NCBI GenBank assembly: GCA_010909165.1
Contig: VJWM01000135.1
Span: 434,001-498,000, forward strand
From: Anthoceros angustus
Lineage: Eukaryota; Plantae; Anthocerotophyta
DNA: 64,000 nucleotides
Direction: 5' to 3'
Shown here one piece after another: positions 1-64,000 of the stretch (its first letter is position 1; every line of letters begins with the position of its first letter). The translations under genes and the position numbers were made by a program. The notes under the pieces were generated by a model, which was not told where the DNA came from, did not search any database, and saw only the letters and a program-made list of their open reading frames with translations.

Positions 1-2744
1 GTGAACCGGGTCACTTTCGGGTCCTCATCCGGGTTCCTCTTCGCCCTCGGTCCCCGTCCACTTCCACTTGAACAATCGATCACCTCCGCCTCCAAAGTGT
101 CCCTCCTAGTCCATCTTCGACCAATGATTTTGGGAAAGGGTAGTCCTCATTCGTATCCTCGCTCATCGCCCCACTGCCTTCATGGAGGTGTACCGGTGGT
201 GCGCCACCACAAGATGTGTCCTTACTCCGTGTAATCGCCACCCGTCCCTTCCTCACCTTCTGATCCCACCACGCTTGAAGTGTATTTCCTTCCGTCAAGT
301 GTAGTTTTGTCCGAGCCTCAGCCAAGGGTCGCCCAACAGACACTCTGAGGTCCGGGTCCGATGACGACAAGTCCAATGTATAGGGGCTCCGCTATGGTGG
401 CTTGACTCGACAACTCCCTCAAGGCGTGACATGTCCGCCATCCCGAGGGTTTTGGTGGATGGCTCAAGGGTGAACCCCACTGCCTTGCGGGCCTCCTGAT
501 GAGGTTCACTCGACCCGTGTCCAGAGGCACGTTTTAATCACACACCCCGCACTTCCACCGAACCATCGGCGCCCTGTGGTCCGTATGAGATACTACCTTA
601 CCTCCACGTTGCCCTTCCCGCCAAGGAGTTCCGCGTGGTTCCCCGATGGCCTCCCGACTTCTCCGATACTGGGTTGTCTTTAACAATCGCCTAAGGGACA
701 CCAAGTGTTGTTGGTCCATCATCAAGTCGGCCACCTTGAAAGGCGTGGTTCTCCGCCACCGCCCGCCTTGACCTTCCAGCCCGCCACCGCCTGTGGTGGT
801 CGGACCACTGGGTCCCGCTGAGTTCTTCCTCAAGCATCTCCGCCACTTCCACATCCGGTGGAAGCTGCGTGTTGCCTTGGGTGAGTCCGCTCCCCGAGAC
901 TCGGGTCTTTTGGGGTTCTCCGGTGTAGCCGCTTAACTCCTGGCGGGTTCGCCTCCTTCGCAGTTCCGCCCTCCGTATCGACTATCCCCCCATTTTCTTC
1001 CTCTTAACTGCCTCTCCTTTCGCCTCCTTTCGCCGGCTGACACTTCCAAGACCTGTGTCCGCCTTCTCCTCCTTAGCCGAACTCGCTTGCATCACTGCCT
1101 GTTCCCTGCCTCCCACTCCGCCACCAGGCCTTCAATCTAGCAGCGCAGCCTTAGGAGGGAGGCGAGGCGGTCGCTCCCCGAGGGTGGCGAGCGCACCGCC
1201 TCGAGCGAGGATTCTGGACACAAGGTACCGCCGCCATGTGCCCTCCATAACTCCACACTGCGCTCAAAGTCCCGCTGCCTTGCCGAGTGGGGTATGGACA
1301 CGCTGGAGTAGTGCCCGGGTTCCCAAGCCCAGCACCACCGCCGCCCGAGAATTCTGGAGGGGCTCCCATGCGGTCTTGCGAGGTCGATGCACGATGACCA
1401 GCGGGGTACATCCCGGGATACCGGGGTCCTGTGGTGCTTCTTGCACTTGGTATGCATCCTCCACGCTCCTGACTCTTCCCGTAGTCATACTCCACCGGTT
1501 CACGGGTCCGAGGCGCTAGCCTCGAATGCCCATGTTGGTGACACACCGCACACCATGATGAGTACGGTGGTGGCCGCCTTCGCCGTTCTTTATCCTTCAC
1601 CGTTGATCGTCAACTCCTCCACCCTCTTCATTACCCGCTAGATCTTCCTCACCCCGCCACTTCCTTCAAAGGAGCTGGTCGGGACCTCTCGCACGGCATG
1701 CATCATGACCTCCTTCTTTTCCACCCTCCCGACCACGGGCTTTTTCTTCTTAATTTTCTGGGGTTCTTCTTCTTCCATGACATCCTGGATTCTTCTTCGA
1801 GTCCTCTTCCTCCGTGCTACCTCGGTCTCATCATCCTCCTCTTCCGAGGGTTCTTCATCTCGAGTCCCACCTCGCTTCTTCTTCTTATTCTTGAGGTTCT
1901 TCTTCTTCGACTCCTCGGATTCTTCTTGAGTCCTCTTCCTCTTCCTCCGATGCTACCTCGGTCTCATCATCCTCCTCTTGGGTTCTTCATCTTGGTCAGG
2001 CCCCGTTTCTTCTTTTCTTCTTTCCTCCAGGAGCGTCCTCGGCCGTCGTTGGTGCATCGATTCTTCATAGTTCTCCGCCGCCGACCGCCTTGCTCACATC
2101 CTTCGCCAACAAGAAGACGCTTAGCCATTGGCTTGATAAGCCACCGCGAACCAACGCATCACCGCATGGTAGTGTGAGTGGGTGCCGTCTCAAGAGCAGA
2201 ACCGCTCGATGTACGATCCCAACTTCTCCGCCTTGCCTCGTGTTCTCGAGTTTGACAAGACGTAGTTTCTTGATCGATTCCACGGAATCTTTCTAAGAAG
2301 GCATCCTTCAATGCTTCAAGGTTGTGGGGAGCTGGCGCGGATTCATACCACGAGTCACCGCCCCTCAGGACCCTTGGAATACCGGAATGAGTCAAGATCC
2401 GAACCTTCTCCGCTGAAGTTTGCCGACACACGAAATCCTCCACGAAGGTTTGACGTCTCTCTCCTTCTTACCTCCAAAGAGGAATACGCTTGGTCGACGT
2501 TGTTGCCATCGCCGCGATCGGCAAGGGATGAGGAACCGCCTTACCACCGCCCGACTTGGTGCTACTTCCTCCTCACGATCCGACAACCCACCACGCCACT
2601 GTTGGTGTCTCGCCTCGAGCTCGTTGCCTCACGCGCGCCGAGCCGGCCACAACGTCCGACTCTCTCAGAATTCCCTTAACTACCTCACGCCCTCCACGCA
2701 TCCACGCCGCTACGGAACGATTTCATTCCCTAACGGCGCCAAAA
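1..2744 (-). mobile_element. Degenerate Ty3/gypsy (Athila-like, family A) internal region: PBS, gag, zinc knuckles, aspartic protease; continues beyond the window start
   Basis: Minus-strand fragments: gag-like SWYESAPAPHNLEALKDAFLERF (2159-2443), knuckles WCAVCHQHGH (~1540) and CTKCKKHH, protease PLDTGRVNLI (~520) and TLGMADMS...LLGDPWL (295-480). PBS TGGCGCCGTT at 2732-2741 follows an LTR ending in CA. Many frameshifts. Confidence 0.75.
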
Positions 2745-3572
2745 TGTGGCGCGACTTTCGCCGACGGCCACCGCGCGCAATCCGTGTCGTTGTAGGAAGG
2801 AGTCCTCAAGGGAATGATAGGCTGCTTGCCGCTTCCGATTCTCACTCACTTTGCGCCGCTCAACGCACACACTCACCTAACTACTCGCAACGCTCACCGC
2901 ACAGCCCTGTGGCTAAACGCTTAAGGACCTGTCAAGCCCCAGATCTCACATCCGCCACTCACTCGTCCGCCTCTCCACTCACACCACTTATCGCCTTAGA
3001 AAGACGCTGGTTACATGCCCGACCTCCTCCGCTGCCGGCCTCTTCCGTCTCGACACGCCTCCCGAGTTCCTCCGGCCACACGCCCGTCCTCGGGCCCGGC
3101 TGCTCGACGAGCACGGTCCCCTCACACCCTTCCCCGCACACACCACAACACGTTAGGTCCGCCACAGACCCCCTCCGAGCCGCCGTGCCCGCTCAGACTC
3201 ACGTTAGCAAGAAGACACACAAAGGTCCGCAAGAACGCGCATCAACACCAAGAGAAAGATGATTTATTCTGGCAGCCCGCCTCTTATACTACGCCCAAGT
3301 CGGCGCCTTTATTACACCCCTATTCTCGAAATGATGGCCACCAAGATACCCTAATCGGCCCCATCCTATTCCTCCCCTATCTCCTTCCGGCGTGGGCTGG
3401 AAGGTCCGGGTTCCGCCTTGGGATTGGTGGTCCAATCTCCCCCGACAGGCCAAGACCTAATCGGATGATCCGAGGCGGACCTCCTTTCTCCCGAATCTGT
3501 CAGTTACAGGCCGACGATCACTACAACGCTGCCCCTCCCCTCGGCCTCCCTGGGTCCTCCCGGGGCCACCGA
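2745..3572 (-). repeat. Family A LTR, copy 1 (~830 bp)
   Basis: Ends in CA just before the PBS. Homologous to 4331-5168 and, inverted, to ~11200-11923. Contains TATA-like AGTATAAGA and AATAAA in sense orientation. Preceded by purine tract AGGGGAGCAGA (3573-3583). The 5' boundary is approximate. Confidence 0.6.
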
Positions 3573-4330
3573 TCTGCTCCCCTAGCGTAAGTCGGGGGCT
3601 CCTCCTCATCTCGAGTCCCGACTCGAGGTCCGGCCTCGACGAGTCCCAACCTGTGAGTCCGTCATTCCCGAGTCCGGACCTCGAGGTCCGGTCTCGACTC
3701 GGTGAACTCCAGTCGTCTTATTTCTGAGTCTGGGTCGGCCTCGTCTCTGGGGTTCGGACCTCGGGGTCGAACTTATTCAGTCCGGTCTCAACTCGGACCC
3801 CCCTGCGGACCTCGTCTTGCTAGGTCCTCATCCCTTCCCACCGACCCTTGTCTTGGGTGGTTGGCTCCTCCTTCCACTCCTCCTCCAAGGCCTCCTTTCT
3901 CCCGAAAGGTTGCGGGGGGAGCGTTGCGGTGGTATTTCCTCCGATACCAGCGCTGTCCCCGAGGACCCTTGGAGCAATTTGGATGAATGCGCATCGAACC
4001 TTCTCGTTGAAGTTTGCGACACGAAATCCTCCACGAAGGTTTGTCTCTCTCCTTCTTACCTCCAAAGAGAATCGCTTGGTGGCGTTGTTGCCATCGTGCG
4101 ATCGGCAAGGTTGAGGAACCGCTCCCCGACCCGCGACTTGGTGCTACTTCCTCCTCGATCCGACAACTCCACCGCTTACATTGGTGGTGTCCTCGCCTCG
4201 AGCTCGTCGTCTCTCACGTGCTGCGCTCGGGCGCTCGGCGATCTGGCGTCCACTCTCTGGTCGTCCTTAACTACCTCCGTCCTCCGCATCACGCGCTTTC
4301 TGGGCGATTTCATTCCCGGCAGCGCCAAAA
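3573..4330 (-). mobile_element. Internally deleted family A unit: PBS, 5' gag fragment, 3' region, PPT
   Basis: PBS-like TGGCGCTGCCGGGAAT (4311-4327). The gag 5' fragment (~3940-4300) matches 2390-2700. Region 3600-3930 matches 5190-5420 and 5750-5900. Confidence 0.55.
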
Positions 4331-5168
4331 TGTGGTAGCGACTTTTTGATGACGGTAGCGCGCACAATCCGTGTCGTTGTAGGAAGGTCCGTTCCCAAAG
4401 GAATGATAGCTCCGTTTGCGGCGTTTGACGATTGTCTCACTTTGCGTCGTTCGGTCACGCACACATCGTTCGCCTAACTACTACTAGCGTTCACGCGAGG
4501 CCGGTATGGCCAAGCGTTTAAGGACCCGTTCGCGTCCGTTCGCGTTAAATCACTCGCACCTCTAGTCCGTTCCTCTCTCCCTCACACACTTATCGGTCTT
4601 AAGGAAAGCCGGGTTACAGTCCGGACCTCCTCCGTCGTTCGGGCCTCTCGTGTCTCCGGAGTCCCTCCGGCTCACGTTCCGGTCCGTTCGGCGTGGCGCG
4701 GCTCGGGCGAGCACGGTCCCAGTCACCCTTCCACACACCACAACACGTTAGGTCGTCACGGGACCGATCAATCTCCGGGGTCGTCGTGCACCTTTCGGTG
4801 ACTCGGGACTCACGTTAGCAAGAAGACACAAGGTGCAGAGCGCGGCATCAACACCAAGATGAGATTTATTGGGCGGCCTGGCCCTCTTATACTCGCAGTC
4901 GGCGTCTTTTACACCTATTATGCACGGTATACTAATCGACGCCTACCATCCTATTTCCCCTCCTATCTCCTTGTGGGGTGGGAAGGTCCGGGTTCCGCCT
5001 TGGGATTGGTGGTCCAATCTCCCGTCGGCGATTGCGGCGCACCCAATCGGATGATCCGGCGGGCCCTCCTTTCTCCGGAATCACAGCCGGGTTGGGCTCT
5101 GGCGGTCGGCGGCCGCCCCCTAACGTCATCCTCCCAGCCTCCCGTGGGTCCCCTCGGTGGGGCCACGG
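4331..5168 (-). repeat. Family A LTR, copy 2
   Basis: Colinear with 2745-3572, with the same CA-TTT-TGGCGC junction and the same upstream purine tract (~5169-5180). Confidence 0.6.
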
Positions 5169-8100
5169 ATCTGCTCCCCTAAGCGTAAGTCGAGGGGCTC
5201 CTCCTTCTTCGAGTCCGGACCTCGGTCGGTCCTACTCCGTCGAACTCGGTCTTATAGTCGGTCTGGGTCCGGCCTCGTCTCGGGTTCGGACCTCGAGGTC
5301 CGAACTTCCGGTCCCAAACTCGGACCCCCCTGCGGACCTCGTCTGCTGGGTCCTCATCCCTTCCGACCCTTGTCTTGGGTGGTTGGCTCCTTCACTCCTC
5401 CTCAGGCCCCGCCTCCTTCTCCAGCGGGTTGCGGTGAACTTACCGGTCTGCGTCCGCTCCTCTTGAGGCTCCTCTCCCGCTCCGTCGTCTCCAAGCAGGG
5501 GCCTAGGTCCCGTCTTTGTCCCGTGCCCTTCTTCCCCTTCCGAGCCTTCCAGGGTCCGCTATTTGTGCCGGCTACTGGAGCCGCTTGTCTTAAGGAGCTC
5601 GTGCGTAGCAAAGTCCGAATCCACTTGTTGAATTGCTCTTCCACGGTGCCTGAGCACCCGATACTCCCTTCGCCATAGGTGCCCGGAGCCGGGCGTCTGC
5701 TTGTTCCACCTCCCCGCCAGTTTGATAGCCGGCCGGGTCAGCCCGAGGCTCGCTGCCTCGGACCTCGGGGTCGAACTTATTCAGTCCGGTCTCAACTCGG
5801 ACCCCCCTGCGGACCTCGTCTTGCTAGGTCCTCATCCCTTCCCACCCTTGTCTTGGGTGGTTGGCTCCTCCTTCCACTCCTCCTCAGGCCCCGCCTCTAT
5901 CTCCGGCGGGTTGCGGTGAACTTACCCAGGGATTCGTGTCGTCCCTCCTCTTGATGCTCCTCTCCCGCTCCGTCGTCTCAAGCAGGGGCCACTAGGGTCC
6001 CGTCTTTGTCCCGTGCCCCTTCCCCTTGAGCCTTCCGAGTCCGTCTGGCGGTGGGAGGTGAGTCTTAAGGAGCTCAGCGTGGTAATAGGCAAAGTCGAAT
6101 CACTTGGATTGCCTCTTCCACGTGTGCGGGCACCGATACTCCCCGCCATTGGTGCTCTGAGCGTCTTGCTTGTTGGACCACCTCCACGGGTTTGGTGGCC
6201 GGGCCTTCATGAGGCTCAGGCGGCCTCGGTCACCTCCCCGCGCTGTTGCTCACTTGCTCCAACTCTCGTTTCGCTCCGCTACTTACCCGCCATAGCAGCT
6301 CCCTTCCGCTTTCTCAATCGGACCAGCCTTTCTTTTCAAGGCCTGCCCTCGCCTGCTCATTCTCGGCTTAACTCCGCCATCTCCTCTCCACGGCGGCAAC
6401 TCGCTCGATCGCGGCTTCGCCAGTCCTTCTCCATTTCACGCCGCCCCTGCTCCATCGCTGCATCGCCTGTCCGCCAATGTAGCCGAGCCGCTTATTTCGC
6501 CTCGCCATCACGCCCGCACTACCATTCCTCTCAATGGTGGGAGTCAGCCCAAGGTCTCCTTGCGTCTTCCATCTCCCCGCCGCCTCCACCTCAAGGAGTC
6601 CGGAGATCCTCCATCTTGTCCGAGCTTCCTTGGCTGGTGGTCCGCTTGCTCCGCCGCCTCTGCTCCATCTTGAGGGCGCTCTATCGAAGTCTTGGACTCT
6701 CGTTGAGAACCCCTTGCTTGCTCAAGCGTCTTGGGTTGTAACTCCAAGGTGTCTTCTTGTCCTCCGGCTCCTGCGCCTCCCTTCTACCTCCTGCAGTGCA
6801 CAGGGTCCCCGATTTCCTGGCCGGCCTGTTTCAGCCACCCGGCCGGCCCCGGCTCGCCGCCTCTGCCTCGGTTCGATTGGCCTCCTCCACCGGTTCGATC
6901 ACGCTGATAGTGATCGCGATCGTACTGTGGCTTCCGCCTCCTTGGCCACCTTCACAGGCTTCTCGAGGCTGGTCTGGTCGGGCCGCCTCGCCACCTTCAC
7001 CGAGCTCTCCAGGCTTGGCGCCGCCTGGCCAGTCCCGAGCCGCCCCTCATGCCCGGCCTGCCACCCTCCGCCTCCCCGCAGAGGTCCTCCGCCTTGGCCT
7101 CGAGCCGCTTCACCGATCACACTGAAGAATTTAGTCCTTCCTTGAATGGACCAGATTTCCTCTCGGCCTCCGGCGTTTCCCTTCCTCACCCGCCGAGCTC
7201 GCCTTCCTCAGCTGGACGGCGGCTTTTACTTCCGGTGCCCCTCTCTCCGTTGTCCGTGCTCAGCCATCTCCTCTCCACGGTCGGGCAACTCTGCGTCGGG
7301 CTTCGCCAGTCCTTCTCCATCTCGGCGTCTGCTCCCTGTTCCATCTCGCCTCCGTCGCCAGCGGCGGGAGCTCTATTTCCGTTCGTGATCGCGATCACGC
7401 CCTGACTACCATTCCTCTCAATGGTAGTTTGGGCTGACTCAAAGTCTCCTTCGGTCTTCCATCTCACGCCTTTCTTTGCTCCACCTCCATGAGTCGGAGA
7501 TCCTCCATCTCCTTCGCGACTTCTTGCTGGCTGGTCGCGCTTGCTCCGCGCCTCTGCTCCATCTTGAGGCGGTGGGCGCTCTATCTCACTCGAAGTCTTG
7601 GACTCTCGTTGAGAACCCTTGCTGCTCAAGCGTCTTGGGTTGTAACTCCAAGGTGTCCTTCATCCTCCGACTCCTGCGCCTCCCTTCTACCTCCTGTGCA
7701 CAGGGTCCCCGATTTCCGGGTCTTGGCCTCGGTGTTCCACGGCTCGTCGTGCTTGCTCTTGCCTTGCTCGGCCTTGATTGGCGCGGCTCTAGCCTCCCTC
7801 CACGGTTCGATCCGATAGTGATCGCGATCGTACTGTGGCTTCCGCCTCCTTGGCCACCTTCACAGGCTTCTCGAGGCTGGTCTGGTCGGGCCGCCTCGCG
7901 GTCCAGCGCCCTCTCCGCTTGCGCCCGGGCCTCTTAGCCTCTGTGCGCTCCTCTCTGCGAGGTCCTCGGCCAGCGCTTGGGCCTCCTTGGCACCTTGGTG
8001 CTCCTCCGGTGAAGGAATTTAGTCGGTCCTTGCGGATGGACGGACTCCTCTCTCGGCCTCCGGCGTTTCCCTTCCTCAATTGCCGAGGCTTGGCCTTCCT

Positions 8101-8210
8101 TCCTTGCCTCTGGGCCCCTCCAACTGCTTCCCGAGGAGTACCACGCCCGGTGGCTTACCGGGGTCTTCTCCGTCCCGGCAGAGACCCCAAAGCATACCGT
8201 CCATGACGAA
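5169..8210 (-). mobile_element. Family A 3' internal region: duplicated 3' non-coding unit plus two tandem copies (~6230-7180, ~7190-8090) of a degenerate charged/coiled-coil ORF
   Basis: Direct repeats are visible at DNA level (e.g. gatagtgatcgcgatcgtactgtggcttccgcctccttggccaccttcacaggc at ~6906 and ~7815). Lies immediately upstream of PPT+LTR. Product not identifiable. Confidence 0.45.
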
Positions 8211-8254
8211 GCTGTGACCGCCGTGTTTCTTCCACGGCCAGTGAGGCTACAAAG

Positions 8255-11190
8255 TCCGAGAGGGAGCTTTATCAAGTCCGGCCATGACCTCCATACTGCA
8301 GCCCCGGGAGTCCGGATCGGGTTCTCCGGACCTAATCAGACCCTTAGGTCCTGTCTTGAAGCCCGAGCTTCACCCTCTCTCAGCCCTTTTGGCATGAGCT
8401 CCTTTTCCCAGCCTCTTTTCTCTGGGCTCTGAGGAGGTGAGTCCGGAGCAAGCCTTTTGCCTCTTCCTGGGGAGATGGAGGCCCCGTGTGCGGCCGCTAC
8501 CAAAGGTGACCTCGCCTCCTTGGGCGTGTCCTCTCCGCCTCAACACGATAATATTTGAAGGCTGAATATAATGGCCGCTTAAACCCCGGATAATTTCAGA
8601 TTCAATGATGTCCCAAAACCCATGATTCTTAATGTTCCTACGACGATTTGGGTCTTGTTACACTGCCTGTTTATCGTTTGGCTTGGACAAAATTTTGCCT
8701 CGGTCATGGTGCACCCATACAAGATAGCGCATGCCGGCCCAAAAGAAACTCAACTAACTAATATAAAAACTATAATTGATCTCGAACTCGCGATCTATGA
8801 TTCTTAGCCGAGTTTTTACCACTTTACCAACTTTAGGAGACAACAAAATTTTATGATATGCAAATAATATATATCAATGAAGGTGCCAATATGCTAGCAC
8901 CCTATGCTCTTATGCTCCCTCCATAGGGGCGTGCGTCCTTAAATTTTCTATGAGCGGTGTGCTGCGTTCGCATTAACACTAGGGCTTACAACCACTTGTC
9001 CTGCACCCATGCACATTATGACTTACATATATTAGGCCACGCGCTTGCTTGCGCAAGAGAATGAGAAAAACACACCACCTTTCACACTTCCGATCAGACC
9101 TTGGTCGCTCACAAAGATGGTGTCCAACATACAAAAACGTATTCAATTGCTATGACCTCAGAGAAAGATAGTCGCGGCCTACGGAGCTCGAGAATAGGGA
9201 AGAAACTTGGCGTGTCATGTCTCTCTTCTCCATTCCGATTCAAGTGAAATTTGAGATCATGAATATTAGGGCATGGGTAATTTCAAGCGTGCTTAGAAAA
9301 CCTTTGAAATTTAAAATAATTTCCATGATTTTGAGTTCAAGTATACAAATTATTAGAATAAGGAATTTAAACCAAACCAATCACTTTTACAACACATACT
9401 ATGCTCTCATTTCGATACATATATTACCTATTCCTACACAACATGAAAAGTTCACCTTCAAAGCAGCCAGCCCTAGAAAGACTTGAACTCAAGACCTCTT
9501 ATTTCCAACTTTTAGGCTTACCACTCCATTAACTTTCCATGTACAAATAATAGGGACAAAGTATATGTTGAAATGAGGGCATGCGGCATGCTCCCTCATT
9601 CTTCTTCTTCTTCTTCATCATGCCCTTATGCTCCCCATGCTCCTTGTTTTTGATAGATCAAGCCATCACGGTTCGGTGGTTTCTTAGCCACTAGCCTAGG
9701 GTGTCTAACCGATGTTGAGCGTCCGGAGAAGCCATTACGTTCGGGTAGTTTCTCGGCGAAGGAAAGTGTTTGTTGGACGTCCGGCTCATTGCCAAAGGCC
9801 ATGAATCTTGGCGCCGGCATGCCGGCCAATGCACGTAACCTTTGAGCATGACTTGCGTGGCATGCGGCGCCTAGGTGTGTCACTTACGGCGTGTTTAGGG
9901 TCTTCACGCCCTCGGCTGTACACAATGACATCGACCGTGTCTGGATTGGATGTATAGCACGCATATAGAAATAGCCGTATGCATTCCCTTGATCTTTCTG
10001 CGAGATGGTCGCCCATGTTCATTTTCTTTGTTGTTTAACGAATGGCATGCACTAACGACATGGGCATCATTTCCATTGAAAACAATGGTCTACAGAGGTC
10101 AAATCCTTCGTCTACCATTGTAAGCCGCTAAAATATATAAAATTCTCGACACACCCTAATTGTGTGCCTTCTTACTGCGGGGGTATGCTCAAATACACAT
10201 TTCAATGCCCATGAAAACCCGTTTGGCGTATATTCACGTCAAAAGCAGCTTGATGTATATTGACCGCTTCAAATATTATCTTGTTCCTCCTTACACCTCT
10301 TGACCTCTTGCCACTCCGGTAGGCGGGGGTAGAGCAACCGTCACGAGGTCTTTGCGTTGACGACTCTTGCGCCTCTTCGGTTCCGCCGGTGAGGCTCAGC
10401 AACTGCGTTGTGGTGGTGGTGGGCTATTGAGTCGGGCCGCCTCTCCTTGGCACTCGGTGAGCACCGGGGAGGAGGAGGCGGGGATTTCTCCCTTGCTGGG
10501 TGGTGAGGGGTCCGTTCCGGACGTGTGAGTCCTAATCCTCCCGATCGCCCCTCCTCCACGGGTCCGTTTGGCCTTAGAGGTCGGCCCCCACCTCGGGCGG
10601 CTCCACTTCCTGGGCGGGCCTCAGCCCTTCCCAAGCCAGCTCTCCCTCGCCCGGGGAGCTGAAATGTCCCATACATGAATCGGGTATGGGGGCCCCGATG
10701 AGGCTTCTCGCTCCTTAGCTGCGGGCCTCTGGCCCGGGCAGGCGAAGATAATCCTTCCCAGTCCGCCCTCTTCCCCATTGTGGCGCATGCGAGAATATAG
10801 CAGGTTATCACCAAGGTGATCCACCTTGGTGGCGAGTTCCAATGGACAATGATCCGACTACCGCCCTTACTCGGTATCCGAGTGGATATCAACCAGCCGT
10901 TGGTTGTCACTGCGTTCGAGGCCTCGGCATCGCCCGTTCTTTGGCCCTATCTTTCCCTTCGCCTTGAGGGGCTCGGCACCACGCCCCTTCTTCCTCCTTT
11001 GGGCGGTTGTAGGCGCCTCGGGACCTCAAGGTCCATCGCCTGAGTCCTCCGGAGGTTCTTGGACCGAACCTCCTTGTTGACCGCCAACATCTTAGGGCGA
11101 ACTCCCGGGACGGTGTGTGAGCGTCCAGTGACTGGAACACATCCGGGTGCCACTCCTCGACTAATTCCCCGCTTCCTCCAGCGGGGCCCA
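8255..11190 (-). mobile_element. Truncated gypsy family B gag copy, interrupted by a TIR element
   Basis: 8260-8540 matches 15830-16130. 10290-11190 matches 16100-17000 and 18600-19470 (e.g. ELVEEWH...RCWRSTRRF). The flanks of the 8542-10285 insertion rejoin into the family B sequence. Confidence 0.55.
8542..10285. mobile_element. Non-autonomous DNA transposon, AACA...TGTT termini, 4-bp TSD CCTC
   Basis: Left end AACACGATAATATTTGAAGGCTGAATATA. Right end reverse complement AACAAGATAATATTTGAAGCGGTCAATATA. CCTC at 8538-8541 and 10286-10289. AT-rich interior with no transposase ORF. Confidence 0.78.
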
Positions 11191-12261
11191 AAGTCGGATA
11201 AGCCGGCGAGGCCCTGCCCGGCGAAGGAGATAGGAGGAGGAATAGGATGGTAAGTAGATTAGGGCTTACTAAGGCAGGCCAGCTCAGAATAGGGTGTAAT
11301 AAAGGCGCCCACTTGGGCGTAGTATAAGAAAATTTTCGGAATAAATCATCTTCTCTTGGTGTTGATGTCGCGTTTCTTGCGAGACCTTTGTGTGTCTTCT
11401 TGATAACGTGAGTCCCGAGTCATCGAGCCTGACTCGGAGGCCCAGTCAAGGTCACAGTGACCGGACCCCTAACGTGTGGTGGTGTGTCACGGGGAAGAGC
11501 GGCCCAGGGACCGTGTTCGTCCCGGCAGCCCAGTCGGGTGGCCGGGCAGCGGAGGAACTCGGGAGGCGTCTCGAGAGCCCGGAGAGAGGCCCGATTGAGC
11601 AACGGAGAGTCGGTCCTGTGTAGCCATAGTTCTTTTCCAAGGAGAGTTGATGAGGTAGTGAGAGTGATGAGAGGAAGGCGGACTTGAGGGGCCAGTGGCG
11701 TCTGGAGCGATCTGACATAAGCAGGTCGCCTTAAACCATTTGGGCTGTTGATGGCGTTATGAGTAGTTAGACGAAAGCAGCATTGCGTGTGTTAAAGTTG
11801 ACGGACGCAAAGTAAGGATGTTCGAAGCGCTGGCAAGCGGGCTTTTCATTCTCTCGAGACGGACTCCTTACTACAGCGACACGGGTTGTCTTGCGCGGTG
11901 GCCGTCGGTAAGTCGGCGCCACATTTTGGCGCCCGTTCAAGAATAGAGATCGAATTAGAGCAGCTGGTGAGGTAAGTGTGGATGCAGCGGAGGGCGAGAG
12001 GTAGTCGAGAATGAGTTCTTTGAGTGAGTCGGATGTTGGGGCCCGAGCGCGCTTTCAGCGCGAGCATGCGTGAGAAGCGGCGGGCTCAACTTGAGACCTC
12101 CAGTCGGCAAGAAAGCACGGTGGACTTGTCGGACCGTGAGGAGGAAGTAGCACCAAGTCAGGCGGTGGTAAGGGGAGCGGTTCCTCAACCCTTGCCGGTC
12201 GCGGCGATGGCAACAACGTCGACTAAGCAAGCGTACTCCCTCTTTGGAGGTAAGAAGGAGA

Positions 12262-15145
12262 CCCTACTAGAAAAGGGCAGTCATGTTACACTTTATGTTA
12301 AGATTTGGACCCCCTTTATTTGCAATTATGTTAAAATCTTGGGGTCTTGTTACACTTTTGGGACCCTTATTACGATTAGGTTTGGAAACCAACCTCCACC
12401 TTATTCTGATCATATTGTCTTGTTGCAATTATGTTGCAATGTAGTGAGAGGTGGTTTGTGTCCCTCTCAAAATTTCAACATAATTGCAACAACCAAAGTG
12501 TTACATCGTCTTGTTACAATTTTGCGCTTGGTACCGAACCTCCTCCCCATCTACCTTCCTCTTTTACTACTATTACCCTATGGAATACCTAGTTTTACTT
12601 AGTAGTTCCACCGATACTCGTATGAATACACATATATAAAATATATGTATGAATACATTCTTTGTAAAATACACGTATTGTTCATGGTAACATATACTAT
12701 ATGGTAATTTCGTGATATATGGTCATATTCTATTTTATATAAAATAAGCATATCGTCCACGGATAACGTACATACTTTGTACACGTCCATACGTTTACTA
12801 GTTTGTCCTTGAGCACTCGGTTTTTGTGCCTACGAGTTTGTGCTACGCGGACCCATGTTTGCTATGCGCCGGTGGCGTGGGGTTGTTTGGCTCCAAGTCC
12901 TCCCTCCTTCTCTCTCCCCCTAGACAACTGCCTCATGTCCGTTACGCCTTTTTGCCCTTGCCTCGACCATGGCTGCTGTTGGTTGCTCCACTCCTATCCT
13001 CCTCTCGCCTTCTTCCATCGCCTTCCCTAACTTCACATCATAGTCCACGCATCCTGAAAATTTGAGATAAGAAATAAGATGGAATGGGTCTTGGCCGACC
13101 TTGCAACTACTTGCGATTGTACATGTACACGAGACACCCGCCATGCTACTATCGCCTTCTCTAACATCAAATCGCACTAGCTAGTTCAACATGAAAATTT
13201 GAGAGGAAATCACGGATTGGAGCAGTCTTGGCGACCTTGCAATGCTCTACAAAGATCGCTTCGGTATACGTGATCCCGCCACCATCCCTTCACCAACATC
13301 ATGTCACGGTGGTTACGCATCAAGCGAAAAATTGAGGAAATCATAGCATGGAATGGGTCTCTCAAATCACAGCATGGATTGGGTCTCTACTTGAAATCAC
13401 GGCATGGAGCGGGCCTCCTCCTCTTCCTTCCCTCTCCCCTCCTCCTTCTTCCCATCTCCCCTCCTTCCTCCCCTCCTTCCTCCTCCTCCTCCTCCTCCTC
13501 TCCTCTCCCCTCTCTCCCCTTTCCTCCTTCCTCTCCTCCTCCTCCTCCTCCTCCTCCTCCTCCTCCCCTCCTCCTCCTCCTCCTCCTCCTCTATCCCTCT
13601 CCCCTTTCCTCCTTGCCTCTCCTCCTCCTCCTCCTCCTCTATATCTCCCCTCTCCCCTTTCCTCCTTGCCTCCTCCTCCTCCTCCTCCTCCTCCTCCTCT
13701 CCCCTCTCCCCTTTCCTCCTTGCCTCTCCTCCTCCTCCTCCTCCTCCTCCTCCTCCTCCTCCTCCCCTCTCTCCCCTCTCCCCCCCCTTTCCTCCTTGCC
13801 TCTCCTCCTCCTCCTCCTCCTCCTCCTCCTCCTCCTCCTCCTCCTCCTTCCTCCTCCTCCTCCTCCTCCTCCTCCTCCTCCTCCTCCTCCTCCTCTCCCT
13901 CCTCCTCCTCCTCCTCCTCCTCCTCCTCCTCCTCCTCCTCCCCTCGGATCCCTCTCCCCTTTCCTCCTTGCCTCTCCTCCTCCTCCTCCTCCTCCTCCTC
14001 TCCTCACCTCGGATCCCTCTCCCCTTTCCTCCTTGACTCCTGCTCCTCCTCCTCCTCCTTATCTACCTCGGATCCCGTCCCCTTTCCTCCTTGCCTATCG
14101 CCTTCTCTAACATCAAATGACACTAGCTAGTTACATGTTGAAAATTTGAGAGGAAATCACGAGAAGTACAAGATGCTTGCGGGTGTACACGTGATCCCGC
14201 CACCATCCGTCACCTACGTCATGTCACTGTTACGCATGAAAAATTGAGACTAGAAATCACGGCTTGGGTCTTTACTTGAAATCACATGGAGCGGGCCTCT
14301 TCTTTCCCTCTCCCCTCCTCCTCCTTTCCATCTACCCTCCTCTTCTTTCCCTCTCCCCTCCTCTTCCTTCCCTCTCCCCTCCTCTTGCTCCTCTTCTTTC
14401 CATCTTCCTCCTCCTCCTTATAATCTCCCCTCCATCCTTCGCTTTCCCTCCTCCTCCTTCCCTCTCGCCTCCTCTCTCCTCCTCCTCCTCCTCTCCTCCT
14501 CCTCTCCTCCTCTCCTCCCCTCCTTCCTCTCCTCCTCCTCTCCTCCTCCTCCTCCTCCTCCTCCTCCTACTCCTCCTCCTCCTCCTCTACCTCATCCCTC
14601 TCCCCTTTCCTCCTTGCCTCTCCCTTCCTCCTCTCCTCCTCTTCCTCCCCTCCTCTCCCTTCCTCCTCTCCCCTCCTTCTCCTTGCCTCCGAACCAGAGT
14701 GAGCCTCGGACCCACGAACTTAGACATAGGTAAATAATATTATGTTTAGGTCACCTTTAAAGGTGATTAATGGGCGTATTCTTTGTGATATTGTGCAGGC
14801 ACCATTAACAAATAGTTGTGAGAGAGTGCAAAGAAGAGCGCTAGGAAAAACCTTAACTAATTGTACTCCCAATGGGGTGTAATAAAGATGGGGGGAGAGA
14901 AGAGAGAGAGGGTCCTTATTCTGATCATGTTGCAATTGCATGAGGGAATTCATAAACAATGCATATGAGAGAGGGATGTAGTTAAGAGGGTGAAGTGGTA
15001 GGAGAGAGAGCGAGTTCGTTAAGATTGTAGGCCCACTTGGGGAAAGAAATGACAAACTTAATACCAAGCCTCCAAATGATGTTGCAAGTTAGAAGTGTAA
15101 CATAAATTGCAACAACGATTAACATAGGCTGCCCTTTCTAGTAGG
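12262..15145. mobile_element. Non-autonomous CACTA/EnSpm-like DNA transposon with CCCTA termini
   Basis: Left TIR CCCTACTAGAAAAGGGCAG. Right TIR reverse complement CCTACTAGAAAGGGCAG. 3-bp TSD AGA (12259-12261, 15146-15148). Subterminal short repeats (tatgttac/tatgttgc/tgttacaa) occur at both ends. Confidence 0.7.
13415..14690 (+). repeat. (CCT)n-rich polypyrimidine low-complexity arrays (13415-14060 and 14300-14690) inside a tandemly duplicated unit
   Basis: Almost pure C/T on the + strand. The spacer gccttctctaacatcaaat...gaaaatttgagaggaaatcac is repeated at ~13155 and ~14100. Confidence 0.95.
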
Positions 15146-15814
15146 AGAGAGACGTCAAACCTTCGTGGAGGACTGCGTCGCGCGAACTTCAACGGAGAAG
15201 GTTCGGATGCGCACTTATCCAAATTGCTCCAGGGTCGCTGGGGAACAATGACTCGGTGTGAGAAAATGCAGGCGCCTTAACGCCCCCATGACCTTCAAGC
15301 ATTGAAGGATGCCTTCTTAAAGATTCCGTGGGATCGTCGAAGGCTACGTCTTGTCCAAACTCGAGAACCCAGGCGAGGCAAGACGGAGAAATTGGGATCG
15401 ACATCGAACGGTTCTACGCTCTTCGAGATCGACACCCCACCCACACCACGGCGATGCGCGTTGGTTCAAGAAATGGGCTTACACTGGCTAGCACGCGTCT
15501 GCATTGGCGAAGAAGGATGTGAGCAAGGCGTCGGCGGCGGAGAACTACGAAGAATCGATGCACCAACGACGATCGGAGGACGCCCGGAGGAAGAAGAAAA
15601 GAAGAAGCGGGGTTGGATCAAGATGAAGAACCCTCGAGAGGAGGATGATGAATGAGGTAGCATCGGAGGAAGAGGAAGAGGACTTCAAGAAGAATCGAGG
15701 ATGAGGAAGAAGAACCTCGCCAAAGAAATAAGAAGAAAAAGCCCGTGTCAAGCCGGAGGTGAGAAGAAGGAGGTTATGATGCCTGCAGACCACTTGTGTC
15801 TCTTCCACTTAACC

Positions 15815-18800
15815 GATGAGACCCCAAAAGTCCGTAGTGGGAGGCCGGGCATCTCACGGTCCCGGCCAGGACCTCCACACCGCCAGTCCCGGAGTAAGTC
15901 CGGATCGGTTCTCGACTAAATCAGGCCCTAGGTCCTCGGGATTGCCGAGGTCCCAGCCACCCTCCTTGGCCCTCTTGGCCGCCAATTTCCTTTCGCCTCT
16001 GTCCACGGGCCTTGAGGGTGAGGGGGTTCGGGCGGCCCCCTTGCCTCTCCGTCGGCGGCCAGACTCTGGGGTTCAGCCATGACCCCTCCTCATGGGCGGC
16101 CCCTTCGCTCTTCTCACCGCCTTCGCCTCTTGCACCGCAAGGGGTGGAGGCAGGCATGTGCACCGAGGTGTCTACGGTGGCACTGCTCTTCCACCTCGTG
16201 CCCGCGAGTTCGCTTGGGGCTCCTCTGCCACAGGCTGTGGCCGGGCGTGGCCGGGCCCGCCTCCCGCCGTGACTGGCTGCTCCGGCTCAAGAGGAGGAAG
16301 GGATATCTTCCCACACTTCCTAGGTGGTGAGGGGTCCGCCTCCAGACGTATGGAGTCGGTATCCCTTCCGCCGTCCTCCTCCGGACCGTTTGGCCCTAGG
16401 GGTCGGGCCTCTACCTCAGCGCCTTTGCCCGCCTCTCAGTAGGGCCGCCAACCTTCCGAGCCCGCCTACCTCCCCATCCTTCAGAGTTCGTAATGTCCCC
16501 ATACATGGATCGGGGTATGGGGATAGTCCCCGGTGGCTTCTCGCCTCCTCGCCCGGGCCTCTGCCGAACCTAAGATGATCCTTCCTCCCGCCCTCTTGCC
16601 CTGCAGAGCATGCAGGAACACTGAAGAATTATCACCAAGGTGATCCACCTTGGTGAGCAAGTTCCGATGGACAATGATCCTGCCTCACCCTTCCTGCCCA
16701 AGCAGTCCGAGTATCAACCAGCTGGTTGTCCGCGTTCGCCCAAGACGCCGCCCTTGCGCTCTATCTTTCCTCGCCTGAGGGCCTGGGACCACGCTCATCC
16801 TCCTCCGCTGGGCGGTTGTAAGCCGCCTCGGGACCTCCAAGGTCCATCTTCAGGATCCTCCGGAGGTTCTTGGACTGAACCTCCTTGTTGGCCATTGCCA
16901 ACATCTTCCGGCGAACTCCGGACTGCAGTGACTGTCAAACGCCCGTGACACGAATACGCCTAAGTGCCACTCTCGACTAATCCTCCACTCCTCCCTATGG
17001 CCCGAAAGTCAGGATAGCAGGATTCAATGTTGCGCTCTACCGAGTTCCATGGCTCCCATACCCTCCTGACCTTTTGGGTCCCATCGCCTTCTTCTCCTTT
17101 TATGTGGTGATTGCACGAGACCGGCAGCGCGTTCGCCTCTTGCGTTGTTGCTCCAGCCTCAGCGGTGAGCGGCAGATGCTGAGCATTCAAGGTGGCGCCC
17201 GGGCGGGTTGGAGCGAGAGCTTGCGGTGTCTGCAGTGTGCGATGACCTCCTCGTCGGCTGAAGTAATGCTTGGGCGGGAGGGTACACCTCTGTCCGTGGC
17301 TGCAGAGTGCATAGCTTACTCGACCTTACGCGCGGCGTGCTCGCCTTCTGTTGCCCTTGGCGCGATCGCGGGCGTGAATACACCGCCTGCGGCCACAGCG
17401 GCTGCTGCGTGCGACCTCCACTGGGGCCGTCCACGTGGCGCCACTCGATGCATCCTCGCGACTCGACTTCAGTACTTTCCTGGCGTACTTATCTGTTTTG
17501 ACCGGGTGGGGTCCGGACTTATCCGTTACCGGTCGCGCGTCCGGAGCTCGTCAGTGGTAGTTACCTACTCGGGTCGGGTATACTCCGACTCTGTCCGGGA
17601 GCACCATCCATGCTTATTCCTCCCTTTCGCCTTATTTTACTATTTGGACCTCTGAAAAAAACAAAACCCCCTTATTTCCTAACCCCAGAAGTCCAGTAGC
17701 GCCCAGTGGTCGGGCCTCTTCTTCTTTAGCCCTCTTGGCGCCCAATTCCTTGTTATTCGCCTCTTATCCTGGGGCTCGGTGGGGTGAGTGGGTTGAGGCT
17801 GACCTCTTGCCTCTCCCGGTGGAGGCAGGGCCGGCTCACGGGTGGGAGTGCACACATGGCCTCCTACTCCTTAGGCGCGTCCCTTTACGCCCTTCTCACC
17901 GCCTCTTGACTTCTTGCCACTCCGTTGGGGGCAAGGGCGCCGTCAGGGTGTGCGTTGGTGGGTGGCACCGTCTTCCGCCTCTTTGGTCCGTTCCGGGGCT
18001 CGGTAACTTTCCGTCGTGGCCCGGTGGTGAAATTTGTCGAGCCGGGGCCGCTCACTAGCTTTCATTTCGATTAGAGTGAGAGGAGGCGGGGATGTCCTCC
18101 ACTTCCCTTGGTGGCGAAGTCCGCTCAAGCGTATGGAATCTGGGATTCCCTCGATCAAATCTTCCTCCGTGCTCTCTTGCTCGGACAGCCGGGCTTCCTC
18201 CTCGGGTGCCTTTGCTCGCTCCGCTTAGGGGCATGACCCTTCCGGAGCGCTCTTCTTCCCCTCCTTCAAGAGGTGCGTGGTGTCCCCACCATGGATCAGG
18301 ATATGGGGATAGTCGGCGGGTGGCTTCTCGCACCTCGACATGTGAGCCTCTGGGCAGGAAGATGATCCTCCCCACGTCGGCCCTCTTGCCTCATTGCAGT
18401 GGGAACACCAATAAATTATCACCAAGGTGGTCTACCTTGGTGGCGGTTCAGATTGGGCGATGATCCGGGCGTTGCCTCACCCTCACCTTCTTTGGCCCTC
18501 TTGGCCACCTCAATTTTCGCCTCTTATCCCGGGGCTCGGTGGGTGAGTGGGACTGAGCCGACCTTGCCTCCTGGCCGGAGGCATGTGGGACTCGGGTGGT
18601 CAGCCTGTGGCCTCCTACTCCTGGGCGTCCCTCTCGCCTTCTCACCGCCTCTTGCCTTGCCACTCCTGCTGTGGGTGGCACAGCGCCTGAGGTGTCAAGG
18701 TGGCACCGTCTTCCGCCTCTTTGGTCCGTTCTGCCGTGGGCCGGCTCTGGTGGCTTGGTACTGCTTGAGCCGGGCCTCCGACTACTGCTGTGCACCAAGA

Positions 18801-20270
18801 GAGAGGATGTCCTCCCACTTCCCTTGGTGGCGAAGTCCGCTCAAGCGTATGGAATCGGGATTCCTCTCTGATCAAATCTTCCTCCGTGCTTTTCTCGGGA
18901 CGGGCTTCCTCCTCGGGTGCCTTTGCCTCCGCTCCTAGGGGGCCACCCCTTTCCGAGCGCGCCCGCTCTTCTTCCCCTCCTTCAAGAGGTTTGAGTGTCC
19001 CCACATGGATCAGATGGGATACGGGAGGTGGCTTCTCACCACATGAGCCTCTGACCCAAGATGATCCTCCCCATCTCTTGCCTCCGCAACAAGCATGGGT
19101 GAACACTAATAAATTGTCACCAAGGTGGTCTACCTTGGTGAGGTTCCAGTGGGCGATGGATCCGCCACCGCCTCACCCTCCCGTCCAACAAATGACATCG
19201 GCCGTTGGTTTGTCACTGCGTCCCGGCTTGCACATTGCCGCCTTTGCCTCTATCTTCCTCTTGCCTTGAGGGGCTCCGGGATTCTACGCCCTACTGGGCG
19301 GTTGTAAGCCGCCTCAGGACCTCCAGGTCCACCTCTTAGGATCCTCCCGGAGGTTCTTGGATCGAACCTCCTTGTTGGCCTCCAACATCTTCCGGCGTAC
19401 TCCGGACTAGGTGACATCTGTATGTCAGACAACTGGAAAAGCGTCCAGTGCCACTCCTCGACCAACTCCCCGCCTCCAGCTCCGTGCGGCCCAGTCCGAT
19501 AGCCGCGGGTGACAATGTTGCTCCCACTGGTTCCATGCGCGCCTCCGCCGCTTCTTGGGTCCCATCGCTTCCTTCTTCCCCTCCCCGGCTGTAGGCGATG
19601 GTCCGTGATTGCTGCACAATGCCTCTTGTGCCGACATTGCCTCCAACCACAGGTAGGCTGGCAGGTGCCCAGGCTCGGAGAGATAAGCGCCAGAGGCGGC
19701 GGTTGCAGAGCGCCTGAGATCGCGGTTTGTCGCTCGAGGTCGCCTGGAAATGACCACCTCGCCTCGGCCGCTGGAGTAATCACTGACGGGAGGTGCCCTC
19801 CCCTGTCGGCAGCTGCAGAGTCTGCATGGCTTACTCCTCGCCCCGCTTAGCTTACTGCGCCTTATCGCCAAGGTCTCCGGGCCTTACGCCGCACTCTGAG
19901 CGTAGCCACTGCTTATAACGCGGCCAGCACCCCCGGTCTGGTCCGGGGATGCCTCGCCCTCCTCCTGCAGTCTCGCCCACGTGGTCTTGTCGCTAAACAC
20001 GCTCCACCCCGGTTACTTTACTTGGCGATGGTCCTATCACCGCCTCCGGAGTGTGTTCCGGACTTCACTCGACATTTACATGCGGTCCCGCCACCCTTTG
20101 GTGTCTTGATCGTGGCTCTCCTGAGTGTACTCCGGAGTCTTGGAACCCACTCCGGAGTGTAGTCCGGAGTATTCCGGACCTATTTCTTCCTTTGCGCCTT
20201 ATTTCCTACCTCGAACCTACGAAAAAAACAAAAACCCAGCTCATTTCCTAACCCCAAGGGGAGTCCGTAG
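15815..20270 (-). mobile_element. Gypsy family B chain: LTR-gag-LTR-gag-(LTR start); gag-only, TR-GAG-like
   Basis: LTR-like blocks ~20000-20270 and 17449-17700 are homologous. PBS-like TGGCGCCACGTGG at 17431-17443. gag starts ATGGGACCC at ~19565 and ~17085. Zinc knuckle YWCSHCNE at ~18400. The motif ctac(t)ggact recurs at 20270, 17700, 15836 and 8255. No pol seen. Boundaries approximate. Confidence 0.55.
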
Positions 20271-20289
20271 CCCACACCCAGCAACAAAC

Positions 20290-23200
20290 CCTAACGAGAA
20301 GCGAAAGTTCGGAACCTGTTTCTACTGCAAATTGCCCGGTCACCACCAGCGCAAAGCGGCGCAGTTGGACATGAATCACTCTTCCAGTGACGATTGCACT
20401 CACCACCCATACGACAGTGGTTTGTTTCTTTTCGATAGCATTGAGAGTTACGTGTATCTTGGAGATGACTCAGGTAATCCAAGGCAGTCTGTAATTGCTT
20501 TACCCCGGGACGCCTTGCAGTGAGAGCTTCACAGTATTGTTGTTCCTCACTTGAGTAAGAACCTCGTTTCTGTCGGACAGGCACTTGAGGCCGGTTTCAC
20601 GTTTGTGTTTGCCCCTAACAAGTGCACTCTTTTTTACCAATCCCACCAACTTGTGGCCACATGCCACAGGTTCGGCAGATTGTTCGTTTTAGGCACAAGT
20701 TCGATTTATCATGAGAGTGAGGTCCTTCAACAACCTGAGGTGGGTAGTTTGACTCATCCTAACACATCATTTAGCTCTTTGGTGTCCTCATCACCCAGTA
20801 ATCTGTGGCATTTCAGGTTAGGCCATGCAGGTGCACAAAGGATGAGAGCCTTACTGCAGCATGACTATGTGGTAGGTTTCCCTTTAAAGTCTATTGCTGA
20901 GCTAACTTTCTGCCCAAGTTGTGTGTTGGGTAAACAACAACGGAAGAAATTCCCTGTAGGTTCCCATAGGAGTCCTGAACCTCTTGGTCTAGTTCATACA
21001 AATCTCTTAGGGCCTATGCAGACCCCCTCTCTACAAGGTTTGCTTTATCAAGTTACCTTTATTGATGATCACACCCGTTTTGGATGGGTGTACTTTCTGT
21101 CCGCCAAGTCAGATACATTTTCCATTTTCTACTCTTGGCAATCAGAAGTAGAAACTCAGGCTAGTAGAAAGGTCAAGGTCCTCAAAAGTGACGGTGGTGG
21201 GGAGGTTGACAATGGTGCTTTCAATCAGCATTGTCGATCACATGGTATATTTAGACAGACCACTGTTCCCCATACACTAGAGTAGAATGAAGTTGCTGAA
21301 CAGCGACATAGAATTCAAGTCGAGATGGGTGATGGGTAGGTCCATGTTGAAGCATGCATGTCTTTCTAATCACTTTTGGGCTGAAGCTCTTAACACAGCA
21401 AATTACACTCTGAATCGTCTACCTACAAAGGCCGTTGAAGGGTTGACCCCATACGAAGCTTGGAGCAACCGTAAGCCTAACCTTAGTCATCTTCGTATAT
21501 TTGGATGTGCGGCCTATGTCCATGTTCCCAAGGCCCTTCGTAGGAAATTGGATTCTAAGTCTCATGAAGGTATCTTATAAGATACCTTCATAACCCAGTA
21601 ATTACTGGGTTATGGTGAGACTGTAAAGGCATACCGTATTTATTTGAAGGACTCTAAACGTCTCATCTTTGCTCGTGATGTTATATTTAATGAGCAGCCC
21701 CTCTTAACGTCTCCTGTACAAGAATCTTCTCCGGATGATATCTTTTCTCAAGATTCTACTCAGGGGAGGAAATGAGCTCTAGTGCTTGGGGGGAGGATGA
21801 GTGGGAGCTAGCAGCTAGTCAAGCCACTAAGCCAACAGCTATTGCAATCTCAGCAGCCAATTCATCTAGCTGCCTGTCCCCTACCAATTCCTCTACTGGC
21901 TATCACCTTTGCCCTTGCCCTTTGTGGCCCCACACTCCACCTATTGCTCAACCTCCTTACCCCGCTTTGCCATCCAGCAGCGATACTACTGTTGATCAAG
22001 ATGAACTTGATTTTCCCTTCCCTGCAAAAGATGTTACTCACCCCCCGGATTTGTCTTCACTAGTAGAAGAGCCTCCTGCGCTTCGACGTTCCACCAGGCA
22101 AAGACAACTCAGCTGGAAGGCCCGTGAGAATCTCGAACAAGCTTCTTTCACTTCTACCTTTAATTCCCCTCAAGAGGAAAAGACTATCTCAAGTCCTTAC
22201 TTGAGAGCGTCCCCGGCATTGAATCCCGTGGCTTTTACTTACGCCGAAGCACTCATGGCTTCCTCGGACATCCAAGAGCCATCCAGTTATAAGGAGGCCA
22301 TTTCCGGGCCGCAAGCATCCGAATGGAAAAAGGTAATCGATGATGAGTTCCAGTCACTCAAAGACAATAAGACCTCGCATCTTTGTGAACTGCCTGAAGG
22401 ACGCTTGGCCGTGGGGAGTAAGTGGACTTTTAAAATCAAGTAACATGATAATTTTTGAAGGGGGGGAATATAGTAACCCCCTTCGGTCGAGACAACACCA
22501 TCTTGTCACGAAGAACACCTTTTCTAGAACAGCATATCTGCCCTACTTTGAAAATGCGCACACCCTTTCTGAGGTCATACCTTTGATAAAAGATGCACTT
22601 TCAAGTCTACACCCGGAGCTCGTGGGGTGTGGGCCCGTTGCGTTTAATAGAATGCATAGAGGGCTGCCATTTTCATATGTTTATTACAACGAAAACTTTT
22701 ACTTTCAAGTGGTGGAACACAATGAAAACAATCTTGTACTAGCGAGTCTCATTTTAAGTGGTCGTGAGAACATTGCAACAAACAAGCTGAAGGAGGAAGT
22801 GGTCATCGGCATTAGTCATTGAAGAGTGCGGCTGGCGACTCATCCATGCCTTGGCGCGAGTCAAGTACCACCGCCATATTCGGGAGGCGGTCCATATCCT
22901 CCGCCTCAAAGTTGTCGTTCTCCTCCATTGCTTGCTCGTCTTCAATAGTATCATTCTTGGGCCCGGTGAAGCGTGTCGTGCCACACATCTAGGGTCGCGA
23001 CCCTCATCCAAAAGGTCGCTAGTCGTGGTCTTCAACCTTCTGGCACTCAATGCAACCACTTGGGCTTTAAGGCAATGCCAACATCCTTAAAATGAACAAA
23101 GTTAGTTGCCCATGCGCCCATGCAAGCATCCTTAAAATCAACGAAGTTGAGTCATTAAGAGGATATGAGTTTTGAACACGTAACCTATTCATTAATACAC

Positions 23201-25600
23201 TTTTTTCCCAAACACTTGACCAACGGTCCCAAGTTACATGTATCCTGAGCCGCTAAATATTGATTTTCTTAAAGACAGCCTATGAGGAGGGCGCCGGCTG
23301 GCCGGCGCCAATGGGCAGGGTGTGCTAGGGGAGGACGATGGCCACCGGCCGCCCATGGTGGTGTGTAGGGAGGGCGGCCGGCCGGCGCCATGGGCAGGTA
23401 TGGTTAGCCGCCACCAAAGACCGGTGGTGGTAAGGAGGCCACTGGGTGGTGGTAAGGGAGGTGCACCGGGTGGTGGCAGGTGTCACGGGTGGTGGTGGTA
23501 AGGAGGCGCTGAGCAGCAGGCGGGAGGGCTACCGCCGCCCCAACACGCCCGCCCGCCCATGGGCACCGGCCGGCGCCGCCTCCACGCCGAACCACCCGTA
23601 GGGTGGGCAACGGTGGTGCGCCAGCGAGGGCGCCCGCCGGCCGGGCGCCCGCCCGCGCACCACCCGTAGGCCCACCGGCGTGGCGGCGTGGGAGGGAGGG
23701 TGCTGCCGGCGCGCCCTCCACGCCGCCACCAGAGGGCATACGGGTCGTGGGAGGGAGGGCCACCGGCGCCCTCCCTCGCCACCACCAGCCGTGATGCTCG
23801 ACGAGTGGGCGAACCCGAGGGCGCAGCCGGCCGGCGCCTCCTCCGCGTGCCCATCGTGGCCTCCCTTGCACGCACCCCACGCGTGGCACTTCCATCGAAA
23901 AATTCGGTGAGGCTAACCTTAGAAGCAACCTTGGAATGAAGGCTAATTTAGAAGCAAATGCGCTCGAGCCGGCCAAAGATTTGGCCTGACGAGTGTAGAG
24001 GTACTCCTCCTAAAACATCTCATGCGTGGACAGCGATAAGGGATAAGCTCTGCGAGTTGCGTGGCTTCATACAACCTACTAGTCAATGTGCCGCTGAAGA
24101 TAGTGATGACAATGCAGGAGAAGCTGGACGAAGTGATGACGAAGGATTGAACTCTGGGGATGAGTGAAAATGAAATCTCGTTTCTTCCCGGGGGTCCAGA
24201 GTTAATGTTGTAAGTCTAGTTGCTGATGTTACTGTGTTAGGGACATACCCTGTCCGTGGCTTTTGTGGTGTCATAACAAAACCACATTTTCCTCCCAAAA
24301 CTGAGTTTACAGTCGTCCCTTCCCGGCAAGAACGGCCTTCCTCACCGTTCCTACTTTGTATTATTCCCCTAGGTTCGAGTTTGCGACCATCATTCGACAC
24401 ATTGCTGGATGGAAAGTAGTAACTTTACTTGGTGACACCCTTTTTTTCGGAGCTGTTTTTCGCAATTCCTTCAAACCGCTGTTTTAGGGCCCATCAAGAA
24501 CCCCCTTCAGCGATTATTTGCAGAAAACCCCCTTCGAGATTATTCACCCCCTTCAAAAATTATCATGTTAAGTACACTGCTGATGGTGCAATCGAACGGT
24601 ATAAGGCTCGTCTCGTTGCACAAGGGTACACTCAACGGGCTTGTGCTGATTATGATGCGGACCACCTCTTCTCCCTGGTTGTCCACATAAGCTCCCTTCG
24701 CACTATTTTGGCCCTCGCTACCATACATGATTGGGAAGTAGTTCAATTAGACGTCAAGACGGCATTTTTGTATGGCCATCTCAAACAAGAAATATACATG
24801 CGTCAACCCGAGGAATACGAAGAGAAGGGCAAGGAGCATCTCGTATGCTTATTCTTAGGGAGTATTTATAGTCTTAAGCAGTCCGCCATAAATTGGAATG
24901 AGTTGATGAATGAGGTCCTTCTTGAGTTTGGATTTGTTAAATGCCCATATGATGGTAACATCTATGTTCTTAGGGCTGGGACTGCAATTGTCATCCTCGC
25001 CCTATAGGTTGATGACTGCATGCTAGCTAGCAATGATAAGTTGGGCTTGCCAGCAAAGACTATTACCATACTCAAGTCTAGATTTCGTATGGCGGATTTA
25101 AGATATATACATTATTGTATTGGCATGAAAGTTACTAAAAATTGTAATGATAGGTGGTTACATTTAAGTCAAACTCAATATATTAAAAATACATTAACCA
25201 AGTTCAACAGTGCAAGTCATTCCACCCTCCTTATGAGCTGGAGCGCCTTTGAGTAATGTGCACCCAAGAATGATGAAGAGCGGAAGTATATGGAATCCAT
25301 TCCTTATCAAGAGGCTGTTGGTCACATTAATTGGATACGCACCACTTTGAGGGATACGCACCACTTTGAGGCCTGACCTTAGCCATGACGTCCGCGTTTT
25401 GGCCCAACAAATGGCCAACCTAGGATTGGCTCATTGGTCGGCACTCAAACGCACTCTACGCTATCTTAAGGGTACCATGACCCATGGGCTCCTGTATGAT
25501 GGGCATGTGGCAAAAGGCTCTCACACCCCTCAGTTATCCGCTTATACGGATGCCGATTGGGGGGTAGATGTGGACTCAAAGAAATCTACCTCCATCACCA
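20290..25600 (+). mobile_element. Degenerate, truncated Ty1/copia retrotransposon (gag knuckle to start of RNase H), interrupted in RT
   Basis: CFYCKLPGHH knuckle; LWHFRLGH...CPSCVLGKQ; integrase FIDDHTR and KSDGGGE; RIFGCAAYVHVP; RT KWTFKIK|YTADGAIERYKARLVAQG and QLDVKTAFLYG; RNase H AYTDADW. Stops and frameshifts present; no LTRs found. Confidence 0.88.
22442..24569. mobile_element. Non-autonomous DNA transposon, AACA...TGTT termini, 4-bp TSD AAGT
   Basis: TIR AACATGATAATTTTTGAAGGGGG at both ends. AAGT at 22438-22441 and 24570-24573. Removing the element restores the RT codons AAA ATC AAG TAC ACT (KIKYT). Subterminal (a)acccccttc repeats. Confidence 0.82.
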
Positions 25601-27279
25601 ACAGGCACCAGTGCCTGCCCACATACTGCCTATGTGACCACACACACTATGTGATTACTAATCTATTCAGAATCTATTCCTAGCATGTGTGTAATCTAAG
25701 TATGAATATGCTCATCACCATTTAATATTATCACCTATCCTTCTGGCTTTCTAACCCGGGAAAAAACGCATTTAAGATTTGCAAGACCGGTACCATTTTG
25801 ATTATTCTACAAAAGTTCTACAAGGATAGGATTCCTAGAGCCCTGCGACATCGGAGGATGCTATAAGCGCACACCTCACATGAAATTATCAATGTTGGGA
25901 GCGCTCGGTTATGGCATGCCGTTTGGGACATCCAGAAGTCTCACCACCTTTTTTTTTTTGTGATGGTCTTACTTCACACTCCAGCTGGCTGTGTCCACGA
26001 GTAGGAGTCTCAAGTAGGGATATCCCAAACGGCATGCCATACCTCGTCTAGATTCACACTACCTAGTGTATTTGCATTCCAGACTCCCCAATGACAAGCG
26101 GTTAAATGATCCGCCGACTCCCCAGCAGATGCGGTTAAATGATCCGACTCCCAGAGATCTTGATTAAATGATCTCCCAAGCATTGCGTCATTGTTGCAAT
26201 GAATACACATGAACCTGCGCTGCTACCTCGCATGGCAATGCGAATTTGGTGACCTGCATTGTCGCCTTCGTTGGTGGCAATCTCGATTCACTGGCCCTTC
26301 AGGATGCCACAGATCGGTGGAGAAACCCCAGCGTGGGACAACGAAGGTGAGCAATAGTGACGCCCCTGCGTATCGAGCAAGATCATTTCGCCGATCGTCC
26401 GGTAGTACTGATGGCATTATGCGTCCCATCATTGTGCTCAGATGAGCAATCGCTGTGTAATAATCAGCCGCTTACAGAACTACTGAATGAGCTAGGAGAT
26501 GTGGAGACCGAGGAACACCAGAGCACTGATTGCCAGTGTTTAGCTCGCATTGCGTTCCATCACAGTCCTTATACTCGACAATGCAGGTGCCATTACAGTC
26601 CCTGTTCCGACCATTGGCCATCCACCGCACAGAAGTTGGCTGGAGGCATCTGGTGGGTTCCAGTTTTCCTCATCTTGTCTTTCTGCCTTCGTAGAATACA
26701 TGTCCCGTCTCATCATTTTCCAACATTTCAGCTGGCTCGTCCAGTCCATTCAGGATGGCCCTCGATACGAGTTCACATCGAAAGATCTTGCTCGTTGTGG
26801 GACAAAACAAATTTGGTAGATTAGTGAGCTTGTGTGCAAAACTACATAAACAGGGAAAGCACGATGCCTACATGGGCTTTTAGGGCTTTGAGCAGGATGT
26901 GCATTGTGGAGGCATGAGTGGATGAAAGGCAAGCGAGAAAGCTCTCTAACCAGGTGCATCTGATAAAATTCTCTTGAATGGGTACCTTTATACCACGAGT
27001 GGCCAGGCTGGGCCCATGGGATGTTTAGCCTCACATGCAGGCTGCAGCTAGTACAAGCAGAGGCCAGAACGCCCTTTCGTCATCGCACATGCAGCAGACC
27101 CTGCAGCTGATCGATGAACTTTCAAGGTTGAAGCTGGGACTGCTAAAGCGACTTTCAATGCTTCTGGTTCCTAGTCTTCTCAGCTAGCTTGAGCAAGCCT
27201 CCTCCCTGAGCTGGCACGTTAGTGATCTCGAGCTCGTGGCTTAGAATACTGCAGCTAATAGCAAGATGGATGTCTCTAC

Positions 27280-27632
27280 TGAAAGGGAAAGGAAAGATGT
27301 TTTTAATAATATCGTGAGTACAACGCCGGGCTTATGAGAGCGTCGTAGCCAGTTCGTGTGGTGAGTCGACGCTAGGCTAGCTTATACACTATTCCTAACA
27401 CGCCCCTTAAGGTAGACTAGAGAAGAGCTATGAGCCATCAATGTCATCCCAAATCCTACGCGATTTCGTGGCTTAGAATCTGCATTGGCTAATAGCAAGA
27501 TGGATGTCTCTCGAAAGGAAAGGAAAGATGTTTTAATAATATCAGTACAAGGCGCTCGGGCTTATGAGGAGTCCAGAAACGTCGTGTGATTCGGTGGTGA
27601 CGGCTAGGCTAGCTTATACACTATTCCTAACA
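27280..27632 (-). repeat. Copia 3' LTR present twice (27280-27400 and 27511-27632)
   Basis: Both copies end ...tatacactattcctaaca followed by cgcccc(c)ttaaggtagactagagaagag; both are preceded by the same host flank. Confidence 0.88.
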
Positions 27633-27660
27633 CGCCCCCTTAAGGTAGACTAGAGAAGAG

Positions 27661-30600
27661 CTATGAGCCATCAGCTAATGTCATCCCAAATCCACTACAG
27701 CAGATTTCGTGCTTGGGCTTCGGCAAGGCTTTGGTAAGAACATCAGCCCATTGATCACTCGTAGGAGTGTAAACTAGGGATAGTTCGCCACTTTCCACCT
27801 TCTCACGAAGGAAGTGAAAACGCATCTCGATGTGCTTCGATCGATCGTGAAACCTTGAGTTGTGAGAAAGCGCAATTGTGGACTGATTGTCACACATCAA
27901 ACGAACGGGGCCATCATGAGGAAAGCCAAGCTCACGAAGAAGTCGACAGAGCCACACAGCTTCCTTGGCGGTAGCAGTTATGTACTGATTGATCGAACTC
28001 GAGCAGTGCACTTAGGTCCCTTGGCCGACTCACTTCGGCAAATTTAATGTAAAACAAAGCCCGTATACGATTTTCGAGAATCAGGGTCTCCGGCCCAATC
28101 TGCATCAGTCCAGCCACAAAGGTTAGAATCTGAATGCTTTCCATGGTAACAAATGCCTCGGCGTCGAGAAGCTTGAAGATATCTTAATATCCTTTTCACA
28201 GAGGACCAATGAGTAGGACCAGGATCAGACATAAACTGAGACGTGTGAGAAGCCGAGAAAGCAATATCGGGGCGAGAATTCTGCACAAGGTGCTGAACAG
28301 AGCCTGTAACTTGACAATAAGGTTGAGCTTTCATTGCAGCCCTAGTAGCATCGTCTTGAGGTGACATAGCCTTGGTCAACTTCACACCAGCTTGTAAAGG
28401 AGTATCAATCGGATGGCAATTCTCCATGTGGAACCTGGTGAGAACATCATCGACATACTTTGCTTGATGGATGGTGATGGTCTGATTTGCAGCATCATGT
28501 TTCACTTGCACACCAAGACAATACTCTAGAATGCCATTGTCAGTCATTTTGAATTCTGAGCTCAGCTGGGACTTAGCATGCTGGAGAACCTTAAGACTGT
28601 CGGAAAAGATGGCCAGATCATCGACATAAAGTGCTATGATCACCAGACCTAAAACTGAGCATCTGACATAGACATTAGTATCAGCTGTAGTCTTATGATA
28701 GCCAACCTTAGTCATGTACTGATCAAAACGGTCATACCACGCTCGAGGCGATTGTTCCAGCCCATAGATGGTGCGTTGCAATTTACAAACCTTATTTTCC
28801 TGTCCAGGAGTGATATAACCTTCAGGTTGAGACATGAAGGCTTCTTCCTTAAGGACTCCATTAAGAAAGGCTGTCTGCACATCCATTTGATGGACATGCA
28901 GTCGATGGATTGCTGCCAAAGCCAACAGCACACGCAAGGAGGTAAGCTTGACAACAGGGCTGAAGACACCCTCTTCAGAGTAATCAATACCCTCACGTTG
29001 AGTAAAGCCACGGGCGACAAGCCGAGCCTTGTAATGAGCAAGAGTACCATCCGCTCGATATTTTTTCTTGTACACCCATTTACAGGTGATGAGATTCTTA
29101 CCTGGAGGAAGATCTGTGAGTATCCACGTTTTATTGGAGATGAGTGAAGCATATTCTTGATCTATCTTCTTCCAGTGCGACTTGCCGGATAGAGCCTCAG
29201 AGATAGATGCTGGTTCGCCCCCTTGAGGAGGACGGGCCCGAGCACCATAACCATGAGAAAAGTCCAAGTCTGCAAACTTGGTGGCTGGCACCCCTTGGGT
29301 GGAACGAGAAGAACGGCGTAAAACAGGACCAGGAGGAGGGCCCAGAATGCCGGGAGAGAGATGGGGAGGAGGTGAAGCAGCTAAATCAAAAGGTCCAGCT
29401 AAGTGAGAAGAGCCAGGGGTAGGGAGAGAGTCACCAGGTAACGGAGGGCCCTCAGGCGCTGCACTACGAGGAGAAGAAGGAGGAGAATCGGGGAAGAGGC
29501 CGGCACTCCAACCCCAATCACCCCAATCAGTCCAACCCCAATCATCCTCGGAGCCAACGGGAGCAGGCGCAACATCAGGAACCACAATAGAATTATTAGG
29601 GTCCGGAGCAGGAGCCAAGTTGGTAGGTGGAGTCGGAAGAGGAACTGAGGGAGGAAGAACCTCCTCAGAAGAGATAACATTAGAATCTGAGGAGAGATTG
29701 GCAGATGGAGGGGCGCCCCCTGGAGCGGAAGCATGCAAAAAAGGTGTCTCATCAAATATCACATTACGGCTGACAGTAACGCGTCTGGTAACGCGTCAAG
29801 TAGCCCTGTCAAGCAATCTGTATCCTTTGATACCCTCATCTTCACCATATCCAATGAAAGTCAGCTTCTTCGACTTAGGATCAAATTTCTTACGTAGCTT
29901 GGAAGGAATGTGTTGATAGGCATCACAGCCGAAGATGCGTAAGTGCGTGAGGGAGGGCTTCCTCCCAGTCCAGCACTCATACGGTGTTTGAGTTGGGAGT
30001 GAGGCAAGATCTGCGGCGATTACGGACATAGCAAGCGATGTGAGCATCCCCGGAGAAAATTAGGCAAGTTGGCGTGGCCGTTAGTATGCGGCCACCAGGA
30101 CTACTCCTTTTATGCGATTCTCAGCTTTACCGTTCTGCTGCTGGGAATAAGGAGTGGCCATTTGATGTTGAATACCCGCAACAAGGAGAAAGGGTTTGAA
30201 GGCGATAAACTCTCCACCACCGTCAGTGCGCAAGACTTTGATGGTGAGGCCTGTGAGATTTTCAACAAGAGCCTTGTACTTGCAAAAGGCAGTTAGGGCT
30301 TCGTGCTTGTGCCGAAGAAAATAAAGGTGTGTGTAATGGCTGTAATCATCCAGAAGGAAGAAGAGATACGAATGGCTACCTAGGGAGACAGTTTGCATCG
30401 GACCACTGAGATCGGCATGGATAAGTTCGAGAACCTTGGAGGTGCGACTTGAAGAGTGGGGATAAGGGTGAACCTTATGCTTTCCAAGAACGCAACCACT
30501 ACAGAGAGGTATATCTCTAATGGACTTAGGAAGGCCAAGAACCATATCCTCCTTAGACATTCGTTTGATGCCGTTGAGGTGATGATGGGCTAACCGTAAA

Positions 30601-32032
30601 TGCCAGAGCTTTGATTCTAATTCCACAGGCAAATAGGTAGCGCTGAAACTAAGAACGGGAGCCGATGGGTTAGGAAGTAGGCCACGAGCTACAGGATACA
30701 ATCTGCTACAGGGAGGACTCGTGAAAGTCACAACGTCGCCTTCTCGTGAAAAGGTATGTATGGTACAACCTTGTTGAGTGAAAGAAATACTACTTTGATC
30801 ATGTGAGAGGCACTTGAATACAGAAAGCAGATTGATTACCAAGCCAGGGACAAGAAGAACGTCCCTGATCATAACCACTTGATTAGTAGGTAGTTGAACT
30901 TGGACAACGCCCTTGCCAGTGGCTTGCAGAGTGGCAGCACTTCCAACTTGAACAGAGAAAGGTGCTGGTAATTCTTCAAGAGTGAGAAACCACTCACGAC
31001 GAGAGGTCATGTGCTCCGCAGCTCCAGAATCCATGAGCCATTCATCATTGGCTTGGGAAAAAGGCAAATTACGGGCCATGAAGAGAAAAGCGGACTGAGT
31101 AGCATGAGCAGAAGGTGTGGAACTCGAAGGCTTAGGTGTGGAACTCGAAGAAGGTATGTCAACACCATTAGCCCTATCTCTTTTACGCTTCCTACAATCA
31201 GGGGCTATATGCCCTCGTTTGGCACAATAATGACAGACTTTGTCTATATGTGCAGGATTAGGTGGAGAAAACCGAGGTGTTTTATCAGCGCCTAGACGAG
31301 GCTTCCAAGATTTTCTACCACTAGTGAAGAGAGCCGCAGGGCCCTGTTGAGAAGAAGACGTAGAAGAGGAAGAAGGCTTCATCGAGGCTTCCAAGATTTT
31401 CTACCACTAGTGAAGAGAGCCGCAGGGCCCTGTTGAGAAGAAGACGTAGAAGAGGAAGAAGGCTTCATCAGGGCTTCATGCATGATAAGAGAAATAAGAG
31501 AGGTAAGGGACAGAGTCTTAAAAGTACTCGTTTGAGTGGAAATAAAGGGACCCCAAGAAGAGGGGAGAGCCCTAAGGAGATGCATGACTTGAGTCTCTTC
31601 ATCTAACTTGAGACCTGAAGAAATTGCAGCATCTAGAAATCCTTGCCATGATTCGAGGAATTCTAAGACAGGTTGATTTTCACCTAGCTTGCAGGCTAAA
31701 AGCAGATCTTGAGCATGTAACCGTGAAGCTACGCTCGACTCTTGGTAAGTGCTTGTAAGTTTGTCCCACATCTCTTTAGAAGTAGGTAATCGTTTGATGA
31801 TGGGGATCAAGCGATCACCTACATGCAATAAAATATCTGACCTAGCTTGTGCGTCTTTGACTAACCAGTCAGGTAAATCGGCATGCCCTGTGGCAGGTTG
31901 AGGAGTACTGCCATCTACTATGCCCCACAGAGAATTCCTAAGAAGGAGCATCTCTATCCTAGCAGACCAGGTATGGTAATTTGTACTGGTCAATTTATCT
32001 ATTTGATATGCGCGAGTGGTAGATTGCGCCAT
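27661..32032 (-). pseudogene. Copia gag-pol polyprotein, broken into five ORFs
   Basis: KLTSTNYHTWSARIEMLL (gag), CHYCAKRGHIAPDC, WLMDSGAAEHM (protease), LWHLRLAH/CSGCVLGK, HADLSGP/LDDYS/RTDGGGEF (integrase), YKARLVARGF/QMDVQTAFLNG/YVDDL (RT), WTDADWAGD and CDNQSTIALSHN (RNase H). Confidence 0.92.
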
Positions 32033-32402
32033 GATAGCAGGTGTAAGGAATCTAGGAAGAAAGGTTAAGGATGTGGTTTAGAGCAACATGTATTTCATAT
32101 TGTTGTCTGTGAATGGCATCCAAGTAACTTAAAATACTACTGTTTAATTGAGAAGCATGGTGGTGAGACCTTGCTTGATGATGGCTGAATAATTGCCTGA
32201 CAAGTGTATGTGTTGTTTTCTGGTGAGAGAGACTCACTTGGAATTCAGACAGACCTAATTGAGGTGCACCGTTAATTTTATGTTTTCTACCTCTAAAAGC
32301 ACCTGGACAGTTACGAGAAAGGTGAGATCTTCTCCTGTCCATGATGGTAGCTTCTAAAGGAAAGTAGACAGGATCATTCAGGCTCGTCGAGCTCTGATAC
32401 CA

Positions 32403-32536
32403 TGAAAGGGAAAGGAAAGATGTTTTTAATAATATCAGAGTACAAGGCGCTCAGGCTTATGAGAGCGGTCTGTGAAACGTCGTGACGGTTCAGCTGTGAG
32501 CTGACGCTTAGGCTAGCTTATACACTATTCCTAACA
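32403..32536 (-). repeat. Copia 5' LTR (134 bp)
   Basis: Matches 27280-27400 and 27511-27632; bounded by the PBS and the TSD. Confidence 0.92.
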
Positions 32537-32719
32537 TCTACCTCACAGAGATCGTCGTCAGGCTTTCTTAGGAGAATGAAGTACACTGGTGAACATCACC
32601 TCTCACTATCAATCAAAATTATTATCGTTGTGCTTTGCTGGGAAGTTATAAGTCCAGGATGGGCGCATTGCGGGGAGGTACACACTGACCAGCCGGCATA
32701 ACTGCGATGCAGTGTGTCG

Positions 32720-33052
32720 GCACAACCCCATTCGCTCTAAAAATGTATATCTAGACTCTGGAGAAAGGAATCACTTGATTCAGGCAAGTCCAGGATATCG
32801 AGGGGCATCTTACATATAGTCTTGTTTATGTTACACCCTTGGATGAACAAAATTCGGGATCTTGATGGTACAGGGCCCACGCCTGGTCGGCATGGATCAT
32901 GCGTGTCACAACCCACGATTCTTGTCATAAAAATGTATATCTAGACTCTGGAGAAAGGAATCGCAGTTCTGACGGGCAAGTCCAGGATATCGAGGGGCAT
33001 CTTACATATAGTCTTGTTTATGTTACACCCTTGGATGAACAAAATTCGGGAT
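32720..33052 (+). repeat. Local direct duplication, 190 bp offset
   Basis: taaaaatgtatatctagactctggagaaaggaatc at 32738 and 32928; the shared sequence continues to aaattcgggat. Confidence 0.9.
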
Positions 33053-33280
33053 GCTGATGGCTGGGGATATTTATAGCCGGCTAGGCTAGGCGCTCTCATC
33101 ACTGCATCTTCAGCAGTATGAGTTCTCCCGACATCCTTAGAAGTTTAGAAGCCAGAACTGAAATCAACCACTGCGTTATCCTCAGCTAGAGCGAGGCGCC
33201 TTCTCACAACGCTTGCTTTGAACTCGATTACAGCACTCTTCTTCCTGCTTGGATTGCTGCTTCAGTGTGGACATCGACGT

Positions 33281-33330
33281 CTTTACTTTACTTTACTTTA
33301 CTTTACTTTACTTTACTTTACTTTACTTTA
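33281..33330 (+). repeat. (CTTTA)10 microsatellite
   Basis: Read directly from the sequence. Confidence 0.98.
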
Positions 33331-34692
33331 CTTAACATTGATCACGCTAGCATTTTATATATGTATAATGTATTACAACCTATAGTCTTTGTAGTCCGTA
33401 GGTTGGACATATTATTAAGAGCTTTTGTTGTGGACTTTGGCACAATTTGATATTAAAACCAAGAATTTCATAGAGGAATTGGACTAAGACAACCTAATGG
33501 ATGTTGGAGAGAAGTTCACAACACTTGAACCTGCATATATGTATGTACATACATCCACTAGTACTCTTATTCAAAGTCGACGAGGTCGAAATTCAAAGAC
33601 AAAGGCTGGTTGGCGATCGCTTCTTGCCCAAGATGTCACTTTCCTCGAGATCCAAAAGCCTTCCACAGCGTGAAAGCAAAGCCACTCTTCTTCTCGTGGT
33701 ACCCCAACAAATCCCGACTCATCACTAGGTTTGGCTTGCGGGCGTCCACGGAGGTACCTCACCTTAATTCGTATGCACATCATGTCACCCACCACTTTCA
33801 CCCCTCAATGTCCAGCGGTTTGACCACGGATGGTATCGCTTGAGGCCTTGAGACACAAGCGTCGGGCCCGATCCGGGGCTCTGTCCACTTCCGGATCTCA
33901 AGCCCGTTAATGGTGTGAGCGAGGTGAAGTTCCACGGTGCTCACACAACCGTGCAGCCCTTACGCGGCGACTATTAAACCACTTGAATGACACCGGACTC
34001 CCTCGAGTGTCATCATTGATGAAACACATTTGCATGGACAGCGCATCTAGGTAATAAGCGAGAGCCTTCCACAGCGATCCACCTCGTAAATGGTGTTGTC
34101 GATTGCATAGGATTTGTGCGGCTCCGGCTGCCGTAAGCTCAAAGTCCACCGCGGCGAGTTGAAGTCGCGTCCTGCTCCATCATTCGGCGTCGGCGGTACA
34201 TGGAGGCTCGAACTTCACCGCCACTAACGTGGTGAAGTACAAACACCTTGAACCCGCCGTCCGCGGCTACTACTTGCACACCCGGTGGTGCCAACCGGCG
34301 GCTCGAGTTGACCGACGGCTCACATGCGTCTTGGTCCTTTGGATTGAAAATGCAAGAGTCGGTGGTACCATGGGATCCTCCCATCCAGCGGACTGTCTCG
34401 GCGACAACAATGTAGCCGTCACTGGGGCTGCTGCGAACGTGGTGTCGGGACCCCACAAGGCACTCCGCCTCAAGCTCAGATCGCAGCGCCAAAACAAATC
34501 GCAATACCTCCGTGGAAGGAAGGACAAATCGCAATACCTCCGTGCTTTACTTTACGTAATCTCGAGACTCTACTGCATATTTCACACAGTCGCCCGGCTT
34601 GGTGGGCATGCGGTCGACATGTCTCACATTCTTGTTGTAATGTGTGCACTGTGCAGGGCTGCAGGGTTGAAGGGCGGCTCCGGTTCTGCGCC

Positions 34693-35106
34693 ATGTCTCC
34701 CATTGCAGCCATGGGCACGACGACACACCTGCTGCTTCTACTGCTGCTGCAAATGTCCCATTGGGTTGCAGTTGCAGCTCAGTCGCCACCGGCCAATACC
34801 ACGTGCACCGACGGCATAGCTCACGCAGCAATGTTTTCAGCCTATAGTCAGGCCAGTTTTGGGGGCGCTGAGGAAGATGTGTGTGTGGATTTCCCTAAGA
34901 GCTGCAGTGTATACAGTTTTGCTTTCCCAGCGCTGTCGTGGAAATGGTCTCCCAATGATCCACAATGCTATGGCAGTTTGTGCGTCGGAAAGCTACTCAA
35001 GGAACGACTAAGCAACGTGCCGTCTACCCAGTTGCTTGACGTTTTTGGGCCTGGTACCGTGGTCATTAGCTGCTTTGGACAGCCTGTGACAACCTGTGGA
35101 TGCTGA
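34693..35106 (+). CDS. Putative secreted cysteine-rich protein, 137 aa, family unknown
   Basis: ATG at 34693 (second ATG at 34711). Signal-peptide-like HLLLLLLLQMSHWVAVAA-Q, N-T-T sequon, 8 Cys in the mature part, uninterrupted ORF ending CGC-stop. Confidence 0.6.
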   Translation: MSPIAAMGTTTHLLLLLLLQMSHWVAVAAQSPPANTTCTDGIAHAAMFSAYSQASFGGAEEDVCVDFPKSCSVYSFAFPALSWKWSPNDPQCYGSLCVGKLLKERLSNVPSTQLLDVFGPGTVVISCFGQPVTTCGC

Positions 35107-35712
35107 CTGAAGGGATCATCTTGCTGTCTCGTCTCAGATGGCTGACAGACTAGCTTTGTGCATCCATAGCATCTGGACGAACGATCCTCACTTGAAGGTC
35201 TGTTATACTCTGAGCTAGGTGTAGGACCAGCGTCCTCAGAAGCAGGCAGGCTTGTCGTTTCACTTCTGGTGCTTTCAGCTTATGTTGTTGCCAGTATAAA
35301 GCTTCTTTGACGAATTCACTTCGGATGCAGTAGCAGTGAGCACGATGGAAGATTTTCATGAATAATAAAAAACCAAAAAGGAAAGATTTTCGTGATTCCT
35401 AATCAGGTAACCACAGCTATGCTACCTTGGAATGTCAATGAATGCATGCCCAACAGACTGCCGAGCGTTTCAAAGAACAGACAAAAATCACCATCACCCA
35501 AGGTATAACTTGGAGGCCCGCATACGTAGCTGCAAAGAAGGGCAAGAACTACCACGGCCCCTACAGGAACATGGAGACGAGACATTTGAACATTGAAACA
35601 ACCAAAATAGGAACAAGCCAAAATCGTCGGTTTGAAGGCGATTCATCCTTCGAAAAAACCATATCGCCTTAAGTACCTCTTGGCCTCTTCCGGTAGCGAT
35701 GCTCCATTCACG

Positions 35713-36283
35713 AAACGCTCAGGGTCTTGTCATCTGTGCGAGGGCTTGCCTGTATCTGGTGCCCATATGAAGTGAAGGAGAGTATTTTCTAAGACTGTGG
35801 TACGAATCCATGGTAACATATCATAGTAACATCGTCGGTAGGTCTCCGTTATTTATATGTTTGGGTGAAGCCCCAGCAGGAGCTAACCCTCAGGACCAGA
35901 TCCCTACTTCACACTATCCAAGACCTTTAGGTTGGATAGTGGAATCAGACCTGACAAATTCTAGGGATTCCAGAAGCTCCAGCTTGCCCAGACTTGACGC
36001 ATTTCCCCAAAAGACTGTTGTGGGACTTGTTCACGGAGCTCAAACCCACCAAGGTCCCGAGATCGTCCAGTATGTCCCCGTCCAGGGCATTGTCCGATGC
36101 ATCAAGAGCCGTTGTGTTCTGCAGCAAATCCTTGTATGTCTGCAGAGTTCCTTGATGACAATGGGAATTTCAGGGTCTAAATTTGTGTTCGAGGGTTCAC
36201 TAATTCACGGTGGATACAAGTATGCACGAAACCCAAAAAGGTCACGAGGAAAGGAGCTCACTTACTCACGCTCAGGAAACGCC
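35713..36283 (-). pseudogene. LRR-RLP remnant, copy 1 (island domain and C-terminal LRRs)
   Basis: LQNTTALDASDNALDGDILDDLGTLVGL aligns with LQTTTAIDVSDNALDGDIPDSLGNLVGL of the intact RLP; frameshifted. Confidence 0.8.
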
Positions 36284-37185
36284 TAATAGTGCAAAAGTCT
36301 GATGCCACTGGTTGTCATTGTGTGTGGCTAATTTCAAATCTAGTGTTGGGCATCTTGCAGTATTTTTAATTCCTACGCTACATAACATCATCTTCATTGC
36401 CGCAGCCATCAAGGGTATGACTCTCGCACCGGAGATGAGGAAACGGTCAGGGTCTTGTCATCTGTGCGGGGGCTTGCCTGTATCTGGTGCCCATATGAAG
36501 TGAAGAAGAGTATTTTCAAGACTGTGGTACGAATCTATGGTAACAAATCATAGTAACATCGTCGGTAGGTCTCTGTTATTTATATGTTTGGGTGAAGCCC
36601 CAGCAGGAGCTAACCCTCAGGACCAGATCCCTACTTCACACTATCCAAGACCTTTCGGTTGGATAGTGGAATCAGACCTGACAAATTCCAGGGATTCCAG
36701 AAGCTCGAGCTTGCCCAGACTTGACGCATTTCCCCAAAAGACTGTTGTGGGACTTGTTCACGGAGCTCAAACCCACCAAAGTCCCGAGATCGTCCGGTAT
36801 GTCCCCGTCCAGGGCATTGTCCGATGCATCAAGAGCCGTTGTGGTCTGCATCCAATCCTTGTATGTCTGCAGAGTTCCTTGATGACAATGGGAATTTCAG
36901 GGTTCACTAATTCACGTGGATACATGTATGCACGAAACCCAAAAAGGTCACGAGGAAACGAGCTCACATACTCACGCTCACGAAACCTGACTCCTCATCG
37001 CCTCATCGCCCTATCTTCTCATCGCCGGTGCGAGAGTCATAACCTTGATGCAGCGCCCATGGCTGCGGCAATGAAGATGATGTTATGTAGCGTAGGAATT
37101 GAAGAATACTGGAAGATGCCCAACACTAGATTTGAAATTAGCCACACACAATGACAACCAGTGGCATCAAACTTTTGCACTATTA
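36284..37185. repeat. ~150 bp inverted repeat (36284-36432 / 37025-37185) flanking RLP remnant copy 2
   Basis: taatagtgcaaaagtctgatgccactggttgtcattgtgtgtggc... versus ...gccacacacaatgacaaccagtggcatcaaacttttgcactatta; 11-nt insertion in the right arm; no TSD found. Confidence 0.9.
36443..36988 (-). pseudogene. LRR-RLP remnant, copy 2
   Basis: Direct duplicate of 35713-36283 at ~730 bp offset, with a short internal deletion. Confidence 0.8.
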
Positions 37186-37730
37186 CATTCTTACATTTAA
37201 CTCCTTACTTGTCATCTCACCATAGGCAAATTGCTAAGCACGATTGCTCTAACGAGCAACACGAACTAAAAAAGACATCATGCTAACAGCCTTCCCTATC
37301 GCCATGTGTCTAACTAATCTTTGATCTGTGGGAATCTCAGGTATGTACTCAGTAAAACGCTTGAGTAATATGTATTCGGTGCTCGTGCTTTAAAGTCATG
37401 GAGGTCAAAGAATAAAACGTTTTTAAAATTTCCAGAAACGAAACAAGGAAATTGCGTTCTACTGGATTCGATCATGGGACTTGAGACTAGTATGCTCGGA
37501 CCACTGTCCTCTCTCGATTGAGAAGGCTTGCTTGGGCTCATACCATAATTCCACCGGCCCTTGTTTCAAGACCCGGAATCCTAGACATGTGTACATGTTC
37601 AATCCCTGTCACCTGTTAAATAGAGCATGCAGCAATCTCCCTGCATATCTTTTCAGATGAATGATGCCTCCTCCGGGGTACATTGACTGCTGCAGCTCTG
37701 CTATGGGCAGCTGACTTCGGAGTGATGCCT

Positions 37731-40497
37731 TCATCCTGCAAAGGCCCCGTATCGTCTGAAATAGCTCCGAGGCTCTTCTGGTGCCGGTCCTCCAGTGATG
37801 TAATTCCATCCAGCATTGGTAACTAGCATCATAGCAAGGCCGGTGATGAAGGAAGCAGTGGACGCTATGGTAAACGCTGTGAAGTCCATGAAACTTTCCT
37901 CTGATTTTGCACGAGGAGCATCCGGTGTTTGTCCAGGTGGTGGTGAAGCGCATGGTGGGAGAGGGAAGCCACACAATCCAGGGTTGCCCTCATATGATGA
38001 CACACCAAATGACCCTTGGAATTGAGGACCGGTCGGTATGGCCCCTGTCAGATTGTTGTAGGAAACGTTGAAGCTGCCAATGTAGGGCAAGTTGGATAGA
38101 GTCGATGGAATCTCACCTGACAGATTGTTGCTTGATAAGTCTAGGGATTCCAGAAGCTGGAGATGTCCTAGGCTTGAAGGAATTCTGCCCTGAAGACTGT
38201 TGTGGGACATATTCAAGTAGTGCAAACCCACCAAGTTGCCCAAGGAATCAGGTATGTCCCCGTCCAGAGCATTGTCCGACACATCAATGGCCGTTGTGGT
38301 CTGTAGCAGATATATGAAGGTCTGAACGCTTCCCTTGATGACGATTGGAATTTCGAAGTCTAGAGTTTTGTTCAGGTCTGCAATCCCTCCCTGCAAGTAT
38401 CCGAGCAACCCAGAAAGGTCTTGCGGAAAAGAGCTCACAAATTTGTTCCTAGCAAGATTCAAGATTTGCAACTCCCGAAAACTGGTTCCTATCCAGGCAG
38501 GAATGGGGCCTGTAAGATCATTGTCTGACAGGCTGAACACCCTGATGGCAGTCAGGTTGCTCAGTGTGTCAGGTATGTTTCCATCCAGGCTGTTCTGCTG
38601 CAAGTCCAGCCATTGGAGAGACGAACAATTCCCAAGAGAATCAGGGATGCTGCCGCTGAATCTGTTCTGAAACAAGGACAAGAACCGCAGGTTTCGAAGA
38701 GCACCTAAACTCGCTGGTACCGGCCCTGTGAACTGGTTAGCAGAAAGATCATAGATCTGCAATGCCGGCACTTTCGACTCAAAGATGGGACTGATGGGTA
38801 TGAAACCTTGAAATAGGTTGTGAGACAGATCTAAGGTGATGAGTTTCAGGAGATAGGAGCCCAGGTCAGGTGGTAAGTAGCCAGTAAGACTGTTGTAAGA
38901 CAGGTCTAACTGCAGAAGCTCAGGGAAAAGCTGGCTGGCATTATTGGGAGGTATGCCACCCGTGATGTTGTTGTGAGAAAGATCCAGTATGGAAAGCTGG
39001 GTGAGCGAGTATATGTTGAACGGGATGGCACTGGAAATACTGTTGCGGGAAATGTTGATGTTGGCTAGGTTGGTACAGTTCCCTAGGCTATCAGGTATGA
39101 CCCCTGTTAGATTATTGCTTCCCAAGTTAAACGCCTGTAAATGTTGCAAGAAGAAGAGGGAGCTTGGTATAGCTCCTGTCAACCTGTGCAGTTGCATGGA
39201 TCCGTCAGTTCCGGCTGTGGAGAACCTTAATGTCACACAAACAAAATGAGAGCAGCTGCAAATTTACTCACCGATTTGAACTGACATCTATGCTTGTCAA
39301 GTTTGCCCACACTTTGGCAAGGTCCTCAGAAACGGTCCCGGTGAGCTTGTTCATCGTCAGTGACAGAACCTGGAGCGGATGCTTCCTCCCAAACAATTTT
39401 GGCAATCTGGTGAAGTTCCCTGTGAATTGGTTGTATCCTAAACTGAGCGAGGTCAGTTGGGTCAGATTTCCCCAGCGGAACTGCAACAAATTGCCTCCTA
39501 GTTGATTGTCACTCAGATCCAGGTCGGATAAGCTCGTTAACTGCGCAAAATCTGCAGGAATCTCGCCACTGATGTTATTGCTTGCTGCACGGAGAGAAGA
39601 CAAGTTCTTGAGCCCTCCCAGAGAACCCGGAATTGTGCCGCCCATGAGCTTGTTGCCCCCAACATCGAGCGCAATCAGAGATGTGCAGTTGGCCAGTTGA
39701 GGTGGAATGAACCCAGTCAGTTGGTTGTCCTGCAGCTCGAGCACCTGCAACCTGGTCAGGTTTCCCAGCTCAGGCGGAATGGGACCGGACAACAAATTGG
39801 AGCTCAGAACCAGGTGGGATAAGCTCGTTAGGTGCGCAAAATCTGCAGGAATCTCGCCACTGATGTTATTGCCTGCTGCACGGAGAGAAGCCAAGTTCTT
39901 GAGCCCTCCCAGAGAGCCCGGAATTGTCCCGCCCATGAGCTTGTTGCCCCCAACATCGAGCGCAGTCAGAGATCTGCAGTTGGCCAGCTGAGGTGGAATG
40001 AACCCTGTCAGTTGGTTGTCCTGCAGCTCGAGCACCTGCAACCTGGTCAGGTTTCCCAGCTCAGGCGGAATGGGACCAGACAACAAATTGGAGCTCAGAA
40101 CCAGTTGCTTCAAACGCCAGGCCTTGGCCAGCGCGGGAGGAACGGTCCCAGAGAAATTGTTGAAGGACAGGTCCAAGGTCTTCAAGAATGGCAGACTGGC
40201 AATGGAAGCGTCAATGGACCCATTCAACCTCTGCCCTGCAAGATGAACTGACACAACCCGGGAATTCCTGTTGCACGAAATGCCTGCCCACTGACAGGGT
40301 GTTGCAGTTGCATTGGGATGAGATGATGCGTTCCAGCCCTTCAAGGCGCCCAGCGGGTCTTCCACAACACCACCTTTGAAGGCCAGCAGGATCCCAATGT
40401 CTTCCGGTCCAGACTGGCAAGCTCCCCCAGATATCGTCACCAAGAGCAGCACCACGATCACCCTGCACACAAGCTGCCTTCCTGGGCCTCCACCCAT
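37731..40497 (-). CDS. LRR receptor-like protein (signal peptide, LRRNT, LRRs, island, TM, short tail, no kinase); 2 exons
   Basis: Exons 40497-39272 and 39183-37731; 88-bp GT-AG intron in phase 2 (SSNR|LTG). LRRNT LLAFKGGVVEDPLGALKGW...CQWAGISC; plant LRRs; GNPGLCGFPLPPC cap; TM FTAFTIASTASFITGLAMMLV. Confidence 0.93.
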
Positions 40498-42115
40498 GGT
40501 AGGATGCCGGTTCCCTTTCGCAAATGCTGCACAACCGTGCCCCAATTGCAAAGCCGAGTCCAAGTGATAGCGCACACAACTGGAAGGTTGCAACCTGGAG
40601 TGCATTGCCACTGTAACTTGCAAGAATTTTGAACTAGGAGTGATGGGTTCTCGAAGTTCATCCAGGAATTTGGGCTCAGCAGGAATGCCTTGGATCCCCG
40701 ATCCAAAACCGTGGCGACCGTGGTCAAGCTCGCAACAGTCCAAAACAGCGACTCCGCACGGCAGACAAAACGCCCAACAGTGGCTGCATGTGTGGCTGTT
40801 GCATCATCAAACCAGTAGCATATTCATTTCAACAGCGCAAGGACCATGGCCCTTTGCCGACGAGGCCTCACCATCATCACTAGTCCGGAAGCCCTCCATG
40901 TGAATGCGGCAGCTGCTCCAGCCTTCTGCCACATGGCAGATGCCCCTGGCAATAGTGCTCATGCGCACGGAGTCTTCCAGGTTCCAGGCACTTGCTTCAT
41001 GAGGAGGCGATACGTACACCCAGTCATTGATCAGCCGCAGCACCTGCGAATCGAAGGTCATGGTGCTTGTTGCGAGCTGATGTAATAGTCAAGCCTTAAG
41101 TAGGTGAGAGGTGAGGTAGGTTGAACAACTGCTTTGCCGTCTCTCGCAGCTGAGCAATTTGACCACCACCTCGCGCCTGTACGTTGGCTCGCTTTGGGTG
41201 CCCTGCAAGCCCAGCTTCAGGACAAAGCGGCATGAATCTTGTACCGATATTGCAACTGCGAGGTCCTGCCTCTACTGATGACTTTGGGTAGCGGCGCCCC
41301 CGCTCTTGGCAGCCCGTCGTTTTCCCAGACTCCTCACCTACTAAAGATGTCTACTACGTTGTTGTTAAAGGCCTTTCAGGCGCACGACAGGAACGTGTAG
41401 TCCCCTGGAATGAAAGCGAAGTTGGGCATTCTGGCAACCCACACCGACATGAACAAAGGGGATAATAGATACAAGAACACGGGGAGCATGCCGAAGACAA
41501 CCTGCTGCTTGCGAGCATGGTGAGGCCATAACCGCTATTACACATTATGTGATGGAGTTGTAGGTCTCATTTGGACCTGCTACACACTGGGTTGTATACA
41601 AACCTTCTGTGTGCCTTGGAAGTGTCCCTCACCCTGTCTTCCTCGAAAATCGCAACCAAGATGGGGAACCGTTCGGTCATCCTTGTTCTCCACGGAGAAA
41701 CCACGTGAGTGCCATGTTGCAGCCAGGCAATCAGGGACCACGTGCCTGCTACGACACAGCCTTCTGCCACCAACCAAGATATTGGGTGGCGGTGATTTCG
41801 AGAGCCAACCCTATGGAAGCTCCACATATGTAGCAAGCTCTCAAGCCTTCTCACATCATGAATAGAACCGTTCCTCTGCTTGTGAAGCTTGGTCATAACC
41901 TGCATCAATGTGACCTCTGCAGCTGGGGGTGCAGCTGCGGCTTTTCTAGCCTCCTCGGCGCCACGGCTTGAATCATGAATCCTGCATTTTCCGCAAGGAT
42001 TCTGACAAGACCGTGAGGATGACGTGCAAACCCTCCAAAGACTCCAAGCTGAGGCTGCACCTTCCGGGCCCTTGATGGGTCATTGCTGTAGGACTTTGGG
42101 GTACCGTCCCAAGTC

Positions 42116-45100
42116 CTACCCTCTCGACTTTGCGGGTGACTGATTCCGTTTAACCGCCAGGCTCTGATTGCGTCGAGAACGGATCTGTTCCTGCTGTTGG
42201 TCCCAGAGAGCACAAGCTTGGTCGACTGCAATCTTGAACTTGGGATCAGACTGGACTGCGTTGGGCAGCAGGAGGCGATCGTTTGCGGTGAACTTGCCCA
42301 ATGATTCTTCGTCCACAACAATCCTGACACACACACGAGCGACAGCTCAGGCACATGAAACAGCACATCGAGCGCAATGAGCGGCCGGATCTTAGCATCT
42401 TACGTTTCCTCTGACCCACACATTCGAACAGGCACCTTGCCAGGCTGTTGCGGTTCATTCTCACCACGCTGCTGAACCTGAGATATCACAGCTCCAAGAT
42501 GTGTCAGATTGTGCGCTCGACTGGAAGCTCACATGCCAAGCGACAACTGGGTGCGATGCCTACCACAGCAGGCCACTTGTGTACGTCCTCCGACTCCAGA
42601 AACACCAACTCACCCACATTCCACTGAAGGGTCAGAGGTAGCCCTGCGATCGAGACACTTCTCCTCGCCTTCTTAGCACGATAGTCATCCTCGTCATCCT
42701 CGCCCTCGTCGTCGTCATCATCTTCCCAGTGGTGGTTTCTGTCTTTGCTTTGAGACTTCCTCGCTGCCACAGACAACAATGAAGACACGTTGTCAGGAAC
42801 ACGGTAGGAGATGTGCCGTGAGATTAGACGAGTCCACGCTGAGAAGCAATGCAATTGGGCCAAAAACCGACTTCCCCTTCGACTGAGGCCACACTACAGG
42901 TGCGGGGCTTACCAGATCTGGATGGTCGACTGACCGATTTTCTGCGCTCACTCTGTCTGATGTTTGACGCAATGGGCCCAGCCTGCGCAACAGTCTTCTG
43001 CCGTGCCCTTTCGGGCCTGCGGTTGTCCTGCTTGGGTGGTAACACCAGGTTGTCGGCTGTTGGTGGGGAAGCCTCCACACCCTTCAAGATGCTCCGAGAA
43101 AACTCCTTACGGCTCCTCTCCGCGTCTGCCCTCAAAGCAACGGCTTCCTGTTGCTTCGCTTCCAAGCTCTCATGCAGACTGTTGATAATATTACCCCGGT
43201 CGGCCAGCTCCTTGGCCCAAACCATAACTTCAAGGTACAATTCTTGCACAGACGAGGACTCAGCCTCGCTCTGCAGCCCCATCCGATCGTGCAGGTCTTG
43301 TTTCTGACGAGTCATAAACTCCAATGCTCGTGTCTTGTCAGCCAACCTCTCCCCGAGAGCCCTGAGCTGCTTGCCATGGTTGCTTTGAATCAAGGCAAAT
43401 TCGAACGATTGTTTCACCGAAGCTCTGGCAGTATCCTGCACCTCTTCCATCTTACATTCCAGCTCCGCGCTCATCTTCTCCAACTGCACCTGCTGTTCAG
43501 CTCGTGCCTTAACAGACTCCTCCAGCTGCAGGCTCAGGCTCTCCTTCTCCTCCCTCATCCTCTCCACGATCTCCTTTAGCGATTCTATCGCCCACACCAG
43601 ATCCGCTCGCTCACTCAGTGCCTGCAGCGTCTCCCCACCTCCGTCAGCAGAAGGATGGGTCCCAGCCCCAGCCTCTACATTCCGCTTCCTCAGCTCTTGC
43701 CGCAATTGCTCCGCTTCCTTCTGCGACTCCTGTGTGGCCTTCACAATCTGCCTCGCATATTCTGCCTTGAGAGCAAACAACTCCCGATTTTTCTTCTCCA
43801 ACTCCGCCTCCAGGCTCTGCACCTTTCGCATACTCTGATTCGAGCTCTCTGCCCTCGAAGCCGCCATTTCCGCATTCCCTTTCTGCGTCTCTACTTCCGA
43901 AGCCTGAGACGCTTGCACCTCCTCCTCCATGCTCCTTCCACCCTCTGCATCTAAACTGTGCGTTTCCTGCCCCACCTGCGCTTTCACACCCCCCACCTCA
44001 TTACTCCTCATCTCCTCTGCCTGCCTCCCTCGAGCACCATGCCCGGCAACCAAGGCCACCAGCTCCTCACTCTTCCTCTCCAAATCTGCTCTCGCAGCCT
44101 CGGTTGCCCTCAAAACCTCCCCAACGAAGTCCTCCTTCAAACTTCCCCACATCACCTTCAAACCTCCAACCTCCGCTTGCAACAACCGCAACTTGCCATT
44201 CCTCCTGCCCAACTCTGCCTCCAAGGCCTCCGTGGCTTCCTTGTACCGACCTATCTCCAACCCCTGGCTGGCCAAATCCGCCTCCAACGCCCCCACCTGG
44301 CCATTCCTCTTCTCCAGCTCCGCCTCCAGCGCCTGCGTCGCCTGCAGCACCTGCCTGGCAGAATCCGCCCTAAGAGCCCGCAACTCCTCCCCCCGCTTCT
44401 CCATCCCTGCCTTCACAGCTCCCAGCTCCGCGCAGGTCCTGTCCAACTCGCCCCTTACAGCCCCCACCTGAGCATTCCGTTTCTCCAACTCCGCCTCCAA
44501 AGCCTGCGTCGCTTGCAACACATGCCTGGCAGACTCAGCTCTCAGAGCCCCCACCTCCTCCCCCCTCCTGCCCAACTCCGCCCTCACAGCCCCAAGCTCC
44601 TCATTCCGCTTCTCCAATTCCGCCTGCAGCACCTGCGCAGCCAGCGCCCCTGTATCCGCCTCTCCGAATCCTCAATCTCGGCAGTCCTCTTCTCCAGCTC
44701 CGCCCCCACCTCCTCCTCCCCTTCTCCTCCCCAAACCCCCATGCCCAAAACCCGCGAGCCAGGCCTTCGTAGCACCCAATTCCGCCCTCACAGCTCCCAG
44801 CTCCGCGTCCCGCCTCTCCAATTCCAACCTAGCACCCTCCAGCTCCGCTTCCAGGCTCTGCGTGGCCTGCAGCACCTGCCGGGCCGAGTCCGCCCTGAGC
44901 CCCCGCAGCTCCTCGTTCTTCCGCTCCAGATCCGCCTCCAGGGCTCGCAATTTCTCCACTTCTTGCGCCATGCTCTCCTGCTTCTTGGCGCTGGCGAGGC
45001 TCAGAAACTCCAGCCGCCGCTCATGGCCAGCTGCTCCTCCGCCACCATAGCCACGGACTTGAGCTCCCGTGCTGGAAGAGGAAGTTGCCCACCTCGTCCC

Positions 45101-45549
45101 CTTTGTAGAAGTCCTCCCGCCCCGCCAACCACCATAGAAGCTGCCCGGGCGGGATCCATCCTCCTGCCCCGCCAGCCCCGCGGCCAGCACCCCTGCCCCA
45201 CGCCTTCCTGTGCCGGCCCTTGTCCAGAAAACACCTCTCGAACGCGAACCCGTCTTGATACCCCTCCAGGCTCTTGTCGAAGAGCAGAGCCGCCACAGCC
45301 GATCCGCCTCCTGCCATCGAACACCACCACCCGCTTGGGGTTGAACTCGGAGAAGGCAGCCCTCACAGCCGCCTCCCCAACAGCCCCGCCCGCCCTGCCC
45401 AGAAGACCCACCCAGGGGTACACCAGCTCCTCCTCCTCCTGCTGCCGACCATACTCGCCATCGCCCTCGGCTCTGCCGCTCCCTCCTCCTCCTCCCAGCA
45501 CGCAGCTCTCGCCCCCTGCCGACTCCACCTCCTGCGCCTCTCCATCCAT
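42116..45549 (-). CDS. XS-domain (IDN2/FDM-like) + long repetitive coiled coil + C-terminal PWWP-like domain; 4 exons, about 5 frameshifts in exon 1
   Basis: Exons 45549-42913, 42763-42564, 42477-42404, 42323-42116; introns 149, 86 and 80 bp, all GT-AG with matching phases 1/0/2. XS: LVYPWVGLL..FNPKRV..FDKSLEGYQDGFAFERCFLDKGRHRKAW..WWLAGREDF..G(E)LKSV. PWWP: WNVGELVF..KWPAVV..GKVPVRMCGSEETIVVDEESLGKF..DPKFKIAVDQA. Confidence 0.8.
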
Positions 45550-46157
45550 GGCCGCTCTTCTTCCCTTCTACAAAACCCACAAACCCCAGCCCTCCCGATC
45601 ATGCATCTTCCCCCTACTCCTGCACCTCATCAGATTTATTTGCATCGCATCCATCACAGCATCGGCACACATAGCATCTCGTACAAGGCACGGCGAGCTC
45701 AAGTTGAGCTCCAATACCATGGGAAAGTTGTGAGACAATACACAGACGGAAAGTAGCAGACCCGGGATTCCGAAAACCCTGGTTCCCTTGGCACCCGGGG
45801 CGGGGGCCACCATCCTTTCCTTGTGAGGAACGAGTACCTGGCTTCACATGCAGCAGCTCTCCCTGAACAATTGAACAAGGAGGAGGGAGTCTACATAGAT
45901 GTCATATGTATGTATGTACCTACCTAGATATTCACATGTATGTACCTATTGCCGATATGTACGCAAGATGTGAGGAAACGTGTCCGACAACCTCATCAGC
46001 AAAAACAAGGGGAGGGAAAAACTGGAGGTTGGGCTGCCATGGCAGCCATGTCTAGTCACTTGCTAGCTATATAGCTCACTACATCCGAATCCGCAAACCG
46101 GGCAACTAACAGAGGAGCATGACAGACACCATTTGCTTCGCACGCTCCTGGATGTCT

Positions 46158-47657
46158 CTACGTGCTGCCGTCTTCATCTGAGGCCTTCAAATAGGAAGGC
46201 TCGGAGTCGTCTCGGGCGTGCCCCTGGCCCATGCTGCCAGCCACCCCCATGTGCTCTGAGCTCGGTCCCCCGCCGCTTCGCATCTCTACATGCTGCATGC
46301 CCATTCCAGACTGGAGGCCGTCTCTGGAGCCAGGTCCTGCCTTCACGCCGTGGCCGTAGTCAGGGAAGCCACCGGCGGAGGATGTGGTCCCGTTGCCGCC
46401 CAGTGACGGGTCCGTGGACATCATGTGGGGCATCGCGTTGGTGCCTCCTGGCACCATGCCTTGTTGTCCCCCGTGCATTGCTTGCTGCTGTTGATGAGCC
46501 GCATGTGACTGCTGCTGCTGCATATATTGGGCTGGGTTGCGTTGGCCTTGCTGAAGCAAGGCTGGATGCTGGGCCATGTGCTGCTGCTGCTGTTGCTGCT
46601 GGTGCTGGAGGTACTGCCCTTGTTGAACTGCAGCAGCCCCAGGGCCCTGCACGAAACAGGCAACGTTCCAGAAGTGAACTAAGAACATGACCCCTGGAAG
46701 GCAAAATGAACTAAAAAAGCTGCAGAAACATGTTCCTCACCTGAGCTGATGTTTGAGGCGCTTGCGGTTGTGCATCAGCTATTGCTGCCAGGTACATGAG
46801 ATTCTGCTGTAACTTGGCCTGGTACCTGTGGATGCACAACAAGTCCGTCAACTTCACAGCCTCGCCTCTTCACACAGCAGCCATACGTTCCTGCATATCC
46901 ATCCTCAAGACACAAAGGCAGCAGCAGCAGCAGCAGTAGCAAGACTCACGATGCACACTCGTTCAGCTTCCCAAGATTCTGATTGTCCAGGATGGCAAGA
47001 ATCAGCTGCTTGTTCTCGTCCAGATACTGCAACCAGCGCACATGATCCCACCGTAAGTAAACAGCAGTTTTACTTAATGTCGCCAAATCTGTGTCCTAAA
47101 CAATGATACGGACCAAGTCTGACAAGAATCGGACCTGGCTTGCCAGAGACAGACAAGGACACAGCTCGAGAGCTTAACTGAGCTTGACCGTCAAACATTA
47201 GGTTTTCAGTACAAGAAACTCGGGCGCACAGCCCGTGACTAGTACAACATAGAATCCAAAAACAATTCCGCGCGAGCCAAACCAGTTGGCCGTCACAGCA
47301 ATTCACAGCAACAACAATGCGATTGCCCCGCGAACGCCTCCAGCAATCGCCACAAATTTCACACCCCAAGACTCCTCGCTCTCCTCCAAGACGCTCTCCT
47401 GCAATTCCCTCTCCCAAAAGCCAGCCTCCACAGGATTTCACTCCACGCTGCTCTCCACGACCCACAAGGACGCAGCTGCACACGCAACCTCCAACTCCAG
47501 GCCCACCAGAATATTTCCACGTTCCTAAAGCCCCAGACCACCTAACACCCCACCCGCACACAGACAGACGACGCAACAAATTCCCGCCAGCCCCGCGATG
47601 GCTCAGAGCAACCTTCTGAATGCTCTCCGTGGTGATGGGACCCCCCGAGTACGCCAT
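46158..47657 (-). CDS. GIF: GRF-interacting factor (SSXT/SNH domain transcriptional co-activator), ~231 aa, 4 exons
   Basis: Exons 47657-47613, 47026-46950, 46825-46741, 46646-46158. They give ITTESIQK-YLDENKQLILAILDNQNLGKLNECAS-YQAKLQQNLMYLAAIADAQPQ, a Q/G-rich tail and C-terminal YLKASDEDG. Confidence 0.94.
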
Positions 47658-48400
47658 GGCGCTCCAATGCTATTAGCTGCCCCCCCGGCGAGCCGCCGCT
47701 GCTCTAAAAGCTCATCTCCCCCGGCGGCGCCTGCTCAGAAGCTTCCGGACAACCCGCCACCGCCGCCGCTCCTGCCCGTCCTCCTCCTCTTCCTGCTCCT
47801 CCTCCTCCTCCTCCCTCTCCTCCTTTTCCTCCTCCCCCTCCTCCCCTACGCTCTGCCGTAAGAAGCCTCCAGACCCGAGCGCGCGAGAAGGGAGCGCGAA
47901 AGCTGGCAGCAGAAAATTGAAAGAGGGACGCGGAAGAGGACGGCGATGGAGGCATGAAATGGAGCACCAGCGGGAGCGGGACAGACAGAGACAGGAGCGG
48001 GAGAGGAGAATGCCTGCAAGAGAGCAGCGAGCGACCGGGCTAGACGCGCCCGGAAACGACCAAGCCTGCGCCCGCGCCTGCCAGGGACGTCTAGCCCGGC
48101 CGCCAGACCCGCGCAGAAGAGAGATGGTTTACTCGCTTCAATCACGGTCCCACCAGGCGCAACGGGCCCTACTCTTGTAAACGGAACGGGGATTAACCGC
48201 CGTTAAACGGCGTGCGTGCGTGCGCGCATCGAGGCTTCCTCCGCCGGACCCCGGTCTCGGTCAGGGTCAGTCGATTCCGCGACGCGACCGGATGTTCGCG
48301 AAGAACGGAATTTCCGTCTGGAGTGCGGACTCCGCAGTTCTTTACGGTCCGGATGTGAGCGCAAGAAGGAGAAGGCGGTGGAATTGCGTATCGGGCCGGC

Positions 48401-49256
48401 ATGGCCTCGATGTGCAGCTTAGAACGGCGGGGGCGAGTGTGGATTCTCACGCTGCTGGGAGAGGGGGAGCACAGGCTGAATCCGGGCTCGGTGCAGGGAA
48501 TTCTTGATGCTTTGGAGCGGGTGAAGGCTGCCGGGGAGGAGGCTGCGGCAGCGCTGGTGACTGTGAACGAGGGAAGGTACTTCAGCAATGGTTTGGATCT
48601 GGAATGGGGGAAGGAGGATCCGGGGCCCCGGAAGACGGCGCTTGCGCGGTGCCTCAACCGGCTACTGGCGGCGTTCATGAATCTGAACATGCCGACGGTG
48701 GCGGCTATGTGTGGCCATGCGTGCGCGGGAGGAGCGCTGCTGGCTATGGCACACGATTATCGCTACATGCGGAGGGATCGGGGATTCTTTTACATGAGTG
48801 AAGTGGATGTGGACATTCCTATTTCGCGCGGCCCTATGCTGCTCATGAGGCGGAAGCTGCGCCCGAGTGTACTCAGAGATGCAGTCCTCTGCGGGGTGAG
48901 AATGTTTTTCCTCTGCGATGTTTTAGCGTTTGCGATTGTTTTCTCTGCTGTGACCAACCGAGCGCATTATTGCACCTCACATCACAGATCTGGGGCCCCA
49001 CTGCACACTGGTGTTGAGTTTTCTATTGCTTTCTATCCAGAAAAAGTACACAGCGGACATGGCTCTGCAAGCTGGGATAGTGGACGGTGCGTTCAACAAC
49101 TCGCGCGAAACCATCGCTGGGGCCTTGAGAGAGGCCGAGGCCCTGGCAAGCAGAGGATGGAATAGCGCTGTATATTTATCACTGAGGTTGGAGATGCACA
49201 GTGAAGTTGTGGAGAACTTGAATGATAGTTCCACAGCGATAGAGGCCAAGTTATGA
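48401..49256 (+). CDS. ECI: Peroxisomal delta3,delta2-enoyl-CoA isomerase (crotonase family), 2 exons
   Basis: Exons 48401-48895 and 49041-49256. Motifs EGRYFSNGLDL, PTVAAMCGHACAGG, HDYRYMRRDRGFFYMSEVDV; C-terminal PTS1 AKL. Confidence 0.9.
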
Positions 49257-49711
49257 CAACGTACTCGCGTTATCACACTACTCTCTACGGTAGCATCTTT
49301 CGTGTGTTGGAATTAGGCTTGTCAGACATTTTGATTTCCGCTTCTGAACAAAACTTGGAACAGCAGACTTGTCATCCAAAGAACAGAACAACCACCTAGT
49401 ACGTTGGCACGGGGATGCAAGAATGAAGCGGACTGCAACGGGCATAGCAGAGGTGAACTGCAACCTCCAAGGCGCAGTGCCATCGATCTGCGAGGCACAT
49501 GCCAGCCCAGGCCGGTGTCTCCACACACGGCTTCTGCACAAAGGCAGAAAGGGCAAGGCAGTGGTGCAGTGCACTGATATCACAGCACGCGCAGATCGAT
49601 AGGCAAGCACATGCTAGCGGCCCCAGACCTGAATGGAACAGGTCCTGCAATGAACTACTTCCCTGAAATGCAGACGGCAAGTACGTCAGATTTCCAAGGG
49701 AAGAGTGTCCG

Positions 49712-51256
<1,545 letters not shown>

Positions 51257-51397
51257 CATATCTGGCACATATGATCACATATGTCCATATCTGGCACATA
51301 TGATTTCATATGTCCATATCTGGCACATAATCGGGCTGCTAGCGGACCGCGGTGCGGTGTGCGGTAAGGCCTGTCCCAAGGGTTGAGGTCTTGCTTG

Positions 51398-53189
51398 GTA
51401 GTGGAAGAAGAAAGAAGAATTTTATTTAAGTCCACTAAGGACGGATTTCTATCATGGGACTTGGTACTTAACAACCCTAAGCTACTTGCACCAATGCCTA
51501 AGCTACTTGCACCAATGCCTAAGCTACTTGTACCAAGGGCATCCACTCTCTTTAGGGATCCCATCTAAGTACCGATCTAAGCTCAGATCTAAGCTCAGGA
51601 TGCTTAATCACGACGTTCTTATAAATGTGTGTCCATTTGGCCTAAGCCATTTGGACACACAAATGGTGGAGGCTCTCTCGTGCTTAGCATAGGTGTTGGG
51701 GATTATATCACGGTGGGCATGGGATTTAGGAGATAGCGGTGATACATGGTTTAGGGCTTTATGTACGGCGGTTGTGGTGGGTGGTGTGGAGGAGGTTGTG
51801 GTTATTTTATTTTTGTTGATTTTTTAAGGTTATGGTTTTTATTATTTTTAAATAGAAAATAGTTAAATATGTAGACAATAGGGTATCAATATTGGAGACT
51901 AGAGTACGTAGTATTGAGGATAAATATAGACAACAGGGTATCTAGATTACGTAGTATTGAGGATAAATATGAAGACAACATGTCTCTGTATTGCGGACTA
52001 GAGTACATAATATTGAGGCAGAGATTGTTTCCTTAAGGGAAAAATATGAGTCTCTCTTGGCTAAGCACCAATCTTTGACATGGGACTCTAGGGACGATGG
52101 GGATAAGGAGGGCTAGAAGGACGAGGAGGATGAGGTCAATTTCGTAATGGATGATCTTATAGATAAGAGATTTTGATAGTTAGGCTCATGGGCTAAAGAT
52201 TTTAAGGTGTCTCCTGGTCAAGTTTGATTCATTGCTTTTGCAAGTCAATGCCTTGCAAATTCGTGTTTCTATTGTGGGTTGCTTGTGGAAATGAGAGCTA
52301 AACACCACCAATTCATCCCCATGAAAGAAAGCCACTTGACCTGCAACATGAGCAGCTCTAAAAGCGGGTAACTTCTCCTACTTAGTCTTCCATTGCAATG
52401 GTGTAAGATCCTCATTGATATATAAGTGAGTTGTCCATAACATAGACCTAGCTTTCATAACCTGGAGGCGATCATCCATAGAGAGAAAAAATCATGACCA
52501 ATTTGCGCTATCTTCTAGGATCCTTTCCAAATTAAAAGGTTCGAGGAACAACCACATCAACCTCTAGCCTACTGAGAAACTCCTTTGCAGCCACAAGTGG
52601 TGCAATAATGTCATTATCAAGATTAGAAATTCTCAAGTTCAAAGCACGGCAAGCACGGTGCGCCTTGTCAGAAACAACTTCCAATATTGAGGTGCCACCG
52701 GGCCAAGAAGGAGCAGGGGGATCATCAACCCCCAGGAGGTTTTTACCAGTAAGCTTCTCCAAATATGCAGATAAACTTATTCTATTGAAGTAAAATGATT
52801 TTCCAAATTTATGCCTTTCTCCTCTATGGTCCGTAAAAAAACTTCATTTTGTAACCCTTGCTCCACCAACCTTTCCGAGAGTCTTCCAACCTGATCATCT
52901 ATACCCTGCAACTTTTTGGCTATATAACTCTATGCATTTCTTCCCTTTGTGCATGAATAAGCTCGAGAATAACCTTCTTGTAGCCTTCCAAACCTGGTAC
53001 CATATCTATACGAATTTTCATTGACATTGTTGATTGACTGAAGATTATTTGTCTTGTTTCAATTTTACCTTTGTATTTGTTCAAACCATTTTACCGCAAT
53101 CTATACAATTGTCATATTTTAGTCCCATGACGAAAATCCGTCCTTGGTGGACTTAAATAAAATTATTTTTCTTCTTTTTCTAACTCTAC
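51398..53189. mobile_element. Putative non-autonomous TIR element (~1.8 kb)
   Basis: 44-bp inverted repeat core at 51418-51461 versus 53121-53164 (4 mismatches), with looser extension outward. Short internal tandem repeats. No TSD found. Confidence 0.4.
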
Positions 53190-54522
53190 TGCAAACATTC
53201 AATTATTCTTTTAGCGGAATTGGAAACATTCAATCTTGCTATTTCAAAGGCCAAGGATTTTTTGAGGTTTATAAGGTTGCTTAAGGCCGACACATTCGTT
53301 AGAACGGGTAGGTCCTCCTTATTCTATTTGGTGACTTTTTTTTTGCAACGTAATTCCATTGTCTTTGGCATTGGCAAACACGCTTTTCAGTACAACTTCG
53401 AATGCAAAGCAATATCGAGGACGACTTCAAATATGGGAGAAGTAGCATCTCCAGCTCTGATGAGAAGTAGACCCTTTCTTATTCTAAACTACGACATCCT
53501 GGAAGCAGTAGGTAGTTTGAGAATAAATAATCGTGGGGCTAATCCCTTAGCATGGTCTTGTAGCCATCAGTCAAGCTAGGATACCTAACAACAAACTAAG
53601 ATGAACAACAAGCTTTGAACCGGCTGGCAGCACCATCAAATCAACGACCATGTTCTTTGCACCTAGGAAGTTGAAATCAATCATCCACTTAAGAGAATCA
53701 AGTGGAGGAGGGAAAGAGGAAGCGAATAGGAAGCCAAAATCAACCGTCCACTAAAGAGAATCAAGCAAAGGAGGGAAGAAGGAAGCAGCTGGTAGTGGTT
53801 AGATACCCGGACCAATGAAAACTAAGGCATTTGTAATGCGTAACGAACAAAAAAAGATAACAGGTTGTGTACAAATGTGGTTTTGTCACCTCCGGCATCT
53901 GGTATGACCGCCACACCTGTTGCGGTTAAGCCAATGACAAGGTTAACAAGGGCTAAAGCACCTACATTAATATCTCGTTGTTTAGCTTATTTTTTTATTG
54001 AACCTCAGGTCATTTTTGTTCATGAATGATAATGATAATCAAATATTGGCCTACTTCAATAACTTGTCATTATTCAATCCAACACATCCAACATTCTCCA
54101 TTGGAAAGTCATCATTGTAATAATTTTCTATGTTTTGGAGATACCAAAAATTGCAGTAGGCTTGGAAGTAGCCCGCCATCTCCCAAGGCGACTTGCAAAC
54201 CGGCTCCCTACTCTCTTTCCTTGGATAATAATAATAATAACTAGATCAAAGAGTACTAACTAAGATCAAAGAGTAGATCAAAGAGCTCAAGGCTGCCTTT
54301 TAATCTCTATGTAGCTCAAATGCGTAGAGCTGCATGAATGTGTCAGCTTTACAGTATGGATCTAGAACCAAAAGAGCGTTTTAATTTTCTTGGCCCCAAT
54401 TTATAAGGATGACAAGGGAGATTTGGGTGTTTGTTTGAGTGCATAGGTTTTTTTAATATGCGGTTTTGTTTCGTCACAAAAACCTCTAACTACAAGAGAT
54501 TTTACAACCGTGAGATTTTTTA

Positions 54523-54782
54523 GAGAATTTGTAGACTTTATACAGATATTTTGAAATATACATCGAGGGCTCGCACTGGGAGTTTTTTTAATATGAAGTA
54601 ACCTCGTCGGAGAATTTGGAGACTTTATACAGTTATTTCGAAATATAAATCGAGGGCTTGCACTGGGAGTTTTTTTAATCTAAAGTAACCTCGTCGGAGA
54701 ATTTGGAGACTTTATACAGATATTTTGAAATATACATCGAGGGCTCACACTGGGAGTTTTTTTAATCTGAAGTAACCTCGTA
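54523..54782 (+). repeat. 87-bp tandem repeat, 3 copies
   Basis: gagaattt(g)..gactttatacag...gggct..cactgggagttttttt...gtaacctcgt starts at 54523, 54610 and 54697. Confidence 0.95.
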
Positions 54783-55605
54783 GGCTACTAGCAACTGGGG
54801 GCCCCACATATTATGGAGATGAGGGCCCGCTCTATAAATAGTAGTCCCACAAGGCCATGGAATTGGAGAATGAATAACACCCCATCCGAGCACTGAGGTT
54901 TGATTGTGGAGTCCCATGAACCCATGTCTGGATGTCACTCCTCAAAGAGAGGACAACAACTGTGAGATTCACACATGGCAAATTGGCAAATTGAAGAACA
55001 TGAATCTGCTAGAAATAAGATATTCAGTTAACCGCGTCTCCTCACAGGTTCCCAACTCGAGTTTAAGTCGGTGTTGTGTTTTGGGAAGGGTCCTGGCGTT
55101 CCGATTGCCGAGAATCCAATTTTGTTGCTGTTTCATCCGTGGTTACATGATGTGTTTCAATTGCCTGATTGTTGTCTGTTTGCTGATGCTTCGAACACGC
55201 TGGTGCTGTTTGGAAAACTCAATAACAAGACTCTGAAACGTGGTTCTCCATGGAGGGTGTTTGGAGTTTCGATTGCCACAAATATTTCAGATGTCGGTGA
55301 AATCGGGCATGTCACACCTCGTTGAATGCAGAATCGTTGGGAAAATCATGTCTGAGTTTTTGGGAATTTTAAATCCGTGAAAAAGGACCCAAAACATTTT
55401 CCAGCGATTTTCCGGCAAGGAAATAGCTGAGAATGGCTATCGTTTCGGGGTTGGCACGCTGCAGCATGACAAGTATGTACATCCTAGCCACATTGTTATC
55501 GTTGTCATCATCAGATGGCGATGCAGCCATGAACCCCAAAGCAAAGTATGTACCAACACCAACACCAACACCGACATCGACATCGAGCCGTGTGTTATGT
55601 GGATG

Positions 55606-56268
55606 CTAGAAACCCCCGTAGTAAACGTAGGCAGTGAGGTTCACAACTGCCCCGTAGTTGAACCCCGAGACCGACTGAAGCTGGTAGTCGACCCAGCCGC
55701 GAGCCAGTCTGAATTCGCCCGTCCCCCCGACCACGGCGCTCTCTCGCACCGGCGCGGCCTCTCCCAATGTGCTGGTGATGGGGTTGTAGCCGCGCAGGCT
55801 GAGGCTGCTGCGGGGCGCGAAGCCAGCGGCTTCGTTCCACACGACGGTGATCACCAGCTCCGTGGACGGACTGGCGTCGTTGTTGGTGTCCCAGATGTAT
55901 ATGCCCTTGGCTCGGCCGATCTCCAGGGAGGCCGGGTCGGCCCCCACGGTGACGGAGTCGTCGATTACCACCACGCCGCCGAAGAAGCTGTTGCCGACGA
56001 ACTCCACCGGGATCTTGCCGTCCAGCGGCGGCACGATGAAGAAGGCGCTGGCGTTTGGGACCAGCAGGTTGTCGTGGAGGAAGAAGTTCAGGGTTACGAA
56101 TTTCTCCTCCAGCCGGACGGGCCTGCTGTGCTGCTTCCAGGAGTGCTGATGCTTCCGCGAGTGTGAGTGCGAATGCGAATGCGGATTCGCTTCCAGGGCA
56201 GACAACAGGGAAAGCAGCGCCAGCAGGACGGCGACGTCTGATGTGCGGGATGTCCTCATCCCCGCCAT
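55606..56268 (-). CDS. DIR: Dirigent-family protein with signal peptide and His-rich N-terminus, intronless, 220 aa
   Basis: LNFFLHD, FGGVVVIDDSVTVG, IGRAKGIYI, RESAVVGGTGEFRLARGW motifs; hydrophobic leader VAVLLALLSLLSALEA. Confidence 0.92.
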   Translation of the reverse strand: MAGMRTSRTSDVAVLLALLSLLSALEANPHSHSHSHSRKHQHSWKQHSRPVRLEEKFVTLNFFLHDNLLVPNASAFFIVPPLDGKIPVEFVGNSFFGGVVVIDDSVTVGADPASLEIGRAKGIYIWDTNNDASPSTELVITVVWNEAAGFAPRSSLSLRGYNPITSTLGEAAPVRESAVVGGTGEFRLARGWVDYQLQSVSGFNYGAVVNLTAYVYYGGF

Positions 56269-57440
56269 GGCTGCGATGAGTAGCTACTAGCAACTGACAG
56301 TCTCTTGCACAAACTTCCTCTTATTATACCTGGCTCGACTCCGGGTGCACGCATCGAGCAGCAGTGCCAGGCCTTATCGACTGGCCAGGGTTGGAGTCCA
56401 CGCGCGGGAAATGTTTTTTTATGCTAAAGTATCTCGCCCGGCACCTTCCATGCTACCTTCCTCCGTCCTCCCAAGGAGTGGCCAGCCAGTCCATCGTGTC
56501 TACAGGACTGCTTTTGAATTGCAGGTACGCTGAATCTCTTCTCCATTGCAAGTTCTCTGAATCTCTGTCCAGCCTGAGACGCTGTTATCCTGCATATGGC
56601 TAACATACAGAAGATCAATTGCTCCAGCATCGGGGCTTCACAAGCTGATCATGTTATTGGTGCACCAGGCTTCACAAGCTGAACAGAGGCAGTGTTAGTG
56701 GAAACCGCTCTACTTAATCCATAGAGAGGGCTGTTTATTTTGAGAGTGTCTGGCAATAACTGCTATCAACTCACGCTACTTTCTACTTTTCCTCTGCCAA
56801 TCGGCACGCTTTGCCAGGAGATTGGAATCCATGATGACTGGATTTCCCCACTTACTACGCCGGCACATGCTTGTAAAGTGCGAGGACCATGGATTTCGAT
56901 GCCCGTTAAGTTTGTTAAAAAACTGTTTTGCGAGGTTCAGCTAGCAATCTTTGTGAGGACATGATTTCGAGATTTGGAGTGTATGCTGATCATTTATCTG
57001 TTCGTGAAGCTCTTGCCAGGAACGAGCGTTCGTGAGGCTCCAGATGTCGGCCAGGAATGAGCGTACCCCTGGGACCACAGCCACAGTTTCCTCTCTGCGA
57101 CGCACTCTGATCACTTCAAAGTGTTTGATGATTCAACACTCGACGGATATACACATATCACCGCCACCAGGCCTCACAAAATCCTGATGAGCTTTGGTTT
57201 CTCTTCGAGATCGCATCTTCTTTAGAACTGGGTCGGCGCACTGATTTCCCCGAACTGTAACCTTTCCGTTCCTATGCTTTTGAGGGCACTTTTTATGCGG
57301 AAAATCCGCGAGGTGCCCTCAGCTCTCCCTCAGGCCCCTGCTGAGGGAATGCATAATCGCTTGGATGTGGCTTGGGGTCGAAGGAACGCATGAACACATA
57401 CTATCATAAACGATAGAGAAGCACACATGGTACTCAATGA

Positions 57441-57514
57441 TGCCTCTCGTACGTATCGAACCCGCGACCTTCGCGTCAGTAGCACAACGCTGGAACCAAC
57501 TGAGCTAATAAGCC
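57441..57514 (-). pseudogene. tRNA-Ile(AAT)-derived pseudogene, anticodon position reads ACT
   Basis: 74 nt GGCTTATTAGCTCAGTTGGTTCCAGCGTTGTGCTACTGACGCGAAGGTCGCGGGTTCGATACGTACGAGAGGCA, colinear with eukaryotic tRNA-Ile(AAT). Acceptor and T stems are mispaired; no oligo-T terminator nearby. Confidence 0.78.
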
Positions 57515-57921
57515 AGCTTCCCTTGGTCAGTGTTCCTTCTACCTGTTTTCTCCAGATCAATTAAGTTGTGAGAAATTTATCATAAAAGATAAAATATCCG
57601 CACAAGACTATCTCGATCTTTCGCTTTGTTCTTTATTCCCCCCGACAAGCGCCTACATATATCCGGTGTCCCAGCTGACCAAGCTGTGATCTCACTCAAC
57701 TCCATTGCACACGGTTTCTGGGAGTCGAAACTCCCGGCTACTTGTTGCACCGGGTACGTGTTCACGCCGTCCAGAGGGGGCGCCGGGGTGGTTGCCGGTT
57801 GCCGGTTGCTCCTCTCCGCTGGCTGCCACGCAGGCCTAGGTGGAACGACGCCGAGCGCATGAGCCACCGGCGAAGTTCGTGCACAGTGTCCCTTGTGGAG
57901 ACAGAAATCTCCGCGACCACA

Positions 57922-60390
57922 ATGTCTGCTTCCAGAGCGTTGCGTCGTTGCCTGCCCAGACTGGCAAGCTGCAAACGTCTTCTAGCCACTTCAGCTGCCG
58001 ATGCCACTCGGTCTCCGGCAGCGTCGGCTCCCAGCAGGACTCTCCTTTGGGATGAGCACAGACTGACTCCCGAGCAGCTCGAATTTCGCAACCTTGCACT
58101 TGTAAGGCCCGTGACGACAGGGGTCTGCCTTTCTGGATGCCCAACTTCAGGAAGGAAGCCCCTTTACCTTGCTTCTGGGTGGGTGCAGGAATTCTCCAAG
58201 GAGCAGCTGCTTCCGTTTGCTGCAGCGTGGGATGAGCACAAGCACTTCCCGGTGGATGTGCTGCGGAATGCCGCTAGTTTGGGATTCGGAGGTTTGTGCT
58301 GCGGGCAGGATTTGGGAGGCACCGGGTGAATTCCTGATTCGCCTTATCATGCGTGGATGTTTTAGTTCAGAAATGGATGTGTTTGGAGCAGACTGTGACC
58401 ACTCGAGTGTGGGGAATTGCAGGTTGAGTAGCTCGGATGCGGCGATTATTATCGAGGCATTGGCGTACGGTGATGTGAGCACAACAGCGTATTTGTCTAT
58501 TCATAATATGTGCTGCGGCATCATTGACAAGTGGGTCTGCTCTTTAGCCTGCTTCGAGGCACGGTAATGCTTTTGTCCGTGCTGAGAGGGGTGAATTTAT
58601 GGAAGAGGGGTTGTCCTGCAGGTTTGGCACGAGTGAGCAAAGAGAGCAATGGCTGCCCCAGTTACTTCCTATGGTATGCTTCAGTCAGTTCTACGGTTTG
58701 CAGTCGACCAGCATGGCGCATAGTCTGTGTTGGTTCTTCTCACAATGGAGGGCGTGTCCCGTGGCTGGACCTCTGACCTTTATCTCTTTTGTGGTGCAGC
58801 AACAGCTCGCATCATATTGTTTGACCGAGCCCTCCAGTGGAAGTGATGCTGCATCGCTGAGGGTATGAGAGGCTGAACTTCTAAGTTAGTCTTTTGTGTA
58901 CGTGGTGTGCAAGGTGGGGGCTTGGCAGTAGTGTGTCATGCAAGTGCTGTGCTTTCTTCTGAGTACTTGCTGTTGGCTGGCTCCCTGTGCTGAATTCAGA
59001 CCAGTGCAAGCAGGGCACCCGGAAGCACTGATTATTTACTGACAGGGTCCAAAGTAAGAACCATGCTTTCGTACTTGGACATTCACTGTCTGGTCATGTG
59101 CTCCTTCATGTTTCTCACGAAACCGTTGTCTCGCTGTGTCTGCAGGCTTTTATAAGTGGAGCGGGAGTGAGTGATGTCTATATTGTGATGGCTCGGACTG
59201 GTCCTGCAGGTCCAAAGGGAATTTCCTGCTTTGTAGTTGAAAAGGTGATAATCACAAAAGAAGATGACTGAGATCTACATAGTTCTCTCGCCCTGAGAGC
59301 ATTTTGTATCCGTCGGTTGATGAGGCAGACTGTATGTTGGTGCTGTGCAGAATATGCCGGGAGTGTCATTCGGGAAGCAGGAGGATAAGATGGGTTGGCG
59401 GTCTCAACCAACAGCAGCAGTAAGATCTCAGCGGACATCGAATATTCTGTTTGCATTTCCTTGTTGGCCAGTGTGGCAGATAATTGATGGTACATGGCAG
59501 GTGAATCTGGATGATGTGAGGGTACCTGAACGGAATCGAATAGCATCTGAGGGTCAGGGTTTCAATATTGCCATGTCAGCTCTTGATGGTGGAAGGATCA
59601 ATATTGCTTCGTGCAGGTAATGGAAGGGATAGTCCTGATGCAGCACTTACGCAATGCAACTTCCAAGTCTCTGACGCTCTCTGTGTGACGTTACTTCGCT
59701 TCCTTATGGTGTGCAGTGTTGGGGGTGCACAGTTTTGTTTAGATACAACTCAAGACTATGTCTCCTCACGTAAACAAGTAAACGATGGCATTTGCAGTCA
59801 GAAGTAGGCTAGGACGGAGTCCTGTTTTTAATTCAATAATGTCACATGCTTCCCAGCTAGGATGACGTCTGTGCACCTGGTTTTCCAGTTTGGGAAGGCT
59901 ATTATCGACTTTCAAAGTACTCAGTTCAAGCTAGCAGACATGATGACATCGATTGAAGCATCTCGAGCTTTGGTGGCAAGTGCAGCAGTAGCCCTCGACT
60001 CTAAGAGTGCTTGGGGCACAGCCGCTGCTGCTATGGCCAAGAAGTACGCAATCAACTTTAGCTCACGATTGCTGCATGTTCAGTCTAAGCGATATCTAGG
60101 GGCTAATCTTGTCACCCGTGCAGGTTTGCAACAGAGTCGTGTTACAATGTCTGCAATGATGCACTCCAGCTTCATGGTGGATATGGTTACATCAAAGACT
60201 ACCCGGTAGTTCATATTTTTTTGTTCCGGTTCGTCTGCGTTGCTCGAGTGTTCTTCCCTCAGAGTCTCATTTGGGGACTCTTTTTGTGCAGGTGGAGAGA
60301 TACGTTCGTGATCTCAGAGTTCACACAATTCTTGAAGGGAGCTCAGAGGTTATGAGAATGATCGTATCAAAGCAGATGATGAAAAGCTAG
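57922..60390 (+). CDS. ACAD8: Isobutyryl-CoA dehydrogenase (ACAD8/IBD-like), mitochondrial-type presequence, 13 exons
   Basis: Spliced motifs [119 protein letters not shown] match my recollection of the ACAD8 sequence; 12 GT-AG introns traced. Confidence 0.92.
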
Positions 60391-61639
60391 GGCAGCATCC
60401 GAGCTGCGCCACGAATGTGGTATGTACTTTAGCAGCAACAATTGTTGGAACCCTCAAGACAAGTTCTTGATATTTGTGCATACATAATTTCATATGCTGG
60501 CTGCAGGGACCTATGGAATACCGATCTCGTCACACGGGAGTGTGTGTGTGACTTTCTTTTTTTTCGGTGTACGCTACGAGGATATGCCACGGAATCTTTT
60601 CGATACTTACGTATAATACACGTATAATACGTGCCACATCAACTTCACGGGGTTCGTGGGAAAAACATTCTATCACACGTTCCTCGGCTGGTGTTGATGG
60701 TGTCACATGTCTTTTTGATGGCGGTGTTAGGGTTTTCATCGGGTCTACACACAAACATGGCGGGCAACACATACACACGGAACTTTTGTTCGCGGTATGG
60801 CCGCGTTCGCGCACCGCAAATCCTCCGCTTACACATCGCTTTCACTATATATGCGGGAAGGGCGGGATGTGGGGCGATCCCTACGTTGGTGTGCTTGCCT
60901 ACTAACATGCTTGTGTTGTGCTTGCGATTGGATGTATGGGGCGACTTGAGACGAAGATGATCGTAACTTCACCTTTCAAACCGAACACGGGAAGGAAACC
61001 ATTGCAATGCGAGCATTACGAGATCGAACATGCTTCACACTATCCCCTCCTCAACCTCATCAAGCAGGCAATGTCACTGCGTCCTACAAATCCACTTCCA
61101 GTCCTACGGACACTGCCGGGCGCATGTTGCCGTTCAACCAAAAACATCCGAACATAATCTGCGCTCACACCTCATGGTGGGGCGCTCCTAAAAAAAAAAC
61201 ACCTCCCTCGCCCCCGCGTCGATCGCGGAAGAGCCTCGAGCGGGCCCTCCATCCTCTTGTGCTCGAACTTGGCTCCTCCTCACAGACTTCCGTTCGCCCC
61301 TGTCTTTTCTTGTGGAGGGCGAAGTCCCTCACACCGGACATGGGAGGTGCACCGATTGTGCCATGGCGGGCAGTGCACCACTGTCCCTGTGAGGTTGGGG
61401 GGGGAGGCAGGTTCATCCCCGGCACCAATGGGAAGGGGACCCGAGCTGGAAGGCGTGGCGGGGGCGATTCTTGGGAGGTGGCATCCACCACCAGCAACCG
61501 CACTTGCACATTGGCCCGATGGCATGGAGGATGCGGCCATTCTTTGCGTTCATGTATTCCATGAGCGACCCGGCATTCCCGCTGCGTTGTCGGCCGGTCG
61601 TGAGTCCATCCATCACTCCCTCCATGTCGGTGCGGTGGA

Positions 61640-63570
61640 CCCTCGGGTTGCGCACCTTCTCCACCACTTCAAGAAGGAGGCGATGGCGCCCGTCATGGCG
61701 GCGTCGATTACCGCATTGGACTTGGCCGTTGCTACCATACTCGAGCTCCATTGGGTGGATGCCCCACCTTGCGGCCTTGGGCGGTGGCCCCTCCCAGTGC
61801 TGGCCCCATTCACGCCTCTCGGCAGGGGTTCGCCCTCGGCACTCTCGCCTTGCATCTTGGCCCAGGCGCCCGCCCGCTAGGTCTGCCGCCCCATGGTGCA
61901 CCCTCTTCCTCTTCCGGGTGCCGCCGGCGCCTCGAGCTCAGCGATGAGCTCGGCCAGCTCTTCTCTCGGCCTTGCCTCCTCGCTCATGCCCGCGCCCGGT
62001 CTCGTTCGATCTTGGCGCTCCCGCGTCCAGTATAGCGGATGCGAGCGAAGTTCCGTTTAAATCGTAGATGACCACAGGGCTGGTCTCGTCCACTCCGTCC
62101 ACACGCAAACCCAACTCGCGGACATATGAGTACCGGGCATGGCAAAGTTCACCACTTGCAACCGGCATTACGAGGCATGACAATGACCCGAACCACCGGC
62201 ATTGTCAAACACATTGCGATCCGCGGATTGTGCGTGTTCACTTACCATCGAGTCTTCCGATTGTTGTCGGTGGCGCGCTCCCTCGCCCCGTTCGCAACCC
62301 ATCCGTCTCGCCGTGTCGTCGGCGTGGCGCCTCCTCTCCCTCCTCGGTTTCGTTCTCCTCCACTCTCACGGGCGCCCCCGGCTCCTTCCCGGCGGAGCCG
62401 CTTGCCCCACCATCCTCATACGCCTCGTCCCCACCTCCTCCGCCCCCACCTCCTCCGCCCCAGGCACGTCACGAGAAGGAGGCGCAAGGGATGCTGGTCC
62501 TCCGTCACGGCATGCGCCTCTGTTTGCACCCTCGCCTTGGCGCAACCACATGGGTTGCGATCCTTGGCCGCCTTGCGGCCGTTGGTGGGGCAAGGCGAGT
62601 CCTGCGGCGGCTCGAGCTGCGACCCTCGGGTTGCGCACCTTCTCCACCACTTCAAGAAGGAGGCGATGGCGCCCGTCATGGCGGCGTCGATTACCGCATT
62701 GGACTTGGGTTGCTACCATACTCGGAGCTCCATTGGGTGGATGCCCTGATTTGCGGCCTTGGGCGGTGGCCCCTCCCAGTGCTGGCCCCATTCACGCCTC
62801 TCGGCGAAGCAGGGTTCGCCCCTCGGCACTCTCGCCTTGCATCTTGGCCTTCGCCCACGCCCGCCCGCTAGGTCTGCCGCCCCTGTTGGCTGCACCCTCT
62901 TCCTCTTCGGGTGCCCGGCGCCTCGAGCTCAGCGATGAGCTCGGCCAGCTCTTCTTGCCTCCTCCGCTCGACCCGCGCCCGGTCTCGTTCGATCTTGGCG
63001 GCGCTCCGTCGTTAGCGGATGCGAGCGAAGTTCCGTTTCGTAGATGACCTGTAGAGCTGGTCTCGTCCACTCCGTCCACACCGCAAACCCAACTCGCGGA
63101 CATATGAGTACGGGCATGGCAAAGTTCACCACTTGCAACCGCATTACGAGGCATGACAATGAGCCCGAACCCACCGGCATTGTCAAACACATTGCGATCC
63201 GGCCATTGTGCGTGTCACCCGAGTCTTCCGATTGTTGTCCGCACGCTCCCTCGCCCCGTTCGCAACCCATCCACGTCTCCGTCTGTGGCGCCTCCTCTCC
63301 CTCCTCGGTTTCGTTCTCCTCCTCTCCCGGCGCCCCCGGGCTCCTTCCCGGCACAGGCGCTTGCCCCACCATCCTCACGCCTCCGTCCCCACCTCCTCCG
63401 CCCGCCCCAGGCACGTCCACGAAGGCGCAAGGGATGCTGGTCCTCCGTCACGGCATGCGCCTGTGTTGCACCCTCCGCCTTGGCGCAACCACATGGGTTG
63501 CGATCCTTGGCCGCCTTGCGGCCGTTGGTGGGGCAAAGGCGAGTCGGCTGCGAGCGGCTCGAAAAGCCGC
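61640..63570. repeat. GC-rich ~980 bp tandem array (two full units; flanks diverge)
   Basis: accctcgggttgcgcaccttctccaccacttcaagaagg at ~61640 and ~62622; gcggatgcgagcgaagttccgttt at ~62035 and ~63015; cgctccctcgccccgttcgcaacccatcc at ~62275 and ~63244. Confidence 0.85.
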
Positions 63571-64000
63571 TGACCCTCGGCGCATGCGGCCGAGCCATCC
63601 CCACCTGCTGCAACCATTGGCGTGCATGCGGCCGAGCCACCCTCACTGCGGCCATTGGTGGCTGCGGTCGGCCGATCCACCCCTTCCCCTACGGTGGCGG
63701 CTGCACGCTGCCGGCCGTCATCCTCCACTGCGGCCCTGCGGGCGCATGCGGCAACCCGGCCTGGCTGCGGCCTCGGTGTCGCCTTCAAGCCCCTCATCTG
63801 CGGTCCGGGACTTCGCAGCATGCAATCGCCCCTCACGCCCTCCGGGTTTGGGCGGGCAGCGCCATCCGCTGCCGGACCCTTTGTGGGGCTGCAAGCGAGA
63901 CCTCCGGCCACGGCGCTTGTTGGGCGCCCCAGGTGGCACGCCACAGGCTGCGGAGGGCTCCACCAAAGCGGCATCGGGATGCCCGCCTCACCGGCATCGC

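Follow-up and report, generated by a model that had tools for sequence, protein, structure and literature searches.

An expressed XS-domain gene of Anthoceros angustus with a long helical rod and a predicted PWWP-like C-terminus

The window considered here is the whole stretch of DNA that was analysed, 64,000 nucleotides of the Anthoceros angustus contig VJWM01000135.1 (positions 434,001 to 498,000). At 45549-42116 of this window lies an expressed gene on the minus strand, which is probably an intact land-plant gene of ~1,040 codons and a paralogue of the IDN2/FDM-type XS-coiled-coil-XH genes. Its parts are listed below; P0001 is an orthologue from another plant sample, and the RNA comes from the same species (X1) and from two relatives (X18 and X21).

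42913..45549, minus strand: exon 1, which opens with the start codon at 45549, takes in XS and the helical rod and ends at the donor after 42913 (three-frame view, RNA contigs, P0001 open reading frame over the same span)
45025..45432, minus strand: XS domain, spread over three frames of the window owing to indels (Pfam XS, comparison with P0001)
43100..45020, minus strand: helical, probably coiled-coil rod with internal repeats (composition, weak Pfam matches)
42764..42912, minus strand: intron 1, 149 nt; joint 42763/42913 in RNA contigs of X1 and X18, equivalent joint in X21
42564..42763, minus strand: exon 2, with an acidic run, a basic KKARR patch and predicted PWWP strands 1-2 (VGELVF, HKWPAV)
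42478..42563, minus strand: intron 2, 86 nt; joint in three RNA runs
42404..42477, minus strand: exon 3, with predicted PWWP strand 3 (KVPVRMCG)
42324..42403, minus strand: intron 3, 80 nt; joint in three RNA runs
42116..42323, minus strand: coding part of exon 4, with predicted PWWP strands 4-5 plus helices (KFTANDRLLLPNA, ACALWDQQQ), then a tail of basic character; stop codon at 42118-42116
42194..42632, minus strand: spliced PWWP-like domain, 91 aa across exons 2-4 (Pfam, PDB profiles, AF2 model, Foldseek)

A previous sequence-only reading of this locus had proposed an IDN2/FDM-type XS domain at the N-terminus, about 750 aa of coiled coil, and a PWWP fold put together from three small exons with predicted junctions at GT-AG sites. 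With regard to the exons, the proposal was matched exactly by a 2767-nt RNA contig of the same species, which confirmed the three introns, with GT..AG ends on the minus strand and no mismatch in the exons. Moreover, the joints 42913/42763, 42564/42477 and 42404/42323 recur in the RNA of both relatives, at 90-95% identity. The spliced 3′ part from 44632 to 42116 forms a single open frame of 733 codons, and the 3′ UTR extends to at least 41700.

The XS domain, judged by its sequence, is real and of the type expected. Six family motifs (LVYPW, FNPKRV, FDKSLEG, GRHRKAW, WLAGRED and ELKSV) follow one another in the correct order on the minus strand, in three reading frames, and tblastn of P0001 onto the window passes through frames 2, 3, 2 and 1 in turn. 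The Pfam XS profile (PF03468, curated cut-off 25 bits) matched the window piece 45072-45317 with 23.8 bits (E 6e-5), covering just profile positions 55-111 because of the frame breaks, and matched P0001 above the cut-off, with 56.6 bits (E 3.9e-15) over positions 1-111 of 113. Between the window piece and P0001 the identity is 69% (67.5% by tblastn). A HMMER search with the 82-aa XS piece against 1.84 billion representatives returned four matches, two relevant (P0001 and P0003) and two noise. A zf-XS was found neither in the window gene, where the 40 residues before XS are rich in G and E with no Cys/His pattern, nor in P0001 by profile; the window gene lacks it because an in-frame stop (45571-45569, three-frame view) stands just upstream of the first ATG. 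Likewise, XH (PF03469) had no Pfam match in any piece of the window gene or in P0001.

What follows XS is indeed a long helix-favouring stretch (E 16%, A 14%, L 11%, P 0.2%), but its length is nearer 650 aa than the 750 aa claimed, and its periodicity, with a peak at 3.5-3.6 residues, is modest (z 1.8). Matches of this rod to coiled-coil families in Pfam are weak (ATG16, 25 bits in P0001). It is internally repeated, with a 171-nt unit at 44289-44600 and a recurring LQATQ.LEAELEKRN.

The spliced C-terminus had a sole Pfam match, to PWWP (PF00855), with 22.7 bits (E 1.5e-4) over profile positions 1-90 of 93, and so did the C-terminus of the orthologue (23.0 bits, E 1.2e-4), both scores lying under the curated cut-off of 25.6 bits. 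When the spliced domain was run by phmmer against the PDB, all 14 of the 14 matches were PWWP domains, and a profile of the two orthologues recovered HDGF-type PWWP structures (E 0.0016 to 6kco). An AF2 model built with the orthologue exon pieces predicted strands at 9-13, 19-24, 37-42, 48-52 and 56-58, then helices, with moderate confidence (pLDDT 62, pTM 0.55, alignment depth effectively 2). Foldseek against the PDB gave 33 matches at E<=1e-3, with E 1.5e-4 to PWWP structures and TM 0.5-0.6; nearly all of the 50 PDB matches listed are PWWP, most of the AlphaFold DB clusters likewise carry the name PWWP, and the top structural match is the Shuguo PWWP, solved bound to nucleic acid. Taken with the model, the sequence matches indicate that the PWWP-like C-terminus is more than chance and is probably a divergent HDGF-type PWWP fold, in keeping with the fold proposed for the three small exons. 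Pfam on single exons gave no PWWP match because the pieces were too short. Leads from single-exon searches were counted in favour of PWWP. PDB sequence searches with single exons or two-sequence exon profiles returned chance matches only (antibody CH1, pilin, TrpRS), and a single-sequence AF2 model (pLDDT 54, Foldseek not significant) was discarded.

The whole arrangement is conserved in the distant orthologue and in close relatives. P0001 reads as one 771-aa open reading frame containing XS and rod, and its locus (L001) shows the same three small exons in the same phases, with a GIF-like gene upstream as in the window. Identity between the window and this orthologue is 60% in the PWWP-like domain, ~36% in the rod and 54% in exon 4. 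In the comparison with a relative, divergence is 4.5% in exon 2, 1.4% in exon 3 (one difference in 73 nt) and at least 10.8% in the 3′ UTR, where all 33 of the 33 gap letters of the relative's contig piece fall; elsewhere than at the frame-break sites, the rod indels between species keep the frame (9, 36 and 42 nt). Homologous-protein searches with the rod region, the P0001 XS region and the exon 2 region gave nothing beyond P0001 itself, and a metagenome scan with the exon 4 alignment gave no match. Within the orthologue's sample, XH is carried by a gene separate from P0001 (L002), and the XS of P0001 is 37% identical (E 3e-34) to that of an XS...XH gene.

Plant RNA silencing relies on XS-domain proteins (SGS3, IDN2, FDMs) as central adaptors, and the zf-XS zinc finger is present in IDN2 and SGS3. 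In Arabidopsis, the IDN2/RDM12 and FDM/IDP (IDNL) proteins comprise XS, coiled coil and XH, some of them also zf-XS; two papers deal with what these three parts do in IDN2 (PMC3342958, PMC3378875), and the second describes XS-domain proteins as built from no more than four modules, namely zf-XS, XS, coiled coil and XH (PMC3378875). As in IDN2/FDM, the XS of the window gene bears all family motifs and leads directly into a long coiled-coil-like rod, and the post-XS linker (GELKTVAMV...) is common to the window-type gene and to the XS...XH gene of the same plant sample. Unlike IDN2/FDM, the window gene has neither zf-XS nor XH, a predicted PWWP-type barrel occupies the XH place, and the rod has about twice the length, with internal repeats. 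With SGS3, of a plant-specific RNA-silencing family (PMC3378875), the window gene shares XS and probably the coiled coil; SGS3 differs in having a zf-XS and a prion-like N-terminal region and in lacking a C-terminal globular domain. The best sequence and fold matches of the C-terminus are the HDGF-related PWWPs (HDGF, HRP-2/3, LEDGF/PSIP1 and Drosophila LD23804p 'Shuguo'), in which GDLVFAK, HWPA and FFGT.HE line up with GELVF, KWPA and CG.EE; the model of the window domain has five strands and then helices. Unlike in those proteins, the window domain is acidic, its cage is degenerate and its position is C-terminal instead of N-terminal.

A combination of XS and PWWP in one protein ('XS domain' with 'PWWP', PF03468 with PF00855) was not found in the literature or databases searched, in line with the earlier remark that no described one was known, and papers treating PWWP together with hornworts had no bearing on it. 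We rate the gene as a new domain architecture of an already known family. A conserved, expressed XS member in which XH appears swapped for a chromatin-type fold widens the module repertoire, and it points to a concrete candidate for the wiring of RNA-guided chromatin pathways in plants other than seed plants.

The basic DNA-binding surface of LEDGF comprises K14, K16, K39, K56 and K73-K75. The LEDGF cage consists of M15/Y18/W21/F44; basic residues abound on the surface of PSIP1-PWWP, whose nucleosome binding requires both the cage and the basic surface (PMC3663649). Alignment to the HRP3 and LEDGF PWWPs places S/V/W/M at the cage positions of the window domain, with H for V in the orthologue, so that one of four is kept, and puts glutamates at the DNA-contact lysines K14 and K16. 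In both orthologues the domain has a pI of 4.5 and a net charge of -7 to -8, with basic character in its flanks only (KKARR upstream, an R/K-rich tail downstream). Most of what makes up the methyl-lysine cage and the basic DNA face in canonical PWWPs is gone. A partial loss of the aromatic cage had been anticipated; the loss is there, but it is larger than flagged and the basic surface has gone as well. Similarly, of the adaptor previously imagined to link RNA to a histone mark, the architecture holds, without zf-XS and with a PWWP fold in the XH place, as the RNA joints, profiles, predicted fold and orthologue indicate, whereas the mechanism finds no support in the cage, the glutamates or the pI; what argues for a chromatin role is therefore the fold class. 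The degenerate cage and acidic surface make the domain a natural test case of a PWWP fold that would no longer read histone marks.

It is possible, though unlikely, that within the same architecture the barrel works as a canonical or near-canonical reader and the protein makes a direct bridge from scaffold or double-stranded RNA to nucleosomal DNA or a methylated histone. In its favour, nucleosome and H3K36me readers belong to the same fold class, the W of the PWWP motif and the lysine equivalent to LEDGF K39 are kept, basic stretches flank the domain, and nucleic acid was bound in the structure of the top match. However, three of the four cage positions hold no aromatic residue and lack conservation between orthologues (V/H), the two lysines are replaced by glutamates in an acidic domain, and PSIP1-PWWP binds nucleosomes only with both features (PMC3663649).

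The reading that we favour, and hold to be rather likely, is an XS domain and rod joined to an HDGF-type PWWP fold that replaces XH, with anchoring through a partner or the flanks and with the frame breaks of the window as assembly errors. By analogy with its family, XS would bind RNA as in SGS3 and IDN2; the long rod would dimerise the protein as the IDN2 coiled coil does; and the PWWP-like barrel with its basic flanks may anchor the dimer to chromatin or a nuclear partner. Since cage and basic face are mostly lost, anchoring is expected to proceed via a protein partner or the basic flanks and not via canonical H3K36me reading. A more daring, and doubtful, version is a lineage-specific single-chain tether from RNA to chromatin, where an XS dimer would hold scaffold RNA or the duplex of siRNA and target, and the PWWP-like barrel, with a remodelled pocket, would recognise a nucleosome feature or histone mark non-canonically. 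If this were true, one polypeptide would do what IDN2 achieves in flowering plants only via XH-mediated partners and SWI/SNF, and an early-diverging land-plant lineage would have found its own, distinct route to RNA-guided chromatin targeting.

Such a fusion presupposes that XS and PWWP travel on one RNA molecule, which we infer from tiled contigs and the continuous frame; no single RNA contig covers the whole span. The same-species contigs tile 41700-44561, 44738-45376 and 45401-45787, with breaks at 44562-44737 and 45377-45400, and contig word depth, a poor measure, drops from 3′ to 5′ in both species (68.8, 31.8 and 7.5 in one; 168.5, 63.9 and 24.2 in the other). The fall could reflect 3′ bias or a shorter internal transcript. 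The depth and the breaks would suit a locus with two products, in which a shorter, abundant transcript has its start within the rod and codes for rod and PWWP without XS, whereas the XS form is rare or ends earlier, making the fusion protein minor or absent. Nevertheless, the contig breaks lie where repeats and a GC-rich stretch interrupt assemblers, the orthologue encodes XS and rod without interruption, and a relative's contigs overlap across the rod (44277-44328), all of which makes this possibility distinctly improbable.

Within 900 nt, the window carries five frame breaks, three in XS and two in the rod, so that a 'frame-corrected' protein requires five corrections. They are located as follows, without strand:

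45306..45312: first XS frame break, approximate (three-frame view, tblastn)
45064..45068, near 45066: second XS frame break, approximate, at a G run before ELKSV (three-frame view, tblastn)
45022..45023: indel between XS end and rod; RNA contigs of X1 and of the relative X18 carry 4 extra bases (GT behind 45022, CT behind 45023)
44640..44760: two rod frame breaks, near 44750 and 44650, outside the same-species RNA contigs and spanned by a relative's RNA contig

The 4 extra RNA bases at 45022/45023 restore the frame between XS end and rod, which makes at least one of the five sites with a frame-restoring indel among those listed. At the site equivalent to 45064..45068 the orthologue reads an unbroken FLFQHGELKTV. 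A same-sample short-read DNA contig shows 2 gap letters against the window over 45132-45390, the same-species RNA contig shows 10 over 44738-45376, and the relative's RNA contig across 44640..44760 has a 1-nt deletion at 44756 and a 3-nt deletion at 44758. The window breaks look like assembly indels in an intact gene. That the window copy is a true pseudogene, with five real frameshifts in this accession, is highly improbable, given that same-sample RNA and short-read DNA contigs show indels at or around the break sites, the listed one restoring the frame, that the remaining 2,200 nt are open with an exact RNA match, and that the locus is transcribed and spliced. A small intron in the G-rich 44700-44760 was ruled out, as the relative's RNA contig passes through unspliced. 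Being mis-assembled in this genome, the gene is likely to be broken or truncated by automated annotation.

The window gene combines an XS domain, a long rod and a PWWP-like C-terminus in a single architecture, whose splicing could be followed in contigs from four public runs compared with window 41700-45900. One 2767-nt contig of same-species RNA matches the window in four blocks (41700-42322, 42403-42475, 42562-42763 and 42913-44561) with zero mismatches and zero gaps, and thereby reveals three introns, all with GT..AG ends and measuring 80, 86 and 149 nt, at exactly the positions predicted by the sequence-only reading. Identical joints occur in the RNA of two relatives, whose contigs are 90-95% identical, so that the three small exons and the rod share one transcript, as that reading had also proposed, and the spliced frame stays open from 44632 as far as the stop codon (42118-42116). 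A contig of short DNA reads from the same sample carries 9 gap letters over window 41700-43743, while the RNA contig is identical to the exons and 3′ UTR there, which places those indel differences in the introns.

Among the contigs compared, no single RNA contig joins the XS part to the 2767-nt contig, and this, together with a contig depth that is lower toward the 5′ end, leaves room for a shorter internal transcript as a less likely alternative; against it, the contig gaps (44562-44737 and 45377-45400) coincide with repeats and GC-rich sequence. From 3′ to 5′ across 41700-45800, RNA contig depth drops about nine-fold in one species and, in a relative, about seven-fold; either 3′ bias or an internal start could explain this.

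Single exons gave no match in Pfam and PDB, and feature searches with exon 4 and part of exon 2 separately ranked PWWP clusters at the top, ahead of chromo, Tudor, MBT and BAH, a ranking that we take as a lead only. With the spliced 91-aa peptide, PWWP was the sole Pfam family (22.7 bits, E 1.5e-4, profile positions 1-90 of 93), and the orthologue scored 23.0 bits, both under the curated cut-off of 25.6 bits. All 14 phmmer matches in PDB were HDGF-type PWWP domains, and a profile built from the window peptide and the orthologue exon pieces matched Drosophila LD23804p over its full length (E 0.0016), PWWPs making up 15 of its 19 PDB matches. AF2 gave a poor model from the single sequence (pLDDT 54) and, with the orthologue pieces, one of five strands followed by helices (pLDDT 62, pTM 0.55). 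Foldseek returned 33 PDB matches to it at E<=1e-3; among the 50 listed, nearly all were PWWPs (Shuguo, NSD2/3, HRP-2/3, HDGF, DNMT3A/B, PWWP2B; TM 0.5-0.6), and most of the matching AlphaFold DB clusters have PWWP in their names. The PWWP-type C-terminus originally proposed is thus borne out by Pfam, PDB searches, the AF2 model and Foldseek, and we accept the predicted fold; the domain remains a divergent member of the family, sub-threshold by Pfam's own rule.

At the other end, the in-frame piece 45072-45317 is recognized by Pfam as XS (23.8 bits, E 6e-5), a score slightly short of the 25-bit cut-off since only the second half of the profile is covered. Used as a HMMER query against 1.84 billion representatives, this piece retrieved P0001, a 771-aa ORF on a genomic contig from a different plant sample (69% identity). 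Its XS domain is complete (56.6 bits, E 3.9e-15), and Pfam gives neither zf-XS nor XH for it. A second match, P0003, comes from the same sample and is the XS exon of a gene with XH in its downstream ORFs (locus L002); the XS regions of P0001 and P0003 share 37% identity (E 3e-34), linker GELKTVAMV included. That plant therefore has a canonical XS...XH gene plus an XS-PWWP paralogue. L002 (300-3360) comprises one ORF scoring 81 bits for XS and two others that carry XH; zf-XS was not detected in the first ORF. The P0001 locus (L001) and the corresponding window features are as follows.

Features of the orthologous locus L001 and of the window
L001 4120-4587: Q-rich GIF/SSXT-like gene upstream of the orthologue
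L001 5262-7577: P0001
L001 7700-7791: extra predicted exon, required for frame continuity
L001 8030-8158, 8285-8355 and 8527-8749: three small exons downstream of P0001, GT..AG borders
Window 45549, minus strand: start codon ATG, preceded by an in-frame stop
Window 46158-47100, minus strand: Q-rich GIF/SSXT-like upstream neighbour, motif LDENKQLILAILDNQNLGKLNECA
Window 37731-40743, minus strand: two long ORFs (501 and 491 aa) rich in plant-type leucine-rich repeats, downstream of the XS-PWWP gene

The small exons of L001 have the same borders and phases as window exons 2 to 4, and with the extra exon the model predicted from genomic sequence is an open frame of 891 codons. Between the two genes, the rod is about 36% identical, the XS piece 67.5% and the C-terminal domain 60%. 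A GIF-like gene lies upstream in both loci, which indicates a conserved neighbourhood; Pfam did not confirm SSXT on the scanned piece of the window neighbour. The leucine-rich-repeat ORFs look like a receptor-like protein gene.

On the minus strand, a G/E-rich leader comes after the ATG. The XS motifs then appear in the order of the family, split among three reading frames of the window, with two further frame changes in the first part of the rod before an open frame of 573 codons (44632 down to 42914). In tblastn, successive parts of P0001, one continuous protein, fall in frames 2, 3, 2 and 1, which places breaks near 45312-45306, near 45066 and at about 45023. A same-species RNA contig over 44738-45376 shows 10 gap letters relative to the window, including 4 extra bases at 45022/45023 that make the out-of-frame junction continuous (EEQLAKYERRLEFLS), in agreement with the orthologue (EEQFAKHERRLEFLS), and a contig of short DNA reads from the same sample departs from the window by 2 gap letters across the first break site. 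One of the five frame corrections (45022/45023) is thus read directly in RNA, the other four being deduced. We conclude that the breaks are assembly errors clustered in the GC-rich 5′ portion of the gene; that the gene is a true pseudogene, to which such breaks could also belong, is very improbable. Divergence from a close relative is 4.5% in exon 2, 1.4% in exon 3 and at least 10.8% in the 3′ UTR, where all 33 gap letters in the relative's contig piece fall; rod indels between species, frame-break sites excluded, measure 9, 36 and 42 nt, and none of them shifts the frame. Purifying selection on coding sequence would leave a pattern of this kind. Between close relatives the rod changes length in frame (at 43980-44020, 44532 and 44797-44838), being 36 nt or 9 nt shorter, or longer by one 42-nt unit, in keeping with a coiled coil built of repeats, on which selection tolerates changes of length.

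Nucleosome binding by the PWWP of PSIP1/LEDGF needs both its aromatic cage (M15, Y18, W21, F44) and its DNA-contact surface (K14, K16, K39, K56, K73-K75) (PMC3663649). The equivalent residues were taken from a HMMER alignment to HRP3, in which the motifs are the same as in LEDGF.

Equivalents of LEDGF reader residues
M15, cage: S in the window gene
Y18, cage: V in the window gene, H in the orthologue
W21, cage: W in the window gene
F44, cage: M in the window gene
K14, DNA contact: E in the window gene
K16, DNA contact: E in the window gene
K39, DNA contact: K in the window gene

Both orthologues have an acidic domain (pI 4.5, net charge -7/-8) with basic flanks. Such loss of cage and DNA-contact residues in an acidic domain would make canonical methyl-lysine and DNA reading unlikely, and partner binding, or chromatin contact via the flanks, seems the more likely role. 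Two reports on IDN2 describe an XS that binds RNA, a coiled coil that dimerises the protein and an XH that recruits paralogues (PMC3342958, PMC3378875). By analogy, the XS-PWWP protein may act in the nucleus as a dimeric, RNA-binding adaptor in which the C-terminal barrel would stand in for XH as docking module; of this proposal the data show the domain arrangement, while RNA binding, dimerisation, localisation and docking target are inferred.

A literature search found no paper pairing 'XS domain' with 'PWWP', nor both Pfam accessions; the PWWP model had no XS-named protein in its list of fold matches, and the Atlas clusters nearest to P0001 are XS-only or XS+XH(+zf-XS). The combination may exist in InterPro without published description. 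We rate XS-PWWP as a new domain architecture within the known XS family, so far found in A. angustus, three close relatives and one distant orthologue.
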